Source: a virus (Duplodnaviria; Caudoviricetes). Taken from it: a stretch of 64,000 nucleotides of DNA. The stretch is from the IMG/VR virus record IMGVR_UViG_3300037721_000031, positions 192,001 through 256,000 of that record, one strand, 5' to 3'. The translations under genes and the position numbers were made by a program. Of this stretch, positions 1-64,000 are shown one piece after another. The notes under the pieces are model-generated. The model searched no databases. It saw only the letters and a program-made list of their open reading frames with translations, and was not told the DNA's origin. Numbering within the stretch: the first letter of the stretch is position 1; each line of letters opens with the position of its first letter.

Positions 1-313
1 CTTGACGTATGTAGTGCTGACCTGAGAAACAGAAACTAGTGCAATAGTTACCATTAATGAAGCTAAACGGAATCAGTGTCTCCAACTTAAATAACTTATC
101 GTTTTCATCACGGAAGACTACTGCTGTGATTTTAGAATCACGCATCATATTTTCAACTACATCATCAGCAGGCAGTGTGTCAGACACTGCTTTTGATATA
201 TCAACATTACTAAACGGGAACTGCTGAAGAGTATCGATAGAATCATATCCCTTTAACGGACGTAAAGGTTTTTGGTATACTGAAACCTCGGAAGTATAAT
301 TTACCAGAGTCAT
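1..313 (-). CDS. Hypothetical protein, runs off window edge (MTLVNYTSEV...)
   Basis: Hand translation: ATG at 313, open to position 1; continues the minus-strand gene run. Confidence 0.7.
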   Translation of the reverse strand, partial: MTLVNYTSEVSVYQKPLRPLKGYDSIDTLQQFPFSNVDISKAVSDTLPADDVVENMMRDSKITAVVFRDENDKLFKLETLIPFSFINGNYCTSFCFSGQHYIRQ

Positions 314-321
314 GATTAGGT

Positions 322-558
322 TTAAAATTTAATATCGGTAGATTTCAACGTTAATTTAACGGTCTTCAAAAAGGAAGAAGTAGCTAGTTCATCCGTTTGA
401 TCTTTCTTCACTTTTCGAATTAATGCCGATATAGCTCTCTTAGCACCTAAATACTCTGGAACCATACTGTAAGAGGGTCTTTCCGAATCACTGGCTAGTT
501 CTATAGCGTCTTCAGTTTCTTCTAAGGCTTCTTCAAGGTATTCTAATGTTGTTTTCAT
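322..558 (-). CDS. Hypothetical protein
   Basis: ORF fills slot in packed co-directional run; no motif recognised. Confidence 0.65.
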   Translation of the reverse strand: MKTTLEYLEEALEETEDAIELASDSERPSYSMVPEYLGAKRAISALIRKVKKDQTDELATSSFLKTVKLTLKSTDIKF

Positions 559-577
559 ACATACTCCAATATTACAT

Positions 578-904
578 TCAGAAACAAGCTCTCCTTATAC
601 GATCATCATCATAGTCTGAGATCATTGCGAGCAGTTTCTGTTTCTTAAGCAATACGACAGAGACTACTATTGTACTTACAGAGAGTATAAGACATAAAAC
701 TTTAATATCACATGTAAAAGCTACAGTAATATTAACGATAATTGCTAGTGCGAAAATGCATTGACGTACAAAGTTAATAGTAAATAATGCATCTTGGAAC
801 AGCTGAAAATTCGCCTCATGCTCAATCGATGGAGATAGATTCTCTTTAGGGAGAACATGCCAGTAATAAACATGTTTCAATAGAGGAAGATTATAAAGTT
901 TCAT
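578..904 (-). CDS. Hypothetical membrane protein (2 TM)
   Basis: Two hydrophobic stretches (CIFALAIIVNITVAF; VLCLILSVSTIVVSVVLL) followed by KKQK. Confidence 0.65.
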   Translation of the reverse strand: MKLYNLPLLKHVYYWHVLPKENLSPSIEHEANFQLFQDALFTINFVRQCIFALAIIVNITVAFTCDIKVLCLILSVSTIVVSVVLLKKQKLLAMISDYDDDRIRRACF

Positions 905-921
905 GAGATCTCTTTAATTAA

Positions 922-1467
922 TTACCAATAATCTCTAGAACACATTGTATCCGAAAATTCTTCTACATCTCTTGGAAGAATAAGAAGCAGACTGTAGTCA
1001 GGCAAGATAGTCTCGTAAAGATACGGCATCCATCTATCTTGAATATAGCAGCCATTAGCTTTCAAGATATCAGATATGTCTAAACTAGCTTGCTCTAGTC
1101 CTATCATCTTGTCTAGATAAGCTACTCGATTCTTTGGACCTCTTACACCCATTGAGAGCCCATCATAAATCTCTCCAGCTATTCTGGATATCTTAATGCT
1201 AGATGTAATTTTGTCTGACAAAGCATTGAGTATCTTAGAAACTACTAATTCGCTATCTGATCCGAATATGAGAGATATTTGCTTGATAGGAACACTAGTA
1301 GGAATGATTACCTTGGACGGAAGTGATTGAATATATGCCTGATACAAACTGTATCTACTTTCAAGATTATCGGATAGCTCAATATCAGGCAACTCATATC
1401 CAGCATTACAGATATCGCTATTTACTCTAAATGGCCAGGGTTGTGACGAGTCATGAGTTGGATACAT
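922..1467 (-). CDS. Hypothetical protein
   Basis: 181-aa ORF in packed run. Confidence 0.7.
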   Translation of the reverse strand: MYPTHDSSQPWPFRVNSDICNAGYELPDIELSDNLESRYSLYQAYIQSLPSKVIIPTSVPIKQISLIFGSDSELVVSKILNALSDKITSSIKISRIAGEIYDGLSMGVRGPKNRVAYLDKMIGLEQASLDISDILKANGCYIQDRWMPYLYETILPDYSLLLILPRDVEEFSDTMCSRDYW

Positions 1468-1732
1468 TCTTCTCTGGCTCCTTTACATCTGTTACAAGTG
1501 ACCATCCGTATGGGCTAGAATCTGTATAACAATCGTACCTCATGAATACACGACCATCTTGTACTTCCACATACTCTTTTCCAGATGTACGTAAGTTATC
1601 AGAAGGCTCATGCCAGTATTTAACTACAAGAGAATTGATGAATTGGGGATAATTCTTTCTACTTCCTGTTGAAGTCGGTAGAAAATTATCTACAGCAATA
1701 GTCTTACCAATGTGACTAAATAGACTAAGCAT
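1451..1732 (-). CDS. Hypothetical protein
   Basis: 93-aa ORF in packed run. Confidence 0.65.
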   Translation of the reverse strand: MLSLFSHIGKTIAVDNFLPTSTGSRKNYPQFINSLVVKYWHEPSDNLRTSGKEYVEVQDGRVFMRYDCYTDSSPYGWSLVTDVKEPEKNVSNS

Positions 1733-1796
1733 TTTATTCCCTCAACAATAGGTTATCTGAACGTAGGCTTTTCTACACTACTTTATTAAAGCCAGA

Positions 1797-2306
1797 TTAA
1801 TTCATTGTAGGAAAAACGTCGACTCTTATCAATTTGAAATCACTAACGTAACCAGCACTATCTGAGCTCCCGACACCGTATGCTCTGAAGTCTGCTAGAC
1901 CGAGCCTGACGAGTTCAGTAAGAACACCGCCCGTTGGACTTGGTAGAATTTCAATATCACAAACCAACAGCTCGCCAGAAATACGCAAGTTACTGGCAAT
2001 GTGTGATGATTCTGAGATAGGTGGTTCTGTCCAACTAACTTTACCACTTTCAGACAGATAGTCGTCAACCACTAAACGACCTCGGATTTTCTTTCCACGC
2101 CAAGCAGTCACAACTTTCTGAATTTCGGCTGTACTATAGGTTCTTCCGCTACCCATTGGTTTATCAAGCTCAATAAGAATTGCACCAATAATACATGTTG
2201 GACTAGGACAACTTCGCATGTTTGCTGCCGGTACAGCATTAGCCAATCCTACCGACATCATGATAGCCATTACAGCAATAGCGGTATTTCGAATAAAATT
2301 AAGCAT
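1797..2306 (-). CDS. T4 gp21-like (peptidase S77) prohead-protease-fold protein, probably inactive, with signal-peptide-like N-terminus
   Basis: GRTYS..EIQKVV, SSHIASNLRISG...IEILPSPTGGVL..LV..G, FRAYGVGS and DFKLIRVD match the gp21 pattern; catalytic GELxHP His and SSRG Ser are absent. Confidence 0.6.
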   Translation of the reverse strand: MLNFIRNTAIAVMAIMMSVGLANAVPAANMRSCPSPTCIIGAILIELDKPMGSGRTYSTAEIQKVVTAWRGKKIRGRLVVDDYLSESGKVSWTEPPISESSHIASNLRISGELLVCDIEILPSPTGGVLTELVRLGLADFRAYGVGSSDSAGYVSDFKLIRVDVFPTMN

Positions 2307-2366
2307 TTAATTTCCTTTTCAAATAACAAATAAGAGGTCTGTCTATTATAAATGTAAAGCTGTTTT

Positions 2367-3122
2367 CTAGCTCTTGGATGACACTAGAGTACGAACTAAT
2401 GACAAACAACTAATTGTAGACAAGATATAACCTAGGTTTACATCATCTATAAAAGGAAGTGTCTTCATTAATACATCTTTAGTCATCATTGCCATTACGC
2501 TACTCAGCTCAGAAGTAGACACTAAGCAAATAACTAAAGCGACATGCTGCCCTGTCATAAGTGAAAAAGTTTCCACCAGCCTATTACTACTCGTTAAGCA
2601 CGAAACAATCAAACTAACTCTGCGAGTTTTATCTTGTAATGCAATATCTGTAGTAGCGGCAGTAACTAACATCCGAACTAACAATACATCATTAGCCTTG
2701 GTTATAATGGATGTTAGTGTCGGCTTATTCAATATACTAAGCATTCGTATAAGTATATTAGCGTTACGATCTCTTAAGATAGTCGGTAACGCCTGATCTA
2801 GTGTCTCTGTATTTTTAAATGATAAGATATTTTCAAAGATTTCGTCATTCATCAAATAAAGTAAATCGACCAATCTTTCCGGGCTTACACATTGGAGTAC
2901 CTTAAAACACACGTTGTCTCTAAGAACGCTAAGAGCTGTAACAATGCCGGCATCACTAGTCTCGTTAACGATCTTAAGAAGACTCTCGTCTGTAGCGCTC
3001 CGTAGTCTATCGACCTCGTTTAAATATCTTAGCTTTGAGATATCGGGCGTAGAAGTTATTGACACAACGTTTCCTTTAGAAGTTAAGTGAATCGCGTTAG
3101 CAAAGATTAGATCGTCCACCAT
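2367..3122 (-). CDS. Helical 12-residue repeat protein resembling MgtE N-terminal domain
   Basis: Strong ~12-aa periodicity (LRSATDESLLKI/VNETSDAGIVTA/LSVLRDNVCFKV/LQCVSPERLVDL/LYLMNDEIFENI); no CBS or transporter domain. Confidence 0.55.
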   Translation of the reverse strand: MVDDLIFANAIHLTSKGNVVSITSTPDISKLRYLNEVDRLRSATDESLLKIVNETSDAGIVTALSVLRDNVCFKVLQCVSPERLVDLLYLMNDEIFENILSFKNTETLDQALPTILRDRNANILIRMLSILNKPTLTSIITKANDVLLVRMLVTAATTDIALQDKTRRVSLIVSCLTSSNRLVETFSLMTGQHVALVICLVSTSELSSVMAMMTKDVLMKTLPFIDDVNLGYILSTISCLSLVRTLVSSKS

Positions 3123-3451
3123 TCAATAATAAATTCATCTGATAGTTCTTTTACACCAGTACGCAGACCTATAAGCGCTACATCCTTTGGTTGTAATTTG
3201 AAATCAGCGCCACCAGTTTGCAGAGGAATGCGAAGAATATCACTGTAAACAGCAGCTACATCAACATCGCTAATAGTGGATACTCTGTTATCGCTATAGC
3301 TAACGAGCTTACGAGCTTGTTCGGAAGTAATAGGAACAGGTACGCGCGTACTGCGCACTATTGTGTCATCCCAATGCCCTGATCTAGGAGCATGCTGAGT
3401 ATCTCTATTAATAGCTGACAGATTAAACTGATCACACACGTAAATCGTCAT
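3107..3451 (-). CDS. DUF1874 / STIV B116 / AcrIII-1-like protein, divergent active site
   Basis: IYVCDQFNLSAI, ITSEQARKLV, VSTISDVDVAAVYSDILRIPL, KLQPKDVALIG, IEWWTI follow the family pattern; GH motif reads SD. Confidence 0.7.
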   Translation of the reverse strand: MTIYVCDQFNLSAINRDTQHAPRSGHWDDTIVRSTRVPVPITSEQARKLVSYSDNRVSTISDVDVAAVYSDILRIPLQTGGADFKLQPKDVALIGLRTGVKELSDEFIIEWWTI

Positions 3452-3488
3452 GACAATTCCTTATTAAAAATAAACTATAGCTAGTTTA

Positions 3489-3683
3489 CTACTTTACTTT
3501 ATTTAAAGCTTTTTCTAAACGATCTTTTATGCCGTGAATATTATCAGGGTCATACCAGGAACCTTGGAGCCAGAGCATAGGGGATGATTCCGCTAGACGC
3601 TTTATAAGGTCAAGAGACTCACTAGCAGCATTCTCTAATTCAATTTGCTCGGCTGTCTTAACAGTATTATTACCAGTACTCAT
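3489..3683 (-). CDS. Hypothetical protein
   Basis: 64-aa ORF in packed run. Confidence 0.6.
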   Translation of the reverse strand: MSTGNNTVKTAEQIELENAASESLDLIKRLAESSPMLWLQGSWYDPDNIHGIKDRLEKALNKVK

Positions 3684-3715
3684 TTGTGTAATGTATGTTT
3701 ATAAAAAGCTAAATA

Positions 3716-3985
3716 TCAGATAGCTGTTTGAGTGTTAAAATTATGTTCTTTAGCTGTACGCCAAGTCTTGATGTTAGCCATGGCGAAACTACGTACCTTA
3801 CCGCTCTTAAAATCATAAGCACTAAGCAACCATTGTTCTTCTGGGAACTCTTTCGTTTTAGTAAACTGCATAGGAGGGTATGCAGATACTGGTACAACAT
3901 TATGCCAGGTCCGAGTACCATCACCTGATATATAGTCGATCCAAATTGATGTCTTAACAATAGCTTCCAAAGATTCAGTACACAT
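3716..3985 (-). CDS. Stand-alone WYL-domain protein
   Basis: IWIDYISGDG.RT..NVVP ... QWLLSAYD....VRSFAMANI is the WYL signature. Confidence 0.75.
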   Translation of the reverse strand: MCTESLEAIVKTSIWIDYISGDGTRTWHNVVPVSAYPPMQFTKTKEFPEEQWLLSAYDFKSGKVRSFAMANIKTWRTAKEHNFNTQTAI

Positions 3986-4022
3986 GGCTTATACCAATTC
4001 AAAAATAAAAGTTATGTAAACT

Positions 4023-4060
4023 ATTCAGTAGACTAGCCCTTTTAGGCTAGTCTACTGAAT
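4023..4060. terminator. Hairpin terminator, 16-bp stem
   Basis: attcagtagactagcc-ctttta-ggctagtctactgaat, intergenic. Confidence 0.75.
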
Positions 4061-4105
4061 TACGTTTTATGTCGAAGCGACGAAATCGTATTCTTTTAGA
4101 TTTCA

Positions 4106-4705
4106 TCAACCACGGCTAGTGATACCGTCACCACGTACTCGAACGTACTTTGAGATGAACTCTTCAATACCGCCTACGCGTTGACTCAAGTTTGGTGATT
4201 TATGAGCTATGGCTTGATTACAGTAGTGAAGGATGCTTTTCACAATCTTGTCGTCTTGAAGTAGAAGACTTTTTGCCATTCCATCTGCTTGCTGATAAAG
4301 CTCTCGCAACTCTGTCGGAGTAAACTCAGACTCATCAACTGCTTTCTGCAAAGAGATAAGAGTAGGCATGAACAACGCACTCTTCATCATTGGAAAAGGA
4401 AGTTCCTCTACACCAAGTTCCTGACATAGTAACAAGTAAACTTGATTGTACTTGACAGATGCTTCACGAATAGCGTTAACCATCCGCGTAGTTCCGCCAT
4501 CCGCTGAAGAGAAGTACCCTGGCTTACTTGGGTTATATCCCTTCATACGCATCTGAATGACTTCGCTGCATTCATTGAACAACTGATCAGTTTGGTCACA
4601 CCAGTCTTTATAAGCTTTCTCTGCTTCTTCAGTAGAGTTATTCATTAACTCAAGAACTTTTTGAGCAAAAGGTTTCATCTGTTCTACGAATTGCTTGGGT
4701 TTCAT
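4106..4705 (-). CDS. Hypothetical alpha-helical protein
   Basis: 199-aa ORF with AGGAAG upstream. Confidence 0.75.
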   Translation of the reverse strand: MKPKQFVEQMKPFAQKVLELMNNSTEEAEKAYKDWCDQTDQLFNECSEVIQMRMKGYNPSKPGYFSSADGGTTRMVNAIREASVKYNQVYLLLCQELGVEELPFPMMKSALFMPTLISLQKAVDESEFTPTELRELYQQADGMAKSLLLQDDKIVKSILHYCNQAIAHKSPNLSQRVGGIEEFISKYVRVRGDGITSRG

Positions 4706-4736
4706 GTGGGCTTCCTTTCTACAAGAATTAACTAAT

Positions 4737-5492
4737 TCACAGGTAGATAAACTGCAATGACTCAGTGTTAATTACCTGCATTACCTTGTCGATATCGAAC
4801 TGATCGTCAGTACGAATACTACTTTCCATGTCAATAACGTAAGGAGACCGTTGATTTGCATCTGTGAACCGCTTGTAAGTATCTGAAATGTTATCTGCAT
4901 TAATGCCTCCAGCGATCCTAATACGATAATCTTTCAGACGCTCAGGAACCTTCCAGTCATTCCTAGTTATACCTTTTCCACGACTCTCGTCCAGGAGAAT
5001 TTGAATTCTATTATGAACATCGCCAGGACCATATTTCTTTTCTGATTTATCAAGATATGAAAATATGTCTTTCTCAGACTTAGAGTGAAGTTGAAGTACT
5101 GTCTTACTTTCATAGCGGTCATAGCACACCCTATCGTAGATGCTATGGACATCATTCGTATCGAATACTCTACTGCGAGCATTGATATTTAATTGAATGC
5201 ATGGGAATGTCTTCAACTCTTCAAGAATTATCGATGTACTATGGTGGTCTGTTTCCAGAATTGAATTGAAGATACTTTTACCACACAAATGCGCTGTACT
5301 GTAAAATTGTCTTACAACTTCTAGGCGTTTGAAATATCCTGGATTACGAGGCATACCTTGTTTCTCAGGGAAGAATAGTACTCCGAAGTCAAGCTCTATA
5401 CAACCGCCACTATTTCGGTATTTAGAGATTTCTCTGATAAGGCGATCTACATCAGTTGAATCATCAATACCTGTGAAACTAAGTATAGTCAT
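4737..5492 (-). CDS. TrpF (PRAI)-like TIM-barrel protein
   Basis: N-terminal FTGIDD; C-terminal ILLDESRGKG, IAGGINADNI, VIDMESSIRTDDQFDIDKV resemble the TrpF phosphate-binding half. Confidence 0.65.
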   Translation of the reverse strand: MTILSFTGIDDSTDVDRLIREISKYRNSGGCIELDFGVLFFPEKQGMPRNPGYFKRLEVVRQFYSTAHLCGKSIFNSILETDHHSTSIILEELKTFPCIQLNINARSRVFDTNDVHSIYDRVCYDRYESKTVLQLHSKSEKDIFSYLDKSEKKYGPGDVHNRIQILLDESRGKGITRNDWKVPERLKDYRIRIAGGINADNISDTYKRFTDANQRSPYVIDMESSIRTDDQFDIDKVMQVINTESLQFIYL

Positions 5493-5563
5493 CCGTTTAC
5501 CTCTTTAAGTGTTTACAACTAGGAGTTTAATTAATAAAACAAAGCTTTTGCTTTAAATATGTA

Positions 5564-5590
5564 TCTCAGTATGGTAATATGTGTCTGAGA
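5564..5590 (-). promoter_or_regulatory. Early-promoter-like motif copy 1
   Basis: Minus strand TCTCAG-ACACATATTACCATA-CTGAGA; contains ATATTAC as in the phiKZ early promoter TATATTAC; head of an operon, just after a terminator. Confidence 0.65.
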
Positions 5591-5620
5591 AAATTCTGAT
5601 TCAGTAAAAAAAAAACATAT

Positions 5621-5659
5621 AGTAGATAGATGGGTCTCTGTGAGACCCATCTATCTACT
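5621..5659 (-). terminator. Intrinsic terminator, 18-bp stem plus poly-U
   Basis: agtagatagatgggtctc-tgt-gagacccatctatctact with an A10 tract at 5606-5615. Confidence 0.85.
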
Positions 5660-5708
5660 CATCATCAAGTGAATTACTTCACGTAGTGTAGATAACCGAA
5701 ATCATCCA

Positions 5709-6476
5709 TTATATTTTAGAAAATGCTTTCTCAATAGACCAGTTATACGAATATAATCTAGCATGAAGTTTACTGTACGGGATACCTAAATATTCAGACC
5801 ATTCTTTCAAAGACTTTGTCATTCCATTGAAAGTAATTGATTCACGATTCACCTTTCCTGAGTCATACTCGACAGCTTGTTCTATTGTTAAATTCATTTC
5901 TCTAACACGCTTCTCAAGAGTCCACTTATTAATATCCGTTCTTCTACTAATCTCTGGTATTGTCAATTGTTCACCTTGATATTCATAGCGAACATTGTTT
6001 CTTTTATTATTGGATTGTTCTGTGGGTGTAGCCCACCGACAGTTGTCTTTATTATAATTACCATTGACTTCTCCGCGATCTAGAGAATACCCAGGACCAG
6101 GTTTAGGTCCCATGTCTCTATAAAAAGCTTCGAACGAATTCATCCATTCATCACAGACAGTAATTCCTCTGCCACCGTAGTCAGGGTAGTCTTGATTATT
6201 CTCATTGGTGCATCTGCTTTTCATAGACTGCCAAGAATTATACTCTTGACTACCAAACATACCGTGTGTTTTAGGGCTATTACTAGAAGCTACTTCTTTT
6301 TGTAAACATCCGCAGCTCTTAGTACTACCATTGTTTAAGCTAGCGGTAATTACAACAGTTAGATTACCGCATTCACATCGACAATTCCATCTAGTTTTAC
6401 CAGATAAGCTTTTAACTGGATCCTCAGAAACCACTGCCAGTCTACCAAACACTTTTCCTGTTAAATCTATCTTCAT
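5709..6476 (-). mobile_element. Free-standing HNH homing endonuclease
   Basis: DLTGKVFGRL..CRCECG..TKSCGC; SWQSMKSRC; YGGRGITVCDEW; LDR...GNY...NCRWAT; two C-terminal HTH-like repeats. Confidence 0.9.
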
Positions 6477-6539
6477 AATTTAATCCTGATATCTTTTTAA
6501 TGTAATAATAGTTTTAATGTAATATCATCTTGACATCAT

Positions 6540-6668
6540 TCACTTGTGTTCATCACTCACCCAGTGACGACGATCTTCTGATCGGACGAGTGTTGCGCTG
6601 GCATAGCGTGAATATCCTTGTCCTGATGGAAGATGCCATTCCTCTACATAGTTAAATGGCTGTTCCAT
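6540..6668 (-). CDS. Small hypothetical protein (42 aa, MEQPFNYVEEW...)
   Basis: Hand translation below track cutoff; purine-rich upstream. Confidence 0.45.
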   Translation of the reverse strand: MEQPFNYVEEWHLPSGQGYSRYASATLVRSEDRRHWVSDEHK

Positions 6669-6714
6669 GATAAGGCCCTTTCTTTCTAAAAGAGAGTTGA
6701 TGGATAGTTCTTAA

Positions 6715-6942
6715 CTAGGCGGCCAGACAATAGAGCGGCATTATTTCGTGTTTCCACTCCTGCTCATTGAACTCACGGAACATCATGCGGCTACGATCTC
6801 TTTCACTACTTTTCTTTTTATCCGCAAAGAGCTCAACTTCATAGTCCTTTAAGCCAGAAGGAATTTCAGTTACGGAAGAGACTACCCAATCGGTACCAGG
6901 TAACATCTTGCGAGATACAATAACAACTTTCTTATCAGACAT
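6715..6942 (-). CDS. Hypothetical protein
   Basis: 75-aa ORF in packed run. Confidence 0.65.
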   Translation of the reverse strand: MSDKKVVIVSRKMLPGTDWVVSSVTEIPSGLKDYEVELFADKKKSSERDRSRMMFREFNEQEWKHEIMPLYCLAA

Positions 6943-6957
6943 GATGCCTTCTTTCTG

Positions 6958-7200
6958 TCAAAAGTAAATGATTAGCTCGTTCTTAGCCGGAGTTTGCTCT
7001 GCAGGATCTTCAGGTAGCGGCATCAAGTGCTCCGGAAGAAAGAACAGCGGATTGCCATTCAGAGACTGGTACTCAGAAAGTTGTCTAAGCACACACATCA
7101 TGCCATTCACTCGTTGAGCCACCACAGCGTTGCATTGAGTACCCACTCTTCCAATCAGGTGAGTTGTCTTATTACCACCAATAATCAACCATTTCCGCAT
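6958..7200 (-). CDS. Hypothetical protein
   Basis: 80-aa ORF, GGAG upstream. Confidence 0.65.
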   Translation of the reverse strand: MRKWLIIGGNKTTHLIGRVGTQCNAVVAQRVNGMMCVLRQLSEYQSLNGNPLFFLPEHLMPLPEDPAEQTPAKNELIIYF

Positions 7201-7237
7201 GGATTTTCTCCAAAGAAGGAAGTTTCAAGACCAGATG

Positions 7238-7723
7238 TTAATGAGAATGAAAATGACTGTGGACTTCTTGGACAATCTCTTCGTATATTGTCCATTCGTT
7301 AAGGAGATCTTCTCTGTCAAATCCAGCTTCAGGCTTGCACTTACCGGCACCTTCAGGCGAAGGAACCAAAGCACGACATTCCCTCGGACGTTCATCGGAT
7401 GACAGAGTACAACCAGTTTCACCAAGGTTGATACACTGACCGTAGTTAAACGGCTGGTACCAGTTCTTAGTACGGTTGCCTGCGCGCGGAACCAAGGATT
7501 CCACCCTGATAGAGTATACGCCTCTCTGGTCGGTAATCTCATTGTCAGTGAAGACAATTGTTCCGCTTTCGAGCATGGAGATCATCTTGTTCTTGATCTC
7601 CACATCAGACATGTTCGAGAACAGATCGTCCGGGTGGTAGATACCCGGCATGCCCTTGCAACATTGGCCTCCGCAAGGAGTACACACTGAAGCATTTTCA
7701 TTTGCAATGTTAATGACTTTCAT
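7238..7723 (-). CDS. YkgJ-family CxxCxxCC cysteine-cluster protein
   Basis: CTPCGGQCC ... CINLGETGCTL..DERPRECR. Confidence 0.75.
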   Translation of the reverse strand: MKVINIANENASVCTPCGGQCCKGMPGIYHPDDLFSNMSDVEIKNKMISMLESGTIVFTDNEITDQRGVYSIRVESLVPRAGNRTKNWYQPFNYGQCINLGETGCTLSSDERPRECRALVPSPEGAGKCKPEAGFDREDLLNEWTIYEEIVQEVHSHFHSH

Positions 7724-7759
7724 ACGCTATCCTCACGGGTTGATTGTTGAACAATGAAT

Positions 7760-8221
7760 TTACTGTCTATTTTTCGGTCCAAGGATGATGACTTGCTTAC
7801 CTTTAAGCCACTTCTCCATTTGGATGACACTGACTTGCTCGATGTTGGACCTGAGTGTGTTCTTAGTCTTATACTCACCACTCATGTTGTTGAATTGATT
7901 ATTCACCTTTACCCAACCATCCCTCTGATCAAACCTGATTGTATAAACATAGGTTTGGAGCTTCAGTAGATCTTCAATAGTTGGTAGTTGACCTTCACTA
8001 ACTGTGATCCGAATAACATCGCCATGATGCTGAAATCGATCGAGTAAATAACTCTGCTCCACAGTAGAAGCTAAAGACATACCTATCGCAGCTTCCTTAG
8101 ATACTGTTGCGTACAGATATTCATTCGATTCAGTCTCATCCCAGTTAATCGTCTTACCTACTCTTTTATAACCGGGTTTAAGTTCAGTGTGATTGTATTT
8201 AGAGCCGTGATGTAATTTCAT
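7760..8221 (-). CDS. ADP-ribosyltransferase-like protein (Arr/H-Y-E class), paralogue A
   Basis: LHHGS, YLYAT, YVYTI, GEYKT; paralogue of 22590..23072. Confidence 0.6.
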   Translation of the reverse strand: MKLHHGSKYNHTELKPGYKRVGKTINWDETESNEYLYATVSKEAAIGMSLASTVEQSYLLDRFQHHGDVIRITVSEGQLPTIEDLLKLQTYVYTIRFDQRDGWVKVNNQFNNMSGEYKTKNTLRSNIEQVSVIQMEKWLKGKQVIILGPKNRQ

Positions 8222-8294
8222 AAACCCCTCTAATTTGATTTAAAAGAATAAGCTTTGTATTGCAGGCTATATTACTAACCTGCAAGGTGAAAAC

Positions 8295-8585
8295 TTACGA
8301 GGTCTTAGGTTCGTATTCGTTAAGACGGAATCGCTTGAGTACCTGCAGTCCGATGTCACACTGCAGATCACTACATGTACCGTCCAAGTATCGAGTATCA
8401 CCGACCTTCACGGTCTTGATCATCATTTCGATGGCTTCGCTCACGTAGTTATCGTAGTACGTCCGACCGAAAGTATCCTTCGTGGTCAGCATCGTCGGAT
8501 CGACTCTGAGAACGTATTGCGTGATCGCACCCATGACAAACCACGTCAGATGCTTGAGAGTATCGGGATGGAGATTGGTGTCCAT
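8295..8585 (-). CDS. Hypothetical protein
   Basis: 96-aa ORF, AGGAG upstream. Confidence 0.7.
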   Translation of the reverse strand: MDTNLHPDTLKHLTWFVMGAITQYVLRVDPTMLTTKDTFGRTYYDNYVSEAIEMMIKTVKVGDTRYLDGTCSDLQCDIGLQVLKRFRLNEYEPKTS

Positions 8586-8613
8586 TTCTAAAACTCCTTA
8601 AACGTTGAAGTAT

Positions 8614-9138
8614 TTAACTTACAAGACCCATGACTTCATTGATGTCTTGTTTCTCCAAGTACACCAGATCGAAGATCGGGAACAAGTTCTTGAGACTCAG
8701 CTTCTTCAGCTGATCATTATGTTCTTTCGAACCAATGAGGTGCAGCATGGTTGCCTTTACAGGGAGTTCACCCATGATGATACCGGCACCTAGCTTGACC
8801 ATCAAAGCCTTCCCACCAGTCGCTTTCATGACTTTCTCTACCAAGATATCGTGAACCGGCCCTTCCTTGGTTCCCTCCAGAAAAGCAACATATACAGCAA
8901 TGATGTCCAGGATGATGGCACCTTGCTCTTTGTTCCATTCGATTGTTGTGGTATCGATACAATTCATGACACGAGTTCTGACAACCACTTTCGTTTCTTG
9001 CAGGTCAACGATTTGACCGCCGAAGCCAAATTCATAAAGCAGTAGTCCTTCAATGGCATCAGACAACTTTCTGTTGTGCATCATCGGATCGAATACTTCA
9101 TGGCCACGGTTACGCTGATTTGTGCACTTTACAATCAT
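8614..9138 (-). CDS. Hypothetical protein
   Basis: 174-aa ORF, AGGA upstream. Confidence 0.75.
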   Translation of the reverse strand: MIVKCTNQRNRGHEVFDPMMHNRKLSDAIEGLLLYEFGFGGQIVDLQETKVVVRTRVMNCIDTTTIEWNKEQGAIILDIIAVYVAFLEGTKEGPVHDILVEKVMKATGGKALMVKLGAGIIMGELPVKATMLHLIGSKEHNDQLKKLSLKNLFPIFDLVYLEKQDINEVMGLVS

Positions 9139-9240
9139 GATGAATCCTTGGTTAACAAATACGATTGAACAGTCTTACTAGTTACGTTTATGGAGGGTAA
9201 ATATACCACTTCCACCGCGTAATCATCTAGCGTCAATAGG

Positions 9241-9633
9241 TCAGAGTGAAAGATGATCTTTCGAATTAATCACTCTCCACAAATTCTTACCAGGTCCGTT
9301 CACGTGAGTGTATTTCCATATCTTCCTGTACTGAACATTACCTCGGTGATCCTTTTCGGTTACCTCATCGAAACCTATCAATTCGAGGAAGCCGCGATGA
9401 CTTTTGACATTATTTTCAGAAAAACCATTAGTTGTATCTGTAACACAGTAGAACTTGAGCGGCTTATTATAGTGTCTACAGTTATCTTTATTTTCGTCAA
9501 CATAAAAGATATCACCATCTCGGCTGAGAACATGTCCATTCGGACACAGATACTCATAAAGCTTTTTGCTTTCCATATTCTTTCCTTTAGTTGTAACATT
9601 CTCTACATTGTGGAAGTTAAGAAACTTCCACAA
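9241..9633 (-). CDS. Hypothetical protein (start possibly at 9576, MESKK)
   Basis: ORF track; AAAGGAAAG precedes the internal ATG. Confidence 0.65.
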   Translation of the reverse strand: MWKFLNFHNVENVTTKGKNMESKKLYEYLCPNGHVLSRDGDIFYVDENKDNCRHYNKPLKFYCVTDTTNGFSENNVKSHRGFLELIGFDEVTEKDHRGNVQYRKIWKYTHVNGPGKNLWRVINSKDHLSL

Positions 9634-9657
9634 TAGAAAGACTGCTTCTCTATTATT

Positions 9658-10056
9658 CTAATCAAACTTCAAGTTCCAGATCTTTTCAAGATCCTGAGAC
9701 ATGACGATGAAGCTTCCGTTTTGTTGTTGATCGAAGTAGATCTTTTCTTTTGAAAGAGCTCCAGTCAGGAAATGAAGATGGAAGTCCAAGAACTTCTGAC
9801 CCATCACAGTCATCTCAGTGAGATTCGTGTAGGTTGCTGGAGTAATCTGAAGCCATTTCTTTTCAGTAGCGTTCCATCCGTAGGCTTGATCCAAGCCAGG
9901 TGTATAGAAGTCTACAACCCTTAATGCACCCTGACCAATGCCAGCGGCGTTGAAAGCGTCAGAGATCGTATCGCCGACGATATGTTGCTTACGACCGTCA
10001 ACCCAATAAACAGTCCAGTAACGTGTGTTCATTTCAGTGCTCCTAGAGGAAAACAA
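9658..10056 (-). CDS. Hypothetical phage protein
   Basis: YWVDG..G.TI.DAF..AG.G.GAL..VDFY pattern recurrent in phage ORFs. Confidence 0.7.
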   Translation of the reverse strand: MFSSRSTEMNTRYWTVYWVDGRKQHIVGDTISDAFNAAGIGQGALRVVDFYTPGLDQAYGWNATEKKWLQITPATYTNLTEMTVMGQKFLDFHLHFLTGALSKEKIYFDQQQNGSFIVMSQDLEKIWNLKFD

Positions 10057-10372
10057 TTACTTCTGACTTCTTTGCGGCAGTACTCAGTACACGTCGTGCT
10101 GCGTGAAAATCTTCACTATGCATGTCTAGTAACAGAAAGCCAGTTCCACCGCAGCAATTAATAGTTCCCAACCAGCTGTGAAAAGCCTTTGGATCTTTAG
10201 GAATCTTAGACTCCATTTCATGAACAACGCTTTCAGGAAAGAAATCATTATTTTCAAAAGGTACTTTCCACTTCCAGCACATCAGTCGCATAATTTCAGT
10301 CTGCAAACGTGTGTTTGTACATTCGCCCGCATCCGCAGAAGCATCATGACCTGCGTAAGCTCGAATAGACAT
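10043..10372 (-). CDS. Hypothetical protein
   Basis: 109-aa ORF, GGAG upstream. Confidence 0.65.
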   Translation of the reverse strand: MSIRAYAGHDASADAGECTNTRLQTEIMRLMCWKWKVPFENNDFFPESVVHEMESKIPKDPKAFHSWLGTINCCGGTGFLLLDMHSEDFHAARRVLSTAAKKSEVIVFL

Positions 10373-10439
10373 GTCAAATTCTCCAGAGAAGTTTATTAAG
10401 CTCTTATTTTACAAAGAGCTTAATAGATAAGTTTTCAGA

Positions 10440-10856
10440 TTATGCTTCAGCAGCCTTGACGTATTCTTGCAACTTACTCCAATTCTGATGATGAACATAA
10501 GACCTATTTTTCAGAATATCGTGATGTCTATCCTTCCACGCATTCATGTAGTCTTTCACAATTTGCAGAAGGTTGTTAGGCGTGTAGTCATAGACACATT
10601 TCAACTCACCTTCAAAGAAGGTATAGGCCGCATCCAGACAAACAATCTTCATCACTTCATCAAGCAATTCCAGACTTGCCTTTTCAGAAGAGATGTAAAG
10701 ATGCTTACCATTTGTGTAGGCACCGACAGCAACGTATTTATTCACGGTTACTCCAAGGTTAATCACAGGTTGGGAAAACATACTAAAATAAAATTTAGAA
10801 TAATTGGCATTGGGAATTACCCCAATGCCAATTATACCGTTATTATTAAAATACAC
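10440..10856 (-). CDS. Hypothetical protein
   Basis: 138-aa ORF in run. Confidence 0.65.
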   Translation of the reverse strand: MYFNNNGIIGIGVIPNANYSKFYFSMFSQPVINLGVTVNKYVAVGAYTNGKHLYISSEKASLELLDEVMKIVCLDAAYTFFEGELKCVYDYTPNNLLQIVKDYMNAWKDRHHDILKNRSYVHHQNWSKLQEYVKAAEA

Positions 10857-10899
10857 ATAACAGTAAATCGCACCTTAAATGCGATAAAAGAATTTAATC

Positions 10900-11142
10900 T
10901 TAAACTTCTTCCTCAACAAGTTGAACTGATTGAAGCTTAATCTCAGGACAGACTTGTTTTAATTTCTCAAAAACTTTACTTGCTTTGTCTTTATTGAAAA
11001 ACCACTCAGCATTAGTCAAACACATATTCCATCGAATGACTAAGTTCTGATTGCCTTTATTTCCTTGATCCTGTTTTTCGTAGTAAAGAACTCCGTCCTT
11101 AGAATCATCGAACGGGGTAGTAATCACATTAAAGAGCTTCAT
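10900..11142 (-). CDS. Hypothetical protein
   Basis: 80-aa ORF, AGGAG upstream. Confidence 0.7.
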   Translation of the reverse strand: MKLFNVITTPFDDSKDGVLYYEKQDQGNKGNQNLVIRWNMCLTNAEWFFNKDKASKVFEKLKQVCPEIKLQSVQLVEEEV

Positions 11143-11295
11143 GCTTTCTCCTAATAAAAGTTATTTTAGTAAGACCTCACTTCTGTGAAGTTAGAAGCCT
11201 TACGAATACGACTATCTTCTTATTCTTATTCACCTTCAATACAAGTTAAAGAAAAAAACTACAGAACTCAACATAGAGGACATATACTGTCTCTA

Positions 11296-11322
11296 GTTCA
11301 GTTATGCTATATGTGTTTGAAA
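11296..11322 (-). promoter_or_regulatory. Early-promoter-like motif copy 2
   Basis: Minus strand TTTCAA-ACACATATAGCATAA-CTGAAC in a 260-bp intergenic gap. Confidence 0.6.
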
Positions 11323-11401
11323 TTAAATACGATGAAATATTCGAATGAGTTCTATAGTTTATTACTAAGACGGTATTTTATTAGGACACCGTCTTAAGTT
11401 C

Positions 11402-11740
11402 CTACGTTAACAGAGGCAGCCGCGGATCATTCTCACCGAAGTAAGTCCGTGTCTTCGACTCTTGCTTAACTCTTTCAATCACGAGGAAGCATGTGTAGTC
11501 GCATGCATCCCACATGTCGTGACTCAGGCAGTCAGTCTGAATGTATTCCGTGGTAATTTGGATATCACCGAGATTGGAGAGATCCATATCAGGCCACTTC
11601 GCCTTGATCCGAAGCATCAACTCTTCCATGCTTTCGCCCCTGGCAATATAAAACTTTGAATCCGTATCGTCAGGCCAGAACGTACGAATTTGTCCGTTGT
11701 TACGAGTTCCGTGTGTCACAATGTTTCCTTTTTTAACCAA
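11402..11740 (-). CDS. Hypothetical protein, paralogue of 34757..35002
   Basis: Shared PDDTDS..Y.....S..EL..R...KWP and IQT..DYT.FL.I. Confidence 0.75.
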   Translation of the reverse strand: MVKKGNIVTHGTRNNGQIRTFWPDDTDSKFYIARGESMEELMLRIKAKWPDMDLSNLGDIQITTEYIQTDCLSHDMWDACDYTCFLVIERVKQESKTRTYFGENDPRLPLLT

Positions 11741-12041
11741 TGTATCTGTTGATGTATTTCTGACGCCGTTCGATCAATTCCGCCAAAGTGAGCCAAAACT
11801 GAGGGTCAGACCGATAATGCTGCAAATAGTGATTGCGCTTCGATGTAGTCATCAGTTGTTCAGCACTGATTGCTTGTTCAAGAATCTGTTCAACTGACAA
11901 TGACAGAACCTCAATTTTTTCCTTTTCTGAAAGGATCTGTGAGATAGAAGAGAATAACTTGTTCTCGTTCTCTAGATCACCTCCTGTTAAATACCGGTTG
12001 TTAAATATCGGTATCTTAATCTGTTTTACATCCTTTAACAT
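11733..12041 (-). CDS. Hypothetical protein
   Basis: 102-aa ORF, 8-bp overlap with downstream gene. Confidence 0.65.
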   Translation of the reverse strand: MLKDVKQIKIPIFNNRYLTGGDLENENKLFSSISQILSEKEKIEVLSLSVEQILEQAISAEQLMTTSKRNHYLQHYRSDPQFWLTLAELIERRQKYINRYIG

Positions 12042-12073
12042 GATTAACTTATCCTTTCAGTCTAGTGACACGG

Positions 12074-12105
12074 CATAAAAGCTAGGCTCGAGCCTAGCTT
12101 TTATG
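12074..12105. terminator. Perfect 32-bp palindromic terminator
   Basis: cataaaagctaggctc|gagcctagcttttatg. Confidence 0.8.
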
Positions 12106-12118
12106 TTGTACTTATTCC

Positions 12119-12397
12119 TTACCTTGAGATAGATCCTTCATCAATCATCTTCGCAATAAGACGTCGTTCTTTAGCTGCATCAAATTCAGCTGTCCCCTCG
12201 ACTTCTTCAAGCTTGATTGAACACTTTCCTTCAGAAAGCCTATCGCCGTTCCATTGATGAACCTCGGTACGATCATTCGTATTAGGTTCAATATATGCGC
12301 CAACAATTTGCCCAGTATCGTCTTCGTACTTAGAAATAATTTCTCCGATTTGTTGGAGAAACTGCTCTTTGGTCATCGGTGATGAGGATTGAGTCAT
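12119..12397 (-). CDS. Hypothetical protein, paralogue of 12830..13105
   Basis: Shared TKE....QI..I...YE..T....G....P......EV..W.G.R....C.I. Confidence 0.75.
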   Translation of the reverse strand: MTQSSSPMTKEQFLQQIGEIISKYEDDTGQIVGAYIEPNTNDRTEVHQWNGDRLSEGKCSIKLEEVEGTAEFDAAKERRLIAKMIDEGSISR

Positions 12398-12424
12398 GAT
12401 GAGCTTCCTTTATTCATATTCAGT

Positions 12425-12454
12425 AACTAGGGAGTCTTCAAAAACTCCCTAGTT
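12425..12454. terminator. Intergenic hairpin
   Basis: aactagggagt-N8-actccctagtt. Confidence 0.6.
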
Positions 12455-12467
12455 GGCTTCCAATATC

Positions 12468-12737
12468 TCAGCTGGCGCAGTAACGCTTCAGCTTTTCAGC
12501 CATGCGATACGACTTGTTGCTGATGCTTTGTGCCGGATCGTACTGCTTGCTGGACGAGAAACTGTCACTCTGAATCTGATTCAGAACATTCACACGGTGA
12601 GCCTTGATCCGACGATTGTGTTGAAACACACGTGCAGATTCCGTAGCTCGCTTCACTTCACGTCGTTGCTCGACGGTTAAACGATCGTTACCAGAGAGAT
12701 TGATCTTGCCAGCAGAAGACTTAGATGCATTCGACAT
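12468..12737 (-). CDS. Small basic hypothetical protein
   Basis: 89 aa, R/K rich, AAGGA upstream. Confidence 0.65.
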   Translation of the reverse strand: MSNASKSSAGKINLSGNDRLTVEQRREVKRATESARVFQHNRRIKAHRVNVLNQIQSDSFSSSKQYDPAQSISNKSYRMAEKLKRYCAS

Positions 12738-12829
12738 TTTAATTTCCTTGAGATTGATGAAGAAAAAGCTTTACCTAGTTAGCCAGAGTAAAGTACGGTT
12801 ACGAGTTTTTAGGAAGCTAATAGATATTT

Positions 12830-13105
12830 CTAACTATTAAGCGACCGTAACTCAATTTCACATGTAGATGGATATCGATCACGCAAATCGCTATTAGACT
12901 GCTTATCAGCAGTCGCGAACCTGATGTTGCAGTCCCTCTTCAAGAAGCGTTCACCAGTCCACTCCAGTACCTCAGTCGGTTTCGACGCATCTGGAATCAG
13001 AATTACTCCTGCAACGAGATGTGTTTCTTTCTCGTACTGATCTGCCAACTTTGTAATTTGCTCGATCAGCATTTCTTTGGTTAGTAGTGTTGGTACTTCG
13101 TTCAT
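12830..13105 (-). CDS. Hypothetical protein, paralogue of 12119..12397
   Basis: See paralogue alignment. Confidence 0.75.
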   Translation of the reverse strand: MNEVPTLLTKEMLIEQITKLADQYEKETHLVAGVILIPDASKPTEVLEWTGERFLKRDCNIRFATADKQSNSDLRDRYPSTCEIELRSLNS

Positions 13106-13168
13106 ATGGCTTTCCTTCTGTAACTTTATTGATAAGGTAAAAGTAGTAGTCCTCTTACCTCACTCACT

Positions 13169-13927
13169 TCAGTAAACGTAGTTCTTGAATGCCGGGATAT
13201 CAGCTGCTCGGAGTGAGTTGTAAAGCTCGTGAGCGTCTTCGATGCTATCGAAGTCAGCCATCACTTGATTGTTAGGTTCTTTTGTCCTGGTAAAGAACTT
13301 CGAGTACTTGGGATAGGCAGCAACACGATGAGCGTAAGTGCTGATGGTATAGACTTGCTGAGGAAATGCGTGCTTCTGAACCTTATAATTTTTATTGACA
13401 TAGTCTACGAAAAACTGGGCGCCTTCCGAATTCCAAAACACGATATGGATGCGCTTACCTTCTCTATCTTTACTGCCGTCTTGGAAAGTAGCTCCTGAAT
13501 CCATCGTCAGCGAGTACCGTTCATCATCCACATCGCCATTGAGGTTCAGCATCATTCTCATGAAGTCATGAAGCTCAGGTGTAGCAATATCACCAAAGAC
13601 AGAAAGACCTGCAGTGTCTTCATGTACTGACAGGTTCAGCCTGAACATTGGTTTAATAGAACCAGTTTCAGGATCAACCGCAACAGGTTGTTTCATGTAG
13701 TTGGGGTTATTGAAATAAAACAACGGATTATCGATACCAGAAAAATATCGATACTTACCGAATACATTTCCCTTTCCAGTAGTGATAATTCCATTGACAA
13801 CATCTTGGACTTCTTCTTTAACAATGCGAGTAGGAATGCCGTACTGTACCATCGCATTCAAGACATGTCCGACAGATGTTCTCTGACAGACACCGAAAGG
13901 GCCATTATTCGTAGAGATGGAGTCCAT
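13169..13927 (-). CDS. NSGPFG-family protein 3, with extra C-terminal domain
   Basis: Paralogue of 13986 and 14605; C-terminal ~60 aa match 45216..45476. Confidence 0.85.
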   Translation of the reverse strand: MDSISTNNGPFGVCQRTSVGHVLNAMVQYGIPTRIVKEEVQDVVNGIITTGKGNVFGKYRYFSGIDNPLFYFNNPNYMKQPVAVDPETGSIKPMFRLNLSVHEDTAGLSVFGDIATPELHDFMRMMLNLNGDVDDERYSLTMDSGATFQDGSKDREGKRIHIVFWNSEGAQFFVDYVNKNYKVQKHAFPQQVYTISTYAHRVAAYPKYSKFFTRTKEPNNQVMADFDSIEDAHELYNSLRAADIPAFKNYVY

Positions 13928-13985
13928 TTGCTTCTTTCAAGGATTTGTTGAAGACATTACAATTCAGATTGTAATGCAGAGACTA

Positions 13986-14540
13986 TCAGCTTGACTTCAA
14001 AGGTGCAGTGTAATTTTCGTTTACATAATCCACAAAAGCTTGTGCGTGAATGTGATCCCAGAATTCAACACAAGAGTACTTCTTTTGCTCGTAGGCATCG
14101 ATGTACTCATTCATCACCGCCCCTGAATTCACTTTCAGTTGACTACCCAATGACAGGTTACCTACAGTAACCAGCTTCTTGACGTAAAATTCAAAGAATT
14201 CTACAGAATTGATATCTTCCTCAACAGTCATACAGGGAGAGCCACGCGGTGAAAAGGTCAAGCGAAACACAGGTTTAGAGATACCCGTTTCCGGATCTAC
14301 CACAACTGGATTTCTCATGTAATGCTTATCCATGACAAGAAACAGCGGTTGATCAATTCCATCAAAGTACCGATATTTCGCCACTACTTGACCATTCAGA
14401 GTGATATCTTCACCGCCTACTTGAACACCTTGAGTAACACCCAGTGGTACACCGAAATGATTCAGTGCGTTGAGAATGTGGTTGACGGAGCCACGTTGAG
14501 CAGTACCAAAAGGACCAGAATTCGTACTGACAGAGTTCAT
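13986..14540 (-). CDS. NSGPFG-family protein 2
   Basis: NSGPFG..RGS..H.LNAL...G.P; YRYFDGIDQPLF; VVDPETG..P.F.L; VEFW...AQAFVDYVN.NY. Confidence 0.85.
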   Translation of the reverse strand: MNSVSTNSGPFGTAQRGSVNHILNALNHFGVPLGVTQGVQVGGEDITLNGQVVAKYRYFDGIDQPLFLVMDKHYMRNPVVVDPETGISKPVFRLTFSPRGSPCMTVEEDINSVEFFEFYVKKLVTVGNLSLGSQLKVNSGAVMNEYIDAYEQKKYSCVEFWDHIHAQAFVDYVNENYTAPLKSS

Positions 14541-14604
14541 TTGTTTCTTTCAAGTTTAGGAAAACATTAGGGTCTTACTGCTCTAACAGTAAGACCCTTC
14601 GTTA

Positions 14605-15168
14605 TTAAACCGAATCAGACTTCGTGTTCACTACGTAATTGTTATTGATGAAGTCCACGAAAGCCTGAGCGCCCTTCGGCTTCCAGAACTCAATGAAGAT
14701 AAACTCGCCATCAGGACGTTCAGAACCACCTTGAAAGAATGCTCCTGAGTCATTCTTCAGCTTGTAGCCAGGTTGATTCATGAAATTGGACAGACATGTG
14801 TAGCGGATGAACTCATGCAACTCGACACTTGCTTCAGGACCATCGATCATCAGACCAGGAGTATCCTGAACTGACAAGCCCAGATGAAACTGCGGACGCC
14901 TAGTACCAGCTTCCGGATTAACCACCATCCGTTGCTTTCCGTAGGTTGTACCTTGGAAGCGAAACAGAGGTTGATCGATGCCGTCGAAATACTTGTACTT
15001 GCAGAATTCCTTACCGTTATACATCAGGTCTGAACCGTTGCTGAAGCTTACATCTTCGATGATGCGAATGGGAACACCGCACTCATGCAATGCATTCATC
15101 ACATGACCGGCAGAACCGCGTTCATACTTGCCGAAAGGACCACTGTTAGTTACCTTGGAAACATTCAT
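14605..15168 (-). CDS. NSGPFG-family protein 1
   Basis: Same motifs as the two downstream tandem copies. Confidence 0.85.
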   Translation of the reverse strand: MNVSKVTNSGPFGKYERGSAGHVMNALHECGVPIRIIEDVSFSNGSDLMYNGKEFCKYKYFDGIDQPLFRFQGTTYGKQRMVVNPEAGTRRPQFHLGLSVQDTPGLMIDGPEASVELHEFIRYTCLSNFMNQPGYKLKNDSGAFFQGGSERPDGEFIFIEFWKPKGAQAFVDFINNNYVVNTKSDSV

Positions 15169-15220
15169 TTCATTTCTCCAATGAGTTACGTGACGTTTGA
15201 AAGTTGAAACCAGACATTTA

Positions 15221-15838
15221 CTATAGACCTAGTAAACGGCGTAAATTCATAAATCTTTGTGTGGTGCTTGGATGAGTTGGAGTTGCTGGCAGTATTTTAA
15301 ATCCTTGGACTGCTAGCAAGATCTCTTCCTTCTTATACCCGAGCTTTTGTAGTATAGCTGCAGCGGCTTCATCAGCTTCTAGCTCTACACGCCATGCTTG
15401 ATCTTTAGCCTCTGGATGAAGCAGTACCCATTGCATTTTTGTTTTTATTTCAGTATCATCAATATCGCCAGGCACTAGTCTGCTGAGAAGTGCTGTTCGT
15501 TGTTCGTGATGGTTAAACCTTATATGTGAAAGCTCATGCGCAATAACGAAGCATCTTTGGATTTCAGTCATGACTTCCAAACTAATATCCGTAATCATTA
15601 CCCCCGGTAATGACGCGGCACCAATAGGCATCTTAATGATGTATAGTTTGGCGTCTACATTGTACACATCGTTAACACGTTTGAACGATTCAGCAATTGC
15701 CGTATTAGCTTTAACTTCGCTCGCAATATTTGCAATGTCGGCAATGTAAGCTTTGTTACCATTGGTTATGGCTTCATGCAAAGTGCGTGCCTCCAAAGAA
15801 AAGCAGAACAGAAAGAGTAACGAAGTCAGTAATTTCAT
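15221..15838 (-). CDS. M48-family zinc metallopeptidase with signal peptide (start revised from 15889)
   Basis: FVIAHELSH (HExxH), ELEADE, THPSTTQR; MKLLTSLLFLFCFSLEA signal; the track ATG at 15889 lies inside a terminator hairpin. Confidence 0.85.
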   Translation of the reverse strand: MKLLTSLLFLFCFSLEARTLHEAITNGNKAYIADIANIASEVKANTAIAESFKRVNDVYNVDAKLYIIKMPIGAASLPGVMITDISLEVMTEIQRCFVIAHELSHIRFNHHEQRTALLSRLVPGDIDDTEIKTKMQWVLLHPEAKDQAWRVELEADEAAAAILQKLGYKKEEILLAVQGFKILPATPTHPSTTQRFMNLRRLLGL

Positions 15839-15885
15839 AAGTACACCAATTGATTTATCTACTGTTGATGAAATATCAATATATG

Positions 15886-15924
15886 GCATAAATACGCGGA
15901 ACTCTGAGTTCCGCGTATTTATGC
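15886..15924. terminator. Hairpin terminator, 19-bp arms
   Basis: gcataaatacgcggaactc-t-gagttccgcgtatttatgc. Confidence 0.8.
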
Positions 15925-15934
15925 TCTGTTCTTT

Positions 15935-16495
15935 CTACATGTAAGTAACGCAGCGGGCACCCATCAAGGTAAGTGTCGAAGCATACCAACCAGGGTCTGA
16001 AATGTGTTCATTACGAAGAACTGGACAAGCGTCATAAAAGTCACTAAAGTACAACGCATTATTCGCATTATCAGACAAGGCTGCAGTCAGAAGCACTGAA
16101 CGACCACCTTCAGAAACTCCAGCAAGTGACGGAGTTATGAAAAGCCCAATTCCGGTATCATCAGCAGTACGAATGCAAGTCACTGACATGATTCTGCTTG
16201 TATTCTGAAGAATGTCCATAGCCATTTCTTCTGATTCATTCTTAGGCGCTTTTTCAAGCAATGTGGTTCGGACAATACGCCCAGAAACCAATCCCTCATG
16301 CGCATATGCCAGTGCAGCAGTACCAGGCATCCTATCGCAGTAATCCGTGAATACCTTGATACCACGTGGATGACGACCTGTCACCATAGTCGTATGTGAC
16401 TTACGATAGCCTGTCACAAATGTACAGACGGACGAAACAGTTGGGACTACCGGATTACTCAATTCATTCTCCAAGTTGATTAAAGACACGACCAT
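15935..16495 (-). CDS. Hypothetical protein
   Basis: 186-aa ORF in run. Confidence 0.7.
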   Translation of the reverse strand: MVVSLINLENELSNPVVPTVSSVCTFVTGYRKSHTTMVTGRHPRGIKVFTDYCDRMPGTAALAYAHEGLVSGRIVRTTLLEKAPKNESEEMAMDILQNTSRIMSVTCIRTADDTGIGLFITPSLAGVSEGGRSVLLTAALSDNANNALYFSDFYDACPVLRNEHISDPGWYASTLTLMGARCVTYM

Positions 16496-16533
16496 GAATA
16501 CAGTGTAAATGTAAAACGGTGAGTAAGATCTGA

Positions 16534-16764
16534 CTAATGGTCACAAGTAGCTGTAACTCGACCATGAAGCTTCATTTGAGCTTCCTGTACTGTTTCAGTG
16601 TAACCGATTATCTCGTAAACTTCTTCGCCACTTGCCAGCTTTGTAGGTTCTTTATCTTCTTTGTTATAGATACAAAAGAAACTTTGTCTTACTCCAAACA
16701 AAGTTTCTTTGATGCGTCGAAACAAAATGTACTTACTCTTATCTGTCGGTTGAACTGTGAACAT
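16534..16764 (-). CDS. Hypothetical protein
   Basis: 76-aa ORF in run. Confidence 0.65.
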   Translation of the reverse strand: MFTVQPTDKSKYILFRRIKETLFGVRQSFFCIYNKEDKEPTKLASGEEVYEIIGYTETVQEAQMKLHGRVTATCDH

Positions 16765-16802
16765 GAACGGTTCTTTCTCAGATGAATTTATACAACATAT
16801 AA

Positions 16803-16838
16803 AGCATAAAGACGGTGAGAATTCACCGTCTTTATGCT
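16803..16838. terminator. Hairpin terminator, 16-bp stem
   Basis: agcataaagacggtga-gaat-tcaccgtctttatgct. Confidence 0.8.
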
Positions 16839-16843
16839 ACTTT

Positions 16844-17209
16844 TCACCACCACGCCATGTAAGCGCTCTTCTTCAGGTTGGGAATCACCATCGGCTCATA
16901 CTCGCCGTTGAGATTCTGCCACTTCCTCAGCTCACGCTTATTGAAAGTCTTCAGATCCTGATTCTCCACCTCACGGTCCTTGTGATTCGGACCCCACGAA
17001 CGATTGCTCTTGGACTCACCATGGATGCCCCAATAGCGATCGGCAATCTCCTCCTTGGTCATGGCACGGTAATCCTGACAACCACCGTGACCGTTCTTGC
17101 ACGGATACTCCACCAAGGTGTCCCAGGTGGTGTAGAAGCCGTTGATCTTGCTACCGCTGATCTGGTTGTGGATCTTTTCGAAGTTCTTGCGACGAATGGT
17201 TCTGCTCAT
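16844..17209 (-). CDS. Hypothetical phage protein (MSRTIRRK-type)
   Basis: Basic N-terminus MSRTIRRKN and C-terminal WW, a recurrent small phage ORF style; AGGAG upstream. Confidence 0.75.
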   Translation of the reverse strand: MSRTIRRKNFEKIHNQISGSKINGFYTTWDTLVEYPCKNGHGGCQDYRAMTKEEIADRYWGIHGESKSNRSWGPNHKDREVENQDLKTFNKRELRKWQNLNGEYEPMVIPNLKKSAYMAWW

Positions 17210-17310
17210 GATTACTCCTGTTTGGCCTAGATCGACCTAAATGACAGGAGCAATAAACACACTCAAGATACCTTTTCATGAAAATTCCTTATATTGAATC
17301 AAGAAATACA

Positions 17311-17544
17311 TTACAGTGCAGGAGGAGGACATGGAGCCACATACTTCCAGTATGTGGTATTGACAGGCTTGACAGCCGCTCCAACACATCCGGACACAAA
17401 CCACCTTTTCTGAACTGGATTCCACTGAAGCACTACCTCTTCGAAGGTATTACCATCAACTGAGCGTTGTTGCAACCAATGATGACCTGCGTGGCGAACA
17501 TGTTCTTTTGGCGGACACGGTTCAACTGGATCTATTATTGACAT
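17311..17544 (-). CDS. Hypothetical protein, paralogue of 29627..29866
   Basis: Shared E.VVL.W.P..K.WF.SG..G....PVNT..WKY...C.PP. Confidence 0.75.
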   Translation of the reverse strand: MSIIDPVEPCPPKEHVRHAGHHWLQQRSVDGNTFEEVVLQWNPVQKRWFVSGCVGAAVKPVNTTYWKYVAPCPPPAL

Positions 17545-17584
17545 TATACCACCATACTTAACTGGGGTGATTGTTAAGTTTACT

Positions 17585-18202
17585 TCAGAGAATAATATCT
17601 GGATTCTTATTGACCTCTTGACCGAGATGAATATCTACGTACATCTCTTTCTCTTCTACAGAAAGGATAGGTTCATCATCCCGGCCAGTATTGATCAGAA
17701 GCTCTTTTGAAGAAAGCAATTGATCTACTGTGATTGTTGCAACGCCAGATACAGTACCATCACCGATAAAGGATTCGGCTTTTGCATTCTTTTGGAAAGC
17801 TTCAGTAACATCGTCTCCATCACAATTGTCTGCTTGCTTAAAGCCAGAACCATAACCAGGGACATCCATGAAATGATGGGGAACTTGCCGATACTTAAAG
17901 CCGTTTTTATCTACGATCTTTACATCTTCGAAGATCTCATTCAGCTCAGAACGAAGATTGAGATCATAAACAGTACCGAGATAGAATCCTTCTTGACGGT
18001 CGAATTGGATAAATACGTGACGAATGTCACCAACTATATTTACCAACTTAGTCTCAGCAATCAGCGCTTTCGCAGCATCATCTGACATCCTGACAGAGAC
18101 GCGATCATCACACATTGTCTCCACACTACATTCACCGATGACTTGGTTATCACGAATGAGTAGTGCGGGACGACCAACATACTTAATCGCAGGATAATTC
18201 AT
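17585..18202 (-). CDS. RDNQVIGEC-family protein 1
   Basis: Family of four (17585, 18261, 33375, 45563). Confidence 0.8.
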   Translation of the reverse strand: MNYPAIKYVGRPALLIRDNQVIGECSVETMCDDRVSVRMSDDAAKALIAETKLVNIVGDIRHVFIQFDRQEGFYLGTVYDLNLRSELNEIFEDVKIVDKNGFKYRQVPHHFMDVPGYGSGFKQADNCDGDDVTEAFQKNAKAESFIGDGTVSGVATITVDQLLSSKELLINTGRDDEPILSVEEKEMYVDIHLGQEVNKNPDIIL

Positions 18203-18260
18203 TTCAGCTCCTATAAAAGACGGTTGTGTAAATAGGTCGGATTACGTAATTGGTAACGGC

Positions 18261-18632
18261 CTAAGAAAAGAAAGACCTATAACCTTCAACATCTTTAAAC
18301 CAATGCGGACAAGTTCCCATTTCAAAATTATTCTTATCAACAATCCGCACACCGTTAAAGATACCATTCATTTCTTTTAGTTCTTGACCCTGAAGTGCAC
18401 ATCCAACGTACTCACCAGTAATCGTGCCAAAATGAGGACGAATGTATTCAGCATCTGCGAGTCTTTTCATCACTTCGCTATTGGAGATCAAAGTCTTCGC
18501 GCGATCATCAGTCATTTTTACGACAGCGCGAGCACAATTATCTACCATATAACAAACAAAGCATTCCCCAATAACCTTGTTATCACGAACAAGCAGAGCA
18601 GGTACTTCAGCTGCATTAACTGCATAAGACAT
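18261..18632 (-). CDS. RDNQVIGEC-family protein 2
   Basis: PALLVRDNKVIGEC; M.DD.AK.LI; IRP.F; IVDK..F; P..FKDV.GY. Confidence 0.8.
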   Translation of the reverse strand: MSYAVNAAEVPALLVRDNKVIGECFVCYMVDNCARAVVKMTDDRAKTLISNSEVMKRLADAEYIRPHFGTITGEYVGCALQGQELKEMNGIFNGVRIVDKNNFEMGTCPHWFKDVEGYRSFFS

Positions 18633-18658
18633 ATCTAACTCCTTTGAAACGCGACTGA

Positions 18659-19030
18659 TTAATAATTATCATATCTGGGCGCAAGTTCAGCTAAAACACC
18701 AGATGTCAGCTGAGTCTTGGAGAGATCATCCCACATTTCTTTCAATTCTTTCGGACCTGTCGGATGTGACGAATGGATGATGACTTTCTGGACCTTATTT
18801 AAATCAAGGTGACCGTCAAGATGTTGTCGACGCAACCACATTATGAATCTCTTCGTGGTCGGGTACATGTCGCCGAGATGATAATCGAGCATCATGACGC
18901 TGGGAATGCCTAGCAAACTCACTAGATCAATCGCTTGCTGAGAACTACGTGCAATCCTCACATCTTCAGATCTGTGGCATTCGTCAGTTGGATTTCTGAC
19001 ATCATCAAGGAAAAGAGTATATGAGATCAT
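18659..19030 (-). CDS. Cyclic-phosphate-processing receiver (cREC)-like domain protein
   Basis: LFLDDVRNP, IARSSQQAI, MMLDYHLG, IIHSSHPTG. Confidence 0.75.
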   Translation of the reverse strand: MISYTLFLDDVRNPTDECHRSEDVRIARSSQQAIDLVSLLGIPSVMMLDYHLGDMYPTTKRFIMWLRRQHLDGHLDLNKVQKVIIHSSHPTGPKELKEMWDDLSKTQLTSGVLAELAPRYDNY

Positions 19031-19035
19031 GTCGT

Positions 19036-19239
19036 TTAGTCGTAGAAACGAGTGTCGTCAATGATCCGTTCTGCGAGGTTGCTCGCTTCTTCTATCGTGA
19101 TCTCTTCATTCGGATCACGACCACTTACTGCATTAGAACAGTAAGTGGTTACGCCTTTTTCTTTCAGGACACTCTTGGCATTCGCGATTGCAGCAGCCAC
19201 AGTAGTGTTCTTGAGAGTCTTTTCACGATGGGTGAACAT
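19036..19239 (-). CDS. Hypothetical protein
   Basis: 67-aa ORF, AAGGA upstream. Confidence 0.65.
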   Translation of the reverse strand: MFTHREKTLKNTTVAAAIANAKSVLKEKGVTTYCSNAVSGRDPNEEITIEEASNLAERIIDDTRFYD

Positions 19240-19317
19240 GATGATTCCTTTGTGAGATGAATGATTAATGATGGTGGAAGATCAATCTATTTATGAAACT
19301 TCCATCATCAGTTAGTT

Positions 19318-19647
19318 TTAAATACCAGCGTCTTCTCGTGTTTCGTATCTCCGAACTGAATCAGTGGAGTTAGGAATTACAAATGCTGTAAACTCACGTC
19401 CTCTACCAGTCTTGGAGTCACCTTCCATGATCTGCTGTTTAGCAGCATCGATGAATGAAGTGTTTGCAAAACCAAGAGTGATAATAAGCTCCTTTGTACC
19501 CCAGATGTGCGCGACGATGTTAGTTACATACTTACCGCCACCATGCTTTCCAGAGCACTCCTTATAGTCATACCCAAGACTGACCACTTCATTACAACGA
19601 GCGCAACAGAGTAACTTCATGATATCAGTTCCTTTAGAATGACTCAA
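19318..19647 (-). CDS. Putative Zn-binding hypothetical protein
   Basis: MKLLCCARC...KEC..KHGGG. Confidence 0.65.
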   Translation of the reverse strand: MSHSKGTDIMKLLCCARCNEVVSLGYDYKECSGKHGGGKYVTNIVAHIWGTKELIITLGFANTSFIDAAKQQIMEGDSKTGRGREFTAFVIPNSTDSVRRYETREDAGI

Positions 19648-19653
19648 CCTATG

Positions 19654-19947
19654 TCACAGTGGGGCACGCCCCCAAGCGCAACGAGTTCCTTTTCGATCTA
19701 AACGACTACCGCATTGTGGCGGCTTGAACTTAATTACTGTTTCTGCATTGTTTCTATTAGTTGTTGCGACACATCCAGTACTAACGATGAGTCCGTACAC
19801 CGTGTTCTGACCAAGTGGAAATGCATCTGCTTTTATGCCAGTGCAATGAGACATATCTTCAAAGCCAGTGATGTATCGAGTCACAGGTATCTGATCTGAG
19901 CCTGGTTGACCCACTAAGAATACTACAATAAGCATAATCTCTGTCAT
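19654..19947 (-). CDS. Small exported/membrane-anchored protein, paralogue of 19983..20315
   Basis: IMLIVVFLV hydrophobic start, Cys pair about 24 aa apart. Confidence 0.65.
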   Translation of the reverse strand: MTEIMLIVVFLVGQPGSDQIPVTRYITGFEDMSHCTGIKADAFPLGQNTVYGLIVSTGCVATTNRNNAETVIKFKPPQCGSRLDRKGTRCAWGRAPL

Positions 19948-19982
19948 GATTACTTCTCCGTTATAACGATTGATGGGAAGTC

Positions 19983-20315
19983 TCAGTATTTTCTTTTATT
20001 TATTTTTGATTTGATAGCATCTTCAACAGAGAAATCCTGAAGCTGAGACATTCCTGATGTGCCTGAGGCATCTATACATACTGTTCCAATAACAGTACGA
20101 TTACCAACCAGGTACGGCTTGTCAGTAAGTAACTTAGCCGACTTATAACACGAATCAAGAGTCTGTCCACGAATGAAGTACGTTTCCGGTTTCTGTACTT
20201 CACCAGTACCGACTGTAATGGACGAGAGTACAATAACAATCAGCATGATAGATGATTCCAATTCAACTCTCCTAGATACTTCACAAGTTAATGAGGATTT
20301 GTAACTTATATACAT
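19983..20315 (-). CDS. Small exported/membrane-anchored protein (start probably at internal MLIV)
   Basis: IMLIVIVLSSI, Cys pair DSC...TVC. Confidence 0.6.
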   Translation of the reverse strand: MYISYKSSLTCEVSRRVELESSIMLIVIVLSSITVGTGEVQKPETYFIRGQTLDSCYKSAKLLTDKPYLVGNRTVIGTVCIDASGTSGMSQLQDFSVEDAIKSKINKRKY

Positions 20316-20365
20316 TTTCTTTTACTTAATAGTTAATACTTTTTAAACTATTAAGTAAAAGAAAA
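20315..20365. repeat. 20-bp AT-rich inverted repeat in divergent intergenic region
   Basis: ttttcttttacttaatagtt-N11-aactattaagtaaaagaaaa. Confidence 0.75.
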
Positions 20366-20400
20366 ATATGTAATCGTGAACATAAAAGCACATCCTGCCT

Positions 20401-20433
20401 TTATTTCAGATTTGTTATATGTGTCTGAAATAA
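20401..20433 (-). promoter_or_regulatory. Early-promoter-like motif copy 3 (perfect 10-bp flanking inverted repeat)
   Basis: ttatttcaga-tttgttatatgtg-tctgaaataa; minus strand TTTCAG-ACACATATAAC. Confidence 0.65.
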
Positions 20434-20508
20434 TCTGTGTTTAAAATAAGAATAAATATTAAATAATAATCTTTTCTTATGTAGCTTCCAATTATCCAAG
20501 AGAACAAG

Positions 20509-22593
20509 ATGTCAATACTTAAACGCCTATTCAACGTTATTTACGCCCAAGAGAACGAGACTAGCATTACATTGCGAGGTATGCGAGTAGCGCCGTTAGC
20601 TCAGGATATCATGGGTACATGGGGAACAAGCAAAATCGAAGCGCATATGTTCACCAGATTCAGAAGCTCTGAGATTTCTTTCCCTAAGTTCTTCGCGCCA
20701 GACTTTCATTACATGCTCGGTGCCATTAGAGATAAGTACCGGTATAGAAGAACTAATAAGAGTGTTATTAACCGTGCATTAGAAGAGCTTGAACAATTTA
20801 CATGGTTAAAGAAGCTTACCGAGTCTACTGCAAAAATACTTGATCGTAGTAAGTTAAATTTATTCAAGTTAACACCCTTGAAGCATCAGCTTGATTTCTT
20901 TGACATCTATGAAGATCGAGTACAACGTTACGGCCTAACAGGTTACTTGTTATCCGCTATAGCTGGTAGCGGTAAAACTCTGATGAACCTTATGCTGGCT
21001 GAAATGCTTGGAGCCGATCTAGTTGTACTAGTGGTGCCGAAGAATTCAGTACATAAAGTCTGGTCTCGTCATTTAAAGGAAGAGTATAAGACTCCTCAAG
21101 ATCACTGGATAGTAGCTGATGGTAAGCAGTACAATAAAGAACGTTTTGTCATCACTCACTACGAAGCGTTAGATAAAGCATTACCTGAAATAAAGCGTGC
21201 TGGTAAAAGTAATGTTGTGGTTATTCTAGACGAAAGTCACAACATGAATGAGTCTGAGTCATTACGTACTCAGACATTTGTTGAACTGTGTCGTACTACA
21301 AAATCTAAGAATGTAATATGGGCCTCAGGTACACCAATTAAAGCATTGGGATATGAATCTATTCCACTACTGCGTACAATAGATCCTTTGTTTACACCTG
21401 ATGTTGAGGAACGTTATAAAAAGATTTTTGGACGCAATGCTAAACGAGCATTAGATATCCTTCGTAACCGTATGGGTATGATCTCTTTTAAAGTAGAGAA
21501 GTCTGAAGTAATGGATAATAAGCCAACTTCCAGAACAATTAAAGTAAAGATACCGAATGGTAGCGATTACACGTTAGATACAGTACGTCGTGAAATGAGT
21601 ACTTTTATAACTCAACGTTTAAAGTACTACAAAGATAACTTCAAGAAATATGAGGGTATCTACAATGAGGGTATTTCTGATTTCAAGAAGACGTTAGAAA
21701 CAAAAGAAGATAAAGACGATTTTGATACTTATAAAGAATACATCAAGACTATTCGTTCCGGCTATGATCCTAAGACAATGCAAGCTGAAGTAAAGTACTG
21801 TAACATCTACGAACAACGTAAGATACTCCCGACTCTAGTAAGAACTTTACGTGCAGACTTTAAGAATGCTAGATCGGTAGTAAAGTATGCTGATCTTAAA
21901 GTTTTAGGTGAGGCATTGGGTGGTATTCTTGGACGTAAACGGGCTAAGTGTCACGTAGACATGATTCCTCACATGACGCTTCCAGAGATTGTAGAAAGTG
22001 CAGTTAAGAAGACTGTGATCTTTACAAGCTATGTTGAAGTAGTTAATGGGATTGATGAGTTCCTAAAGAAACAAAAACTAAAACCAGTACTTGTATATGG
22101 CGACACAACTCACGACTTAGCTGGACTTGTTACTAAGTTCGAGAAAGACGATACTGTTAATCCATTAATAGCCACGTATCAATCTCTGTCCACTGCAGTA
22201 CCATTGATCATGGCTAATGTAGCTGTGTTTGTAAACACTCCGTTTAGAGATCATGAGTTGACTCAAGCAAAAGCACGGATAGATAGACTAGGTCAAGATA
22301 CTCCTGTAGAGTTTGTGTTTATAGAGTTAGATACTGGTGAAGAGCCAAATGTTTCTACTCGTTCACGCGATATCATGGAGTGGAGTCGCGAACAGGTAAC
22401 AATGATTCTTGGTAAGAGTTATTCTGACGACGTTATTGGTGCAGCTGTTGCAGTTGAATCTATTAATGACGAAACATTACCTGACTATAGATCGATATCG
22501 TTAGCAATGGAATATTATAACGATTGTGGCTGTGAAGATCTATCTACAGCTGAAGAGCTTCCAGAAGACATCGATACGGATATTACATTATGA
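20509..22593 (+). CDS. SNF2/SF2 DExH helicase, phiKZ-type, probably virion-associated
   Basis: AGSGKT, LDESH, WASGTP, QAKARIDRLGQ; acidic C-tail with A-X-E sites. Confidence 0.9.
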   Translation: MSILKRLFNVIYAQENETSITLRGMRVAPLAQDIMGTWGTSKIEAHMFTRFRSSEISFPKFFAPDFHYMLGAIRDKYRYRRTNKSVINRALEELEQFTWLKKLTESTAKILDRSKLNLFKLTPLKHQLDFFDIYEDRVQRYGLTGYLLSAIAGSGKTLMNLMLAEMLGADLVVLVVPKNSVHKVWSRHLKEEYKTPQDHWIVADGKQYNKERFVITHYEALDKALPEIKRAGKSNVVVILDESHNMNESESLRTQTFVELCRTTKSKNVIWASGTPIKALGYESIPLLRTIDPLFTPDVEERYKKIFGRNAKRALDILRNRMGMISFKVEKSEVMDNKPTSRTIKVKIPNGSDYTLDTVRREMSTFITQRLKYYKDNFKKYEGIYNEGISDFKKTLETKEDKDDFDTYKEYIKTIRSGYDPKTMQAEVKYCNIYEQRKILPTLVRTLRADFKNARSVVKYADLKVLGEALGGILGRKRAKCHVDMIPHMTLPEIVESAVKKTVIFTSYVEVVNGIDEFLKKQKLKPVLVYGDTTHDLAGLVTKFEKDDTVNPLIATYQSLSTAVPLIMANVAVFVNTPFRDHELTQAKARIDRLGQDTPVEFVFIELDTGEEPNVSTRSRDIMEWSREQVTMILGKSYSDDVIGAAVAVESINDETLPDYRSISLAMEYYNDCGCEDLSTAEELPEDIDTDITL

Positions 22594-23072
22594 TTTCAAA
22601 ATTACTTTACCACGGCTCTACTTATAAGCAGGATGAGTTAATGCCTGGCTATATGCATTCTGGTGAATTGGTTAGGTGGGATAAGACTGAATCTAATAAA
22701 TATCTGTACGCTACGACTCAAAGAGAAAAAGCTATAGAACTAGGATTCGCTTCCGCAGTAGATAAAAAGTATAGGATGGATAGATTTAGCTCCGATAATA
22801 ATACTTTTAGCTTTATTATTGATGAGAAGAAATTACCATCTAAAAGCGAGTTAGAAAAGCTTGATGTTTACTTATACGAGATCGAGTTTGATCAAGGTAG
22901 TGGATGGATTAAAAACCATAATCAGCATAATGGCTTAACGACTGAGTATAAAACTAATGAAGTTATTAAGCCAGAGTTAATTAACCGTTGTATTAAGATA
23001 GATTTAAGAGGTTGGTTAAAGAATAAAGAAATTTTAATAGCTTCACCAAGACCTTCTTACCTTGAATGGTGA
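22590..23072 (+). CDS. ADP-ribosyltransferase-like protein (Arr/H-Y-E class), paralogue B
   Basis: LYHGS, YLYAT, VYLYEI, TEYKT; ATGA overlap with the helicase. Confidence 0.6.
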   Translation: MISKLLYHGSTYKQDELMPGYMHSGELVRWDKTESNKYLYATTQREKAIELGFASAVDKKYRMDRFSSDNNTFSFIIDEKKLPSKSELEKLDVYLYEIEFDQGSGWIKNHNQHNGLTTEYKTNEVIKPELINRCIKIDLRGWLKNKEILIASPRPSYLEW

Positions 23073-23128
23073 ATAGATACATATTTACATTTAAGACACA
23101 TTCTATACTTAACCACTAGGTGCTAACT

Positions 23129-23284
23129 ATGTTTCTTCCATTTACATTTGCAGTGAACGTTCTTAACTTTTGGATGACCGGTTCACAAAAGAGTGTTTCT
23201 GAAACTAGAGATATTCTGACTGTTCAGCTGCAGAAAAACTTCAGCACGTGGAATGCTTTTAAGAAGTCGTATAACATTCAGTAA
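23129..23284 (+). CDS. Small protein, 51 aa (MFLPFTFAVNVLNFWMTGS...)
   Basis: Hand translation; AGGTG RBS-like upstream; ends at the poly-A/terminator. Confidence 0.55.
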   Translation: MFLPFTFAVNVLNFWMTGSQKSVSETRDILTVQLQKNFSTWNAFKKSYNIQ

Positions 23285-23303
23285 AAAAAAAAATAACAGC
23301 ATA

Positions 23304-23331
23304 CAGAGCTAGGACAATTGTCCTAGCTCTG
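23304..23331. terminator. Perfect 28-bp palindromic bidirectional terminator at convergent junction
   Basis: cagagctaggacaa|ttgtcctagctctg; A11 tract on the left. Confidence 0.85.
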
Positions 23332-23332
23332 A

Positions 23333-23863
23333 TTATGCCGCAACAAGGAACGAGCTCATCCTGAACTTATAGTTCCATAAAGCATGTTTTGAAGTAAAGC
23401 CTTGCTCTCTTAACTTTAGACGTAGAGCATCACTCCATGTTCTCACTTCTTCTGGCGAGTTACACCATTCGTGAGTAATGTATTCCTCATCAACAAAGAT
23501 ACCTAATCTGTTATAGAACTGAAAAGACTCACGGTCTTTATTTCCAAGAAATGCGTAACAGTCATTATTATCACGTGCTGATTTCTTAATAACCTCAAGC
23601 ACTAATCTCTCACCGATTTTATTTCCACGGTGATCTGGTCTAACATAAGTACCGATTCTACCATTATGTTCTAGAACACAGACACCAATATCATTTCCAT
23701 TAATATCGGTTGCTAGAGAGACTACTGCTTTAGTTTTCTCATTCTCAATAACTACGTCCCATAACGTAACGCGTAACGTACCGTCATTTCCGTTATGTAA
23801 AGAGGCTGACAATGCTCTTTCAGCGTTAGACTTTGCATTATCAGCTTGTACAAAAACATTCAT
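23333..23863 (-). CDS. GNAT-family acetyltransferase
   Basis: Motif A YVRPDHRGNKIGERLV; later FQFYNRLG. Confidence 0.75.
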   Translation of the reverse strand: MNVFVQADNAKSNAERALSASLHNGNDGTLRVTLWDVVIENEKTKAVVSLATDINGNDIGVCVLEHNGRIGTYVRPDHRGNKIGERLVLEVIKKSARDNNDCYAFLGNKDRESFQFYNRLGIFVDEEYITHEWCNSPEEVRTWSDALRLKLREQGFTSKHALWNYKFRMSSFLVAA

Positions 23864-23896
23864 CTCCGCTTCCTTAAAGATTTTCTGCGGGCTGTA

Positions 23897-24310
23897 TCAA
23901 ATCAGCTTACTGATATAGCTTTTACGCTTTTCAATATGCAGTTTGAATTGTCGCCAAAAATCTTGCTTCCCTTCAAACTGCACAAACCTTGGATGACTCA
24001 TGTCAAAGCATTCTTTCAAGTGCTTAGCAGCATTCTCGTGACCTGTAATTTCTTCAACCGACATGTTCACCATCGAAAGCTGCTTTTCCTGAGAGTGTCC
24101 GGAAATCAACGCAGACAGTACGTTCTCATTCAGCTTATCGAATGCTGTCAATCGATTATCATTGAGCTGAGGAAGTGGCATGGTAGCATCATTAGGTTCG
24201 TGGTCAGGGAAGAAGGCAGAATAACGTTTCTTTCCAACCATCAAAAGTGTATTCGACTCAACTCCACCATTTAGCATTTCGTTCATGATCCTAATCCTTT
24301 TATAAGACAA
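23897..24310 (-). CDS. Hypothetical protein, paralogue of 24527..24859
   Basis: Shared LPQ.N...N...L..L....S...Q..M..S and C-terminal E.RKSYI.KL. Confidence 0.7.
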   Translation of the reverse strand: MSYKRIRIMNEMLNGGVESNTLLMVGKKRYSAFFPDHEPNDATMPLPQLNDNRLTAFDKLNENVLSALISGHSQEKQLSMVNMSVEEITGHENAAKHLKECFDMSHPRFVQFEGKQDFWRQFKLHIEKRKSYISKLI

Positions 24311-24320
24311 GTAAAGAGAA

Positions 24321-24524
24321 CTACCTGGGCTTCACGCAAGACAATGGACTACGTTTCCATTGTGCTTTACGTTTAACTTTATCATGATCTCTTTTGGGAG
24401 GCATCTTAAGAGCCTCAACCCATCTACCAAGAAATCCAGTATACTCGTTTGAGTAAGTTATTGTACCATCTGAATTCATGATAGATGCTATCGACCCAAC
24501 ATGACGTCTTTGATGAAAAGACAT
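24321..24524 (-). CDS. Small basic hypothetical protein
   Basis: 67 aa, K/R-rich tail. Confidence 0.6.
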   Translation of the reverse strand: MSFHQRRHVGSIASIMNSDGTITYSNEYTGFLGRWVEALKMPPKRDHDKVKRKAQWKRSPLSCVKPR

Positions 24525-24526
24525 AG

Positions 24527-24859
24527 TTAGTCCTCCGTGACAGGCGTAAGTTTATGAATGTAACTTTTCCGTCTTTCCATTAGCACTTTTAACTTCGACA
24601 GTCTTTCTTTACTAGACAATAAATGAATAGTCATTCTGTCATCTGGACCTCTTTTAGCTGCTATCCTATCCATACTCATTTCTAGCTTATGGATGTTTTC
24701 AGAGGACATTCTCATATACTCAATCTGCTCTTTATACGAGAAATCTCTTAACAGCATGAATAAGTCACACTCATTTACACTGTCATTTCCAAATAGATTT
24801 GGATTATTAAACTGAGGTAAAAGCCAATCATCATCTAAAGAGTCTTTTTCAGGTGTCAC
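24527..24859 (-). CDS. Hypothetical protein, paralogue of 23897..24310
   Basis: ERRKSYIHKL tail. Confidence 0.7.
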   Translation of the reverse strand: MTPEKDSLDDDWLLPQFNNPNLFGNDSVNECDLFMLLRDFSYKEQIEYMRMSSENIHKLEMSMDRIAAKRGPDDRMTIHLLSSKERLSKLKVLMERRKSYIHKLTPVTED

Positions 24860-24879
24860 GATAATTCCTAGCTGTGTAT

Positions 24880-25077
24880 TCAGTGACGCGGTTTCGACAC
24901 ATACTTATATTCGAATGTCTCAACTGAACGAGTCGGATCGGTACGACGACGATAAACTGTAGTAAACCATACCCAGTCTCCATAAATACAGACTGGGTAC
25001 CAGGCAAACCATTTATGCCAAGCAGTCCTAAGCATGAAATTAGCTCCTTCAAAATTTCTTACGGTAGTCGTAACCAT
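24880..25077 (-). CDS. Trp-rich small protein, paralogue of 25049..25318
   Basis: W.KWFAW.PV...G.W.W....RRR. Confidence 0.7.
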   Translation of the reverse strand: MVTTTVRNFEGANFMLRTAWHKWFAWYPVCIYGDWVWFTTVYRRRTDPTRSVETFEYKYVSKPRH

Positions 25078-25318
25078 TTTTCATTGTTGTGCTACCGCAA
25101 AAGCCAATAAACGTCATAAAACCATGGCTCCAATGAGAAGTGAAGGATACGTATCTTCGTCTTTCAATTACTTTTAACCATGTCCACTTACCGCCGACGA
25201 GTTTTACAGGATGCCAAGCGAACCATTTATTCCATACATGTGAATACATTTTTTTGCATCTTTCTCTATTTATATCTATTAATTCGACGCGATTGTAACG
25301 ATATCTTGGCTTTAACAC
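25049..25318 (-). CDS. Trp-rich small protein, paralogue of 24880..25077
   Basis: WNKWFAWHPVKLVGGKWTWLKVIERRR. Confidence 0.7.
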   Translation of the reverse strand: MLKPRYRYNRVELIDINRERCKKMYSHVWNKWFAWHPVKLVGGKWTWLKVIERRRYVSFTSHWSHGFMTFIGFCGSTTMKNGYDYRKKF

Positions 25319-25481
25319 GCTTCTGAGTCTTACTCATTCTCTTCTTATTGCCTGTCCGTGTTCTTCCATTAGATTGTGTCCAAATGCTAGGAAAACTCCC
25401 AGATACCTGTTGGTAAGCACCTGTAACTGACGATGTATCAACATACTTAGAAAGACTTGCACGTTCAACACTTTGTAGCAT
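25266..25481 (-). CDS. Small basic hypothetical protein
   Basis: 71 aa, very basic C-terminus, GGAG upstream. Confidence 0.55.
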   Translation of the reverse strand: MLQSVERASLSKYVDTSSVTGAYQQVSGSFPSIWTQSNGRTRTGNKKRMSKTQKRVKAKISLQSRRINRYK

Positions 25482-25538
25482 TTTAAACTCCGTTGTGAAA
25501 AGTAGATTAAAAGTTCACCTCTAATCTACATGAAACAC

Positions 25539-25712
25539 TTACTTACGCTTTAATCCAGCTCTTTGTTTATGCTTACTTGGACGATGTGGCTTGAGGATAA
25601 CTCCCGACATACCTAACCAATGAGGATGTGTCTTACCGACAATGATGGGATATCCCTCACTATTACTTAGCTTGGGATGATCCGGAACACTCAATGTTTT
25701 ATTTTTAGGCAT
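25539..25712 (-). CDS. Small basic protein, 57 aa (MPKNKTLSV...)
   Basis: Hand translation; fills otherwise empty gap. Confidence 0.5.
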   Translation of the reverse strand: MPKNKTLSVPDHPKLSNSEGYPIIVGKTHPHWLGMSGVILKPHRPSKHKQRAGLKRK

Positions 25713-25719
25713 GTTGATT

Positions 25720-26292
25720 CTACTGTAGGTTAGCTGGGTTTTCCATGATCACCTCTAGCTTCAGATGTGGCATACAAACTGTTTCAGTCTCAACAGTATC
25801 GTCGAGAAAGAAAGCGGTGATGGTCGGAAGCGGATTACCGAGCTGGACGTGTTTCCTTTGATTCCAGCTCATCCAGTCACGAAATGCTTTTTGTTTATTC
25901 CAGAAATCATTGATATCCATCCTACTGACGGAATCCTTAGAGATAAAGTTATTTACGTCAGCAAGAACCTCACGTACATGCTCCATGTGAGGGACAATCG
26001 TAAACTTACATCCAAGTGCTTTCTCGAGAAACGGTTGGACATGTTCCTGGAATTTAAACAAATCAGCGTCGTCATCGATAGCGAAAGAGAAAACACTGAC
26101 TGTGTCTGGACTGAACTCTTCGATAACTCTCTTTACTAAGTCGATGTTGATGAAGTCCACATCCTGCCAGCTACCGAGACATGGTGTGATGACTGTATCC
26201 TCAAGGTCAAGAAACAAATGTTTACCATCACCAAGCAGCATACTTTTGAGAACACTGCTAAAACCAAGAGCCGATTGCATGATTAACTCCAA
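25720..26292 (-). CDS. HAD-superfamily-like protein
   Basis: LFLDLEDTV (motif I, DxE variant), VFSFA (motif II), K, FFLDD (motif IV). Confidence 0.6.
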   Translation of the reverse strand: MELIMQSALGFSSVLKSMLLGDGKHLFLDLEDTVITPCLGSWQDVDFINIDLVKRVIEEFSPDTVSVFSFAIDDDADLFKFQEHVQPFLEKALGCKFTIVPHMEHVREVLADVNNFISKDSVSRMDINDFWNKQKAFRDWMSWNQRKHVQLGNPLPTITAFFLDDTVETETVCMPHLKLEVIMENPANLQ

Positions 26293-26327
26293 TTGATTAA
26301 AGAGGTTTGTAAGTAGCTAACTAGAGA

Positions 26328-26801
26328 TTACGAATCTCCGATGTGTGCGTGTGAGAACTGTACCAAGATAGGAGCTACGATCCACTCGTGTTTACTACCT
26401 TGCATCGTAATAGCACTTTCTGCTTGCTCCGCAGTTGTAAACTTTATCGCATCACGAAACTTTACCGAATTGTCAGGAGATGTAAATGCGTGTACTGACA
26501 CATACTCCGTAATACTCACACTAGCTGGTTTCTTATTCATACCCATATAACGATATGTTCCTGTGTCAAGAGAGTCTCGCAGACACACCACATACATTTC
26601 CTGATCATACATTTCGACATGACCAATAGTTTCCCAACTTACACCTGGAAAAATCTCCATACACTTCAAGCAAACATCTCGTGAAGTGTCATGTTCCATA
26701 AGTTGAGGGTGAAACCTACCATCAACAAGCATAAGGTATTTACCATTACTGGTATGATGGAGTTGCAATGTGGGTTTGCGATTGTCAATCAAATTACTCA
26801 T
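26328..26801 (-). CDS. Two-part hypothetical protein; N-terminus shared with 46020..46346
   Basis: YLMLVDGRFHPQL vs YDVLVDGDLHPEL. Confidence 0.7.
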   Translation of the reverse strand: MSNLIDNRKPTLQLHHTSNGKYLMLVDGRFHPQLMEHDTSRDVCLKCMEIFPGVSWETIGHVEMYDQEMYVVCLRDSLDTGTYRYMGMNKKPASVSITEYVSVHAFTSPDNSVKFRDAIKFTTAEQAESAITMQGSKHEWIVAPILVQFSHAHIGDS

Positions 26802-26849
26802 TTGTTATTCCTTTGAAGTAAAAGAAGTACTCATCACAGCATAAAAGAT

Positions 26850-26882
26850 AAAAGGCTTGTGGAAATAATCCACAAGCCTTTT
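26850..26882. terminator. Hairpin terminator; second hairpin at 26896-26929
   Basis: aaaaggcttgtgga-aataa-tccacaagcctttt; agtacaccattctc-N6-gagaatggtgtact. Confidence 0.75.
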
Positions 26883-26950
26883 ATGACGCATTAACAGTAC
26901 ACCATTCTCAGTCACGAGAATGGTGTACTCAACATCACCATTTACTACCT

Positions 26951-27217
26951 TCACTCTTTCAAGATATGACTCTTCTTAATGATCTGGATATCAGACAACT
27001 CCTGAATAGTTTTCGAAGCAGATCCATTACCGTAGAATTTACGAGGATTCCCACAAAGGTGGCAACTGCAATTCTTGGCCGTACTAACAACCATTCCTAA
27101 AAACCTATTAAGATTATCAGGAAAATTCTTAGCATACCCGTGATAACTTTTGCGATTATTACGTAAACGCTTTACTTCGTGACGACGTTCCGACCTCTTG
27201 AAAGACTTCTGTTGCAT
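26951..27217 (-). CDS. Basic hypothetical phage protein with CSCxxCGNPR motif
   Basis: R-rich N-terminus, CSCHLCGNPRK, KTIQE. Confidence 0.75.
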   Translation of the reverse strand: MQQKSFKRSERRHEVKRLRNNRKSYHGYAKNFPDNLNRFLGMVVSTAKNCSCHLCGNPRKFYGNGSASKTIQELSDIQIIKKSHILKE

Positions 27218-27298
27218 ATTGACTCTCCGAATAGATCGGCGGCCCGGTGGACAGCATCGATCTGATCAGAGAACCAAAAATTAAACTTGATTTCATAT

Positions 27299-27376
27299 TT
27301 ACTCCATTGCACGGGAGACACAGTAACCGAAACCTATGATTATAACTCCAGTAAATATCAACGTTTCGATAACCAT
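27299..27376 (-). CDS. 25-aa single-TM peptide (MVIETLIFTGVIIIGFGYCVSRAME)
   Basis: Hand translation; GAG upstream. Confidence 0.4.
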   Translation of the reverse strand: MVIETLIFTGVIIIGFGYCVSRAME

Positions 27377-27414
27377 TATGATCTCACTTAAGCTGATTTC
27401 TCACATGTATCTAT

Positions 27415-27765
27415 CTAACTTATCTGTTTTCGACAATATTGGATATTCAAATAATCCTTAGATGTCAGTCCAAACCATAGAAGAATACGGCTCCAGTAAC
27501 TAAGTCCAACATACTCATTTAAAGACGAATACAACATAGGTCGGCCATGACTAGCATCCCACGTAATGTATGGTGCAACTCTTCCTCGAAAGTAGAATTT
27601 GTTTTTGATAGACCATACTCTAATGTCAGTATAAAGCTTTTCATACTGCCTATCTATACTGTCTCTAGAAAGTACTTCTTGTCTCTTCAATAAAAGAACT
27701 ACTGATATTGGTACAATAAGAACCAATACAGAAATCACAATCATACTGATAGTAACACTTTCCAT
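27415..27765 (-). CDS. N-terminally membrane-anchored protein, family member 3
   Basis: TM plus P.I...R.LLW...S.D.L.I.YC pattern shared with 28741 and 29178. Confidence 0.7.
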   Translation of the reverse strand: MESVTISMIVISVLVLIVPISVVLLLKRQEVLSRDSIDRQYEKLYTDIRVWSIKNKFYFRGRVAPYITWDASHGRPMLYSSLNEYVGLSYWSRILLWFGLTSKDYLNIQYCRKQIS

Positions 27766-27797
27766 GAGATGATCACCTTGTATTAATGAGTAATTCT

Positions 27798-28136
27798 CTA
27801 AACATTTAAACCGCGACGTGTCTCTCTCAGTGTACTCAATTTCTTTTCGTATTCAGAAATGAGTTCATCTAAAAGTTGCTTTGCATGAGCCTCAGCTTCT
27901 TGCTTTTTATCAAAATGCTGACGCTTGCAACGTCGCAGTAGTGGCATTCCATCCATAGGTCCATACTTACTAGGAACTGTAGCGTACTTCTTATCGTATT
28001 CACCAACTTGAATAACTTGATAGTTATTCTCAGTTTCCACAATCCACTTCTTAGTGTCTTGATTAGGTACGTACGTGCATGTGCAGCGAAGCTTACCACA
28101 TTTGTTACACATCATCTCGGCGTAATAATGTCCCAT
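27798..28136 (-). CDS. Hypothetical phage protein with N-terminal Zn-knuckle
   Basis: MGHYY.EMMCNKCG..RC.C. Confidence 0.7.
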   Translation of the reverse strand: MGHYYAEMMCNKCGKLRCTCTYVPNQDTKKWIVETENNYQVIQVGEYDKKYATVPSKYGPMDGMPLLRRCKRQHFDKKQEAEAHAKQLLDELISEYEKKLSTLRETRRGLNV

Positions 28137-28150
28137 CTTTTACTCCTTAA

Positions 28151-28762
28151 CTAGACAAATGTTTTCGACTTATATTCAACTGCTTGTTGTACTGACAAAT
28201 TCATCACATTAATTCTATTTTGCAGAGTGCTTTCAGCCACGCTAGTTCTTCTAGATATTTCAGGTAATGTTAATTGCTCACCTTTATATTCATAGAAAAC
28301 GTTTCTTCTTGTATTACTTTGTTGTTCTACCATGGTAGCCCATCTGCAATTATTTTTTTCGTAATCACTATTATTTTCTTTTCTATCCAGTGTATGCTCT
28401 GGGCTAGGCTTCTGACCCATGTCACGGTAGAAAGCTTCAAAACTATTCATCCATTCGTCACAGACTCTTATACCTCTACCGCCATAATCATGATATTGTT
28501 GATTATTAGGGTTAGTACAGCGAGCCTTCATTGATTGCCAAGAAATATACTCTGGAGTGCGGTACATGCCATGAATAGCAACCAGACATCCACAGTTTTG
28601 AGTGTGTCCGCTATTTAAATTACTAGAAATTACTGTAGTAATCCTACCACACACACATTGACAATTCCATCTTGATGTCCTGTTCTTACTACTAACAGGA
28701 TCTTTAGATATTACAGTCAATCTACCAAATACTTGTCCTATTAAATAAGCTGTACTACCCAT
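28151..28762 (-). mobile_element. Free-standing HNH homing endonuclease, paralogue of 5709..6476
   Basis: GQVFGRL, CQCVCG, CGC, YGGRGIRVCDEWMNSFEAFYRDMG, LDR...NCRWAT. Confidence 0.9.
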
Positions 28763-29172
28763 TTCTTCTTCCTTAAATGAGATTTAGAAGCTAAAAGAAA
28801 TCTCTTAGATGACTTCATCATCTCTTTACAGTACTTAATATCCAACTTATCAACTGAACTAAATCTAGCCCAGAGTAAAAAGCGATCAATATAGGTAAGC
28901 CAATGCACACTACCTACGATCGTATAAATATATGGTCCGTCCACATGATCTCGCTGAATATACGGAACAGTATCTCGCTCATATGTGAAACCTTTTGAGC
29001 TGATAAACATTCGAATTTTACTCTTTACGAGATCCTTTTCGAAGTCAAGTTCAATCCTGGACATTCGTACATGATCGTAAATAATAATACTAAGCAGTAA
29101 AAGCAAAAGTAACGGTACAATGATAGTGGACATTAGTGCACTAAATATCTCTTGAAATAACGATGTTTCCAT
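28741..29172 (-). CDS. N-terminally membrane-anchored protein, family member 2
   Basis: IIVPLLLLLLLSIII TM; DRFLLW..FSSVDKLDIKYC. Confidence 0.75.
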   Translation of the reverse strand: METSLFQEIFSALMSTIIVPLLLLLLLSIIIYDHVRMSRIELDFEKDLVKSKIRMFISSKGFTYERDTVPYIQRDHVDGPYIYTIVGSVHWLTYIDRFLLWARFSSVDKLDIKYCKEMMKSSKRFLLASKSHLRKKKWVVQLI

Positions 29173-29177
29173 TTTAT

Positions 29178-29582
29178 TTACTCCTTAAGAGCATAAATGT
29201 TTAAGACCGCACGTGAGTATTTCTGAATGCATTGACGACTGTACTTAATATCTAAACGATCAACAGAGCTCAACTTAAGACAAAGTAAAAGACGATCCAA
29301 CAAAGACATCCAGATAAACCCACCTGAAGACAAATGCAGCAAGTGTCCAAATGCAGACACTCGTTCAATATGTGGGTCGATGTATCCGATAGACTTGAGA
29401 TCGTGCTTAAACAAGAATGCTTCGATCTCACCTTTCAACTTTTGCTTCTCTATGACTAACTTTGTCCGAGACATAAATATATCACTCTGCGCAAGCAGTA
29501 TCAAAAGTAAAATGATAGCTAAAGGCGCAATGAAGATACCGATTACTGCTTTGAGTACAGCTACTGACAGTAGAGTTTCCAT
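29178..29582 (-). CDS. N-terminally membrane-anchored protein, family member 1
   Basis: IFIAPLAIILLLILL TM; DRLLL..LSSVDRLDIKYS. Confidence 0.75.
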   Translation of the reverse strand: METLLSVAVLKAVIGIFIAPLAIILLLILLAQSDIFMSRTKLVIEKQKLKGEIEAFLFKHDLKSIGYIDPHIERVSAFGHLLHLSSGGFIWMSLLDRLLLCLKLSSVDRLDIKYSRQCIQKYSRAVLNIYALKE

Positions 29583-29626
29583 GTAATTTCCTTGTGGTTA
29601 ACTGCAGAATCTTTGATAAGCTCTAG

Positions 29627-29866
29627 TCAGAAAAGCTTAGGTGGACGACATACACCAATATACTTCCAGCCAACTGTATTTACAGGAGATGTATTCGTAC
29701 CGTCATCTCCTGACATAAACCATTTCTTTAAACTAGGTGACCACCTTAAAACAACTGACTCGTATACACCATTACGACCATCAAAGCAGGGCTTCAAATA
29801 GTAGTACCCTACCGAATCAATATACTCTCTTGGTGGTGAGGGTTCAGTAAGAATTAAAGTGGTCAC
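29627..29866 (-). CDS. Hypothetical protein, paralogue of 17311..17544
   Basis: See paralogue alignment. Confidence 0.7.
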   Translation of the reverse strand: MTTLILTEPSPPREYIDSVGYYYLKPCFDGRNGVYESVVLRWSPSLKKWFMSGDDGTNTSPVNTVGWKYIGVCRPPKLF

Positions 29867-29897
29867 TATATTCTCTCAGTATTGTTTAAGATCCAAC

Positions 29898-30128
29898 CTA
29901 GTACTTCGGTATCCATTTCTCTGGAACTTCTGTTCCTTTAATCTTATCTGCTTCAGTCTTATCTATAACTGGATTCGGTACTTTCTTTGTATTATAGACA
30001 AGAGGTTTATTCACACGTAATGGACCTGTCTCAACCGGCTTATTATTTTTTCCTTTATAATTAGGATTTTTTCTCTCATTGATCAAGTCCATTACTGACT
30101 TTGTCTTGATAACGATAGGTCGTCTCAT
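29898..30128 (-). CDS. Small basic hypothetical protein
   Basis: 76 aa, K/N/P rich. Confidence 0.6.
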   Translation of the reverse strand: MRRPIVIKTKSVMDLINERKNPNYKGKNNKPVETGPLRVNKPLVYNTKKVPNPVIDKTEADKIKGTEVPEKWIPKY

Positions 30129-30173
30129 CTTGAAAGACTTTCTCAGCTAAGTTAGTAGATGTCTTTATAAGGA

Positions 30174-30695
30174 TTACTTGATGACCTTAAAGACCCTATT
30201 CACCACATCAATAGTTTTACCATTGATAACGCAGCTCATACGGTCATCTTCACGTACAAGTTGCATTCTACCTTCAAACTTGTAGTATGTATCCCCCACT
30301 ACATCATTGGACATGACAACAGTCTCGTAGACTTCAGTGACAAGTCCAGAAAATGCTTCATAAACTGAAACACCACCAATCAACCACGGCACTGCTGTTT
30401 CTTTACACGGTGATGCATTTTCATAACTGCGTACGATCTCCATCACTCTAGCCGGTGAACCAGCAAGGTGCATGTCAGCATGACCAAAATGATCTCGCGA
30501 TTGTGAAGACAGTACAATATTGATACGACCGTCCAAAGGTTTCTTTGGTAGCGAATCCCAAGTCTTACGACCCATAACGACAATACCGCCATTCGTCAAC
30601 TGCTTAAATCGAGTCAAGTCACCCGGGATGCGCCAGGGCAATTTATTGTTAAGACCGATAACGTTGTTCAAAGAGCGGGCGTAAATTAATTTCAA
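30174..30695 (-). CDS. folA: Dihydrofolate reductase
   Basis: NNVIG.NNKLPW.IPGDL..FK..T.G..VVMGRKTWDSLP.KPL.GR.NIVLS; LIGG; TTG start with AGGAG. Confidence 0.95.
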   Translation of the reverse strand: MKLIYARSLNNVIGLNNKLPWRIPGDLTRFKQLTNGGIVVMGRKTWDSLPKKPLDGRINIVLSSQSRDHFGHADMHLAGSPARVMEIVRSYENASPCKETAVPWLIGGVSVYEAFSGLVTEVYETVVMSNDVVGDTYYKFEGRMQLVREDDRMSCVINGKTIDVVNRVFKVIK

Positions 30696-30725
30696 GATAG
30701 GCTCCTAATTACCTAAATTTAAGAT

Positions 30726-30763
30726 GGACTAGTATGTGTCTAAATTTAGACACATACTAGTCC
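30726..30763. terminator. Perfect 38-bp palindrome
   Basis: ggactagtatgtgtctaaa|tttagacacatactagtcc. Confidence 0.75.
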
Positions 30764-30765
30764 TA

Positions 30766-31347
30766 TTACTTTTCAACCTTATACTGAGTAGTTTCACCGC
30801 CATAACCAAGATTTACAGAAGTGTTCTTGTCTTGTGAGAGAATGTGCTCACGTCCAAGATCCCATGCTTCACATTCTGGCGATCCAGAAGCATAAGGATT
30901 GTTCAGCTCTTTCCTTCGTGCTTGACCCACGCCTTGCTCGTAAGCAGTAGTAATACGTAGTATCAGAGAAGATGATACTCTTTGAGCACTGTGCCAATGA
31001 CCAGGCGTAACCTCAATCATCGGATTACCCAGAATGTCTACTGGAAACCAAGCTCCAGGAGCTGGAAACGGCTTCGGTGTATCTGGCTTTTCACGACAAC
31101 GAATGCCTGCACTAAATGCAGAAGCTATCTGAGGTGTCCATTCCAAATCTGGCGTTAGACTATACACGACTGTCGCTGTCTTGATCTCATCATTAGACCA
31201 CGGTACGAGAGAAGTTGTTGGGTACTTATTCTCCCACTTTTCAGGATATGGTTGCGGATTCTGAAAAGATCCTACACTACTACGTGCTCCTGACTTTATG
31301 TCCTCGATACCTTCTTTCATAACTTTTTCATACAGCGAATTACTCAT
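30766..31347 (-). CDS. Protein with Rmf/CrpP-like motif(s)
   Basis: C-terminal AYEQG.......NPY..GS.E..AW..G; two weaker upstream echoes. Confidence 0.5.
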   Translation of the reverse strand: MSNSLYEKVMKEGIEDIKSGARSSVGSFQNPQPYPEKWENKYPTTSLVPWSNDEIKTATVVYSLTPDLEWTPQIASAFSAGIRCREKPDTPKPFPAPGAWFPVDILGNPMIEVTPGHWHSAQRVSSSLILRITTAYEQGVGQARRKELNNPYASGSPECEAWDLGREHILSQDKNTSVNLGYGGETTQYKVEK

Positions 31348-31398
31348 GACATATCCTGGTTAGGTTCAAGAGGTTTAAGAACTATCAGTTTAAAGAAA

Positions 31399-31704
31399 TT
31401 ACTGAATCAGATTCTCGAAGAATAGCTCAATGTAGACTGAGACCTTCACAACAGACATGATTGCAAAGCGAGTCTGAATGATAGGATCTTGTTGTGACCA
31501 GTAAGGATCTGTCTGAACAAAATGACAAAATGCAACCTGAATGTCCTTACTCCATCCACCATCTAAATTACTTTTATTAAATTTGTTCTTTATCAGTGAA
31601 TCGAGAACAAACTGATAACATTCTTTTTCCAACTTAGTCAGCATCTCGCTACCAAGTACACTCATGGAGAATATATTTTCAGCAGTAAGAGATTGACTAA
31701 GCAT
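31399..31704 (-). CDS. Hypothetical protein
   Basis: 101-aa ORF, AAAGGA upstream. Confidence 0.7.
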   Translation of the reverse strand: MLSQSLTAENIFSMSVLGSEMLTKLEKECYQFVLDSLIKNKFNKSNLDGGWSKDIQVAFCHFVQTDPYWSQQDPIIQTRFAIMSVVKVSVYIELFFENLIQ

Positions 31705-31797
31705 CTTCTTTCCTTTATTACAAGTAATAAATAGATAGGAACTTACAGACTATGTTTCTTAGGGCGATAGCTAAAAAATCATTATTATTTTATTTCT

Positions 31798-31992
31798 TTA
31801 AATAATTCTAATACTACCTTGACCTTCAGAATTACCAACTCGATATGTTGCTTCAACCTCAAACTCACCAGGTTTCAGATCTTCACCCATAACTGAATAG
31901 CTAATCCGTCCTTCCATTGAATCGTTATTCTCAATGGACTTCTTGATGTCTTCAAGTACCGCTAGTAACTGTTGTTTATTCAGAGTTTTCAT
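31798..31992 (-). CDS. Small conserved phage protein
   Basis: DSMEGRISY...V.A.YRVGNSEGQG pattern. Confidence 0.7.
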   Translation of the reverse strand: MKTLNKQQLLAVLEDIKKSIENNDSMEGRISYSVMGEDLKPGEFEVEATYRVGNSEGQGSIRII

Positions 31993-32006
31993 TTTACATA
32001 TTTCTA

Positions 32007-32243
32007 TTATGGATATTTAAACACCATGCCGCATTTCTCACAGCGCTCAAGTTTTGGACCAACTAACTTAAAAGGACAAGGTACTGCAGCAAATCCTTCA
32101 TCAATCCATTCTCCAGTGATTGTGTGTTCATACCCTACTGGTTCAAATTGTTGCTGCGGACACTTCCACTTAGCATGGTCATCACCTAAAGCTACTGGTT
32201 GACCAGCGCTATTAAAGATACCCCAATCAGTTCTTGTACTCAT
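32007..32243 (-). CDS. Small Cys-containing protein (possible Zn ribbon)
   Basis: KC...VPC...RCEKCG. Confidence 0.65.
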   Translation of the reverse strand: MSTRTDWGIFNSAGQPVALGDDHAKWKCPQQQFEPVGYEHTITGEWIDEGFAAVPCPFKLVGPKLERCEKCGMVFKYP

Positions 32244-32259
32244 GATCTCCTAACTGCAC

Positions 32260-32282
32260 AGAGCCAGCTAATAGCTGGCTCT
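32260..32282. terminator. Hairpin terminator
   Basis: agagccagcta-a-tagctggctct followed by ttatgc. Confidence 0.65.
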
Positions 32283-32297
32283 TTATGCATTCTTGTT

Positions 32298-33314
32298 TTA
32301 TTGGTCGGGATTAATGAACGGAGGAGGACTATTTTTAGCTAACTCTTTCTTGAAACTATATGTTTCAAGATCAGGAGACTCATCCTTCATAAGTGGACTA
32401 AGATCACCAGTTTCTGACGGCATAGATAGGGCAGGTATTACATCTGTGTACAGGTGCTTTAAATTACCATTAAGTATACTTGATTTAATATACGCATTGC
32501 TTAATTGTGGATTAAGTACTAACTGACCTTCTACTTTAGACGTGTCATTATTTATAATTTTTGGTTCGCAAAAAGTATCAAGATTATCAGCTTTAGGCAT
32601 TTGATATTTTGCTGGGTGAATAAATCCAAATGGATCACCCATTTGTTCCATAACCCATCGACCCGCAACCATCTCCATACTTTGTTCACACGCTTCCCCT
32701 TTTAGCATTTCTGCCAACTTAGATAGAAGCTTAGGATGGAAACAATGGTCAATATGCCACGCATTACTGTAATCGTCAGTAGCTTGACAAACCTCTTCAC
32801 TAGTAATCTTTCTAATTACGCCATCAGGCATAATCACGTAAAGGCTATACCACTTACAATAATTCTCAACAGTAATAACGGGACAATCTAAAAGAGGTCC
32901 TGTATAAACGAGAGGGATGTCGCGATCACTGTAATGTAGGAAGTAAGAAGGTATATCGAACGCATTACCAATATCGCTCTTTGTAGATACTTTGTCTTCT
33001 ATAACAGTGTGATTATTATGCAAACCCAAATTGAAATCACGAGTAAGGACTGGAGATGTATTGTCAGGAGTTACTGATGTTACAGAACTACCTTCCGTAC
33101 TAACAAATGAAGGACCTGGATTCTTATCTAACCATTCTCTAAGGCTTGACGTCTTCACTGCACCATCTTCTTGTACTTCTGGAGTAAATACTCCAAATAC
33201 TCCACTGTTCTGAATCTTCCTATTGCCGAAGATTCTATCATAGTTGTCGCGATATTGCTGTGTGGCAGTACGTGACGTCAATGAGTCACCAGTGATATCG
33301 TTTTTTGCAGACAT
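32298..33314 (-). CDS. Hypothetical multi-segment protein
   Basis: 338-aa ORF, AAGGA upstream; N-terminal AKNDITGD...YRDNYDRIF resembles a small phage peptide family. Confidence 0.75.
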   Translation of the reverse strand: MSAKNDITGDSLTSRTATQQYRDNYDRIFGNRKIQNSGVFGVFTPEVQEDGAVKTSSLREWLDKNPGPSFVSTEGSSVTSVTPDNTSPVLTRDFNLGLHNNHTVIEDKVSTKSDIGNAFDIPSYFLHYSDRDIPLVYTGPLLDCPVITVENYCKWYSLYVIMPDGVIRKITSEEVCQATDDYSNAWHIDHCFHPKLLSKLAEMLKGEACEQSMEMVAGRWVMEQMGDPFGFIHPAKYQMPKADNLDTFCEPKIINNDTSKVEGQLVLNPQLSNAYIKSSILNGNLKHLYTDVIPALSMPSETGDLSPLMKDESPDLETYSFKKELAKNSPPPFINPDQ

Positions 33315-33374
33315 ACTGTTCCTTTTAAGGTGTAGGATTGTTGTAATAGCAATCCTAGATGTTTTGCTACCTAA

Positions 33375-33770
33375 TTAAAGAGATATGCTCGCACATCTCT
33401 CACCATATCCAGATACATCCTTAAATGTGTCCGGGACCATACCGTATTGCAGATCCGTTTTACTAACGATCCTAATATCTTTAAAGATATTATTTAGTTC
33501 TGATTCCCATGCAGGACCAAAACCAGATGAAATATACTCACCAGACTGATAAGAAAAATCAGGACGAATAAGGTCTGAAACTTGAAGAGCCTTCATTGCT
33601 AGAGTTTCAGCAATCAACTTTTTCGCATTTTCATCTGTCATTGTTACTACTGCAACAACATCTCCATTATTGTTACGCGAAGTCTCTCTTACAGTACCTT
33701 CACCAACGACTGTGTTGTTAGAAATTAACAACACTACAGTACCAACATCACCAGCTGCAGGATGAGTCAT
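33375..33770 (-). CDS. RDNQVIGEC-family protein 3 (start revised to MTHPAAG)
   Basis: LLISNNTVVGEG.V; MTDENAKKLI; IRPDF; IVSK; P..FKDVSGY; AAAGGA before 33770. Confidence 0.8.
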   Translation of the reverse strand: MTHPAAGDVGTVVLLISNNTVVGEGTVRETSRNNNGDVVAVVTMTDENAKKLIAETLAMKALQVSDLIRPDFSYQSGEYISSGFGPAWESELNNIFKDIRIVSKTDLQYGMVPDTFKDVSGYGERCASISL

Positions 33771-33817
33771 GATTAATCCTTTTGGAGTCAAGAAGTAAAG
33801 AAACAATCGGTAACTAA

Positions 33818-34573
33818 TTAAGCTTCATCACCAAGAGGACCACCAAGTGAGAAGCTTGGGAAATGGAAGTAAGACGTCCCAGCCAAACTAGGATTGGAAT
33901 CTACTTCTTCAATAAGGAGTCGAGACCATGCTTCCATCACAAACGGGTTAGATACTTCTTTTCCTGAAAGCTCCAAAAGCTCAGCAGCTGTATACTCACC
34001 AGCGTAATTTACTTCAACAATCGCAGGGTTAATCAAGCACTGAGTCTTCAACGTGACAATGAAAACGACAGCAAGATGGACCTTGTGAACATCTTCGCCA
34101 CCATAATACGTAATAAGACGGTAGCCCATTACGACACCACCAAAGTTTTCTTGACTAATACCAAGCTCTTCAATAAGCTCCCGGCGCATTGAAGTAAGAA
34201 TAGTATCCTTAAGATTGATAACACTATTCTCATTACAGACGACATCATTAAGATCGATATGTCCGCCGAAACCAACAGACGTATTACCATGAAGTCGTGC
34301 CTCGCCACCTCCAATAGGACGATGATAAGTAAGGAACTTAAGACTATCTGTGCTAGAAACATTATCTGTTCGAGCTACCATAACGTACGGTAGGATCTGA
34401 AGATAATCTTCATTCTTCTCCAATTCAGCACGACGAGCAATGATTAGATGTTCGTTAGCTGTCTCAAAGAACTTATTAAAGTCAGTGGTATTGACACTCT
34501 TGCCAGAATTCAGAAATTCTGTAACGTGAGACTTCTTGATTGCAAGGATGTGCTGGGGATGTTTCACAGACAT
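33818..34573 (-). CDS. Nudix hydrolase (COG4112/YmaB-like), paralogue A
   Basis: YLQILPY, E.RLHG..SVGFGGHID, RELIEELG, VHLAVV. Confidence 0.85.
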   Translation of the reverse strand: MSVKHPQHILAIKKSHVTEFLNSGKSVNTTDFNKFFETANEHLIIARRAELEKNEDYLQILPYVMVARTDNVSSTDSLKFLTYHRPIGGGEARLHGNTSVGFGGHIDLNDVVCNENSVINLKDTILTSMRRELIEELGISQENFGGVVMGYRLITYYGGEDVHKVHLAVVFIVTLKTQCLINPAIVEVNYAGEYTAAELLELSGKEVSNPFVMEAWSRLLIEEVDSNPSLAGTSYFHFPSFSLGGPLGDEA

Positions 34574-34616
34574 GGTTTACCTTTTTAAGTTAATGATTAC
34601 TCTGAGAAAAACAAGA

Positions 34617-34650
34617 CATAATTAGCAGGGGATATCCCCTGCTAATTATG
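34617..34650. terminator. Perfect 34-bp palindromic terminator after tRNA
   Basis: cataattagcaggggat|atcccctgctaattatg. Confidence 0.8.
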
Positions 34651-34663
34651 ATCTTAGTGATAA

Positions 34664-34738
34664 TGGTGGATCCTGACGGGCTTGAACCGCCGACCCGCTC
34701 CCTGTAAAAGAGCCGCTCTACCGCTGAGCTAAGGATCC
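34664..34738 (-). tRNA. trnV: tRNA-Val (anticodon UAC), CCA encoded
   Basis: Minus strand GGATCCT-TA-GCTC-AGCGGTA-GAGC-G-GCTCT-TTTACAG-GGAGC-GGGTC-GGCGG-TTCAAGC-CCGTC-AGGATCC-A-CCA folds as a complete cloverleaf. Confidence 0.95.
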
Positions 34739-34756
34739 TATTTGTAAATCTTTATA

Positions 34757-35002
34757 TTAAGCTAACTTCGCAATTCTCAAGAAGTTAGTGTACTCAGTTG
34801 TATCAGTACTGTACTCCGGATAAGTTGTCTGGATCCTCTGAGGAATGATGCGTACTTCATCAGCACATACACCAGGCCACTTCTTATTAACACGCTCGAT
34901 CAGCTCTGTTAGACTTACGTAATGTTCTACGTACATTACAGAGTCCGTGTCATCTGGAGAATACGTATCTGTTTTTCCGTTATCTTTTTTACCGTAACCC
35001 AT
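34757..35002 (-). CDS. Hypothetical protein, paralogue of 11402..11740
   Basis: PDDTDS, KKWP, IQT, EYTNFL.I. Confidence 0.75.
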   Translation of the reverse strand: MGYGKKDNGKTDTYSPDDTDSVMYVEHYVSLTELIERVNKKWPGVCADEVRIIPQRIQTTYPEYSTDTTEYTNFLRIAKLA

Positions 35003-35050
35003 GGTAGTTTTCTCTTTTCAAGTACAGGTTAGATGAGAAACATTTCTGGT

Positions 35051-35077
35051 TCTCAGGATGGTAATATGTACTTGAAA
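35051..35077 (-). promoter_or_regulatory. Early-promoter-like motif copy 4
   Basis: Minus strand TTTCAA-GTACATATTACCATC-CTGAGA; upstream of the 34757 gene and tRNA. Confidence 0.65.
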
Positions 35078-35100
35078 TAATTTAGGTATGGTAGTAGTAC

Positions 35101-35778
35101 CTAGTCCAGAATCGAGTCAATAACAAATCCTGTCCAAGGTCCAATTTTGACTTCACCAGCTTCATTCTTAGCACGCAATTCGTCTGCTGTAAAATATCCA
35201 ATTAGATTCATTTCAGAAGCAGACGGATCTAACTGCCAACTATTCGGCACTATAATTAATTCCATTAGTCCAACATGGACTCTACCCATTTGACTACCGT
35301 TATTAGTAATAACACCGTAATGAAGTCTTTCTGACGCTACTAAAGCGCTACCGTGTAATCCAATCTCTTCACTAAGTTCACGGTCTCTTGAATTACGAAC
35401 AGTTTGATCTAAGTTAATCTCACCATTTTCAAAACAAGTTATATCTTTAAAATCAACATGTCCACCACAGTCTAGTCTCAGTAATCCACTCATACGTGAT
35501 TCTCCGCTGGAGACAGAAGAGCGGTACGCCAGGAAACGTAAACTCTTAAGGTCACACGGATCACCTTTGGCTATAATGGCACATGCTATAATCTGGCGAT
35601 AAGCTTCATTCGTTTCAAGTTCTTGCCTGCGCCGAATAGCCAAATGTCCACCAGCGCCACTGATAAACTCACGTAACGTCATCTCCGTATTAATACCACT
35701 GGATAACTTCAAAGTATCAGAAATATACGAGTTATCGATAGCGAGGATAGCTTCTGGATTCTTAATTGTAATATTCAT
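35101..35778 (-). CDS. Nudix hydrolase (COG4112/YmaB-like), paralogue B
   Basis: YRQII, ESRMSG...CGGHVD, RELSEEIG, VHVG. Confidence 0.8.
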   Translation of the reverse strand: MNITIKNPEAILAIDNSYISDTLKLSSGINTEMTLREFISGAGGHLAIRRRQELETNEAYRQIIACAIIAKGDPCDLKSLRFLAYRSSVSSGESRMSGLLRLDCGGHVDFKDITCFENGEINLDQTVRNSRDRELSEEIGLHGSALVASERLHYGVITNNGSQMGRVHVGLMELIIVPNSWQLDPSASEMNLIGYFTADELRAKNEAGEVKIGPWTGFVIDSILD

Positions 35779-35811
35779 GATAAGTTAATGTTACTCAGTA
35801 ATAGATTCAAA

Positions 35812-36321
35812 TTAGTTGAACACAAGACGAAAAGCTTTAAACCAAAGATCAACTCGAACAAACCAGCTGCCTTTGTTTTTACCGAATCCAACGCGAAGCA
35901 TTCTATTATTAGAATCAAGAGGAATCAACGTGAAAAACTTGACTACTTCTTTCTTTGACTCAGATTCTTTAGAAGTTAGAAACCTATTCCTTAAGGCAGC
36001 AATCTCAGCTATAGCTCCATCATGACCTTGAACACCTAAGTGTTCTAAAAGATCTCTATAGCGACTATTCACACTCTCTAAATTGGCTACATTATTTAGA
36101 TGTTGACAATATTCATTAATACTGTCTCTGCGTACATAGAGTTCGTTAACCCTATCAAGCCCGAGGTATGCCCTATCACTGTTAGGATCTCCAGGGCCGC
36201 GCTCTCCACCTAGTGCGTGCATTTCTCCAGATGGAGAAACAGCTAGAGTCACTGTTACCCATCCTGGCGAATATTGTTCATTGCTGGTTGACGGTTTACA
36301 GCATTCTTTTTCATCACTCAT
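35812..36321 (-). CDS. Hypothetical mosaic protein
   Basis: 169-aa ORF; LGVQGHDGAIAEI and GFGKNKGSWFVRVDLW segments. Confidence 0.7.
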   Translation of the reverse strand: MSDEKECCKPSTSNEQYSPGWVTVTLAVSPSGEMHALGGERGPGDPNSDRAYLGLDRVNELYVRRDSINEYCQHLNNVANLESVNSRYRDLLEHLGVQGHDGAIAEIAALRNRFLTSKESESKKEVVKFFTLIPLDSNNRMLRVGFGKNKGSWFVRVDLWFKAFRLVFN

Positions 36322-36351
36322 AAAAGCTTTCTAGTGTAAGATATTTCACTC

Positions 36352-36379
36352 TGTAGTCGATTCTACAGAATCGACTACA
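36352..36379. terminator. Intergenic hairpin
   Basis: tgtagtcgattct-ac-agaatcgactaca. Confidence 0.6.
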
Positions 36380-36391
36380 AGTGTCTTACAT

Positions 36392-36649
36392 TTACATTTG
36401 AGGAACAATATTTAACAACCTATATCCTAGACGTTCACGAAATGTCAGTCTACGAAAGCTACCATCTAAAGAGTAAAGTTCTAGATGACCATTATTATCT
36501 CTGAGATTAACACACCTCTTAGACAGACAGTATGATAACTCATTTAGAAGTCGTTTAATTTTAATTTGTGACTTATCTAAATCGCCTGTTACATTCTGTA
36601 CTTGATTAATAAGACTAGAATCTCTTTGATAGTGTGTTACTGGCAACAT
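36392..36649 (-). CDS. Hypothetical protein
   Basis: 85-aa ORF, AGGAG upstream. Confidence 0.7.
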   Translation of the reverse strand: MLPVTHYQRDSSLINQVQNVTGDLDKSQIKIKRLLNELSYCLSKRCVNLRDNNGHLELYSLDGSFRRLTFRERLGYRLLNIVPQM

Positions 36650-36691
36650 TCATATCTCCTTAGATATGTCAAATATTAGATCTTTTTGATA

Positions 36692-36970
36692 TTAGACTGT
36701 AGGATAAAGTTCTTCAGGATTGTAAGATATTTTAACTGAAATTTGTTTCATTCGTTCAATCTTAGCTTTAATTTGAATCGCATGAACCTCACGGTATTCT
36801 TGTTTCAGTGACAATTCACGAAAACCTGGAATACCGCAAGAGGTACAACATGTTCCACCATTATCCCAGAACTTCTTTTCAGCAGCAGAAAGTTCTTTAT
36901 CGACTTTATGAATCTTCAGATAAAGATTCCTGAGCTCTTGTTCCAACAGCTGTATCTTACTCACAGACAT
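36692..36970 (-). CDS. Hypothetical coiled-coil protein with CCxxC
   Basis: 92-aa ORF; TCCTSCG between helices. Confidence 0.65.
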   Translation of the reverse strand: MSVSKIQLLEQELRNLYLKIHKVDKELSAAEKKFWDNGGTCCTSCGIPGFRELSLKQEYREVHAIQIKAKIERMKQISVKISYNPEELYPTV

Positions 36971-36984
36971 AACAGTCTCTTATA

Positions 36985-38193
36985 TTAAACTGCTGGAGAA
37001 GGATATTTAACAGCAGGGTGTGGATTATATCCCAATACTTGAAATTCACAATCGTTGATTCCAGACCAATCAGTATCATTACCTGTATTAGTAATCAGAA
37101 GTACTGGATACTGACGAGGAGTCCGTTCCATTTGTTCTTTAAACAACTCAATTTGATTAACATAAACATGTGCATCACCCACCACATGGATGAAATCACC
37201 AGGCATCATGTCTGTTTTAAGAGCAATGAGTTGAAGAAGAGCCGCATAGCTAGCGATGTTAAAGGGCGCGCCAAGGGGAGTGTCCATGCTGCGCTGGTAT
37301 AGTTGCATCGATAAACGCTTGAGTGGCAACCAATTACCAACGTAATCATCATCACTCACTAGTTCTTTAAAATTATGAAACTCTACAGAAACCTGTTGAT
37401 GAAGATTAGAGAAATGTGTTGTCTTCTTACTCTGATCATCTAGTTCGTCAAGAGACGCATTAGCGTCACGCATGCTTTCAAACTTAGCTTTGGCAACGTG
37501 AATATCGAAGTCAATCGCCTTAAGAATATTCTCGTAATTTGCAGTACGATTCTCAATAGCTTCTTTACGTGACATTTCTTCCACAAACAACTGAAAGAAT
37601 GTGTGACATGCAGCTAGAGCTTGACGACCATTAGCGGCATTCTGTTTCGGACTAACAGTCTCATCAGGTAATACAGAAGGAGCCCATGCAGACACAAGGT
37701 GACGACGTGAGAACGGACGAATCCTCAGGTCATTCAAGAGACCTTGTAACTGATCAATAGGTTTGTAACTAGGATCACTAACTAGCTGCATGATAACATC
37801 GTAAACGCCAGACCCAGTATTTACAGCTGACTGCATCGCGTTTTGCAATACATTAACTGGTACTCCATTCGGGAAACGACGCCAGATTTCACCGTAGATA
37901 GGACCACAATCGCCATTCTCAGCAGCCCATTCATCCCAGATATGAACGTTCTTATCAGTCAACGTCTTGATATTGGTTTCACCATTGATAAACCACTTGA
38001 GTTCTTCAAAGATACCACGGGTAAATACCTTCTTAGTAGTGATAAGAGGGAACTCACCCTTAGATAGGTTAAACCTCATCTGGTGACCAATAATACCTAC
38101 CGTATTAATGCCGGTACGATTTACCTTCAAGCGCCCGTCCTTCAAGATACGGCGGCCGAGTTCTTCGTACTGTGAATAGTTAGAGTTGTCCAT
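36985..38193 (-). CDS. thyA: Thymidylate synthase with insertions
   Basis: K.NRTG..T, PLITTKK, ELKWFI.G.TN, IWDEWA, GP.YG..WR, SRR..VSAW, LAACH, YQRS.D..LG.PFNIASY, GDAH.Y.N. Confidence 0.95.
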   Translation of the reverse strand: MDNSNYSQYEELGRRILKDGRLKVNRTGINTVGIIGHQMRFNLSKGEFPLITTKKVFTRGIFEELKWFINGETNIKTLTDKNVHIWDEWAAENGDCGPIYGEIWRRFPNGVPVNVLQNAMQSAVNTGSGVYDVIMQLVSDPSYKPIDQLQGLLNDLRIRPFSRRHLVSAWAPSVLPDETVSPKQNAANGRQALAACHTFFQLFVEEMSRKEAIENRTANYENILKAIDFDIHVAKAKFESMRDANASLDELDDQSKKTTHFSNLHQQVSVEFHNFKELVSDDDYVGNWLPLKRLSMQLYQRSMDTPLGAPFNIASYAALLQLIALKTDMMPGDFIHVVGDAHVYVNQIELFKEQMERTPRQYPVLLITNTGNDTDWSGINDCEFQVLGYNPHPAVKYPSPAV

Positions 38194-38210
38194 ATTTAGT
38201 ATTCCTTTAC

Positions 38211-39338
38211 TTACTTAGTAGGTCTGAATGCTTCTAAGATATATTGATTAATGTTCTGCCGGAGTTGTTGTGTTCCACTGTACGTAATAGCAATATCAGT
38301 TAGTTCACTAACAATCCTAGCAATCTCATGATCTTTGAAATCTGTACGTGTCCTTACAACTGTTCCAGATACGTTTGGAATTAAATAGGTAACGCCACTA
38401 TAATTGACTTTCTCGGAATTTACTTCTTGCTCCTTACTCTGAATAGGTTTCTTATTAAAAGTCTCAGGAGTATTATTCTGAAGAAATTCACAATGCCCAC
38501 CGTAGGCTTTACTCCACTCGTTGTAAGCTGTACTTATTTCTTCATCTAATTGACTAAATGCACTCTCATCAGGCGTAATCAACCTATTATAAAGCCTGTC
38601 ACGTGAGAGACGTACTTCGTTCAACTTATTTGATAGCGACTCAAGAGTTTGTTCATACTGTCTACGACGAGAGAAGTATGTTTCCTCAAGAACCATACTC
38701 TCTACAAACTTATTACAGCTAGCTACCAGCTCATCAACTGTACCATTATTCTCAATAATGGTAACACGAGAAGAATCATCGGCTAGTCTAGTTACAGTAC
38801 GTTCAGACATACCTTTACTAATACGTTGCTTGATATCTGATTCTAGATTATCGAGATGATTAGCACCACTACGTGCGGAAATTCTACTGTTTGCAATGCT
38901 TTGATCAGCTCTAACATAGATCACGTGATCTGGATCAAAGCTTTTCAATATTTCTTTATGGATTGCTTTTACTTCTGAGAGCAATTGACGACCATATCCT
39001 TGATAGGCATAAGTGGAATCAATGAATCGATCTGTCAGGACAATCGCACCACGCTTCAAAGCAGGGATAATTACTTCATGAATGGTCTCATTATGAGAAG
39101 CTAAGAACAACAGGAGTTCTGAAGTAGGTTGTAATACATTGTTTAAAAGAATCTCTCTTAGCTTCTCACCAGTCGGTGTACCACCAGGTGCTCTAAAAGT
39201 TACCAGTTCGTGATGTGGAAACTTCTTCTTAATAGCATCTGCTACGATTTTCGTAGTATCGGTCTTCCCGCAGCCGTCTACACCTTCTACGGCCAAAAAC
39301 ACACCAGGGTATCTATTACCCTTAGACGTAATATTCAT
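38211..39338 (-). CDS. tmk: Thymidylate kinase with C-terminal extension
   Basis: EGVDGCGKT, PGGTP.GE.LR.ILL, E.LLF.A, DRFIDST.AYQG. Confidence 0.9.
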   Translation of the reverse strand: MNITSKGNRYPGVFLAVEGVDGCGKTDTTKIVADAIKKKFPHHELVTFRAPGGTPTGEKLREILLNNVLQPTSELLLFLASHNETIHEVIIPALKRGAIVLTDRFIDSTYAYQGYGRQLLSEVKAIHKEILKSFDPDHVIYVRADQSIANSRISARSGANHLDNLESDIKQRISKGMSERTVTRLADDSSRVTIIENNGTVDELVASCNKFVESMVLEETYFSRRRQYEQTLESLSNKLNEVRLSRDRLYNRLITPDESAFSQLDEEISTAYNEWSKAYGGHCEFLQNNTPETFNKKPIQSKEQEVNSEKVNYSGVTYLIPNVSGTVVRTRTDFKDHEIARIVSELTDIAITYSGTQQLRQNINQYILEAFRPTK

Positions 39339-39461
39339 TTGTTTATCCTACAGAGTAATTTAGCTATACAAATTTATTATCTTTCTTATCCACACATAAG
39401 GTAGTCATTTCGTGTAAAAAAAGTTAGTCTGTATAAAAGACGGCAAAAAAAAATAAATGAG

Positions 39462-39488
39462 AGCACTAGGGGGTAACCCCCTAGTGCT
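39462..39488 (-). terminator. Intrinsic terminator
   Basis: agcactaggggg-taa-ccccctagtgct with an A9 tract at about 39445. Confidence 0.8.
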
Positions 39489-39505
39489 TCCAAAACCAAC
39501 CACGA

Positions 39506-40330
39506 CTAGCTCTTGATAGGATCGTGAAAAGCTGCTGAAGCCCTATCACGAAGTCCACTGCGGATTGGATGCATTGTGGCAGTTGGCGCCGGCTTTGCAG
39601 GGATGCCGCGATACGCGTATTCCGTAACGCTATTTGCCTGCTTGGCCAAAGCAGAAAAACGACGTGTGAAAATAGCAATCTTCAAATCACTCACCTGCAC
39701 GTAGCCCGTGGCTGGTTCGATATCAATCAGGCCATTCGGTGCAGCATGAGTGATCGACAACTCATGACTGTCACCGATGACTAGTGCGCGCCAAGTATAG
39801 TTAGTTGTCAGAGCAGCAACCTTACTACGCACTCGGTCCATCGACAGAAAGTGAGCGTTACCACTCTGATCGATCACCGCCATCTGTGATGCGAAGTAAG
39901 AGAAGTTCTGTCCACGTGTTCTGGCCATACTGGAGTTTGCATCCACGTCATTGACGTGAAGCAAATAGTCAGTCAGGTTGTACGATGAACTACCAGAGAT
40001 AACTTTCACGGCAGCCAGAAGTATGTCGTGAACCAGCGTCAGATTCGAGTTGATCGGACGATGTACTTCGCCGTCGAACCAGAGGTTGTTCACGCCAGTC
40101 AAAGCGTGGCCAGATAGTGCTTCGTAGACAACTTCTTGAGCCAAGTCCACAGTGCGCATTACACCATCGCCGCTGGTGAGTATTGTCGGCTGCATTGCGA
40201 CAACTGCTGATGTCTTCTGCGAGCCAGGCTGCGCATGCGGAAGATGCCAGCCATTTCCACCCTTGGCCTCCGCAGCAATCTTCATGTTGGCCAGTGTTTG
40301 GGTGAACTTACCGAGATTCATGATCGACAT
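39506..40330 (-). CDS. Hypothetical protein
   Basis: 274-aa ORF, AGGAG upstream. Confidence 0.8.
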   Translation of the reverse strand: MSIMNLGKFTQTLANMKIAAEAKGGNGWHLPHAQPGSQKTSAVVAMQPTILTSGDGVMRTVDLAQEVVYEALSGHALTGVNNLWFDGEVHRPINSNLTLVHDILLAAVKVISGSSSYNLTDYLLHVNDVDANSSMARTRGQNFSYFASQMAVIDQSGNAHFLSMDRVRSKVAALTTNYTWRALVIGDSHELSITHAAPNGLIDIEPATGYVQVSDLKIAIFTRRFSALAKQANSVTEYAYRGIPAKPAPTATMHPIRSGLRDRASAAFHDPIKS

Positions 40331-40356
40331 TATATCTCCTGAGAAATAGTGAACTT

Positions 40357-40396
40357 ACCATGCTGTAAGACTCTATTGCATGTCTTACAGCATGGT
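40357..40396. terminator. Intergenic hairpin (second at about 40403-40428)
   Basis: accatgctgtaagac-N10-gtcttacagcatggt. Confidence 0.6.
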
Positions 40397-40431
40397 ATTT
40401 GAGTTAGGGTCTATCACTAGACCCTAATCTG

Positions 40432-40722
40432 TTAGCCCTGATCCGGACTCAGTGCAGTGATATTGTACGGGCTTGTCTTCATGATAAGATCAAAACCCCG
40501 CCTGCAAGAATCTGTTGCATTCTCCATGGCTTCACATGCTGCATTAGACGCCATGATGTCGACACCTTGTGCAGCTATGTACATATGTGCGATTGCTTGA
40601 CCGAGCTTGAAGTGACGAGTAGTTGGAGATTCAGATTGATGAGCCATGATCCGAGCCTGAATGTCCAAAGAGGCACTGGATTGAGCCTGCCCTGAAGAGG
40701 ATTGATTTTGATCCATGTACAT
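40432..40722 (-). CDS. Hypothetical protein
   Basis: 96-aa ORF, AAAGGT upstream. Confidence 0.7.
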   Translation of the reverse strand: MYMDQNQSSSGQAQSSASLDIQARIMAHQSESPTTRHFKLGQAIAHMYIAAQGVDIMASNAACEAMENATDSCRRGFDLIMKTSPYNITALSPDQG

Positions 40723-40803
40723 GATTTACCTTTCGATGTGAGTGAGTAAAAGAGTAATAACCTGTGAAATCTTAGTCGGATTTCACCACATGAGAGTCAA
40801 TGT

Positions 40804-40893
40804 CTACTTCTTCCAATTCTTGTAGATCATGACACCAGCAGCGAGAGCAACCCAACCGATCAAACCAATAATACCAATTTGTACTGCATCCAT
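40804..40893 (-). CDS. 29-aa single-TM peptide (MDAVQIGIIGLIGWVALAAGVMIYKNWKK)
   Basis: Hand translation; AGGAG upstream; basic C-terminus. Confidence 0.6.
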   Translation of the reverse strand: MDAVQIGIIGLIGWVALAAGVMIYKNWKK

Positions 40894-40969
40894 AATTTTC
40901 TCCTAGATGTTAATTTCAGAACTAGAGGGACTTACAGACAGGTGTTTAAACACCTGTCTGTTTTATCAA

Positions 40970-41527
40970 TCAGAAATTGTCTTTGAGGTACTTATCGATC
41001 TTCTGGTTTTTCTCCTCTTGATAAATAGCGTCTGCCGCATGCCTGAAAGATTCCAGGTCCATGGATTTATTCGAATGCATTTTAGATACAGCATCCAAAT
41101 AGTCCACAGTGGAAAACGCAGCAGCATCATTCACACAGATCAGAATGTACGCGAAAGACTCCAGCAACACCTGACGGTCTTTCATGCCGGTAGGTAGATG
41201 TATCAGACGAACGGTCAGATCAATCCCTGATGAATGATTGTCTTCAAAAGAAACATGAAAACAATCCTCATTAAGAGTACCGGCAACCGAGTATCTGATA
41301 TTGCTCAACAGAGACCAACGCAAAGTCTCTTTTCTACGCGGAGACTGAAGAATATCGTCGTGGATCTGCGAGATACGACCATGGCACAAGACGTCGTTCA
41401 CATTACTCTTGAATACGCCATCGGGAAACAGCCTATCAAGCCAGCGACTAACTGTTCTGCCGGAGTTCCCGGTCAGTGCCGCAATGCGAAAAGACTCTGT
41501 GATCAAATCAATCTTGACTGCATTCAT
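40970..41527 (-). CDS. Hypothetical protein
   Basis: 185-aa ORF, AGGAG upstream. Confidence 0.75.
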   Translation of the reverse strand: MNAVKIDLITESFRIAALTGNSGRTVSRWLDRLFPDGVFKSNVNDVLCHGRISQIHDDILQSPRRKETLRWSLLSNIRYSVAGTLNEDCFHVSFEDNHSSGIDLTVRLIHLPTGMKDRQVLLESFAYILICVNDAAAFSTVDYLDAVSKMHSNKSMDLESFRHAADAIYQEEKNQKIDKYLKDNF

Positions 41528-41624
41528 TTTGAACTCCTTGTTAAATTGGATGATTTAGAATAAATCACTTAAACATAAACATTCTCTACACTGCAGACAC
41601 AGGGTATCCACAGTAGAAAGCTCG

Positions 41625-41849
41625 TTACTCTTCAATGTTCAAGCGCTTGGGAGCTTCCCTGAATTCAGGTTGACGACCCCACCGAATGATAGTGTCTTGC
41701 TTGTACTTGACGAAATGCACGACATTACAAACACTGAATACAATGTCGTTGCTCTTATCCAATTGCCACTTGAAGAGCCAATACGCGAAGCGCAGTCTGT
41801 TTACAGCTACCCATGCCTTCAACTTCATACGGAGAATAAAGAAATTCAT
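41625..41849 (-). CDS. Hypothetical protein
   Basis: 74-aa ORF in run. Confidence 0.65.
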   Translation of the reverse strand: MNFFILRMKLKAWVAVNRLRFAYWLFKWQLDKSNDIVFSVCNVVHFVKYKQDTIIRWGRQPEFREAPKRLNIEE

Positions 41850-41928
41850 GTGTCGCTTTCAAAATGAGGTTTCAGAAGACTAGGTGGTTACTAGTGGGTA
41901 TGTCTGAATATACCCACTAGCATTCTGC

Positions 41929-42204
41929 TCAATGTATCAAAGAAGACCAGGCAATGAATTCAGCTTTCACAAGAGTCGCATGACTATCTTGTTCAGCAGC
42001 TTCCAAAGTTTCTAAGCATGCTAAAAGCCAGCCTAGAAATTGACCTAGAGTCAAACCTTTCATGTAACCTTTTACTGGGCGGGTACACCACAGTGCAGGG
42101 TACATCATGACTCCGGTATCAGTCCTGGTTTCCGTAAAATGGATAGCGCTCTTGTATTCTTCAGAATTTTTATCCAGATTAGAAATTCTTGAGGCAAGAT
42201 TCAT
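41929..42204 (-). CDS. Hypothetical protein
   Basis: 91-aa ORF, GAGGT upstream. Confidence 0.7.
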   Translation of the reverse strand: MNLASRISNLDKNSEEYKSAIHFTETRTDTGVMMYPALWCTRPVKGYMKGLTLGQFLGWLLACLETLEAAEQDSHATLVKAEFIAWSSLIH

Positions 42205-42252
42205 GATTCACCTCTTACTGTTAGAGTGCCTTGAGAGACTTTTTTGTATCTG

Positions 42253-42498
42253 TTACTTGGCTTCGCAAAGTTCCTTGCGTACGAGACGAACCGGCTCAGT
42301 GTCTGTGGCCGGAATACCGCACAGCTCCACCTGGAAGTTGGCCACGGTGATGGTCAGCATCTGGTAGGGGGCCGGCTTAGAAATGTTCAACCCGACTTGC
42401 TTCAGAGACTCTTGAGTCAAAGGTTCTGAGGCCTGGGTGGCGGACGTTGCCATGATGAGAGCGGCAACCATGGCGATGGACTTGGTGATGTTACGCAT
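42253..42498 (-). CDS. Small exported protein
   Basis: Signal peptide MRNITKSIAMVAALIMATSATQA; two Cys; GGAG upstream. Confidence 0.7.
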   Translation of the reverse strand: MRNITKSIAMVAALIMATSATQASEPLTQESLKQVGLNISKPAPYQMLTITVANFQVELCGIPATDTEPVRLVRKELCEAK

Positions 42499-42553
42499 GA
42501 TGATTCTCCAGATGAGGAAGTTGATGTTTCGTTGAGTGACAGGTAACGTTGGA

Positions 42554-42748
42554 TTAGCGCTTGTTCTTGGACGACTTACGACCCATCAGGGTTGCTGCTA
42601 CGGCGAAGACGACAACAGCGATCGCCACTGCACCGACACCGGCATAAATGCCGTTGATCGGGAGCTGGGTGTTCATGATCGACGTCTCACGAGGAGTAGC
42701 CGAACTGCAGAACATGCAAACGGACTGGGTGGTAGCTTGGGTGGTCAT
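42554..42748 (-). CDS. Single-TM small protein
   Basis: GIYAGVGAVAIAVVVFAVAATLM followed by GRKSSKNKR. Confidence 0.65.
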   Translation of the reverse strand: MTTQATTQSVCMFCSSATPRETSIMNTQLPINGIYAGVGAVAIAVVVFAVAATLMGRKSSKNKR

Positions 42749-42814
42749 TTGATTCTTTCAAGTGATTGATGACGGAGTGTAACTGGACGGACAAACAGAT
42801 AACCGACTACTGAA

Positions 42815-43096
42815 TTACAGCTTACGCACTACAGTAGCAGGACCATGAAATTTCTTCTCGAGCCAATTCATGAATGCCGAAGAAGTGATCTGGTGCATAC
42901 GCAGATTGCACCGCAACTCACGACCGGCTTTATTGGAAAGCTTTTCGAATTCACGGAAGTATTGGTCTGCGATATCTTTACGCATGTCGTATTGAGGCAG
43001 GTCTTTATATCGCTCTGCAAACTTACTTGAAGCATGTGCAAGTTTGTGAATATTAATCGCTTTTTTCACAAGTTTCTTGTAACGATGCATTCCCAT
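42815..43096 (-). CDS. Basic hypothetical protein
   Basis: 93-aa ORF, AAGGA upstream. Confidence 0.7.
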   Translation of the reverse strand: MGMHRYKKLVKKAINIHKLAHASSKFAERYKDLPQYDMRKDIADQYFREFEKLSNKAGRELRCNLRMHQITSSAFMNWLEKKFHGPATVVRKL

Positions 43097-43171
43097 AATG
43101 TTTCCTTTTCTGGTTGGATTAAGTGGTCATTATAGTTATTAGACTCTAATGACCACCAATGCATTGACGAA

Positions 43172-43780
43172 TCACTCTTCCTTGAAGGTAATCACTGGAG
43201 TGAGCTTCTTGACAGACGTGATCTTGCGATGGTAAGTATCTTCATGGTCGTTTGCTTCATGCTTGATACGCACAAAACGAATGACCTCGCCGCCACTTTC
43301 ATCAAGCACCATGTCGACGCCGGATGAACGGAGCTTCTCGTGCAGATGTTCCTTGGGCATGTGGCTGAAGCAATGTTCCCACGCTTCGAACATCATTGCT
43401 GTGATCGGTGACTGAACACCGTCGGAACGCCAGCAGCTATCGTGATTACTGGTATTCTTCCAGCTTTCCAACGGGATGTCCTTGAGCCCAAATGCCTTAC
43501 CATTCACAATGGCCAGGAACACACGGTGATCACCAGTAATCAAGAAGTGCATTTCCTTCCTGAAATGACGCTTCCACTCCGGACGACGGGTGCTGCCATC
43601 AATCTCATAGCCACTGTTTTCTGCCGACACCACCAATACCAGATGCAGAGCGACGCTGTAATCCTTCACGAAATCATTGTCAGCGTAGTAGCGCTTATCT
43701 TCCTTGCACAGCACCATGTTCTGACGACGCACTTGGTCGTAGATATTGGAAATGGCGTCGGCGAAGTTGTAGGAGATCAT
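43172..43780 (-). CDS. Hypothetical protein
   Basis: 202-aa ORF, AAAGGA upstream. Confidence 0.75.
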   Translation of the reverse strand: MISYNFADAISNIYDQVRRQNMVLCKEDKRYYADNDFVKDYSVALHLVLVVSAENSGYEIDGSTRRPEWKRHFRKEMHFLITGDHRVFLAIVNGKAFGLKDIPLESWKNTSNHDSCWRSDGVQSPITAMMFEAWEHCFSHMPKEHLHEKLRSSGVDMVLDESGGEVIRFVRIKHEANDHEDTYHRKITSVKKLTPVITFKEE

Positions 43781-43853
43781 AATCTATTTCCTTTGGAGTG
43801 GCATTAGTCACTCTTGTGTTAGAATGACTAATATGTCGTTGATGAGACCAGGC

Positions 43854-44360
43854 TTAGAACTTCCTGAATACTGTCAGATGTGCAACACCGTCGGTGTCCT
43901 TAGAGATCGGTGGCGTAATCAAGACATTCATGGTGTATTTCTTGTCCAAAGACTTTCTGATAATGAAACCACCCATAGGCGTGACCTCATAACCAGTCAC
44001 ACTACGGTATCCGGTTACAGCACCTGCAAACGCACCGTAGTGCTCAGAGAGCATCCACTCCCTGGCAATATACGCCGCCGGTTTACGATATGAATTGTAA
44101 TACATACCGGCAGACAGACCTTCCATCAAGCCAGAGTCCCAACGGTAGCCAAACCCTATGTTTAAGTTGTTATATCCAGGGATCTCACGAGTACGAACAG
44201 TCTTTCTTCCAGACGGGCTGACTGTTTCCGAAGTCTCAGTACTGTCACTGTTATGAGCAGAGTGCAGTGACACAGTGTGGATGATCAGTTCGTCTGCTTG
44301 AGCACTGACAGAGAAGCCAACGGCACACAAAAGAATAGCAATGATGCGAAACATTTTCAT
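43854..44360 (-). CDS. PagP-like outer-membrane beta-barrel protein
   Basis: Signal peptide; SLH, YNNLNIGFGY, MYYNSY, GAVTGY, TPP, C-terminal F; alternating hydrophobic strands. Confidence 0.6.
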   Translation of the reverse strand: MKMFRIIAILLCAVGFSVSAQADELIIHTVSLHSAHNSDSTETSETVSPSGRKTVRTREIPGYNNLNIGFGYRWDSGLMEGLSAGMYYNSYRKPAAYIAREWMLSEHYGAFAGAVTGYRSVTGYEVTPMGGFIIRKSLDKKYTMNVLITPPISKDTDGVAHLTVFRKF

Positions 44361-44488
44361 TCCTAAAGGTTGGGCACAACGTTACAAACTCTAGATAACA
44401 CTTACGATTATTTATCTAGAGTTTGTACTCAAGTTGATCTATTATTATCTAGATCAACTTGGGCTTATCTTACGTAATTATCAACAGA

Positions 44489-45103
44489 CTAGACGATTGG
44501 CTTCAAGCCAATATCGAAGAATCCTTCCAATTCAACCACAGTACCATCTTTCTTTTCCAACTTCATCGGGTTCACACAGACTTCCATCTGGAAGTCATCC
44601 TTCAAAAGCTTCACGACCTTTTCACAGAAGTCAGCCAAAGCCTTACTTTCCAGAAGCATGTCTTTCTTCTTCAAGTCGACAACACCCTTAAAAGCATTAC
44701 TGAGGAACATTGTGATGTCTTGATGCATCACCCAAACTTTGTCATCAGGAAGTGCTTCGATCTCAGCAACCGTCAGATTAGGAGCGACTTTCCAATTGGC
44801 AGAGTCATCCAACTGACCGTAACCTGCAGCCGGATACTGGTTGAACCATTGGCCAGATGCATGCTTCGAATTTTCTTCGGTGAAGATAAAGCCATCATGA
44901 TTCGTTTCATTCTCGGGATCTTGATCCCAAGCCACCTTGTGATGTTCCTTGCAGGTGAGTTTCTTGATCTCGATACCGTTAAGTGTATCGAGCCATGGCA
45001 GGTACACACTACCCCAGCGAGGTTCATTCCGAGTGAAGTTGATCCAGATGAAGAAGTACACAGCGCCAACAGTGTAACGCAGTTTTCTTTGAACTTGAGT
45101 CAT
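44489..45103 (-). CDS. Hypothetical phage protein
   Basis: 204-aa ORF, AAGGA upstream; WFNQYP..GYGQLDD segment. Confidence 0.8.
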   Translation of the reverse strand: MTQVQRKLRYTVGAVYFFIWINFTRNEPRWGSVYLPWLDTLNGIEIKKLTCKEHHKVAWDQDPENETNHDGFIFTEENSKHASGQWFNQYPAAGYGQLDDSANWKVAPNLTVAEIEALPDDKVWVMHQDITMFLSNAFKGVVDLKKKDMLLESKALADFCEKVVKLLKDDFQMEVCVNPMKLEKKDGTVVELEGFFDIGLKPIV

Positions 45104-45215
45104 AATGAGTCCTTTTGCGAAATGAAGTCAGTATCTATCGCAGACACTGACTGATTGATGATCACGGGATACTGATGTGTAAATTGACGACTACTGACTG
45201 ATCTCTTCTTGAGTA

Positions 45216-45476
45216 TCAGGTCATGAAGTTCTTGAACGCCGGGACACCGAGAGAATTCAGAGTCCGATACAATTCAGCAGCGTCGATGATGTTGTCGAAA
45301 TCGGCATAGACGGTATCTTGCTTCAGAGGAGCCGGATTGCTCTTACTTCTCGTAAAGTATTTTGCACATTCATTGTGCTTTTCGATCCAACTTTGATAAG
45401 TCGAGACCGTGAACTTCCGAACAGGTTGGTCACAGTCGATGTCATCGATTGCATCAGCAATGGGAATGTTAGTCAT
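45216..45476 (-). CDS. Stand-alone copy of the C-terminal domain of 13169..13927
   Basis: T.STY......K.FTR.K....V.ADFD.I.DA.ELY..L.....PAFKN. Confidence 0.8.
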   Translation of the reverse strand: MTNIPIADAIDDIDCDQPVRKFTVSTYQSWIEKHNECAKYFTRSKSNPAPLKQDTVYADFDNIIDAAELYRTLNSLGVPAFKNFMT

Positions 45477-45562
45477 GATTGATTTCCTTGATTACTTAGA
45501 TAATGGTTGAGAGCTACTTATGCCTAAACCATCACCGGTTAATAAATCGAGTATTTCCTTAC

Positions 45563-45982
45563 CTAGGTGCGGATGTCCCAGACGATCTCTTCTTCTGTCT
45601 GAACAGCATCCATTTCATTGAACACCTTACGGTAGCCTGGGACGTCCTTAAATTCATCCGGACACATCCCGAGCTCGAAGTCTGACTTATCGACAATCTT
45701 CACTTCTTCAAGGATCTTGTCGATTTCTTCAGATTCAGGACCAGTGAAGCCGCTGTCAAGATAGATACCAAGGCCAGTGTTGAAGCGAGGACGAATGTAC
45801 TTTTCGTTCTTGAGCACTCTCATAGCCGCTGTATCGACAATCAAAGCCTTTGCACGATCATCGACCATTTCGATTCCAGCGATTTCAGCCCCTTTCATGT
45901 AACAAACACGGCATTCGCCAATGACTTGATTGTTACGGATGAGTAGAGTTGCACGACCAGTAGTGGAAACTGCACGAAACAT
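45563..45982 (-). CDS. RDNQVIGEC-family protein 4 (start revised to MFRAV)
   Basis: LLIRNNQVIGEC; MVDDRAKALI; IRPRF; IVDK.DF; P..FKDVPGY; AGGA before 45982. Confidence 0.8.
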   Translation of the reverse strand: MFRAVSTTGRATLLIRNNQVIGECRVCYMKGAEIAGIEMVDDRAKALIVDTAAMRVLKNEKYIRPRFNTGLGIYLDSGFTGPESEEIDKILEEVKIVDKSDFELGMCPDEFKDVPGYRKVFNEMDAVQTEEEIVWDIRT

Positions 45983-46019
45983 GGTTTGTATTCCTAGTAT
46001 GATTTCAATTGATGAGTTT

Positions 46020-46346
46020 TCAACGCTTGAAACAGATATTGACTTCCAGTTCGAAATCTTCAATAACGACTGCTGGAGTTGCTTTCAGAACACTGATAAT
46101 CTTCTCCAACTCCTGAATGGCAACGGCCTTCTGAGAGGTACCTCTATACCCGAAATACTGAGGGCCTTCGAAATGATTATCGAAGGTAATGTCCTCATCC
46201 TTGAACAAGGCTTGAGTAGCTAGCAATGCGGTAACAGGGTTTGATTTTGCCAGCAGTTCCGGGTGCAGGTCACCATCGACGAGGACATCATAGTTCTTGC
46301 TTTCATCGTCGTACTGCAGTGAGAAAACCTTTTTCTCTTCGTTCAT
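46020..46346 (-). CDS. Hypothetical protein; N-terminus shared with 26328..26801
   Basis: LVDG.LHP.L; AGGAG upstream. Confidence 0.7.
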   Translation of the reverse strand: MNEEKKVFSLQYDDESKNYDVLVDGDLHPELLAKSNPVTALLATQALFKDEDITFDNHFEGPQYFGYRGTSQKAVAIQELEKIISVLKATPAVVIEDFELEVNICFKR

Positions 46347-46350
46347 GATC

Positions 46351-47169
46351 TTAACTCCTTACGTTATCCAAAGTGACGAACTTCGGACTGAATTGATTGA
46401 ACGGATTACCACACATTTCTGGGCGATAACCTGCCGGATTACTGACTACGAGTGTTCTTCCAAGACGAGTCTCTATTGAGTCATGGGTATGGCCAAACAC
46501 CCAGAGATCAGGTGAGTATCTTTGATTGAGAAGAAGATCACAGTCCGAAGCAAAACCGCCATTTTCATCTGCATCGAAACGACGAGGGCAAAGCTTGTAA
46601 CTGGGAAGATGATGAGTCATCACTACAGTTTGACCATTAAACGGATGCTGCAGGAACTTCTTCAGGCTTTTCTTTTGTTGTTTATGAATATCCATCATGT
46701 CAGAAACCTGAAAGAATCCACCGTTCTTCTTAATCGATCGAAAATCACCAATGCGCTGACCAATTACGTATTGTTCTTCAGGTGTTTTTCCGCCATCAGC
46801 CCACAGAGTACCATAGATGATTCTCCAGCCGGTCCAGTGCTCGCAGCTCATCTTTCCTGCACTAAATCTGACTTTTGCAGTCTCTGCTGCAATCCGAGCA
46901 GTCATGACAGAGTTCCACACATCGATGTCATGACCGTATGTCTCGTGATTGCCTGGTACAAGAAATACGGCTTGAAACCGATTCTCCAAGGCTTGTAGAA
47001 ACCCGATCAGTTGGTCGGGCTTCGAACTGATATCGCCCGCCAAAAGCAGAACTGATGACGAATCCCGCTCATCTTCCGGCACGAATTGACGGACCAATAC
47101 TTCTTCGTACTGTCCGTAGAATTGTTCCAAATGAAGATCAGAAACAATTCGTAAATAGACTGGTCTCAT
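46351..47169 (-). CDS. Calcineurin-like metallophosphoesterase
   Basis: SDLH, LAGDI, PGNHE, THHLP, FGHTH. Confidence 0.92.
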   Translation of the reverse strand: MRPVYLRIVSDLHLEQFYGQYEEVLVRQFVPEDERDSSSVLLLAGDISSKPDQLIGFLQALENRFQAVFLVPGNHETYGHDIDVWNSVMTARIAAETAKVRFSAGKMSCEHWTGWRIIYGTLWADGGKTPEEQYVIGQRIGDFRSIKKNGGFFQVSDMMDIHKQQKKSLKKFLQHPFNGQTVVMTHHLPSYKLCPRRFDADENGGFASDCDLLLNQRYSPDLWVFGHTHDSIETRLGRTLVVSNPAGYRPEMCGNPFNQFSPKFVTLDNVRS

Positions 47170-47183
47170 GACAATTCCTTGAT

Positions 47184-47510
47184 CTAGGCGCTCAGCATCA
47201 CCTTCTTCTTAGAAGAGATAGCGGTTTTCAGAGAGTCTGTGTAGGTATCGGTAAGAACCACCTGACACTTGACAGGAACGACGAACAGTTTATCCTTGTA
47301 GCGTTTATCCATGATCTCAAAAACCTTGATATAGTTCTTGGCCAGATCTTCAGACCCCAAAAACTTTGCTTCTGACGGGTTCAGTACTTCAGCCGGATAT
47401 GCTGAGGCCCGCTGCTCTGCGAACCACAGGTAGGTGACGGCATGAACACCGGTATTACTAACCACGTTTGTACGCATACCGATGACATATTGAGTGAAGC
47501 TGATGCTCAT
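47184..47510 (-). CDS. Hypothetical protein
   Basis: 108-aa ORF, GGAG upstream. Confidence 0.7.
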   Translation of the reverse strand: MSISFTQYVIGMRTNVVSNTGVHAVTYLWFAEQRASAYPAEVLNPSEAKFLGSEDLAKNYIKVFEIMDKRYKDKLFVVPVKCQVVLTDTYTDSLKTAISSKKKVMLSA

Positions 47511-47582
47511 GATCGATACTCCAAAGTTGACTCAGTGTGCTAGTACTGAGTAGAGAATGATTGGATTAAAGAGACAATGTAA

Positions 47583-47634
47583 ACATAATCCCAATGTAGT
47601 TTATAAGATAAGAAGATTACATTGGGATTATGTT
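47583..47634. terminator. Intergenic hairpin; second hairpin at about 47641-47671
   Basis: aacataatcccaatgta ... tacattgggattatgtt. Confidence 0.6.
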
Positions 47635-47674
47635 TTAGTCATCAGGCTTCCTCGTTATGAAGAAGCCTGATCGT

Positions 47675-47842
47675 TTATACCTTGATGATGTAACCGTATT
47701 GCATCAGTGTCAACAAGAGGCCACCAACGAATGTCAGAAAGAACATCACTTTGATCATGATGTTCCAAAATCCAGTTTCTTTCCAAAAGAAACATGCCAC
47801 GATTGACATGAATGCCGAGACGATGAGGTAGATGGTGATCAC
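47675..47842 (-). CDS. 55-aa two-TM protein (GTG start), paralogue of 48894..49064
   Basis: Hand translation MITIYLIVSAFMSIVACFFWKETGFWNIMIKVMFFLTFVGGLLLTLMQYGYIIKV. Confidence 0.7.
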   Translation of the reverse strand: MITIYLIVSAFMSIVACFFWKETGFWNIMIKVMFFLTFVGGLLLTLMQYGYIIKV

Positions 47843-47851
47843 GATTCGCTT

Positions 47852-48118
47852 TCAGTTGAGTACTTGTAGGACACCGGAACGCAGGTTCGCAATAAACCAC
47901 GTACGTGCATCGCTGGTACGTGCAGTTGTGCACATATCGCGAAGCGAGCCGTACATTGGAACTACTACATTGGGATAATGAGTAGTCATCACCCATTCAC
48001 CAAAGGACAAACCACTGCTGTCACCCAACGAATCACCATACTCACCGTACTGAATCATCATGCTTTTTGCAAAGCTGATAATCTTCTCAATGCAAGGCTG
48101 CTCGTTGTTAATAGACAC
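47852..48118 (-). CDS. Hypothetical protein
   Basis: 88-aa ORF, GGAG upstream. Confidence 0.7.
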   Translation of the reverse strand: MSINNEQPCIEKIISFAKSMMIQYGEYGDSLGDSSGLSFGEWVMTTHYPNVVVPMYGSLRDMCTTARTSDARTWFIANLRSGVLQVLN

Positions 48119-48152
48119 GGCTATTCTCCAATGAATGGTTGGTGGGTTAGTA

Positions 48153-48539
48153 TTAACCCAAAGAGTTTACGAAGTTGTCCAGATCGGTAGACAACAGTTC
48201 CTTCAGCTTACTAGCCAACTTCTTCAAAGCTTCAGTGTGATTGGTCTCACACTGAAGCATGTCGTACTGAAGGTATCCGTCTGAACCACACCGGATCACG
48301 CCGGCCCACGTTCCAGCAGAGGTCTTCAAAGCACGAAGCTTGAACGCAACGCCCAGGCCATTTTCAGAGGCGTACTCGATGCCCACCTTCGCAACTTCTG
48401 CTGCAAATTTAGCCTTGAAGCTATCGCGTTCTTGAGTACTTGTAAAAACAAGAACTTGCTTAATAGCAGAATTACCTTGCCAGTCGTGAACTTCAGAAAA
48501 TATCAACATATTGACTCCTTGGTTGAATCCATTACTCAA
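48153..48539 (-). CDS. Hypothetical protein
   Basis: 128-aa ORF; AGGAG before the internal MLIF. Confidence 0.7.
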   Translation of the reverse strand: MSNGFNQGVNMLIFSEVHDWQGNSAIKQVLVFTSTQERDSFKAKFAAEVAKVGIEYASENGLGVAFKLRALKTSAGTWAGVIRCGSDGYLQYDMLQCETNHTEALKKLASKLKELLSTDLDNFVNSLG

Positions 48540-48725
48540 ACTTCTTCACATACGTTGGCTGTAGACTAATAACAGTCAAGATGGAAACATAATTATACTT
48601 TCGACATGACTCTTATTTTTGAAAATGTGACAATCATGTCGAAAATACAATATTAAATTCTTTTTTTTTTATAGAAGAGATTCTCAGGTAACACCTGCTA
48701 GAGAACAGGTGTTACCTACTCTAGT

Positions 48726-48803
48726 TTAATATATCTGTTCATGCCTCCTAGTAATCGTAAGATACAGGCTAAGAGCGAACAGAATGAAGTAGAGCGGTAT
48801 CAT
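48726..48803 (-). CDS. 25-aa hydrophobic peptide (MIPLYFILFALSLYLTITRRHEQIY)
   Basis: Hand translation; GGAA upstream; flanked by hairpins. Confidence 0.45.
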   Translation of the reverse strand: MIPLYFILFALSLYLTITRRHEQIY

Positions 48804-48893
48804 TGTTTATTTCCAATCGATTCATGTTGAAGAATATATTCTTCAACTTTATAGTTACCTACCTGTCTCTTCCGCTATTGCGAAATGATTTTA

Positions 48894-49064
48894 TTACGAC
48901 ACTGTTTCGATATACCCACGCTTAACTAAAAGACGCAAGGCGATGTTTGCGAAGGCAGACAAAAACACCGTCTTGATAACGATGTTTACCAGGTCTTCTG
49001 TACTCCATAAAAAAGCCAGAGAACCAAATAACAATGCTAGCGTTACAAGGCTAATTTCAACCAT
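48894..49064 (-). CDS. 56-aa two-TM protein, paralogue of 47675..47842
   Basis: Hand translation MVEISLVTLALLFGSLAFLWSTEDLVNIVIKTVFLSAFANIALRLLVKRGYIETVS. Confidence 0.65.
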   Translation of the reverse strand: MVEISLVTLALLFGSLAFLWSTEDLVNIVIKTVFLSAFANIALRLLVKRGYIETVS

Positions 49065-49156
49065 ACGTTATTCCCAGTTGATTGATGATGGTGGCTCGAG
49101 AATGACTCTATAGTAATTCCTCTAAGGTGGATGTCTTCTCACAAGTAACCTATGAG

Positions 49157-49188
49157 CTAGAGTCCGCTGCTGCAGCAGCGGACTCTAG
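49157..49188. terminator. Perfect 32-bp palindrome
   Basis: ctagagtccgctgctg|cagcagcggactctag. Confidence 0.7.
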
Positions 49189-49280
49189 TAGTTAGGACTT
49201 CTAACAGCTCTACATCTTTTAACTTATCGTAACAGATATTCCTTTCAGAAGGTTTATGTCATCGTCACCAACACTTATAT

Positions 49281-50573
49281 TCAGGCAGGAACGGGAGCAG
49301 CAGCATCAACCAGCACATCACCAGACTTCACGAACCAGCCCTTGATGGCGTTGAACGCACTGGTAACCACATGCCCAGTCTTGGCCGACGCAATCTTGAT
49401 GGTCTCATAAACCACCCCTGCCACAAATGCGGCATAATTACGTGCCACGACGAAAGCACCCAAGATAGAACGACCAATGACTTCCAGAGTGCCGCTGAAA
49501 GCAAAGCTCTGGGCGGGCGTCACAACAACGCTACGACGAATGATGATTCGCAGTGCAATGTAGATGGCCAGCAAACAGATCGAGATCACAACGTACGAGA
49601 AGGTGTTGGTCTTGATGAACTTGACCACAGTGTTCTTAATTTCCACGGTCTTGGCCTTCACAGCTGCAATGGTACGCGAGATCGTGCCGGTTGCTTGCAC
49701 AGCGTCGTCTTGATTCAGCATTGCCGGATCAATGTTCGGAAACGGAGTGGGTTCATTGGACACAGTTTGTTCACTAGCTTTCATCATCGCCTCCTTTTCA
49801 GAGTTGGACAAATCGATAGTCGGAAACGTGGTCGTCACAGATGCGCCAAGTTGAGCCAGTTGATCCAGAGTCGTAATTTGTTGGGTGGTCATAAATGTCT
49901 TTCCGGCCTCATCAGCCTGAGTTTCAGTGAGTTTGTGAGCTTCGTCAATGAGATGTGTGAATTCGCCGTGCTGCTCCGAAGGAAGAACAGAGTTACCTGC
50001 CTTCCTCAAAACTGCAGTCCAATACCTACTGAGTTCAGCAGTTACGCTTTTCACCCAATGTGCCTGGACGGACGCATTACAGTGTCCTTTAATTGCAGTT
50101 ACCTTATCCCACAACTCCTGTTGTGTTTTAACGGTCGCCGCACCAAAAGACAGAAATGCCACTTTCGCATTCTTAGCCGATAACAGAACCATCAGTGTTT
50201 CTTCACACACATGGTCTGCTTTACTAATCAGCCATTGTCCGTGATTCGGATTAGCGATCAGTAAATATGCAGAGATTTCATTCTTACATCGAAACCTACT
50301 TTGCAGTTTTGGTGGCTGGGAAGACTGGTCTGCCAAATACACCGGTGATTGCGGGTAAGGCTGAGGATGATGACGCTGATTGGTTTGTGGATAGGGCTGC
50401 GGTTGTAGCTGGGGATGCAGCTGTTGTTCCTGGTATTGCTGGTTCTGATTAAGAAGATAACGTTCTGGAGAGTTGAGGGAGGGTCGCGGAACGGTTCCGT
50501 ACTCAGGTTTCCGGCTGTTTTGAGGGGCGGTATTCCGAGCTTCGCCATTTTGCGACGGGATATGAATTGCCAT
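49281..50573 (-). CDS. Hypothetical membrane-associated protein with P/Q-rich N-terminus
   Basis: PQPYPQ repeats; TM FSYVVISICLLAIYIALRIII near the C-terminus. Confidence 0.8.
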   Translation of the reverse strand: MAIHIPSQNGEARNTAPQNSRKPEYGTVPRPSLNSPERYLLNQNQQYQEQQLHPQLQPQPYPQTNQRHHPQPYPQSPVYLADQSSQPPKLQSRFRCKNEISAYLLIANPNHGQWLISKADHVCEETLMVLLSAKNAKVAFLSFGAATVKTQQELWDKVTAIKGHCNASVQAHWVKSVTAELSRYWTAVLRKAGNSVLPSEQHGEFTHLIDEAHKLTETQADEAGKTFMTTQQITTLDQLAQLGASVTTTFPTIDLSNSEKEAMMKASEQTVSNEPTPFPNIDPAMLNQDDAVQATGTISRTIAAVKAKTVEIKNTVVKFIKTNTFSYVVISICLLAIYIALRIIIRRSVVVTPAQSFAFSGTLEVIGRSILGAFVVARNYAAFVAGVVYETIKIASAKTGHVVTSAFNAIKGWFVKSGDVLVDAAAPVPA

Positions 50574-50582
50574 TTAGACCCT

Positions 50583-50846
50583 CTATTCTTCCGCTGTATC
50601 GTTATACAAGACTTTGTGGATACCACAAAGGAACCAGCTGGTAGCATTGTACGCAGCAGCAGACACCCCCAAAACAACAGTCACATACGCAGCAAATACC
50701 TGCAGCATCCAAGCAACAATCCCAGTGATACTGACCGCGGCCAACACAGCACCAACTGTATTGTAGGCTACGACAATTACTGCAATAGCAGCAATGTAGG
50801 CAAGGATGCTTATCAGATTGAGAGTGGTGTTACGAACAGTGTTCAT
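50583..50846 (-). CDS. Small multi-TM membrane protein
   Basis: Almost entirely hydrophobic 87 aa; AAGGA upstream. Confidence 0.7.
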   Translation of the reverse strand: MNTVRNTTLNLISILAYIAAIAVIVVAYNTVGAVLAAVSITGIVAWMLQVFAAYVTVVLGVSAAAYNATSWFLCGIHKVLYNDTAEE

Positions 50847-50915
50847 TTTGTATTTCCTTGAGTAGTTAGCGAGACTTGAAGGTGTAGTGCTTATTATTGT
50901 AACATTCCCTGGTGT

Positions 50916-51506
50916 TCAGGTGTGTATACTATCGAGAATACGGTCAAACTCCATTTTTTGTTGTTCAATAATTCTAGTTACTGCGCGAGCTGCATTATTA
51001 ATCTCGAAAGCACTTGTATCTCGGACAGTGTTATTTCTAGAGTAGGACTCATTAACAGTGTCCATGTGATAGCCACTATAGACGGCCACTGCAGATGAAG
51101 CACTGGCAATCGCATCGGCCATTACTGTAGTCACATCAGACAAATACGTGTATGTGCATTCGTAATCTGTCTGCCAGATGTCGTATCCCATACGGTGATA
51201 ACATCTGCGCTTTTCGTCTGAGAGAAGAGCACATGTTTGATCCATACAGCAAACTGAGAACTCGTGAATCTCTCTTGGAAACTCTCCAAGCGTTCTCAGG
51301 CTCTTTAATGCTGCTGTGAGACCGTACTTATCGTACACGTCGCGCACTCCATCAAGAGTAATAACGACATGTGGTTTCTCGTTTGTTCTGCGACTTACAA
51401 GTACACCGAATTGCTTTGAGCACAACACTCTATCGTTATGGGTCATAACTTCGACTACAGTGTTTGCTGTGCGAAGTCCGCCTTTTATTGGTTTAAACTC
51501 AAGCAT
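50916..51506 (-). CDS. Hypothetical protein
   Basis: 196-aa ORF, AAGGGA upstream. Confidence 0.75.
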   Translation of the reverse strand: MLEFKPIKGGLRTANTVVEVMTHNDRVLCSKQFGVLVSRRTNEKPHVVITLDGVRDVYDKYGLTAALKSLRTLGEFPREIHEFSVCCMDQTCALLSDEKRRCYHRMGYDIWQTDYECTYTYLSDVTTVMADAIASASSAVAVYSGYHMDTVNESYSRNNTVRDTSAFEINNAARAVTRIIEQQKMEFDRILDSIHT

Positions 51507-51634
51507 AGTTATCCCTTTTGTTTAAAGAAAAAATGTAAACCACATTGGATATGTGTCGTGTGACACATATCCAATAGGATGTAGTGTCAGGCCATCTTCT
51601 CGAATGGTCTGAAAAATAACTTTTCTACTCTATA

Positions 51635-51661
51635 TTCCATTTATGTCATATGTGCTTGAAA
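51635..51661 (-). promoter_or_regulatory. Early-promoter-like motif copy 5 (degenerate)
   Basis: Minus strand TTTCAA-GCACATATGACATAA-ATGGAA. Confidence 0.5.
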
Positions 51662-51705
51662 GTAAATAGAATCAAAAATCCTATTTACTTTCCTCATTGC
51701 AAGGC

Positions 51706-51996
51706 TTAACCGGCATTGGTCATGGACTCTGCCTGATGCCGGTTATCTCTGATCAGCTTCTCAACAGTGCTCTTGAGTCTTTCATCACCATGGATGGACC
51801 ATTCATTCTCAAGGATGTTGTAGGAAGCTGCAAGAATGACCTTACCACCGCTGGTGATTTCCATTTCTGAATAACCAGCAACCAACTTCACTTCACCAAG
51901 TTCTTTGAAAGTCTTACGAGCAGACTTCATCATCGCGGCTACCACAGTAAGCATAACAACCGGGTCAACGTTAGAAGCAATGTTCACAGTAGTCAT
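51706..51996 (-). CDS. Hypothetical protein
   Basis: 96-aa ORF, AAGGG upstream; first gene after promoter copy 6. Confidence 0.75.
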   Translation of the reverse strand: MTTVNIASNVDPVVMLTVVAAMMKSARKTFKELGEVKLVAGYSEMEITSGGKVILAASYNILENEWSIHGDERLKSTVEKLIRDNRHQAESMTNAG

Positions 51997-52033
51997 GATG
52001 ATTTTCCCTTAAGTTAAGTTGATCTCTACTCTA

Positions 52034-52060
52034 ATTCAAAATAGCAATATATATCTGAAA
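52034..52060 (-). promoter_or_regulatory. Early-promoter-like motif copy 6, at late/early boundary
   Basis: Minus strand TTTCAG-ATATATATTGCTATT-TTGAAT directly after the structural-operon terminator. Confidence 0.6.
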
Positions 52061-52084
52061 AAATCTGCATTGTGAAAAACTATA

Positions 52085-52122
52085 GCATAAAGACCTAGGG
52101 TAAAGTCCCTAGGTCTTTATGC
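52085..52122. terminator. Terminator ending the virion operon
   Basis: gcataaagacctaggg-taaagt-ccctaggtctttatgc. Confidence 0.85.
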
Positions 52123-52128
52123 CGTTTC

Positions 52129-53475
52129 TCAATATTCTCGTTGCGCAAATACAGTTAACCCAGTTGAACATGTATGCCTAGATACAGTAATACCTGAACC
52201 TCTGGTGCTTACATAGTGATGAGCTTTTATTACTAATCCAAATATTTGACGAATCTCTTCTCCATCAAGATACAGTATCTTAACAGACATACCTGGTGTT
52301 ATAAGTGAGGGATCTGAGTTCTCCCATACTAGACCAATTAGTGACCCATTCTTAGCTGCTAACTGCGAGTACTCTAGCCATGGATTAGATGTAATTCTCT
52401 TGCTACTAGGTAAGACTAAATTATTTCCATTTGGTCTCTGAGTAGATATGAATTCATTACTTACATCACTTCGACTGATAATTGCTTTGTTACCACTCTT
52501 CTTAACGATAGTAGTCATAAACTGATTTGCATCAGAAAATCTTACACCGTTGCCAGAACTTAGTAACAATGCTTCACTTTCGTTTTTTACTTGAGCATCG
52601 CCTGTGGCTAATATCACGAGGTTATTACCATCTTTACGGAATGTGCGCTCAATACCTGGCATTCTGTTAGCTGGAAGGCGCACCACTGTTAAAGTCTTAT
52701 CACTGTGTTCAAACTTACTACTATCGTACGGCGGAAAAACATACCAATTATTAGCTTGATAATAATAAGAAAGTCCAGTGGTGTAAATACCTGAACAATG
52801 CTTGTGAATATATTCCGGAGCATCTACTAATCTAGTACCGTGAGGAATTACGATATGTTCCTGAACGTTTTGATTGGATGGCGGAACCATCTCTACGCCC
52901 AGTGGTATATCATTATCTTGAACTTCCACTTTAGGAGAGTACATGGTGAGAATAGACTTTACCACATCCTCTACTTTGCAGCGACGATATATTCCGCCTA
53001 CCGTTTTCATACGTACTTGATCAACAGATTTATTAATTAGCTGGAATTTTAGCTCAAACAAATTAGTTAAATCTAGAGATGCTTCATCTAACTCATTTGC
53101 TGAGTTTCCAGCTACATTTATAGCAATTGGATCAATTAAGGTAGCTACATATCGCTCAGACTCTATTACTCTGGTATTGTCTGGCTGACCATCAGTTTCA
53201 CCTAATGGTTCCTTATACATAGTTATTTCTAGATTTTTAAGATAAGGATAAATTCGATATGCGTACTTACCAGCAGAGATAACAAGAGTTACAATTGTCT
53301 CATCTGTGAATGAAGTCTCATAATCTCTAACGATATCAATCGAGAGTACCTTAATAGCCGGTGTTACCTGATCATTAGCATGTACGTCAGCGCGCCAAAA
53401 GTAAGTAACTTCTACAGCTGGATTAGTCGTGATCACTCCGATTTCGTTTGCAAGAGCTGACTCTAGTATATCCAT
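52129..53475 (-). CDS. Virion structural protein, probable baseplate hub-like
   Basis: 448 aa, beta-rich; position at end of phiKZ-type head/neck block (synteny from recollection). Confidence 0.55.
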   Translation of the reverse strand: MDILESALANEIGVITTNPAVEVTYFWRADVHANDQVTPAIKVLSIDIVRDYETSFTDETIVTLVISAGKYAYRIYPYLKNLEITMYKEPLGETDGQPDNTRVIESERYVATLIDPIAINVAGNSANELDEASLDLTNLFELKFQLINKSVDQVRMKTVGGIYRRCKVEDVVKSILTMYSPKVEVQDNDIPLGVEMVPPSNQNVQEHIVIPHGTRLVDAPEYIHKHCSGIYTTGLSYYYQANNWYVFPPYDSSKFEHSDKTLTVVRLPANRMPGIERTFRKDGNNLVILATGDAQVKNESEALLLSSGNGVRFSDANQFMTTIVKKSGNKAIISRSDVSNEFISTQRPNGNNLVLPSSKRITSNPWLEYSQLAAKNGSLIGLVWENSDPSLITPGMSVKILYLDGEEIRQIFGLVIKAHHYVSTRGSGITVSRHTCSTGLTVFAQREY

Positions 53476-53479
53476 GACA

Positions 53480-54202
53480 TTACTTTACTTTGTTGTACTG
53501 TGGAACACCACCAATAAAATCACCAATTGATGTTTTACTGCTGTTCATTCCTTTGCTGGAATTTGTATGATTCTTCTTTTTACTATTTCTATATGGCTGA
53601 AAATAATCAGACATAGATTCTCTCTTCGGATAGCGGTCATCCATATCTTTTTCTTCTTGCTGTTGTTTTGTAGTTGAGTTCTCAAGACGCTCAACCATGT
53701 CGTTCAAACTGGAGTGCCTGGTATCCATCCGACGAGTAATAAATGACGAGATCATGTCATCAGTAAATTGATACTTCGCATGCTCATAAACAGCATTGGC
53801 AAATCTATCCATTAGTTTCAAGTCTTCTAATGGAGCATTTCCTATATTCAGACTCTTCTCTAAATTTTGTTTCCACTGATTTAGATGATCGCTAATTCTC
53901 TCGTAGATTTTTTTAACATCTTCTTTACTTACAATAGAGACTTGTACGCCCTTACTATAATAAACGACCATCTCAGAGATCGGAATCATTACTAAGCGCA
54001 TCTCGTTAGCAGTACCGTAGTCGTAGCCTGGGTCGCCGGCTGTAGGCATTCCGTACTGTTGTAACTCTTCAATAGAAAGCATCTGGATATAAGGAATAGT
54101 TACTTGATAAAGTTCGTTCCAAATAAACCAAGCAGCTGGTCTGTTTTCATAAGGTACCCAAACTTCTGTCTGCGGTAACTCTCTATAAGCACTACTATCC
54201 AT
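53480..54202 (-). CDS. Conserved phiKZ-like protein of the virion operon
   Basis: 240-aa ORF, GGAGG upstream, within structural block. Confidence 0.6.
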   Translation of the reverse strand: MDSSAYRELPQTEVWVPYENRPAAWFIWNELYQVTIPYIQMLSIEELQQYGMPTAGDPGYDYGTANEMRLVMIPISEMVVYYSKGVQVSIVSKEDVKKIYERISDHLNQWKQNLEKSLNIGNAPLEDLKLMDRFANAVYEHAKYQFTDDMISSFITRRMDTRHSSLNDMVERLENSTTKQQQEEKDMDDRYPKRESMSDYFQPYRNSKKKNHTNSSKGMNSSKTSIGDFIGGVPQYNKVK

Positions 54203-54213
54203 AAATCCTCCAA

Positions 54214-54241
54214 AGTGTCTGAGGGAACTCCCTCAGACACT
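54214..54241. terminator. Hairpin terminator
   Basis: agtgtctgaggg-aact-ccctcagacact followed by atgccg. Confidence 0.7.
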
Positions 54242-54255
54242 ATGCCGTCTTGAAG

Positions 54256-55701
54256 TTAAAGGCCGCGAATAGCAGCCTTCATTAACATAAGTAAAACAGG
54301 TGTAAAGTAGAAACGATCTAAAGTATTCCAATTAACCATATCTTCGCAGAAAGACTTTAGTCTCTTAAAGCTCAAAACTTTATCGTCAATGTAATCTTGA
54401 ACCATAAGTTCTAATTGTGACTGCTTACCTATTACTCTGTTGTTCTTATAAAACTCTTCAGAGAATACATAGTAGTCATCTTTCATAGCTCGATGTATAA
54501 TAGGAGGTAGTACTAAATAGTTACCTACCGGATTACCGTCTTCATCTGTGAGATTATAACCATCAAGCGCACTGTGAATTACTTCAAATAAAGGAATAGG
54601 TTCTGGTAATAGAGCCGCAGTACTCAATCTAGTCGGACCTCTTTTCATGAGGTTACCATTGACTAGTTTCAAAGTAGGCATCAGTTTATAATCAACAGTC
54701 AGTGTCGGATCTGTTGGGTAAATGAGTTCCTCTACACCTGACCACCTTACACCTTCAAGCATTGGGTCAGAAGTAAATTCTCTAGAGTAGACTTTACCTA
54801 CTTTTAAGAAAACATCAGCCATACCAAGACGATCACGCTTTAGTAATGCGTACCATACGGATGATGCTTGTAACGCATAATCATCATCGACATTCAGTAC
54901 CTTCATGTCCTTAATTTCTTGAGTATCAAATATAGAAAATATACTAGACAAGAATTGAGTAAGGTAATGATCGTAAGTTGAGGTATCCTGACCGGGTAAA
55001 ATCACAGTAGATAGTTCTTTAGACATGAATGTCTTGAAATATCTATCCAGAATCATTCTGTAATTACGACGAAGATATTCAATGCTCTCATAATCTTCTT
55101 CAAAGATTAATGGATTCTGACCGTACTTAATAAAGTCTTTGTCGTACTGGAATGTTTGAACTACTTTTCTATTAAGATCATCTAGGCGTGATCCACCTTG
55201 TTCTATAACAGTATCTGAATATCCCATCATCTTGTATTCGATGGAATGAACAGCTTGTTTAAAAACAGATAGTCGAGTTACATTAGTAATCTCGAACACA
55301 CCTTCACGACCCGCACCAACGTCTGCTAGAAACATATCCCCTATGTTAGGAATCACAAACGGATAAACGTTTGCTTCTCCTGTAACGGATAGAGCATTTG
55401 TATCTGTATTCTGCGATGTAGTTAAGGCAGTGGTTACCTTTAACTCCATTCCTTTAATGAGCCGGTATTGTTGGTGGAGAGGTGAAGTTCCTTGACCTTG
55501 ACCCTGAGTGGCTGAATCTAAATCTAGAGCTTGACTGTAGTAATTTACTGTCCAGGAACTACCTTCCACACGTGTGAGTATGTTCTGAACTGGCTCCAAT
55601 TTAGTATCAACTGTTACACCTTTATACTCAGGCTTGGCAATCTGTACCACTGCAGACTTTGGGCTTGGTGGAGCGGTATCGTTCGGCGCCACTATAGGCA
55701 T
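54256..55701 (-). CDS. Virion structural protein, probable neck/head-closure (T4 gp14-like N-domain)
   Basis: PNIGDMF....G..FEITNV...F....Y echoes gp14-type beta-barrel; AGGAG upstream. Confidence 0.55.
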   Translation of the reverse strand: MPIVAPNDTAPPSPKSAVVQIAKPEYKGVTVDTKLEPVQNILTRVEGSSWTVNYYSQALDLDSATQGQGQGTSPLHQQYRLIKGMELKVTTALTTSQNTDTNALSVTGEANVYPFVIPNIGDMFLADVGAGREGVFEITNVTRLSVFKQAVHSIEYKMMGYSDTVIEQGGSRLDDLNRKVVQTFQYDKDFIKYGQNPLIFEEDYESIEYLRRNYRMILDRYFKTFMSKELSTVILPGQDTSTYDHYLTQFLSSIFSIFDTQEIKDMKVLNVDDDYALQASSVWYALLKRDRLGMADVFLKVGKVYSREFTSDPMLEGVRWSGVEELIYPTDPTLTVDYKLMPTLKLVNGNLMKRGPTRLSTAALLPEPIPLFEVIHSALDGYNLTDEDGNPVGNYLVLPPIIHRAMKDDYYVFSEEFYKNNRVIGKQSQLELMVQDYIDDKVLSFKRLKSFCEDMVNWNTLDRFYFTPVLLMLMKAAIRGL

Positions 55702-55721
55702 ATTTTTCTCCTGCTGAGTAG

Positions 55722-57287
55722 TTAACTATTCGTTCGAGATGAGTCCACGAACAAAATCATGACGGTGTTAAATTGATGAAGTTGTTGAGTTCGCTTAGTA
55801 TCGAAATATTTATCAATTTCAAATGCTGCGCGGTCAAATTCTTTTCTAGACATGTAATTACCAACCATACAAGTAGGCAGAAATCCTTCTTGTTCAAGAT
55901 TAGGTCTTAAAGCTGTTAATAGCATGCGTGTGAGCGAACAGTTATTACGCAGTCTGTCTTTAGCCTCAGTAGGTAATAGGTTCGGCCTCTGATATAAAGC
56001 AAGTCTTACATGGAATGTATCTCTCAGGCTAGGCGGTTCTACTAAGCTAACCATTAGATCAGAATCAATAACGTATTGATCTCTTTGAAGAGGAAGCTCA
56101 TTACGGTAAACCATCAGATGAAAAATAGACATTCCTAACTTAGTCATCCATTGATACTCTGTTCGCATGAACTCTAAAACATCTTCATCCAGATCATGAG
56201 TTCCGAGTTGTTCTAAACTAAGTAACTCAAGAGGATTATCCAGATCAATAGTAGTCAGACCTGTAAGTATTCTAAGAGTTTCTGGAGGGACAGTACCTGG
56301 TTCTGGCAGGAACTCATCAAACTCAGGAATAGATATTCCCGGCATCGCAATGTTCTCAGTAGGTATAGAGCTCTCAAATAACCTAAGACTATATGCTGAC
56401 TGAGTATACTGTAATGCGTAGTCTTCCACTCTTTCAACTTGAGTAGTTGGTCTATAGTTCTTATCAATTAGTTGATTGTTAATAACTAAAGGATAGGTCA
56501 TAACTGATGCAACAGGCTTATCATACTTGAAAGTGTATGTAAACTCTATGTTCTGTACACTTGATTCACTTTGCTTTTCATTCTCATCAGGTACAAGACT
56601 AAAATTAAAGTAACCAAGTATACGAGCCTGTGCTTCAGCTACACCCCATTGTGTTTGCTTACCAGCTAGATTACCAAGTAGTCTGGCTTTAGGAGAGAAA
56701 TAGAATTGAAGATACTCATCCCATGTTTGACCGTATGGCTCGTAATCTTCTTTTTCTCTCATCTTGTATATTTCTTCTAACACCTTAATAAATTCAGGTG
56801 GAAGAAGATAGCTGTAGCTCACATCGTGTACCCGAACATCACGACTCATCGCAATGCGAGTACGGATATCTTCTCTCCAACGAATAGCTTGATCCTTATC
56901 AGTAAATCGTGAACGTATACGCAAAGTCACATCACAAGGGCTATACGCTGGACGGATCCATACACGAGCGTCTTCATCGTCAAAAATTCTTGGGTTATCA
57001 TCATACAGTACTGCCATTGACAGACCGCGATCTTCTTGATGAACTTCCTCAATGGATATTTTCCACATTGAGTGAGCATCAAAGAAATTAAACTCTTTTT
57101 CATTAGAGATAGTGGATCCAGTCTGAGGAGGCCGCTCATCATATCCTGGAAAAATTATCTGTGTATCTTTGGGTAAGCCTGTCCATACAAGTAATTGTCG
57201 GACAATATCGAGCGTCACTGGTCGAGTCACGCTATCCCGGACGCCCGGATTTGCTAATACCAGTTTTGGCATAAGGTATGTCCTCAA
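55722..57287 (-). CDS. Virion structural protein, possible tail terminator/neck (start probably MPKLV)
   Basis: 521 aa in structural block; GAGGA before MPKLV. Confidence 0.5.
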   Translation of the reverse strand: MRTYLMPKLVLANPGVRDSVTRPVTLDIVRQLLVWTGLPKDTQIIFPGYDERPPQTGSTISNEKEFNFFDAHSMWKISIEEVHQEDRGLSMAVLYDDNPRIFDDEDARVWIRPAYSPCDVTLRIRSRFTDKDQAIRWREDIRTRIAMSRDVRVHDVSYSYLLPPEFIKVLEEIYKMREKEDYEPYGQTWDEYLQFYFSPKARLLGNLAGKQTQWGVAEAQARILGYFNFSLVPDENEKQSESSVQNIEFTYTFKYDKPVASVMTYPLVINNQLIDKNYRPTTQVERVEDYALQYTQSAYSLRLFESSIPTENIAMPGISIPEFDEFLPEPGTVPPETLRILTGLTTIDLDNPLELLSLEQLGTHDLDEDVLEFMRTEYQWMTKLGMSIFHLMVYRNELPLQRDQYVIDSDLMVSLVEPPSLRDTFHVRLALYQRPNLLPTEAKDRLRNNCSLTRMLLTALRPNLEQEGFLPTCMVGNYMSRKEFDRAAFEIDKYFDTKRTQQLHQFNTVMILFVDSSRTNS

Positions 57288-57332
57288 GTATGTTTAATCA
57301 CATAATTTCTAGCATTATGTTAAAAACAACAA

Positions 57333-57369
57333 CATAAAAGGAAAAGGGGTAATCCCTTTTCCTTTTATG
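57333..57369. terminator. Hairpin terminator
   Basis: cataaaaggaaaaggg-gtaat-cccttttccttttatg. Confidence 0.8.
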
Positions 57370-57392
57370 AGATTGCTAAATTAAAGAAGTAG

Positions 57393-58700
57393 TTACTTAG
57401 CTTGTGTTGTTGCTTCTAAGTCATCAACAACAATGCGAATGACTTGGTTTATAATCTTAGAATTAAGAGAATATAATCCAGCTAAAGCATTCACAGGAGT
57501 TGATTCCAAGTTTCTCACAACTGAGGTAACAATATTCAAGTACGGTAACTTAGAGTTAATATCTCCAGAGATAGAATCTACTTGCACTGTCTTCTCAATT
57601 ACGCGAACCAGAGTATCGATATCATTTTGTCGTGTAGTCAGCGCAGTGTTTATCTTATCTGACAAATCAATCAATCGCATTGCTAGCTTCAACAGTTGTG
57701 AAGATTCATTACGCGGCATTGTATCCATCTGAACAGGATTAACAGGTGTGCTTTTTACAGCGATGTGTACTTTCAGATCGGATAAATTGTCTCTGAATGT
57801 CGATGCAATTTGTTCATTACTATCGCTGTCTTTTACAGTCTTTTCACCAATGTCAACTGTAACCATACCACCGCTAAGAAATCCACCTGTAATCTCAAAC
57901 CCTTTACCAACCTTCTTTGAGTTGCGGAGTCTACTAAAATCACGGATGGTGCGATCAGAAGCCAGCATTGAAGCATAGCTAGCAGTCAGCGGCTTATTGT
58001 CAGCCTGAACAGCTTTATAGAAGTTACCAGCAATTTGAACAATCGTACTAATATAATCATTAGCAGCAGCTAAGTACTTTTCTGATCCTTCAGCATGCAG
58101 TGCTAACTGATAAATCATATCAGAAACCTTACTACACACATGTACGTCACCGTCAGCATTTAGAAAATAAAGCGGTTTTGTCTTGAATTTCTTACCAGTA
58201 ATTTTGTTATCATCGACGTCATTTAATGATAATTGCAACTTCTTAATTTGCAAACGTCTCTGACCAATCAACTTACTGTGACTAGTCAAAAACTCTGTAA
58301 TCTTCTTCTTAATAGCTGCAAGAATACGAGCAACTTCTGCAAGAATACGCTTAATCACTTCTTTGATTCTTGCACCGACTGTACTACCGGAAGAGATGTC
58401 TTCCATAGCAGGGAAAATAACAGATGCGTCAGCACCAGTTCCCAACATGGTTGCATCTGTGGCTATTTGAATTAGTGCAGCTTCTCTAGGAGTAACTGTT
58501 TCTTCAGAAGTAGCAATGAACGCCAGATCTTCAAGAGCTCCAACGACATTCATCACACTATCGACTTCTCTAAAATCGTTTACAATCTGAGCTTCAGCAC
58601 TGTCGACTGTAGCTTGTAGCTCATCAATTTCCTCCATCGACAATGAAGGTTCGGACTGAGAATCAAGCTGACCATCCATAGCCAGTTTAATAATATTCAT
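57393..58700 (-). CDS. Inner head protein (phiKZ gp93/gp162-like paralogue family)
   Basis: Acidic propeptide with LSMEE and PAMED sites, then helical ..IK..I.RI..I..AI segment. Confidence 0.8.
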   Translation of the reverse strand: MNIIKLAMDGQLDSQSEPSLSMEEIDELQATVDSAEAQIVNDFREVDSVMNVVGALEDLAFIATSEETVTPREAALIQIATDATMLGTGADASVIFPAMEDISSGSTVGARIKEVIKRILAEVARILAAIKKKITEFLTSHSKLIGQRRLQIKKLQLSLNDVDDNKITGKKFKTKPLYFLNADGDVHVCSKVSDMIYQLALHAEGSEKYLAAANDYISTIVQIAGNFYKAVQADNKPLTASYASMLASDRTIRDFSRLRNSKKVGKGFEITGGFLSGGMVTVDIGEKTVKDSDSNEQIASTFRDNLSDLKVHIAVKSTPVNPVQMDTMPRNESSQLLKLAMRLIDLSDKINTALTTRQNDIDTLVRVIEKTVQVDSISGDINSKLPYLNIVTSVVRNLESTPVNALAGLYSLNSKIINQVIRIVVDDLEATTQAK

Positions 58701-58854
58701 AAATAACTTTCAAGAATGTTTGGAATTTATTGCTCATGTAATTAGAGCTACATAGAATCTGTAATTAGAAAATACAATAGCGGCATAAAGAGAGATTAAT
58801 GGTGGAATTTTCACTCCACCATTAATCTCCAACACTACCATTACTATTATTATT

Positions 58855-60129
58855 TCAGACTTCGTACTGTTCAATAGATTTTTCGCAGTAACTGAGAACT
58901 GAATTAGAACACGATGTAGCAAAACCAAAAACCCTACTATGAATACCACGTGCAATATACGGAGCCACAATTGCTATTGCACCAAGTACCTCACGATGAC
59001 TCGGATTCATATCCGTTGGAGTTTTCTTCAGCACTTCAAGCGCCTTAGTAAGCTTAACAGATGTAGACTTAAGAACAGACTCGAAGTGATGATAAGTGGC
59101 AATGTCGTAACATACTTTTTCAACCATACCGCAAAGAATCTTAATTTCTGAAATACTAAGAGTCTTCATTGTACCGTCACCGGCGTCTTCGGAAGCGACA
59201 TCGTCATCACGTCTAATAACAAAACTCAAATGCCGCAATGTCTCCAAACTAGTTGGTACAGTCATAATACCGACATATCCGCCTGGCAGTAAGTCGGTAG
59301 TATATACATCAGTACCTGCCTTCACATAGATGTCAGCAATCTTACCGATCTCTTGACTATGCTTAAAGATATTACCATAAGCCTTATCTATTACTTCAGG
59401 GAACCGCGCCACTAGCTTTAATGTAGCAGTAATGTCTTTAGCTTCTGCATTTGCAAACTCTTCAACGATACTATTCAGAAGAATAACGTGATCACCCTTA
59501 GAATCTACCTTATAGGCGTCACCAACCAATTCAGCCAATTCTTTATAACGCTTAGAAAGGTCTTCACCTTTACTAAGTGCTTTAGAAAGACCACGGTCCA
59601 TAAATGAAGCATTACTAGGTTTACCACTAAGACTATTAAGACGCTTATTTAACGCTTTAGCTTTGTTTTCTAAGTGCTTTGCTGCGTTAGATACTTTCTT
59701 TACAAAATCACTGATCCAATCGACAGCCTTTCTGAAAGCTTCGACAATAGCGGCCATAATACGGACTGCGTGATCCTTAATCTTAGAAGCTACCGTCTTA
59801 GCACCTTCTAAGAAATCAGCTTCCATAGAAAGAGTTTGCGGAAACTCCAGACCAATAGACTCATAGATTTGTTCAATAGCGATCTCAGCTAACGCTGTTA
59901 CTGTGGCGGTATCCGTAGTTTCAGTAATACCGTCTTTAATAGCACCAGCTACACGATATAAAGAATCAATAGCCTTATTAGCAGACTGAATTTCATCAAA
60001 AGCTTTATCTACAACTTCACCCGCTTGCTCTGATTCAGTAACTGATGTCTGGACATCTCCTTCCAGAATAACAACACTGTCATCTTTAGGCTCATCACAT
60101 TCAGTGATGTATTGCAATAACTTGTTCAT
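58855..60129 (-). CDS. Inner head protein paralogue (start revised to MNKLL)
   Basis: Propeptide ending TLSME; IKDHAVRIMAAIVEAFRKAVDWI; AAGGA before 60129. Confidence 0.8.
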   Translation of the reverse strand: MNKLLQYITECDEPKDDSVVILEGDVQTSVTESEQAGEVVDKAFDEIQSANKAIDSLYRVAGAIKDGITETTDTATVTALAEIAIEQIYESIGLEFPQTLSMEADFLEGAKTVASKIKDHAVRIMAAIVEAFRKAVDWISDFVKKVSNAAKHLENKAKALNKRLNSLSGKPSNASFMDRGLSKALSKGEDLSKRYKELAELVGDAYKVDSKGDHVILLNSIVEEFANAEAKDITATLKLVARFPEVIDKAYGNIFKHSQEIGKIADIYVKAGTDVYTTDLLPGGYVGIMTVPTSLETLRHLSFVIRRDDDVASEDAGDGTMKTLSISEIKILCGMVEKVCYDIATYHHFESVLKSTSVKLTKALEVLKKTPTDMNPSHREVLGAIAIVAPYIARGIHSRVFGFATSCSNSVLSYCEKSIEQYEV

Positions 60130-60176
60130 GTATCTTCCTTGAGAATGGTTATTTGTCAATAATGGAAAATGCGTAT

Positions 60177-60204
60177 AAACAGAGAGGCTTACGCCTCTCT
60201 GTTT
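60177..60204 (-). terminator. Terminator with GTAA (GNRA) loop on minus strand
   Basis: aaacagagaggc-ttac-gcctctctgttt. Confidence 0.8.
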
Positions 60205-60249
60205 AATTTTCACTTAAAATACCACTATAAACTTTTTGAGTTTATTTTC

Positions 60250-62238
60250 TCAAGCTGCCTTAGCGTCGTACTGCTTAGCAGACTCTGTTGCCAGATTCAA
60301 AGAAGCACTAACAACACGTGAAGCAACAACAGCCGCAGGCTGATGGATACCCTTGATCAAATGACGGATAGTCTTAAGAGAAGATAAAACACCCTTCATC
60401 TTAGCTGCAGTACCTTCACCCTTACCGAATGCGTCGGCAGCAGCCATCGTACCGATAACCTTAGCCACACCGTCAGACCACATACCGATGTCTTTTTGGA
60501 AAGCGCTATAAGCCTTCGATGTTTCCACAAATGCCAGTGCAACCTTAGCCACATCTGCAATTTGAGCAGGCGTCAACACATTAGCTTGTGCATCTTCTGC
60601 AACTTTAGAAGTATTAGGATCAATACCAATTCCAGAACGGAACGAGGCAACAGCATCAGTAGACTTAGGAATGTATGCCCAGACGACTTGCTCACCAAGG
60701 AACCTTTGAGTCATGCTGATAGACGTACCATCCGGCGCTTCAGCAACACCAACTCTAGCACCAAGGCTATTTGCAACGTTGTTATATTGCAGACCCTTAC
60801 CAGTCACAGTGCTAATAGCCGCTAGTACCATGGCTTCAGCCTTATCGGCATCAGCAGTAGTCTTAGCTTGCTCAATAGCCTTAATGACGTTGCTGATTGT
60901 TTCAGCCACATGACTATTTGCAGAACCCTCAAAGAAGTCAACAGCCTTCTTAACTTCACCTGCTAAATTCGACGGAACCTTACCGCCGAGAGTGAGTGAT
61001 TTAACAAGAGTCGCATTACCGACCGTCTTAGCTTTTGGCATTCCAGTCATCTTTTCAGATGCAGCAAGGAGCTTCTCAGCACGAGCCTTGATGTGAGCGT
61101 TTGCATTGAAAATCTTGGTAACAAATTCTTGAACCCACTGGATAGCCTTCTTCACACCTTCGACTACGGCAGCCCAGATCTTTTTAGCTTGCTCACGGAT
61201 GTCTTCCAGAGCAATAGAAGTGGCAGAGACGCGAGCTTCGTCAATGTTAAACGATTCCATAGCAGGAATGCCAAGAGCCTTACCCATACCCATGTGGGAA
61301 TAGATATGTTCGGCAGCGACCTTCAGAATACGTGCACCATGAATGTCAAGACCACCGTTAGAAGCAGCTGAAGCAGCAATTTCTACGAACGACTCAAGAA
61401 CCATAGCTGTATCTTCGGCATCGTCACACTCTTCCATGAGTTCAGCCGTATCTTCGGCATTGTCAACAGCATCCTGAATCTCAACTTCGGTCCGTTCACC
61501 GTCAGTTTCAATAACAGTCATGTCTTCAGCAGAAATAGACGGAGTGTCGAGAACAGTTACTTCAACAGCAACTTTGTCTTCAGTCTGGACAACTTCGACC
61601 ACTGTCTCGGCAGTAGTTACAGTAGTGACGGAATCAGTAGTAGTCACAGTAGCAACCGTTTCACCAGCTGCATCCTTTACGACAGCCGTTTCACCTTCAG
61701 CAACGGTAGTCTGAGCCGGTGTCTCTTCAGCAGTAACCGTAGTTGCTGTGTCAGTGACAGCGATAGCATCTGTAGTAGCCGGAGCAGTAGCATCAACAGC
61801 GGTGTCGGCGACAGCTGTAGCAGCTGCAGTAGTATCGACAGCTGCAGCTGCAGTATCCACGGTAACTTCATCTTCAGTAGCAACCACTTCACCACTCTTC
61901 AAGCGAGCGATCTCCGCTTCCAGTTCACTGATTCTCTTTTGAGCGTCAGTCACAACTTCAGCTGGCTTTTCTTCAGGAGTAACTTCAGTTACTTCAGCAA
62001 CAGCATCTTGAGTAGCGGGAACAACTTCACTGGCGGTGGCGGGAGCTTCTTCCAGCTTGTCTGTCTTTTCAACAGTAGCGACTTCAGTAGACTCCACCTT
62101 CACCGTAACTTCAACATTGTCAGTAGCTGCAGTCACTTCAGTAACGGGACGAGTTTCTTCAACAGCACTAACTTCTTCGTTTTCTAAGGCCACTTGCTTA
62201 ATTGCAAGCTGAAACAAGCCTCGATTGATACGACGCAT
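60250..62238 (-). CDS. Major inner head protein paralogue with very long acidic A/T/V-rich propeptide
   Basis: VALEN, SISAED, IPAMES, SIALED; IREQAKKIWAAVVEGVKKAIQWV. Confidence 0.85.
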   Translation of the reverse strand: MRRINRGLFQLAIKQVALENEEVSAVEETRPVTEVTAATDNVEVTVKVESTEVATVEKTDKLEEAPATASEVVPATQDAVAEVTEVTPEEKPAEVVTDAQKRISELEAEIARLKSGEVVATEDEVTVDTAAAAVDTTAAATAVADTAVDATAPATTDAIAVTDTATTVTAEETPAQTTVAEGETAVVKDAAGETVATVTTTDSVTTVTTAETVVEVVQTEDKVAVEVTVLDTPSISAEDMTVIETDGERTEVEIQDAVDNAEDTAELMEECDDAEDTAMVLESFVEIAASAASNGGLDIHGARILKVAAEHIYSHMGMGKALGIPAMESFNIDEARVSATSIALEDIREQAKKIWAAVVEGVKKAIQWVQEFVTKIFNANAHIKARAEKLLAASEKMTGMPKAKTVGNATLVKSLTLGGKVPSNLAGEVKKAVDFFEGSANSHVAETISNVIKAIEQAKTTADADKAEAMVLAAISTVTGKGLQYNNVANSLGARVGVAEAPDGTSISMTQRFLGEQVVWAYIPKSTDAVASFRSGIGIDPNTSKVAEDAQANVLTPAQIADVAKVALAFVETSKAYSAFQKDIGMWSDGVAKVIGTMAAADAFGKGEGTAAKMKGVLSSLKTIRHLIKGIHQPAAVVASRVVSASLNLATESAKQYDAKAA

Positions 62239-62277
62239 AATTGTAACTCCATTCGAATGGGGAAATAAACAAGTTTA

Positions 62278-62360
62278 GTATCGCGCGTGATACGTAGGGA
62301 CGGCTGTCCCATAGATGTCTGATCTATGAGGCTTTACCTCGCAGACCAGACATCCATAGA
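62278..62360 (-). promoter_or_regulatory. Structured 5' leader / intergenic RNA
   Basis: 21-23 bp hairpin with G-U pairs in minus sense (62311-62357) plus two small hairpins. Confidence 0.55.
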
Positions 62361-62386
62361 ATTGTAGCCTTTTCCCTGCAAATGTA

Positions 62387-62998
62387 TCAGCGCTTAATAC
62401 CAAACAGAATATGACAGGTTGTTAGTAAGTCAACAAAACCATTAGGCTTAGTCGTCCAATCACAAAATAAATCAGGTAACATTACTCGTCCACTGAACGA
62501 CAGTTCACGAGTGAATACCTTAGAGAACTTAGCATTGGCCATCCGCGCCAGTGAAGGATCTGTTAGACGTGTCTGTGACGGCTCAAGAAGGACATCCCAA
62601 TTTTGCAGGGACATATCTCTTTTACCAGACCAAACAAAATTCAAACAATCTTCTAAGAAGTCTCGCTGTTGTTCTCCAAAGGCAGGACTTTGAAACTGTG
62701 TCATGTACCAGCCTTCAAAGTCTAATGTTCCGAACGCTTTAAATAGAACACGGAACATATTCTCGCGAAATTCAAAATTAGATGCTTGAATGTCGTTACG
62801 CAGAAGAGAAATGTAAGCTTCCTCAATAGCCATGTTAGCAGTTACCAGCTCTGGTTGATTTGCATCAAAAACAGATACATCATACTGGAAACGACCACGA
62901 ACCCGTTCTGGTGATTTGTTTACCAGAACGGGTTCTAACTTGGCTCCGAGAAACCCCCGCGGATAGACCTTAAACTGTCCGAAGAGGTTTGTACTCAT
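62387..62998 (-). CDS. Virion structural protein (phiKZ-type head block)
   Basis: 203 aa, ATGA-coupled to the upstream gene. Confidence 0.65.
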   Translation of the reverse strand: MSTNLFGQFKVYPRGFLGAKLEPVLVNKSPERVRGRFQYDVSVFDANQPELVTANMAIEEAYISLLRNDIQASNFEFRENMFRVLFKAFGTLDFEGWYMTQFQSPAFGEQQRDFLEDCLNFVWSGKRDMSLQNWDVLLEPSQTRLTDPSLARMANAKFSKVFTRELSFSGRVMLPDLFCDWTTKPNGFVDLLTTCHILFGIKR

Positions 62999-63879
62999 TT
63001 TCCATTCTCCATTTCAGAGATCTGGAAGCTCAGATCTTGAACACGACTCTCGACATATTCAATCTGTCTCTCTAAATTAGCATCAGACCTACCAGCCTTC
63101 AACTTTTCAAGATTCATTCTACGAAGTTGAATAAGAGATAACTCTTCCTTCATCTCTTTATATCTACGTACTTGATACTCAGCAACAAGCATACGTACGT
63201 AATAAATAGGATTAGCTTTAGATGCAATGAAACCTAACTTAAGAGGATCTAGCTTAGATTCACCGATTGTAACTTTAAGAGATTCAGGGTCTGAAGCAGA
63301 AACCTGAATTTCAGGAATACTTTCAAAACTGGAAGCAACCTTACTGGAGTCTGAAGATGTAGATTTCAATGCATTACAAAAATCTACAAATGTCGTCTCA
63401 AGCCACTCTAATTCGTACTTAGAAATAGAGTCTGTAACCTTCTTAGAAGACATGTAAGGTGAAGTCTCCATAACGTAGACCCAGTTAAGGAACTTACGCG
63501 CATACTTAGCTACAAGAAACATAGCGTCGCAATACTTAACGATCGTTGCTTGCTTATAGGTAAGTCCATTACCGGAGACGTTATTTCCTAATGTGGAAGC
63601 TGCGAGATCTTCAAGTTGCTGCAGATTCTTCAAGATGTCATTTAGGCGGTCAGAGATATAGACAACTGGATTTTCATTAGTTACCATAACTCGTTTAAAG
63701 TCAGCCATCCTATTAGACACTAACTCATTCTCAAACTTCCAGTTCTTCAGAAGCTTAGCTGCTGTAGCGTATGCAGCTTGAAGTTCAGTAACTTCACCAT
63801 GGGTTACTCTCAGGTCGCTGATGAGCCTATCTTTTTCAAAGGTAGGAAGTAATAGCTTAATAAATTTACTAAGAAACAT
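62995..63879 (-). CDS. Inner body/head protein (phiKZ gp90-like)
   Basis: 294 aa helical; LDP...GFI...NP.Y..RM..AEYQV.RY with C-terminal coiled coil; GGAG upstream. Confidence 0.65.
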   Translation of the reverse strand: MFLSKFIKLLLPTFEKDRLISDLRVTHGEVTELQAAYATAAKLLKNWKFENELVSNRMADFKRVMVTNENPVVYISDRLNDILKNLQQLEDLAASTLGNNVSGNGLTYKQATIVKYCDAMFLVAKYARKFLNWVYVMETSPYMSSKKVTDSISKYELEWLETTFVDFCNALKSTSSDSSKVASSFESIPEIQVSASDPESLKVTIGESKLDPLKLGFIASKANPIYYVRMLVAEYQVRRYKEMKEELSLIQLRRMNLEKLKAGRSDANLERQIEYVESRVQDLSFQISEMENGK

Positions 63880-63937
63880 ATTTTTACTCCGTTAGCTTAG
63901 GAAACTTATTCCCTAAAACTCGGTTTCTTAAAATGAA

Positions 63938-64000
63938 TTACAGATTCGGGGAAGAACCTGCGCGGAATGCTGTCAAAATATCTTTGATATCAGGGCCGGT
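63938..64000 (-). CDS. C-terminus of upstream structural gene (partial)
   Basis: ...TGPDIKDILTAFRAGSSPNL-stop, open to the window edge. Confidence 0.6.
   Translation of the reverse strand, partial: TGPDIKDILTAFRAGSSPNL

What the first reader, a model, noticed from the sequence alone, without database searches (positions are those of the whole stretch)
3107..3451. AcrIII-1 (DUF1874) ring-nuclease homologue with the catalytic GH changed to SD: candidate cyclic-oligonucleotide sponge
Seen: the 38-residue core VSTISDVDVAAVYSDILRIPLQTGGADFKLQPKDVALI aligns without gaps to the DUF1874 pattern (S.[IV]GH.DTA..[LF]S..LG.....NR....L...D...). The N-terminal YVCDQFNLSAI matches Y..NAFS.NM[LI], and the C-terminal IEW is present. 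The GH codons read AGC GAT (3266-3271), each one substitution from GGC CAT; the NR pair reads GG; an inserted loop carries a new SGH (RSGHWDD). Established: DUF1874 is the AcrIII-1 family that degrades cA4 using the GH His, and nucleus-forming jumbo phages remain sensitive to RNA-targeting type III CRISPR. Inference: this copy could bind without cleaving (sponge), use the loop His, or recognise another second messenger.
Basis: partly seen in the sequence, partly recalled or inferred. Interest (0 to 1): 0.82.

Follow-up and report, generated by a model that had tools for sequence, protein, structure and literature searches.

The report
Histidine-less ring-nuclease fold in jumbo phage
A nucleus-forming giant phage from sediment carries a small, well-maintained gene descended from the viral enzymes that destroy the CRISPR alarm molecule cA4, but it has lost both the cutting residue and most of the residues that hold cA4, so it probably now does a different, still unknown job.

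Summary
ORF 3107-3451 (minus strand, 114 aa) is a true but very diverged DUF1874/PF08960 (AcrIII-1/Crn2) homologue. Pfam misses it directly. It is linked by phmmer to Pfam-positive relatives (E 2e-9), by hhalign (99.9%, E 4e-36) and by Foldseek, where all 16 top PDB hits are AcrIII-1, B116, AFV3-109 or Crn2. GH is SD and NR is GG, as reported. The genome encodes chimallin, so the phage is nucleus-forming.

The sponge reading is not supported. Seven of ten mapped SIRV1 gp29 catalytic or cA4-contact positions are changed. These positions differ freely among the six syntenic orthologues, all of which lack His. The lid loop is shortened and variable, and the pocket floor Asn is fixed as Asp. The loop His is Ser in the other five orthologues. 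What stays conserved is the fold core and the predicted homodimer interface (ipSAE 0.65; best control 0.01). pN is below pS in every pair, yet the gene is among the fastest-evolving in its block.

Best reading: an exapted, non-catalytic dimeric pseudo-ring-nuclease, probably a protein-binding host-interaction factor. A remodelled ligand site is not excluded. Earlier AI notes of this scan, which I did not check, report His-less DUF1874 clades on other DNA (Clostridia chromosomes).

The parts
3107..3451 (-). CDS of the 114-aa His-less DUF1874-fold protein (P0001)
   Evidence: ORF list and translation. Homology. Fold.
3457..3462 (-). Shine-Dalgarno-like AAGGAA, 5 nt before the ATG
   Evidence: Read from the sequence. 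The same hexamer precedes the probable GTG start of the next gene at 3065.
3431..3433 (-). Codon of D7. It replaces the family's Asn (98% of the 117 His-containing relatives; SIRV1 N8, a cA4 contact). Asp is fixed in all His-less members.
   Evidence: Contact list from 10.1101/778746.
3347..3388 (-). Residues 22-35: beta1-beta2 loop with the clade-invariant P22, G25, W27, T30 and T35. H26 is not conserved. Part of the loop (28-33, 35) is in the predicted dimer interface.
3266..3271 (-). Codons AGC GAT = S61 D62, at the position of the catalytic Gly-His (SIRV1 G46-H47)
3209..3214 (-). Codons of G80 G81, at the position of the family's Asn-Arg (SIRV1 N65-R66; R66 contacts cA4)
3131..3166 (-). 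Residues 96-107: shortened lid loop, 6 residues shorter than the subfamily consensus. The Q...R...LPEG signature is lost. This is the lowest-confidence part of the model.
3110..3127 (-). Residues 109-114 (I-E-W-W-x-I): the last strand, conserved across the whole family. E110, W112 and I114 are in the predicted dimer interface, and R16 touches E110 of the partner.

Best explanation
The gene encodes a pseudo-ring-nuclease. It descends from a phage AcrIII-1-type (DUF1874) cA4 phosphodiesterase and keeps the alpha/beta fold and the two-fold homodimer. It has lost the catalytic His, most cA4-contact side chains and part of the lid that encloses cA4. It therefore neither cleaves cA4 nor binds it in the canonical way.

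The gene is kept under purifying selection in a small group of related nucleus-forming jumbo phages, while its former pocket and lid surfaces change quickly. I infer that the stable dimer now serves as a scaffold that binds a protein partner, either a host factor or another phage protein. On this view the variable former-pocket face and the clade-specific Trp loop form the contact surface, and the protein acts in host takeover or counter-defence.

Shown: homology, fold, the losses, the clade, and selection. Supported by a model only: the dimer. Inferred: the protein-binding role and its biological direction.
For: Homology and fold:
- phmmer E 2e-9 to a Pfam-positive relative.
- The A1 profile retrieves 2447 proteins; every listed hit outside the clade carries PF08960.
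- hhalign 99.93%, E 4e-36.
- AF2 pLDDT 90; Foldseek top 16 hits are all AcrIII-1, B116, AFV3-109 or Csx1-Crn2 (6scf E 7e-6, TM 0.66).
- The independent ESM Atlas model gives TM 0.72 to a PF08960 cluster.

Losses:
- In the 117 His-containing relatives, G61, H62 and R81 are 99-100% conserved, N80 90%, N7 98%, and the lid Q and R 98-100%.
- In the clade these positions are lost and differ between orthologues.
- The positions map onto SIRV1 contacts N8, H47, T50, R66, Q81 and R85.

Scaffold kept:
- 16 family-conserved positions are retained.
- 12 of 25 clade-invariant residues lie in the 30 predicted interface residues.
- Homodimer ipSAE 0.65 against a best control of 0.01. That mark was reached by 20 of 30 solved homodimers and 1 of 23 monomers. 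Runs agree in at least 91% of contacts and pLDDT is at least 86.

Selection:
- Six intact orthologues at 38-61% identity form one clade (SH-aLRT 99).
- pN 0.26-0.42 is below pS 0.56-0.77 in all ten pairs among five of them.

Fast evolution: the protein is 38-41% identical where flanking orthologues are 52-98% (L004) or mostly 75-92% (L009).

Precedent for a protein-binding role in this family: SIRV2 gp37 binds and inhibits a host lysine methyltransferase (10.1101/2023.01.10.523387).
Against: - No partner has been identified, and I could inspect no coordinates, so I do not know where the Trp loop lies relative to the old pocket.
- Several basic residues survive (R16, R36, K85, K/R23, K/R47), so some nucleotide binding cannot be ruled out.
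- The AF2 model and the dimer prediction lean on an alignment dominated by His-containing relatives. The dimer pass may reflect memory of solved AcrIII-1 dimers.
- dS is saturated, so the dN/dS values are rough.
- Fast evolution is also what relaxed constraint would give.
Confidence: 0.5

Rival explanations
1. Sponge for cA4 or another cyclic oligoadenylate. The dimer still binds the type III CRISPR messenger at the canonical interface site without cutting it, and so titrates the signal.
For: - Family descent and the predicted retained dimer.
- SIRV1 gp29 H47A still binds cA4.
- Nucleus-forming phages are exposed to type III CRISPR signalling.
- S12 and partly S10 are kept, and K85 is kept.
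Against: - Seven of ten mapped catalytic or contact positions are changed. Both Arg (R66 and R85 equivalents) and Q81 are lost.
- These positions are not conserved among orthologues, as a shared ligand would demand.
- The lid that buries cA4 is shortened here and almost absent in P0004.
- The pocket floor Asn is fixed as Asp, and acidic residues occupy positions 61-64. That disfavours a polyanionic ligand.
Confidence: 0.1
2. Binder or enzyme for a different small ligand. A remodelled site built from clade-specific residues (D7, T18, W27, T30, T35, D90), possibly with a metal ion, recognises another immune messenger or metabolite.
For: - A set of polar and aromatic residues is invariant only in the clade, including a Trp in a loop whose neighbouring residues meet at the two-fold axis.
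- Asn to Asp at position 7 accompanies His loss in all seven His-less proteins, including the separately placed P0007.
Against: - Most clade-invariant residues are explained by the dimer interface.
- No known sponge family matches: Pfam gives nothing for the protein, and no Tad2-like or Acb2-like family is found in the genome.
- No structural view of a pocket was available.
Confidence: 0.17
3. Still an active ring nuclease that uses other residues, such as the loop His or Asp-bound metal, in place of the GH histidine.
For: Other ring-nuclease families work without this His, and three Asp (D7, D62, D64) cluster in the old site of this copy.
Against: - H26 is Ser in five of six orthologues.
- D62 and D64 are not conserved.
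- Substrate-contact residues are gone.
- H47A alone costs SIRV1 gp29 more than 2500-fold in rate.
Confidence: 0.03
4. A decaying remnant with no function of its own, carried along in an accessory gene block.
For: It is among the most diverged genes of its syntenic block. All functional signatures of the parent enzyme are lost.
Against: - The frame is intact, at 108-124 aa, in six genomes at 38-61% identity.
- pN is below pS in all pairs.
- There are 25 invariant residues, and the clade-specific loop motif is conserved.
- The predicted fold is confident.
Confidence: 0.07

Closest known systems
AcrIII-1 (SIRV1 gp29; PDB 6SCF, 2X4I), STIV B116 (2J85), AFV3-109 (2J6B)
   Same: Same fold (Foldseek E 7e-6 to 5e-4, TM about 0.66) and the same predicted two-fold dimer. 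The N-terminal x-x-F-S-L-S motif and the buried core are recognisable.
   Different: No catalytic His. The R66, Q81, R85, T50 and N8 equivalents are changed or deleted, and the lid is shorter. There is a 16-residue longer beta1-beta2 loop. Identity in the structural alignments is 8-15%.
Bacterial/phage PF08960 subfamily with NAFSLSML...SAVGHADTA...NR...GQYVGPRLPEG...IEWW (e.g. P0015, P0012, P0021; Thermoanaerobacterium phage THSA-485A DUF1874)
   Same: Nearest sequence relatives: 31-37% identity over the full length, hhalign E 4e-36. They share R16, Q19, R36-x-P-x-P and E-W-W. The two examined here, P0012 and P0021, sit among small ORFs in phage-like contigs.
   Different: Those proteins keep GH, NR and the lid signature at 90-100%. 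This clade has lost them. None of the 18 GenBank phage records that match P0015 is a jumbo phage.
Crn2 domain of Marinitoga Csx1-Crn2 (PDB 8Y7F, 8Y7G)
   Same: Same fold (Foldseek E 4e-4, TM 0.65).
   Different: That domain is a CRISPR-locus-encoded, His-dependent self-limiting ring nuclease fused to an effector. This protein is a stand-alone phage protein without the His.
SIRV2 gp37 as a binder and inhibitor of host lysine methyltransferase SiL_1451 (10.1101/2023.01.10.523387)
   Same: Precedent that a DUF1874 dimer can act through protein-protein contact, apart from cA4 cleavage.
   Different: gp37 keeps its catalytic residues. Its partner is restricted to Crenarchaeota. No partner is known for this protein.
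Phage nucleotide sponges (Tad1, Tad2, Acb2, Acb4)
   Different: Pfam found no family at all for the protein, and no Tad2-like or Acb2-like Pfam family is in the genome. The candidate pocket residues are not conserved among orthologues.
His-less DUF1874-fold clades noted earlier in this scan (Clostridia chromosomes; e1-5245377, e1-5245387)
   Same: According to those AI notes, the same kind of event: the catalytic His and most ligand contacts lost while the fold is kept.
   Different: Different DNA and setting (bacterial chromosomes, not a jumbo phage). The by-sequence look-up found no stretch like P0001 outside this window. I did not check those notes.

Membership tests
DUF1874 / PF08960 (STIV_B116-like) homologous superfamily | Statistically significant sequence relationship to family members | tested here: met
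   phmmer E 2e-9 to P0006, which scores 29.2 bits against a cut-off of 26. hhalign of the clade against a His-containing profile gives 99.93%, E 4e-36.
DUF1874 / PF08960 (STIV_B116-like) homologous superfamily | Direct match to the Pfam HMM above the gathering score | tested here: not met
   No Pfam hit at E <= 10 for P0001, and none in the whole genome. Orthologues P0002, P0003 and P0005 score only 12.8-17.3 bits.
DUF1874 / PF08960 (STIV_B116-like) homologous superfamily | B116/AcrIII-1 alpha-beta fold | tested here: met
   AF2 pLDDT 90, pTM 0.83. The 16 best PDB matches are all family members. The ESM Atlas model gives TM 0.72 to a PF08960 cluster.
DUF1874 / PF08960 (STIV_B116-like) homologous superfamily | Two-fold homodimer | tested here: met
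   Prediction only: ipSAE 0.65 against a best control of 0.01. That mark was reached by 20 of 30 solved homodimers and 1 of 23 monomers. The pass may reflect memory of solved family dimers.
AcrIII-1 / Crn2 ring nuclease (functional class) | Catalytic His of the GH motif (SIRV1 H47) | tested here: not met
   S61-D62 here. Orthologues read TS, ED, SR, EG and EG. GH is present in 117 of 117 His-containing relatives.
AcrIII-1 / Crn2 ring nuclease (functional class) | cA4-contact side chains (SIRV1 N8, S11, N13, S49, T50, R66, Q81, R85) | tested here: not met
   The equivalents are D7, N10, S12, D64, V65, G81, then deleted or L96, then deleted or K101. Only S12 matches the family consensus throughout the clade, and D64 matches it in this copy.
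AcrIII-1 / Crn2 ring nuclease (functional class) | Mobile lid loop that encloses cA4 | tested here: not met
   The lid is 6 residues shorter than the subfamily consensus, the signature is lost, and length varies by up to about 20 residues among orthologues.
AcrIII-1 / Crn2 ring nuclease (functional class) | cA4 cleavage and anti-type-III activity | not testable with these tools
   Needs biochemistry and infection or plasmid-challenge assays.
Cyclic-oligonucleotide sponge (Tad1/Tad2/Acb2/Acb4-like mode of action) | A ligand pocket conserved among orthologues | tested here: not met
   At the canonical site, positions 61, 62, 65, 80, 81 and the lid differ between all six orthologues. A new site elsewhere could not be examined.
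Cyclic-oligonucleotide sponge (Tad1/Tad2/Acb2/Acb4-like mode of action) | Homology to a known sponge family | tested here: not met
   No Pfam family for P0001. PF11195 (Tad2-like) and PF13876 are absent from the genome. Tad1 and Acb4 were not searched by name.

The most novel reading that the evidence does not exclude
A lineage of nucleus-forming jumbo phages converted an anti-CRISPR ring nuclease into a non-catalytic dimer with a new conserved Trp loop and an acidic former pocket. This dimer either inhibits a host immune protein directly, for example a cOA-activated effector or a sensor that recognises ring-nuclease folds, or sequesters a messenger other than cA4. That would be the first AcrIII-1-derived pseudoenzyme counter-defence and the first DUF1874-type factor in Chimalliviridae.
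Probability: 0.15. Interest if true: 0.75.

Novelty: new variant of a known kind. Interest (0 to 1): 0.42.

Why it matters
AcrIII-1/DUF1874 has been described as a family with an 'absolutely conserved' catalytic His (10.1101/778746). In the paper library searched here I found no description of His-less members. This case shows a branch, kept under selection in phages that build a nucleus, in which the enzyme's chemistry and ligand site were discarded but the dimer was kept.

If its partner is a host defence protein, it would point to a counter-defence of a kind not yet described for this fold, in a phage group whose main known vulnerability is RNA-targeting type III CRISPR. It is also a practical warning: a DUF1874-like fold match in a phage genome should not be annotated as an anti-CRISPR ring nuclease or sponge without checking the GH, NR and lid residues.

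Tried and rejected
- Direct Pfam and PHROGs scans of the protein: no hit.
- phmmer against PDB sequences: none.
- megablast of 8 kb and tblastn of the protein against 50,697 GenBank phages: nothing meaningful, only E >= 0.5 hits in mycobacteriophages.
- IMG/VR pattern scan with the clade profile: no confirmed relative.
- Tad2-like (PF11195) and Acb2-like (PF13876) families in the genome: none.
- Sequencing runs: only one DNA run, a sediment metagenome that is probably the source. No RNA run, so there is no expression evidence.
- Overall charge as a sign of DNA mimicry: pI 5.2, within the family range (median 5.5). Rejected.
- Loop-His catalysis: rejected, because H26 is not conserved.
- Translational coupling to the next gene by a 16-nt overlap: doubtful. 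Homologues of that gene align from its residue 20, where a GTG at 3065 is preceded by AAGGAA. The gap is then probably about 41 nt, as in L001.
- A specific functional pairing with the solenoid neighbour: not established. A solenoid-family gene lies within about 3.3 kb downstream in five of the six loci and is directly adjacent in four. It is absent from L004, and all loci are syntenic relatives, so adjacency may only reflect shared ancestry.
- One or two origins of His loss (jumbo-phage clade versus P0007): unresolved. The free tree separates them, but a single clade is not rejected (AU p 0.80).
- I could not obtain model coordinates, so pocket geometry and the position of W27 were not examined.

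Full report
**The object.** The window is bases 192001-256000 of a 266,566-bp viral contig rated 98% complete. The only sequencing run that holds it is a sediment metagenome. The finding is a 114-codon ORF on the minus strand, 3451 down to 3107. AAGGAA lies 5 nt before its ATG. The genome encodes a chimallin at genome 29258-31165 (PF25677, E 3e-41; nearest is Burkholderia phage FLC9 at 39% identity). The 'nucleus-forming jumbo phage' premise therefore holds.

**Is it really a DUF1874 relative?** Direct searches fail:
- Pfam and PHROGs give nothing at E <= 10.
- PDB sequences give nothing.
- GenBank phages give nothing useful.

The link is transitive but strong:
- phmmer over 1.8 billion representatives returns eight small proteins and one weak partial match to a 687-aa protein, which I left out. 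Of the eight, P0006 (E 2e-9), P0009 and P0010 pass the PF08960 gathering score and carry the S-A-V-G-H-x-D-T-A motif.
- A profile of these proteins retrieves 2447 proteins. Every listed hit outside the clade carries PF08960.
- A profile of the His-less clade alone aligns to a profile of 53 His-containing relatives at 99.93% probability, E 4e-36, over 112 of 114 columns.
- The AF2 model (pLDDT 90, pTM 0.83) finds only AcrIII-1 (6SCF, 2X4I), STIV B116, AFV3-109 and Csx1-Crn2 among its 16 best PDB matches (E 7e-6 to 6e-3, TM about 0.65).
- That model used an alignment dominated by His-containing sequences. The ESM Atlas's own single-sequence model independently matches a PF08960 cluster at TM 0.72.

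Homology and fold are settled.

**What has been lost.** The cA4 complex of SIRV1 gp29 defines the following (10.1101/778746):
- a catalytic H47;
- a lid loop (82-94) with R85;
- contact side chains R66, N8, Q81, S11, T50, S49 and N13.

The HMM alignment to 2X4I and the family alignments place these positions as below.

| SIRV1 gp29 residue | Equivalent in this protein |
|---|---|
| N8 | D7 |
| S11 | N10 |
| N13 | S12 |
| H47 | D62 |
| S49 | D64 |
| T50 | V65 |
| R66 | G81 |
| Q81 | deleted, or L96 |
| R85 | deleted, or K101 |
| E88 | deleted, or T98 |

In the 117 His-containing nearest relatives the corresponding residues are 87-100% conserved. The lid is 6 residues shorter than the subfamily consensus, and its Q-Y-x-G-P-R-L-P-E-G signature is gone.

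**The clade.** Five further proteins share these losses: P0002 to P0005 and P0125, at 38-61% identity to P0001. With P0001 they form one clade (SH-aLRT 99). All five lie in metagenomic contigs syntenic with genome 185-204 kb of this phage. They are therefore orthologues in one group of related jumbo phages.

Across the six orthologues:
- the GH position reads SD, TS, ED, SR, EG, EG;
- the NR position reads GG, KS, RR, GD, SS, NK;
- the lid varies by up to about 20 residues and is nearly absent in P0004.

A shared ligand at the canonical site would require these residues to be conserved, and they are not.

The pocket-floor Asn is Asp in all six, and also in P0007. P0007 is a His-less protein from small temperate-like phages that the free tree places elsewhere. 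A single origin with the clade is not rejected (AU p 0.80).

**What has been kept.**
- Sixteen family-conserved positions survive: F9, L11, S12, R16, Q19, R36, P38, P40, S58, A66, L73, L86, I109, E110, W111 and W112.
- A homodimer prediction passes its controls: ipSAE 0.65 against a best control of 0.01. That mark was reached by 20 of 30 solved homodimers and 1 of 23 monomers. Runs agree in at least 91% of contacts and pLDDT is at least 86. Because AcrIII-1 dimers are solved, the pass may partly be memory.
- The 30 interface residues include 12 of the 25 clade-invariant residues. They include the symmetric pairing of strand 36-38 and an R16-E110' contact.
- Sixteen of the 25 invariants lie in the first 41 residues. 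Among them is a clade-specific G25-x-W27-x-x-T30 loop, and residues 28-33 of that loop touch their symmetry mates.

So selection preserves the dimeric scaffold and a new loop, not the old active site.

**Is it functional?**
- All six frames are intact, at 108-124 aa.
- pN (0.26-0.42) is below pS (0.56-0.77) in all ten pairs among five orthologues. Nominal dN/dS is 0.15-0.43 where dS can be computed, although dS is saturated.
- The gene is also one of the fastest-evolving in its block. It is 41% identical in L004, where 19 other best matches are 43-98%. It is 38% identical in L009, where neighbours are mostly 75-92%.
- The downstream alpha-solenoid gene behaves the same way, at 36-37%.

This pattern fits a host-interaction gene in an arms race, though partly relaxed constraint would look similar.

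**Surroundings.**
- The gene lies in a long minus-strand run of small genes of unknown function.
- Upstream lie a 64-aa ORF and an 89-aa ORF with a weak WYL hit (E 0.024).
- Further upstream lie a perfect 16-bp palindrome at 4023-4060 and a PRAI-like protein (PF00697, E 7e-7).
- Downstream lie a 232/251-aa all-helical solenoid and a 169-aa protein of unknown function. The solenoid has 17 helices, pLDDT 86, and only a weak armadillo-repeat resemblance.
- The solenoid probably starts at GTG 3065 rather than ATG 3122, so the reported 16-nt overlap is doubtful.
- A solenoid-family gene lies within about 3.3 kb downstream in five of the six loci, directly adjacent in four.
- The genome has no other PF08960 copy and no Tad2- or Acb2-like family.

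**Where the gene came from.** The nearest His-containing relatives (P0012, P0021) lie among small ORFs in phage-like contigs. This is consistent with the ancestor being an ordinary phage ring nuclease. Among GenBank phages, relatives of P0015 occur only in archaeal viruses, phage THSA-485A and a Hydrogenobaculum phage. None occurs in a jumbo phage.

**Interpretation.**
- An active ring nuclease is very unlikely.
- A canonical cA4 sponge is unlikely, because the contact residues, both arginines and the lid are lost, the positions vary between orthologues, and the floor has become acidic.
- A functionless relic is unlikely given the evidence for selection.
- The best-supported reading is an exapted pseudoenzyme: a stable dimer whose variable former-pocket face and new Trp loop bind something else.
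- I favour a protein partner. The family has a precedent, since SIRV2 gp37 inhibits a host methyltransferase (10.1101/2023.01.10.523387). A small-molecule site would be expected to be conserved.
- A remodelled ligand site built from D7, T18, W27, T30, T35 and D90 is not excluded. I could not inspect coordinates.

**Comparison and novelty.** The protein is a member of the DUF1874 homologous family by sequence profile and fold. It is not a member of the AcrIII-1/Crn2 functional class, because three defining features tested here are not met: the His, the contact residues and the lid. I found no paper describing His-less DUF1874 proteins in the library searched. Earlier AI notes of this scan report His-less clades in Clostridia chromosomes and a Tyr-variant branch on other DNA. 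I did not check those notes. I rate it a new variant of a known kind, of moderate interest.

Noticed in passing
window 2367-3122 (-), probable start GTG at 3065: The gene downstream of the finding encodes an all-alpha solenoid of 17 short helices (AF2 pLDDT 86). It has a weak MgtE_N Pfam hit and weak armadillo-repeat resemblance (Foldseek E about 2e-3, TM about 0.3). It evolves fast: 36-37% identity where neighbours are 75-98%. Related phages carry 2-4 paralogues of it (L002, L003, L009).
   Followed up: partly
window 5709-6476 (-): Free-standing HNH endonuclease (phrog_374, E 6e-77). At least nine paralogues are spread over the genome: genome 165, 9158, 25977, 35019, 64581, 123503, 176758, 197709 and 220151.
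   Followed up: no
window 4737-5492 (-): A 251-aa protein whose C-terminal third matches phosphoribosylanthranilate isomerase (PF00697, E 7e-7, residues 163-242). This is unusual for a phage. It is conserved at 63% identity in the related contig L001.
   Followed up: no
window 3716-3985 (-): An 89-aa protein with only a weak WYL-domain signal (PF13280, E 0.024, below the cut-off) and a phrog_3715 match (E 8e-6).
   Followed up: partly
window 4023-4060 and 5621-5659: Perfect 16- and 18-bp GC-containing palindromes at gene junctions, found by the terminator scan. A weak AT-rich hairpin (3471-3488) followed by a T run sits just upstream of the finding's ribosome-binding site.
   Followed up: no
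genome 185.8-191.7 kb (just before the window); L004 10547-14875; L009 5964-10285: A tandem array of four or five DUF7941 (PF25613) paralogues, 72-98% identical between related phages. This contrasts with the fast-evolving block that holds the finding.
   Followed up: no
genome 29258-31165 (-) (L008): The chimallin gene is only 39% identical to its nearest GenBank relative (Burkholderia phage FLC9) and about 28% to Ralstonia phage shell proteins. This is a deep, uncultured Chimalliviridae lineage from sediment.
   Followed up: partly
L005 1405-1719; L006 5595-5909; L007 5606-5920: P0007 is a second His-less DUF1874-fold protein: DD at the GH site, DG at the NR site, lid deleted, and Asp at the pocket-floor Asn. 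It lies in small temperate-like phage contigs next to DUF3799 and HTH_3 repressor genes. Whether its loss is independent of the jumbo-phage clade is unresolved.
   Followed up: partly

What the first reader, a model, noticed from the sequence alone, without database searches (positions are those of the whole stretch)
43854..44360. Phage-encoded PagP-like outer-membrane barrel: candidate lipid A modifier
Seen: cleavable signal, then HTVSLH / YNNLNIGFGY / AGMYYNSYRK...Y...W / AGAVTGY / TPM / ITPP / VAHLTVFRKF. These map in order onto PagP strands (GYAWH / YNE.PWG.G / AF.DS..K.EP..GY.W / TAG.TAR / P.P / YIPG / V.F.W.R.F), with His and Ser retained, Asp changed to Asn, and a terminal Phe BAM signal. 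Established: PagP acylates lipid A in the outer membrane. Inference: the phage remodels LPS or OM to block competitors or stabilise the infected cell.
Basis: partly seen in the sequence, partly recalled or inferred. Interest (0 to 1): 0.7.

Follow-up and report, generated by a model that had tools for sequence, protein, structure and literature searches.

The report
Phage PagP-like outer-membrane barrel enzyme
An uncultivated giant phage encodes a secreted outer-membrane barrel protein that is a real but distant relative of PagP, the bacterial enzyme that adds a fatty acid to lipid A; phage databases already label this family PagP, yet no member has been tested and the whole phage branch has changed one of the three catalytic residues.

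Summary
Window 43854-44360 (minus strand) is a real 168-aa gene with an AQA|D signal peptide, a confidently predicted 8-stranded barrel (pLDDT 93.5) and a terminal Phe.

The PagP reading is supported as homology:
- Pfam, NCBIfam and PDB sequence searches find nothing.
- PHROG 3600 ('PagP') matches it (E 1e-8). In the whole E. coli K-12 chromosome that PHROG matches only pagP.
- A 146-sequence family profile without signal peptide aligns to a diverse PagP profile at 96.8% probability (E 2e-10, 103 columns). The same query gives PagL 11%, OmpW 1.7% and OmpA 49%.

Family-invariant His33 and Ser90 fall on PagP His33 and Ser77. PagP Asp76 is Asn in 146/146 members. The N-terminal helix is absent, the strand F/G prolines are kept, and the strand A/B prolines are replaced by conserved His and Asn.

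Most likely it is an early-expressed outer-leaflet acyl-transfer enzyme acting on lipid A or another outer-membrane lipid. Activity, acceptor and benefit to the phage are untested.

RefSeq already labels relatives in many Vibrio phages as PagP, and first-stage notes of this scan flag similar Asn-Ser barrels in other genomes. It is therefore a new, divergent member of a catalogued but uncharacterised kind. Interest is moderate.

The parts
43854..44360 (-). CDS of the PagP-like protein (168 aa including stop codon 43854-43856). The probable real start is M3, at 44354.
44295..44360 (-). Signal peptide, residues 1-22, with cleavage motif A-Q-A|D.
   Evidence: Read from the sequence. Helix 2-20 in the model. 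A22 is conserved in 131/146 members and A20 in 93/146.
43857..44294 (-). Mature 8-stranded outer-membrane beta-barrel, residues 23-168, ending in Phe168 (BAM beta-signal).
44262..44264 (-). His33 codon, at the extracellular end of strand A. It aligns with the catalytic His33 of PagP.
   Evidence: 146/146 conserved. Alignments.
44091..44096 (-). Asn89-Ser90 codons, at the extracellular end of strand C. They align with PagP Asp76-Ser77.
   Evidence: Asn in 146/146; Ser in 144/146, with 2 Thr. Alignments.
44184..44252 (-). Loop L1 beta-hairpin insertion, residues 37-59. It is variable and absent from about two thirds of the family and from bacterial PagP.
   Evidence: Strands 40-47 and 53-60. Gap counts. 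Alignment.
44007..44012 (-). Gly117-Tyr118 codons, at the extracellular end of strand E. Tyr118 is invariant and falls in the column of the invariant Arg of the bacterial PagP 'T-A-R' motif.
   Evidence: MAFFT column; low alignment confidence
43908..43913 (-). Pro150-Pro151 codons, at the extracellular end of strand G. Pro150 aligns with PagP Pro144 (YIPG).
   Evidence: 143/146 conserved. Alignments.
44383..44461 (.). Two perfect hairpins in the intergenic region just upstream of the gene. One has 16-nt arms and a 13-nt loop, the other 12-nt arms and an 8-nt loop, and they share TCTAGATAA. They are either the terminator of the upstream gene or a regulatory element.

Best explanation
The gene encodes a Sec-exported protein that BAM inserts into the host outer membrane as an 8-stranded beta-barrel. 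It belongs to a large, mostly phage-borne branch of the PagP superfamily.

Its invariant polar residues (His33, Asn64, Asn67, Asn89-Ser90, Tyr118, Pro150) all sit at the extracellular ends of the strands, at the level of the outer leaflet. The most likely mechanism is PagP-like. An acyl chain of a phospholipid that has strayed into the outer leaflet enters the barrel laterally between strands F and G. It is then transferred, with His33 and Ser90, to lipid A or another outer-membrane lipid, or to water.

The gene is probably expressed early in infection and conditions the envelope.

What is shown: export signal, fold, homology to PagP, conservation and position of the putative active site.

What is inferred: catalysis, donor, acceptor, timing and benefit.
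For: Fold and export:
- AF2 gives pLDDT 93.5 with 8 barrel strands plus an L1 hairpin.
- The best named ESM-Atlas neighbour is a PF07017 cluster, by structure and by language-model features (0.95, 184 shared features).

Homology:
- PHROG 3600 ('PagP') is hit by this protein at E 1.1e-8, by relatives down to 3.7e-17, and by E. coli PagP at 1.3e-6.
- In the six-frame E. coli K-12 chromosome that PHROG matches only pagP.
- hhalign of the mature 146-sequence family profile against a diverse PagP alignment gives 96.8% probability, E 2.2e-10, 103 columns. The same query gives PagL 11%, OmpW 1.7% and OmpA-TM 48.6% (C-terminal 48 columns only).
- The family HMM scores 36.2 and 29.8 bits, full length, on two helix-less bacterial ORFs (L105, L107). 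Both pass Pfam's PagP cut-off.

Active site:
- Conservation is His33 146/146, Asn89 146/146, Ser90 144/146 and Tyr118 146/146 among representatives clustered at 50% identity.
- These align with PagP His33 and Asp76-Ser77. Those are the residues named as important for PagP function in PMC5740924.
- The missing N-terminal helix is no obstacle, because it is dispensable for PagP folding and activity (PMC2887491).

Context:
- Here the gene sits among nucleotide-metabolism genes.
- In Vibrio phage phi 3 it also sits among nucleotide-metabolism genes.
- In a temperate phage it sits in the recombination and early region.
Against: - Pfam's PagP model does not match this protein or any of 64 relatives. 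A PDB sequence-profile search does not find PagP.
- One of PagP's three essential residues, Asp76, is Asn in every member.
- The two prolines that open the strand A/B side of PagP are replaced by His28 and Asn67. From my own recall of Khan & Bishop 2009, that side is the lipid A side, so lipid A may not be the acceptor.
- With other hhalign settings and a shallow enterobacterial PagP alignment, the probability was only 20-76%.
- No member of the phage branch has been assayed (PMC10269572; bioRxiv 10.64898/2026.09.21.753358).
- The host is unknown.
Confidence: 0.55

Rival explanations
1. It is a hydrolase rather than a transferase: an outer-membrane phospholipase or lipid deacylase. The His / Asn-Ser site would work like the Ser-His-Asn triad of OMPLA (own knowledge: Ser144-His142-Asn156). 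It would remove mislocalised phospholipids, or an acyl chain of lipid A, during infection.
For: - Asn replaces Asp in 146/146 members.
- The conserved strand A/B prolines of PagP are lost.
- PagP itself hydrolyses p-nitrophenyl palmitate (PMC2887491, PMC6626846).
- Language-model neighbours include many PagL (deacylase) clusters, 56 of 100 hits.
Against: - There is no sequence or profile similarity to PagL (11%) or to OMPLA.
- Asn89 is adjacent to Ser90, so it cannot sit as in a classical triad.
- The donor-side features of PagP, Pro128 and Pro150, are kept. That fits a transferase as well as a hydrolase.
Confidence: 0.15
2. It is a PagP-derived barrel that has lost catalysis and serves as a surface protein. 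It would mask a receptor, exclude superinfecting phages or bind something through its L1 hairpin, like phage lambda Lom or other phage outer-membrane morons.
For: - The catalytic Asp is lost.
- The extracellular L1 hairpin is variable and lineage-specific.
- Phage-encoded outer-membrane barrels with non-enzymatic roles exist (own knowledge: Lom).
- An Atlas viral cluster of OMP_b-brl barrels is also a structural neighbour.
Against: - His33, Asn89, Ser90 and Tyr118 are absolutely invariant across 146 representatives clustered at 50% identity, while the loops vary. That is the pattern of an active or ligand site, not of a surface-variable adhesin.
- About two thirds of the members lack the hairpin altogether.
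Confidence: 0.2
3. It is a generic small outer-membrane barrel unrelated to PagP. The motif matches would then be convergence or chance among beta-barrels.
For: - Pfam and PDB sequence searches are negative.
Against: - The profile-profile score to PagP is six orders of magnitude better than to PagL, OmpW or OmpA.
- PHROG 3600 links the two and matches nothing else in E. coli K-12.
- The family HMM gives full-length matches to Pfam-positive PagP-like ORFs.
- The family-invariant residues coincide with PagP's catalytic positions.
Confidence: 0.05

Closest known systems
PagP, lipid A palmitoyltransferase of Enterobacteriaceae, Bordetella and Legionella (Pfam PF07017; PDB 1THQ, 3GP6, 1MM4)
   Same: - Both have a signal peptide, an 8-stranded outer-membrane barrel and a terminal Phe.
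- The order of conserved blocks is the same.
- His at the top of strand A and Ser at the top of strand C are kept.
- The Y-N-[NE]-x-x-x-G block on strand B is kept.
- The prolines on strands F and G are kept.
   Different: - It falls below Pfam's threshold.
- There is no N-terminal amphipathic helix.
- Asp76 is Asn in all members.
- Pro28 and Pro50 are replaced by His and Asn.
- The invariant Arg of the PagP T-A-R motif aligns with an invariant Tyr.
- This lineage has an extra beta-hairpin in loop L1.
- The family is carried by phages (jumbo, T5-like, temperate), and was found in only 3 of 401 sampled Pseudomonadota genomes against 16 of 401 for PagP.
PHROG 3600 and the RefSeq 'antimicrobial peptide resistance and lipid A acylation protein PagP' of phages (for example Vibrio phage phi 3 gp031, YP_009207496; JSF10, River4 and others)
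   Same: It is the same family. This protein hits the PHROG at E 1e-8. The phi 3 protein shows the same H ... YNNLN ... ENSY ... SGY ... VPT ... F motifs, including Asn-Ser. It also lies in an early, nucleotide-metabolism region.
   Different: - The window's protein is very divergent: tblastn finds no match in 50,697 phage records.
- It carries the L1 hairpin.
- It sits in a phiKZ-like jumbo phage.
- None of these annotated proteins has been tested experimentally.
Helix-less bacterial PagP-like ORFs that pass Pfam's PagP cut-off (loci L105 and L107 from unnamed Pseudomonadota genomes)
   Same: They have a signal peptide followed directly by strand A (SELHLIVNGKAYH, compare ADELIIHTVSLH), then YNEKNYGIGF, then YIPQ. 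The family HMM matches them over their full length at 36 and 30 bits.
   Different: They keep Asp-Ser (FKDSN) and the Arg of T-R-K-D. They have no L1 hairpin.
OMPLA (PldA) and PagL, the other outer-membrane lipid enzymes
   Same: They work alike in being barrel enzymes with a His/Ser site at the outer leaflet. OMPLA uses Ser-His-Asn (own knowledge), which shows that Asn is compatible with lipid ester chemistry in the outer membrane.
   Different: There is no detectable homology: PagL scores 11% in hhalign. OMPLA is a 12-stranded dimer. The catalytic residues lie on different strands.

Membership tests
PagP (PF07017) | Signal peptide, 8-stranded antiparallel outer-membrane beta-barrel, C-terminal aromatic beta-signal | tested here: met
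PagP (PF07017) | Match to the Pfam PagP model above its gathering score | tested here: not met
   No hit for P0001 at E<=10, none for 64 relatives at E<=0.01, and none in the phage genome.
PagP (PF07017) | Profile-profile homology that is specific to PagP among small outer-membrane barrels | tested here: met
   hhalign gives 96.8%, E 2.2e-10 and 103 columns to PagP. The same query gives PagL 11%, OmpW 1.7% and OmpA 48.6%. The family HMM scores 36.2 and 29.8 bits on the Pfam-positive ORFs L105 and L107.
PagP (PF07017) | Catalytic His33 at the end of strand A / loop L1 | tested here: met
   His33 is conserved in 146/146 members and aligned to the PagP His.
PagP (PF07017) | Catalytic Ser77 in loop L2 | tested here: met
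   Ser90 is conserved in 144/146 members (2 Thr) and aligned to the PagP Ser.
PagP (PF07017) | Catalytic Asp76 in loop L2 | tested here: not met
   Asn89 in 146/146 members, and no member has Asp. Bacterial PagP and the helix-less PagP-like ORFs all have Asp.
PagP (PF07017) | N-terminal amphipathic alpha-helix (about 19 residues) before the barrel | tested here: not met
   The mature protein starts one residue before strand A. The helix is dispensable for folding and activity in E. coli PagP (PMC2887491).
PagP (PF07017) | Prolines on strands F and G (Pro127, Pro144) that open the lateral route for the phospholipid acyl chain (feature recalled from the literature, not read here) | tested here: met
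   Pro128 is conserved in 99/146 members and Pro150 in 143/146. Both align to the PagP prolines.
PagP (PF07017) | Prolines on strands A and B (Pro28, Pro50) that open the second lateral gap (feature recalled from the literature, not read here) | tested here: not met
   The aligned positions are His28 (124/146) and Asn67 (138/146).
PagP (PF07017) | Interior hydrophobic pocket (hydrocarbon ruler, floor at Gly88) | not testable with these tools
   The model coordinates cannot be inspected. The aligned position is Glu101, which is variable, in a low-confidence part of the alignment.
PagP (PF07017) | Transfer of palmitate from phospholipid to lipid A | not testable with these tools
   This needs biochemistry.
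PHROG 3600 (phage 'PagP') | Significant match to the PHROG profile | tested here: met
   E 1.1e-8 over residues 3-130 and E 7.3e-10 in the genome search. Relatives score from 4e-6 down to 4e-17.
PagL (PF09411, lipid A 3-O-deacylase) | Pfam match and a His-x-Ser motif on a C-terminal strand with a Glu partner | tested here: not met
OmpA/OmpX/Ail/Lom-type structural barrels (PF01389, PF13505) | Pfam match; no conserved polar site at the extracellular rim | tested here: not met
   No Pfam hit. hhalign to OmpA-TM gives 48.6% over the last 48 columns only. The family has an invariant His/Asn-Ser/Tyr rim.

The most novel reading that the evidence does not exclude
The phage 'Asn-Ser' branch may not be a lipid A palmitoyltransferase at all. 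It could be a distinct outer-membrane lipid enzyme that lytic and temperate phages deploy early in infection. It would keep PagP's donor side (the barrel pocket and strand F/G prolines) but carry a rebuilt acceptor side (His28, Asn67, Asn89, Tyr118). That site might acylate a different acceptor or hydrolyse outer-leaflet phospholipids. If so, phages actively edit outer-membrane lipid asymmetry to keep the envelope intact until lysis or to exclude rivals.
Probability: 0.3. Interest if true: 0.65.

Novelty: new member of a known kind. Interest (0 to 1): 0.4.

Why it matters
If active, the family would show that phages of very different types rewrite the lipid layer of the host outer membrane during infection. 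The types seen here are a phiKZ-like jumbo phage, T5-like Vibrio phages and temperate phages. Such rewriting has been proposed from annotation but never shown.

The family is large, with 903 cluster representatives. Its putative active site is sharply defined and differs from PagP's at one catalytic residue. Simple mutants in a laboratory strain could therefore settle whether 'PagP' is the right label for the many phage genes that carry it.

For this window the result is mainly a solid annotation of one gene.

Tried and rejected
Searches that found nothing:
- Megablast of 42000-46500 and tblastn of P0001 against 50,697 phage records gave no match. tblastn of P0015 also gave none.
- Pfam and NCBIfam on P0001 and on 64 relatives gave nothing meaningful.
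- PDB sequence-profile searches with 5 or 64 sequences returned only chance hits at E>=1.
- The 64-sequence profile did not find pagP in E. coli K-12; its only hit was a chance one at E 1.5. It found nothing in two other enterobacterial genomes.
With the 5 close sequences it found nothing in IMG/VR.
- The genome-contig scan with enterobacterial PagP returned only close PagPs and added no diversity.

Weak or non-discriminating results:
- The first hhalign against a shallow enterobacterial PagP alignment was borderline (76%, or 20% with -M first). It was superseded by the diverse alignment.
- Neighbouring genes gave no lipid- or envelope-related partner.

Other:
- Sequencing runs: no RNA holder is listed.
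- Several PagP structure papers could not be read because they are not held. The roles of the strand A/B and F/G prolines, and the OMPLA triad, therefore rest on my own recall.
- I considered and rejected PagL, OmpW, OmpA/OmpX/Lom membership, and a 10-stranded barrel. The two extra strands lie in loop L1 and are missing in most relatives.

Full report
**The gene.** The finding's coordinates hold one clear ORF on the minus strand, 43854-44360, of 168 aa. It begins with a typical Sec signal: a hydrophobic core, then A20-Q21-A22|D23. It ends in ...VFRKF. AGGA lies 6 nt before the third codon, and the 98%-identical metagenomic homologue P0002 starts at that Met, so the real start is probably M3. 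The overlapping plus-strand ORFs are short and have no support.

**The genome.** The window is part of a 266.6-kb, 98%-complete IMG/VR virus record. Its structural genes match phiKZ-like jumbo phages, and the nearest cultured relatives are Ralstonia phages RP12 and RP31 at 42% identity. The gene lies in a minus-strand block between a metallophosphoesterase and thymidylate kinase/synthase. A 52%-identical copy lies between the same landmark genes in a related phage contig, L002, though farther from the phosphoesterase there.

**Is it real, and how big is the family?** The word-based search found only 4 relatives. An exhaustive profile search found 903 cluster representatives at E<=1e-3 and 119 at E<=1e-10. 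No Pfam or NCBIfam model matches this protein or 64 relatives. PHROG 3600 does match, at E 1.1e-8; its label is 'antimicrobial peptide resistance and lipid A acylation protein PagP'.

Members occur in several phage types:
- a temperate phage, in its early region next to RecT, a DNA methylase and an integrase;
- another small-gene phage;
- T5-like and other Vibrio phages, where RefSeq already names the protein PagP (64 records).

The family is rare in bacterial genomes. It was found in 3 of 401 sampled Pseudomonadota genomes, against 16 of 401 for Pfam PagP. All three bacterial copies carry Asn-Ser.

**Structure.** With a 64-sequence alignment, AlphaFold2 gives pLDDT 93.5. The model has a signal helix at 2-20 and then ten strands. 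Eight of them correspond one to one with PagP strands A-H: 24-33, 66-73, 82-88, 94-103, 108-116, 126-137, 142-149 and 159-167. The other two, 40-47 and 53-60, form a hairpin inside loop L1. About two thirds of the family lack that hairpin.

- Foldseek's top PDB hit is PagP 3gp6 (E 6e-4).
- In the representative-only search, where PagP is represented by an NMR model, OmpA-type barrels and PagL score higher.

The fold therefore says 'small outer-membrane barrel' and no more. ESM-Atlas neighbours are viral hypothetical clusters first, then a PF07017 cluster as the best named family. This holds both by shape and by language-model features.

**Homology to PagP.**
- A first profile-profile comparison with 18 enterobacterial PagPs was borderline: 76% probability, or 20% with other settings.
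- E. coli PagP itself hits PHROG 3600 at E 1.3e-6. In the six-frame E. coli K-12 chromosome that PHROG matches pagP and nothing else.
- I then sampled PF07017 in 401 Pseudomonadota genomes and recovered divergent PagPs. Among them are helix-less ORFs (L105, L107) that pass Pfam's cut-off. They begin 'ASELHLIVNGKAYHF...YNEKNYGIGF...FKDSN...YIPQ'.
- The phage-family HMM matches these ORFs over their full length at 36.2 and 29.8 bits.
- With the diverse PagP alignment, and with the family's signal peptide removed, hhalign gives 96.8% probability, E 2.2e-10 and 103 columns.
- The same query against alignments built in the same way gives PagL 11%, OmpW 1.7% and OmpA 48.6% (last 48 columns only).

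I conclude that the family is a true, distant branch of the PagP superfamily.

**The active site.** Across 146 representatives clustered at 50% identity, the following residues are conserved:

| Residue | Conserved in |
|---|---|
| His33 | 146/146 |
| Gly69 | 146/146 |
| Asn89 | 146/146 |
| Tyr118 | 146/146 |
| Gly85 | 145/146 |
| Ser90 | 144/146 (2 Thr) |
| Gly117 | 144/146 |
| Pro150 | 143/146 |
| Asn64 | 139/146 |
| Asn67 | 138/146 |
| Tyr97 | 138/146 |
| Tyr87 | 136/146 |

Outer-membrane barrels have both termini in the periplasm. Given that rule and the strand limits of the model, His33, Asn64, Asn67, Asn89-Ser90, Gly117-Tyr118 and Pro150 lie at or just beyond the extracellular ends of their strands, that is, at the outer leaflet.

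In every alignment the following correspondences hold:
- His33 falls on PagP His33.
- Asn89-Ser90 falls on Asp76-Ser77. These three PagP residues are the ones described as important for enzymatic function (PMC5740924), and the active site is placed in extracellular loop 2 (PMC6626846).
- Pro128 and Pro150 fall on PagP Pro127 and Pro144.
- PagP Pro28 and Pro50 correspond to conserved His28 and Asn67.
- The invariant Arg of the PagP 'T-A-R' motif corresponds to invariant Tyr118. This last column comes from MAFFT only and has low confidence.

The N-terminal amphipathic helix of PagP is absent, but it is dispensable for folding and catalysis (PMC2887491).

**Mechanism.**
- Shown: export signal, barrel, homology, and an invariant polar cluster at the outer-leaflet rim on the PagP catalytic positions.
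- Inferred: the protein is an enzyme that takes an acyl chain from an outer-leaflet phospholipid into the barrel through the strand F/G side. From my own recall of the PagP literature this is the donor route, and its prolines are kept. The chain would then be passed to an acceptor.
- The acceptor is uncertain. The Asp-to-Asn change and the rebuilt strand A/B side, which I recall as the lipid A side, leave three options: lipid A at the same or another position, phosphatidylglycerol, or water.
- I recall that OMPLA uses a Ser-His-Asn triad, so Asn is not incompatible with lipid ester chemistry.
- In three unrelated phage types the gene sits in early, DNA- or nucleotide-metabolism regions. That position suggests early expression and a role in conditioning the envelope or in exclusion, but this is inference only.

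**Comparison and novelty.** Phage papers already mention 'PagP-like' morons from annotation and give no tests (PMC10269572; bioRxiv 10.64898/2026.09.21.753358). PHROGs and RefSeq use the PagP label. First-stage notes of this scan list similar Asn-Ser barrels in other phage genomes.

What is added here:
- a controlled demonstration of the homology;
- the family-wide Asn-for-Asp signature, together with the loss of the helix and of the strand A/B prolines;
- the presence of a very divergent copy with an L1 hairpin in a phiKZ-like jumbo phage.

I file it as a new member of a catalogued but uncharacterised kind. There is a real chance, about 0.3, that the branch has a function different from lipid A palmitoylation.

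Noticed in passing
window 44383-44461: Two adjacent perfect hairpins lie between the upstream gene and the PagP-like gene. One has 16-nt arms and a 13-nt loop, the other 12-nt arms and an 8-nt loop. They share the word TCTAGATAA/TTATCTAGA, which occurs only 4 times in the window, 3 of them here. They could be a terminator or an operator.
   Followed up: partly
window 38211-39338 (-): The thymidylate kinase ORF is 375 aa. The kinase domain covers only about residues 10-240. The last 45 or so residues match several small PHROGs of unknown function, which suggests a fused C-terminal module.
   Followed up: no
window 36985-38193 (-): The thymidylate synthase is 402 aa and matches a 335-position profile end to end, so it carries about 100 residues of insertion.
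   Followed up: no
window 46351-47169 (-); L009 225-968: A calcineurin-like metallophosphoesterase lies four genes upstream of the PagP-like gene in this jumbo phage and also in T5-like Vibrio phage phi 3. In the related contig L002 it is 8 kb away, so the linkage is probably loose.
   Followed up: partly
window 42554-42748 (-): A 64-aa ORF with one hydrophobic transmembrane-like segment and a basic C-terminus lies two genes downstream of the PagP-like gene. It may be a small membrane protein.
   Followed up: no
L105 (G185:C79), L107 (G353:C3), L106, L108: Small-genome Pseudomonadota (1.6-2.8 Mb) carry helix-less PagP-like ORFs that pass Pfam's PagP cut-off with low scores (39-49 bits). They look like sequence intermediates between classical PagP and the phage branch. 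Their organisms and contexts were not examined.
   Followed up: partly
L200, L201, L202 (unnamed Pseudomonadota genomes): Three bacterial genome copies of the Asn-Ser branch have long, low-complexity linkers between the signal peptide and the barrel. Whether they lie in prophages was not checked.
   Followed up: no
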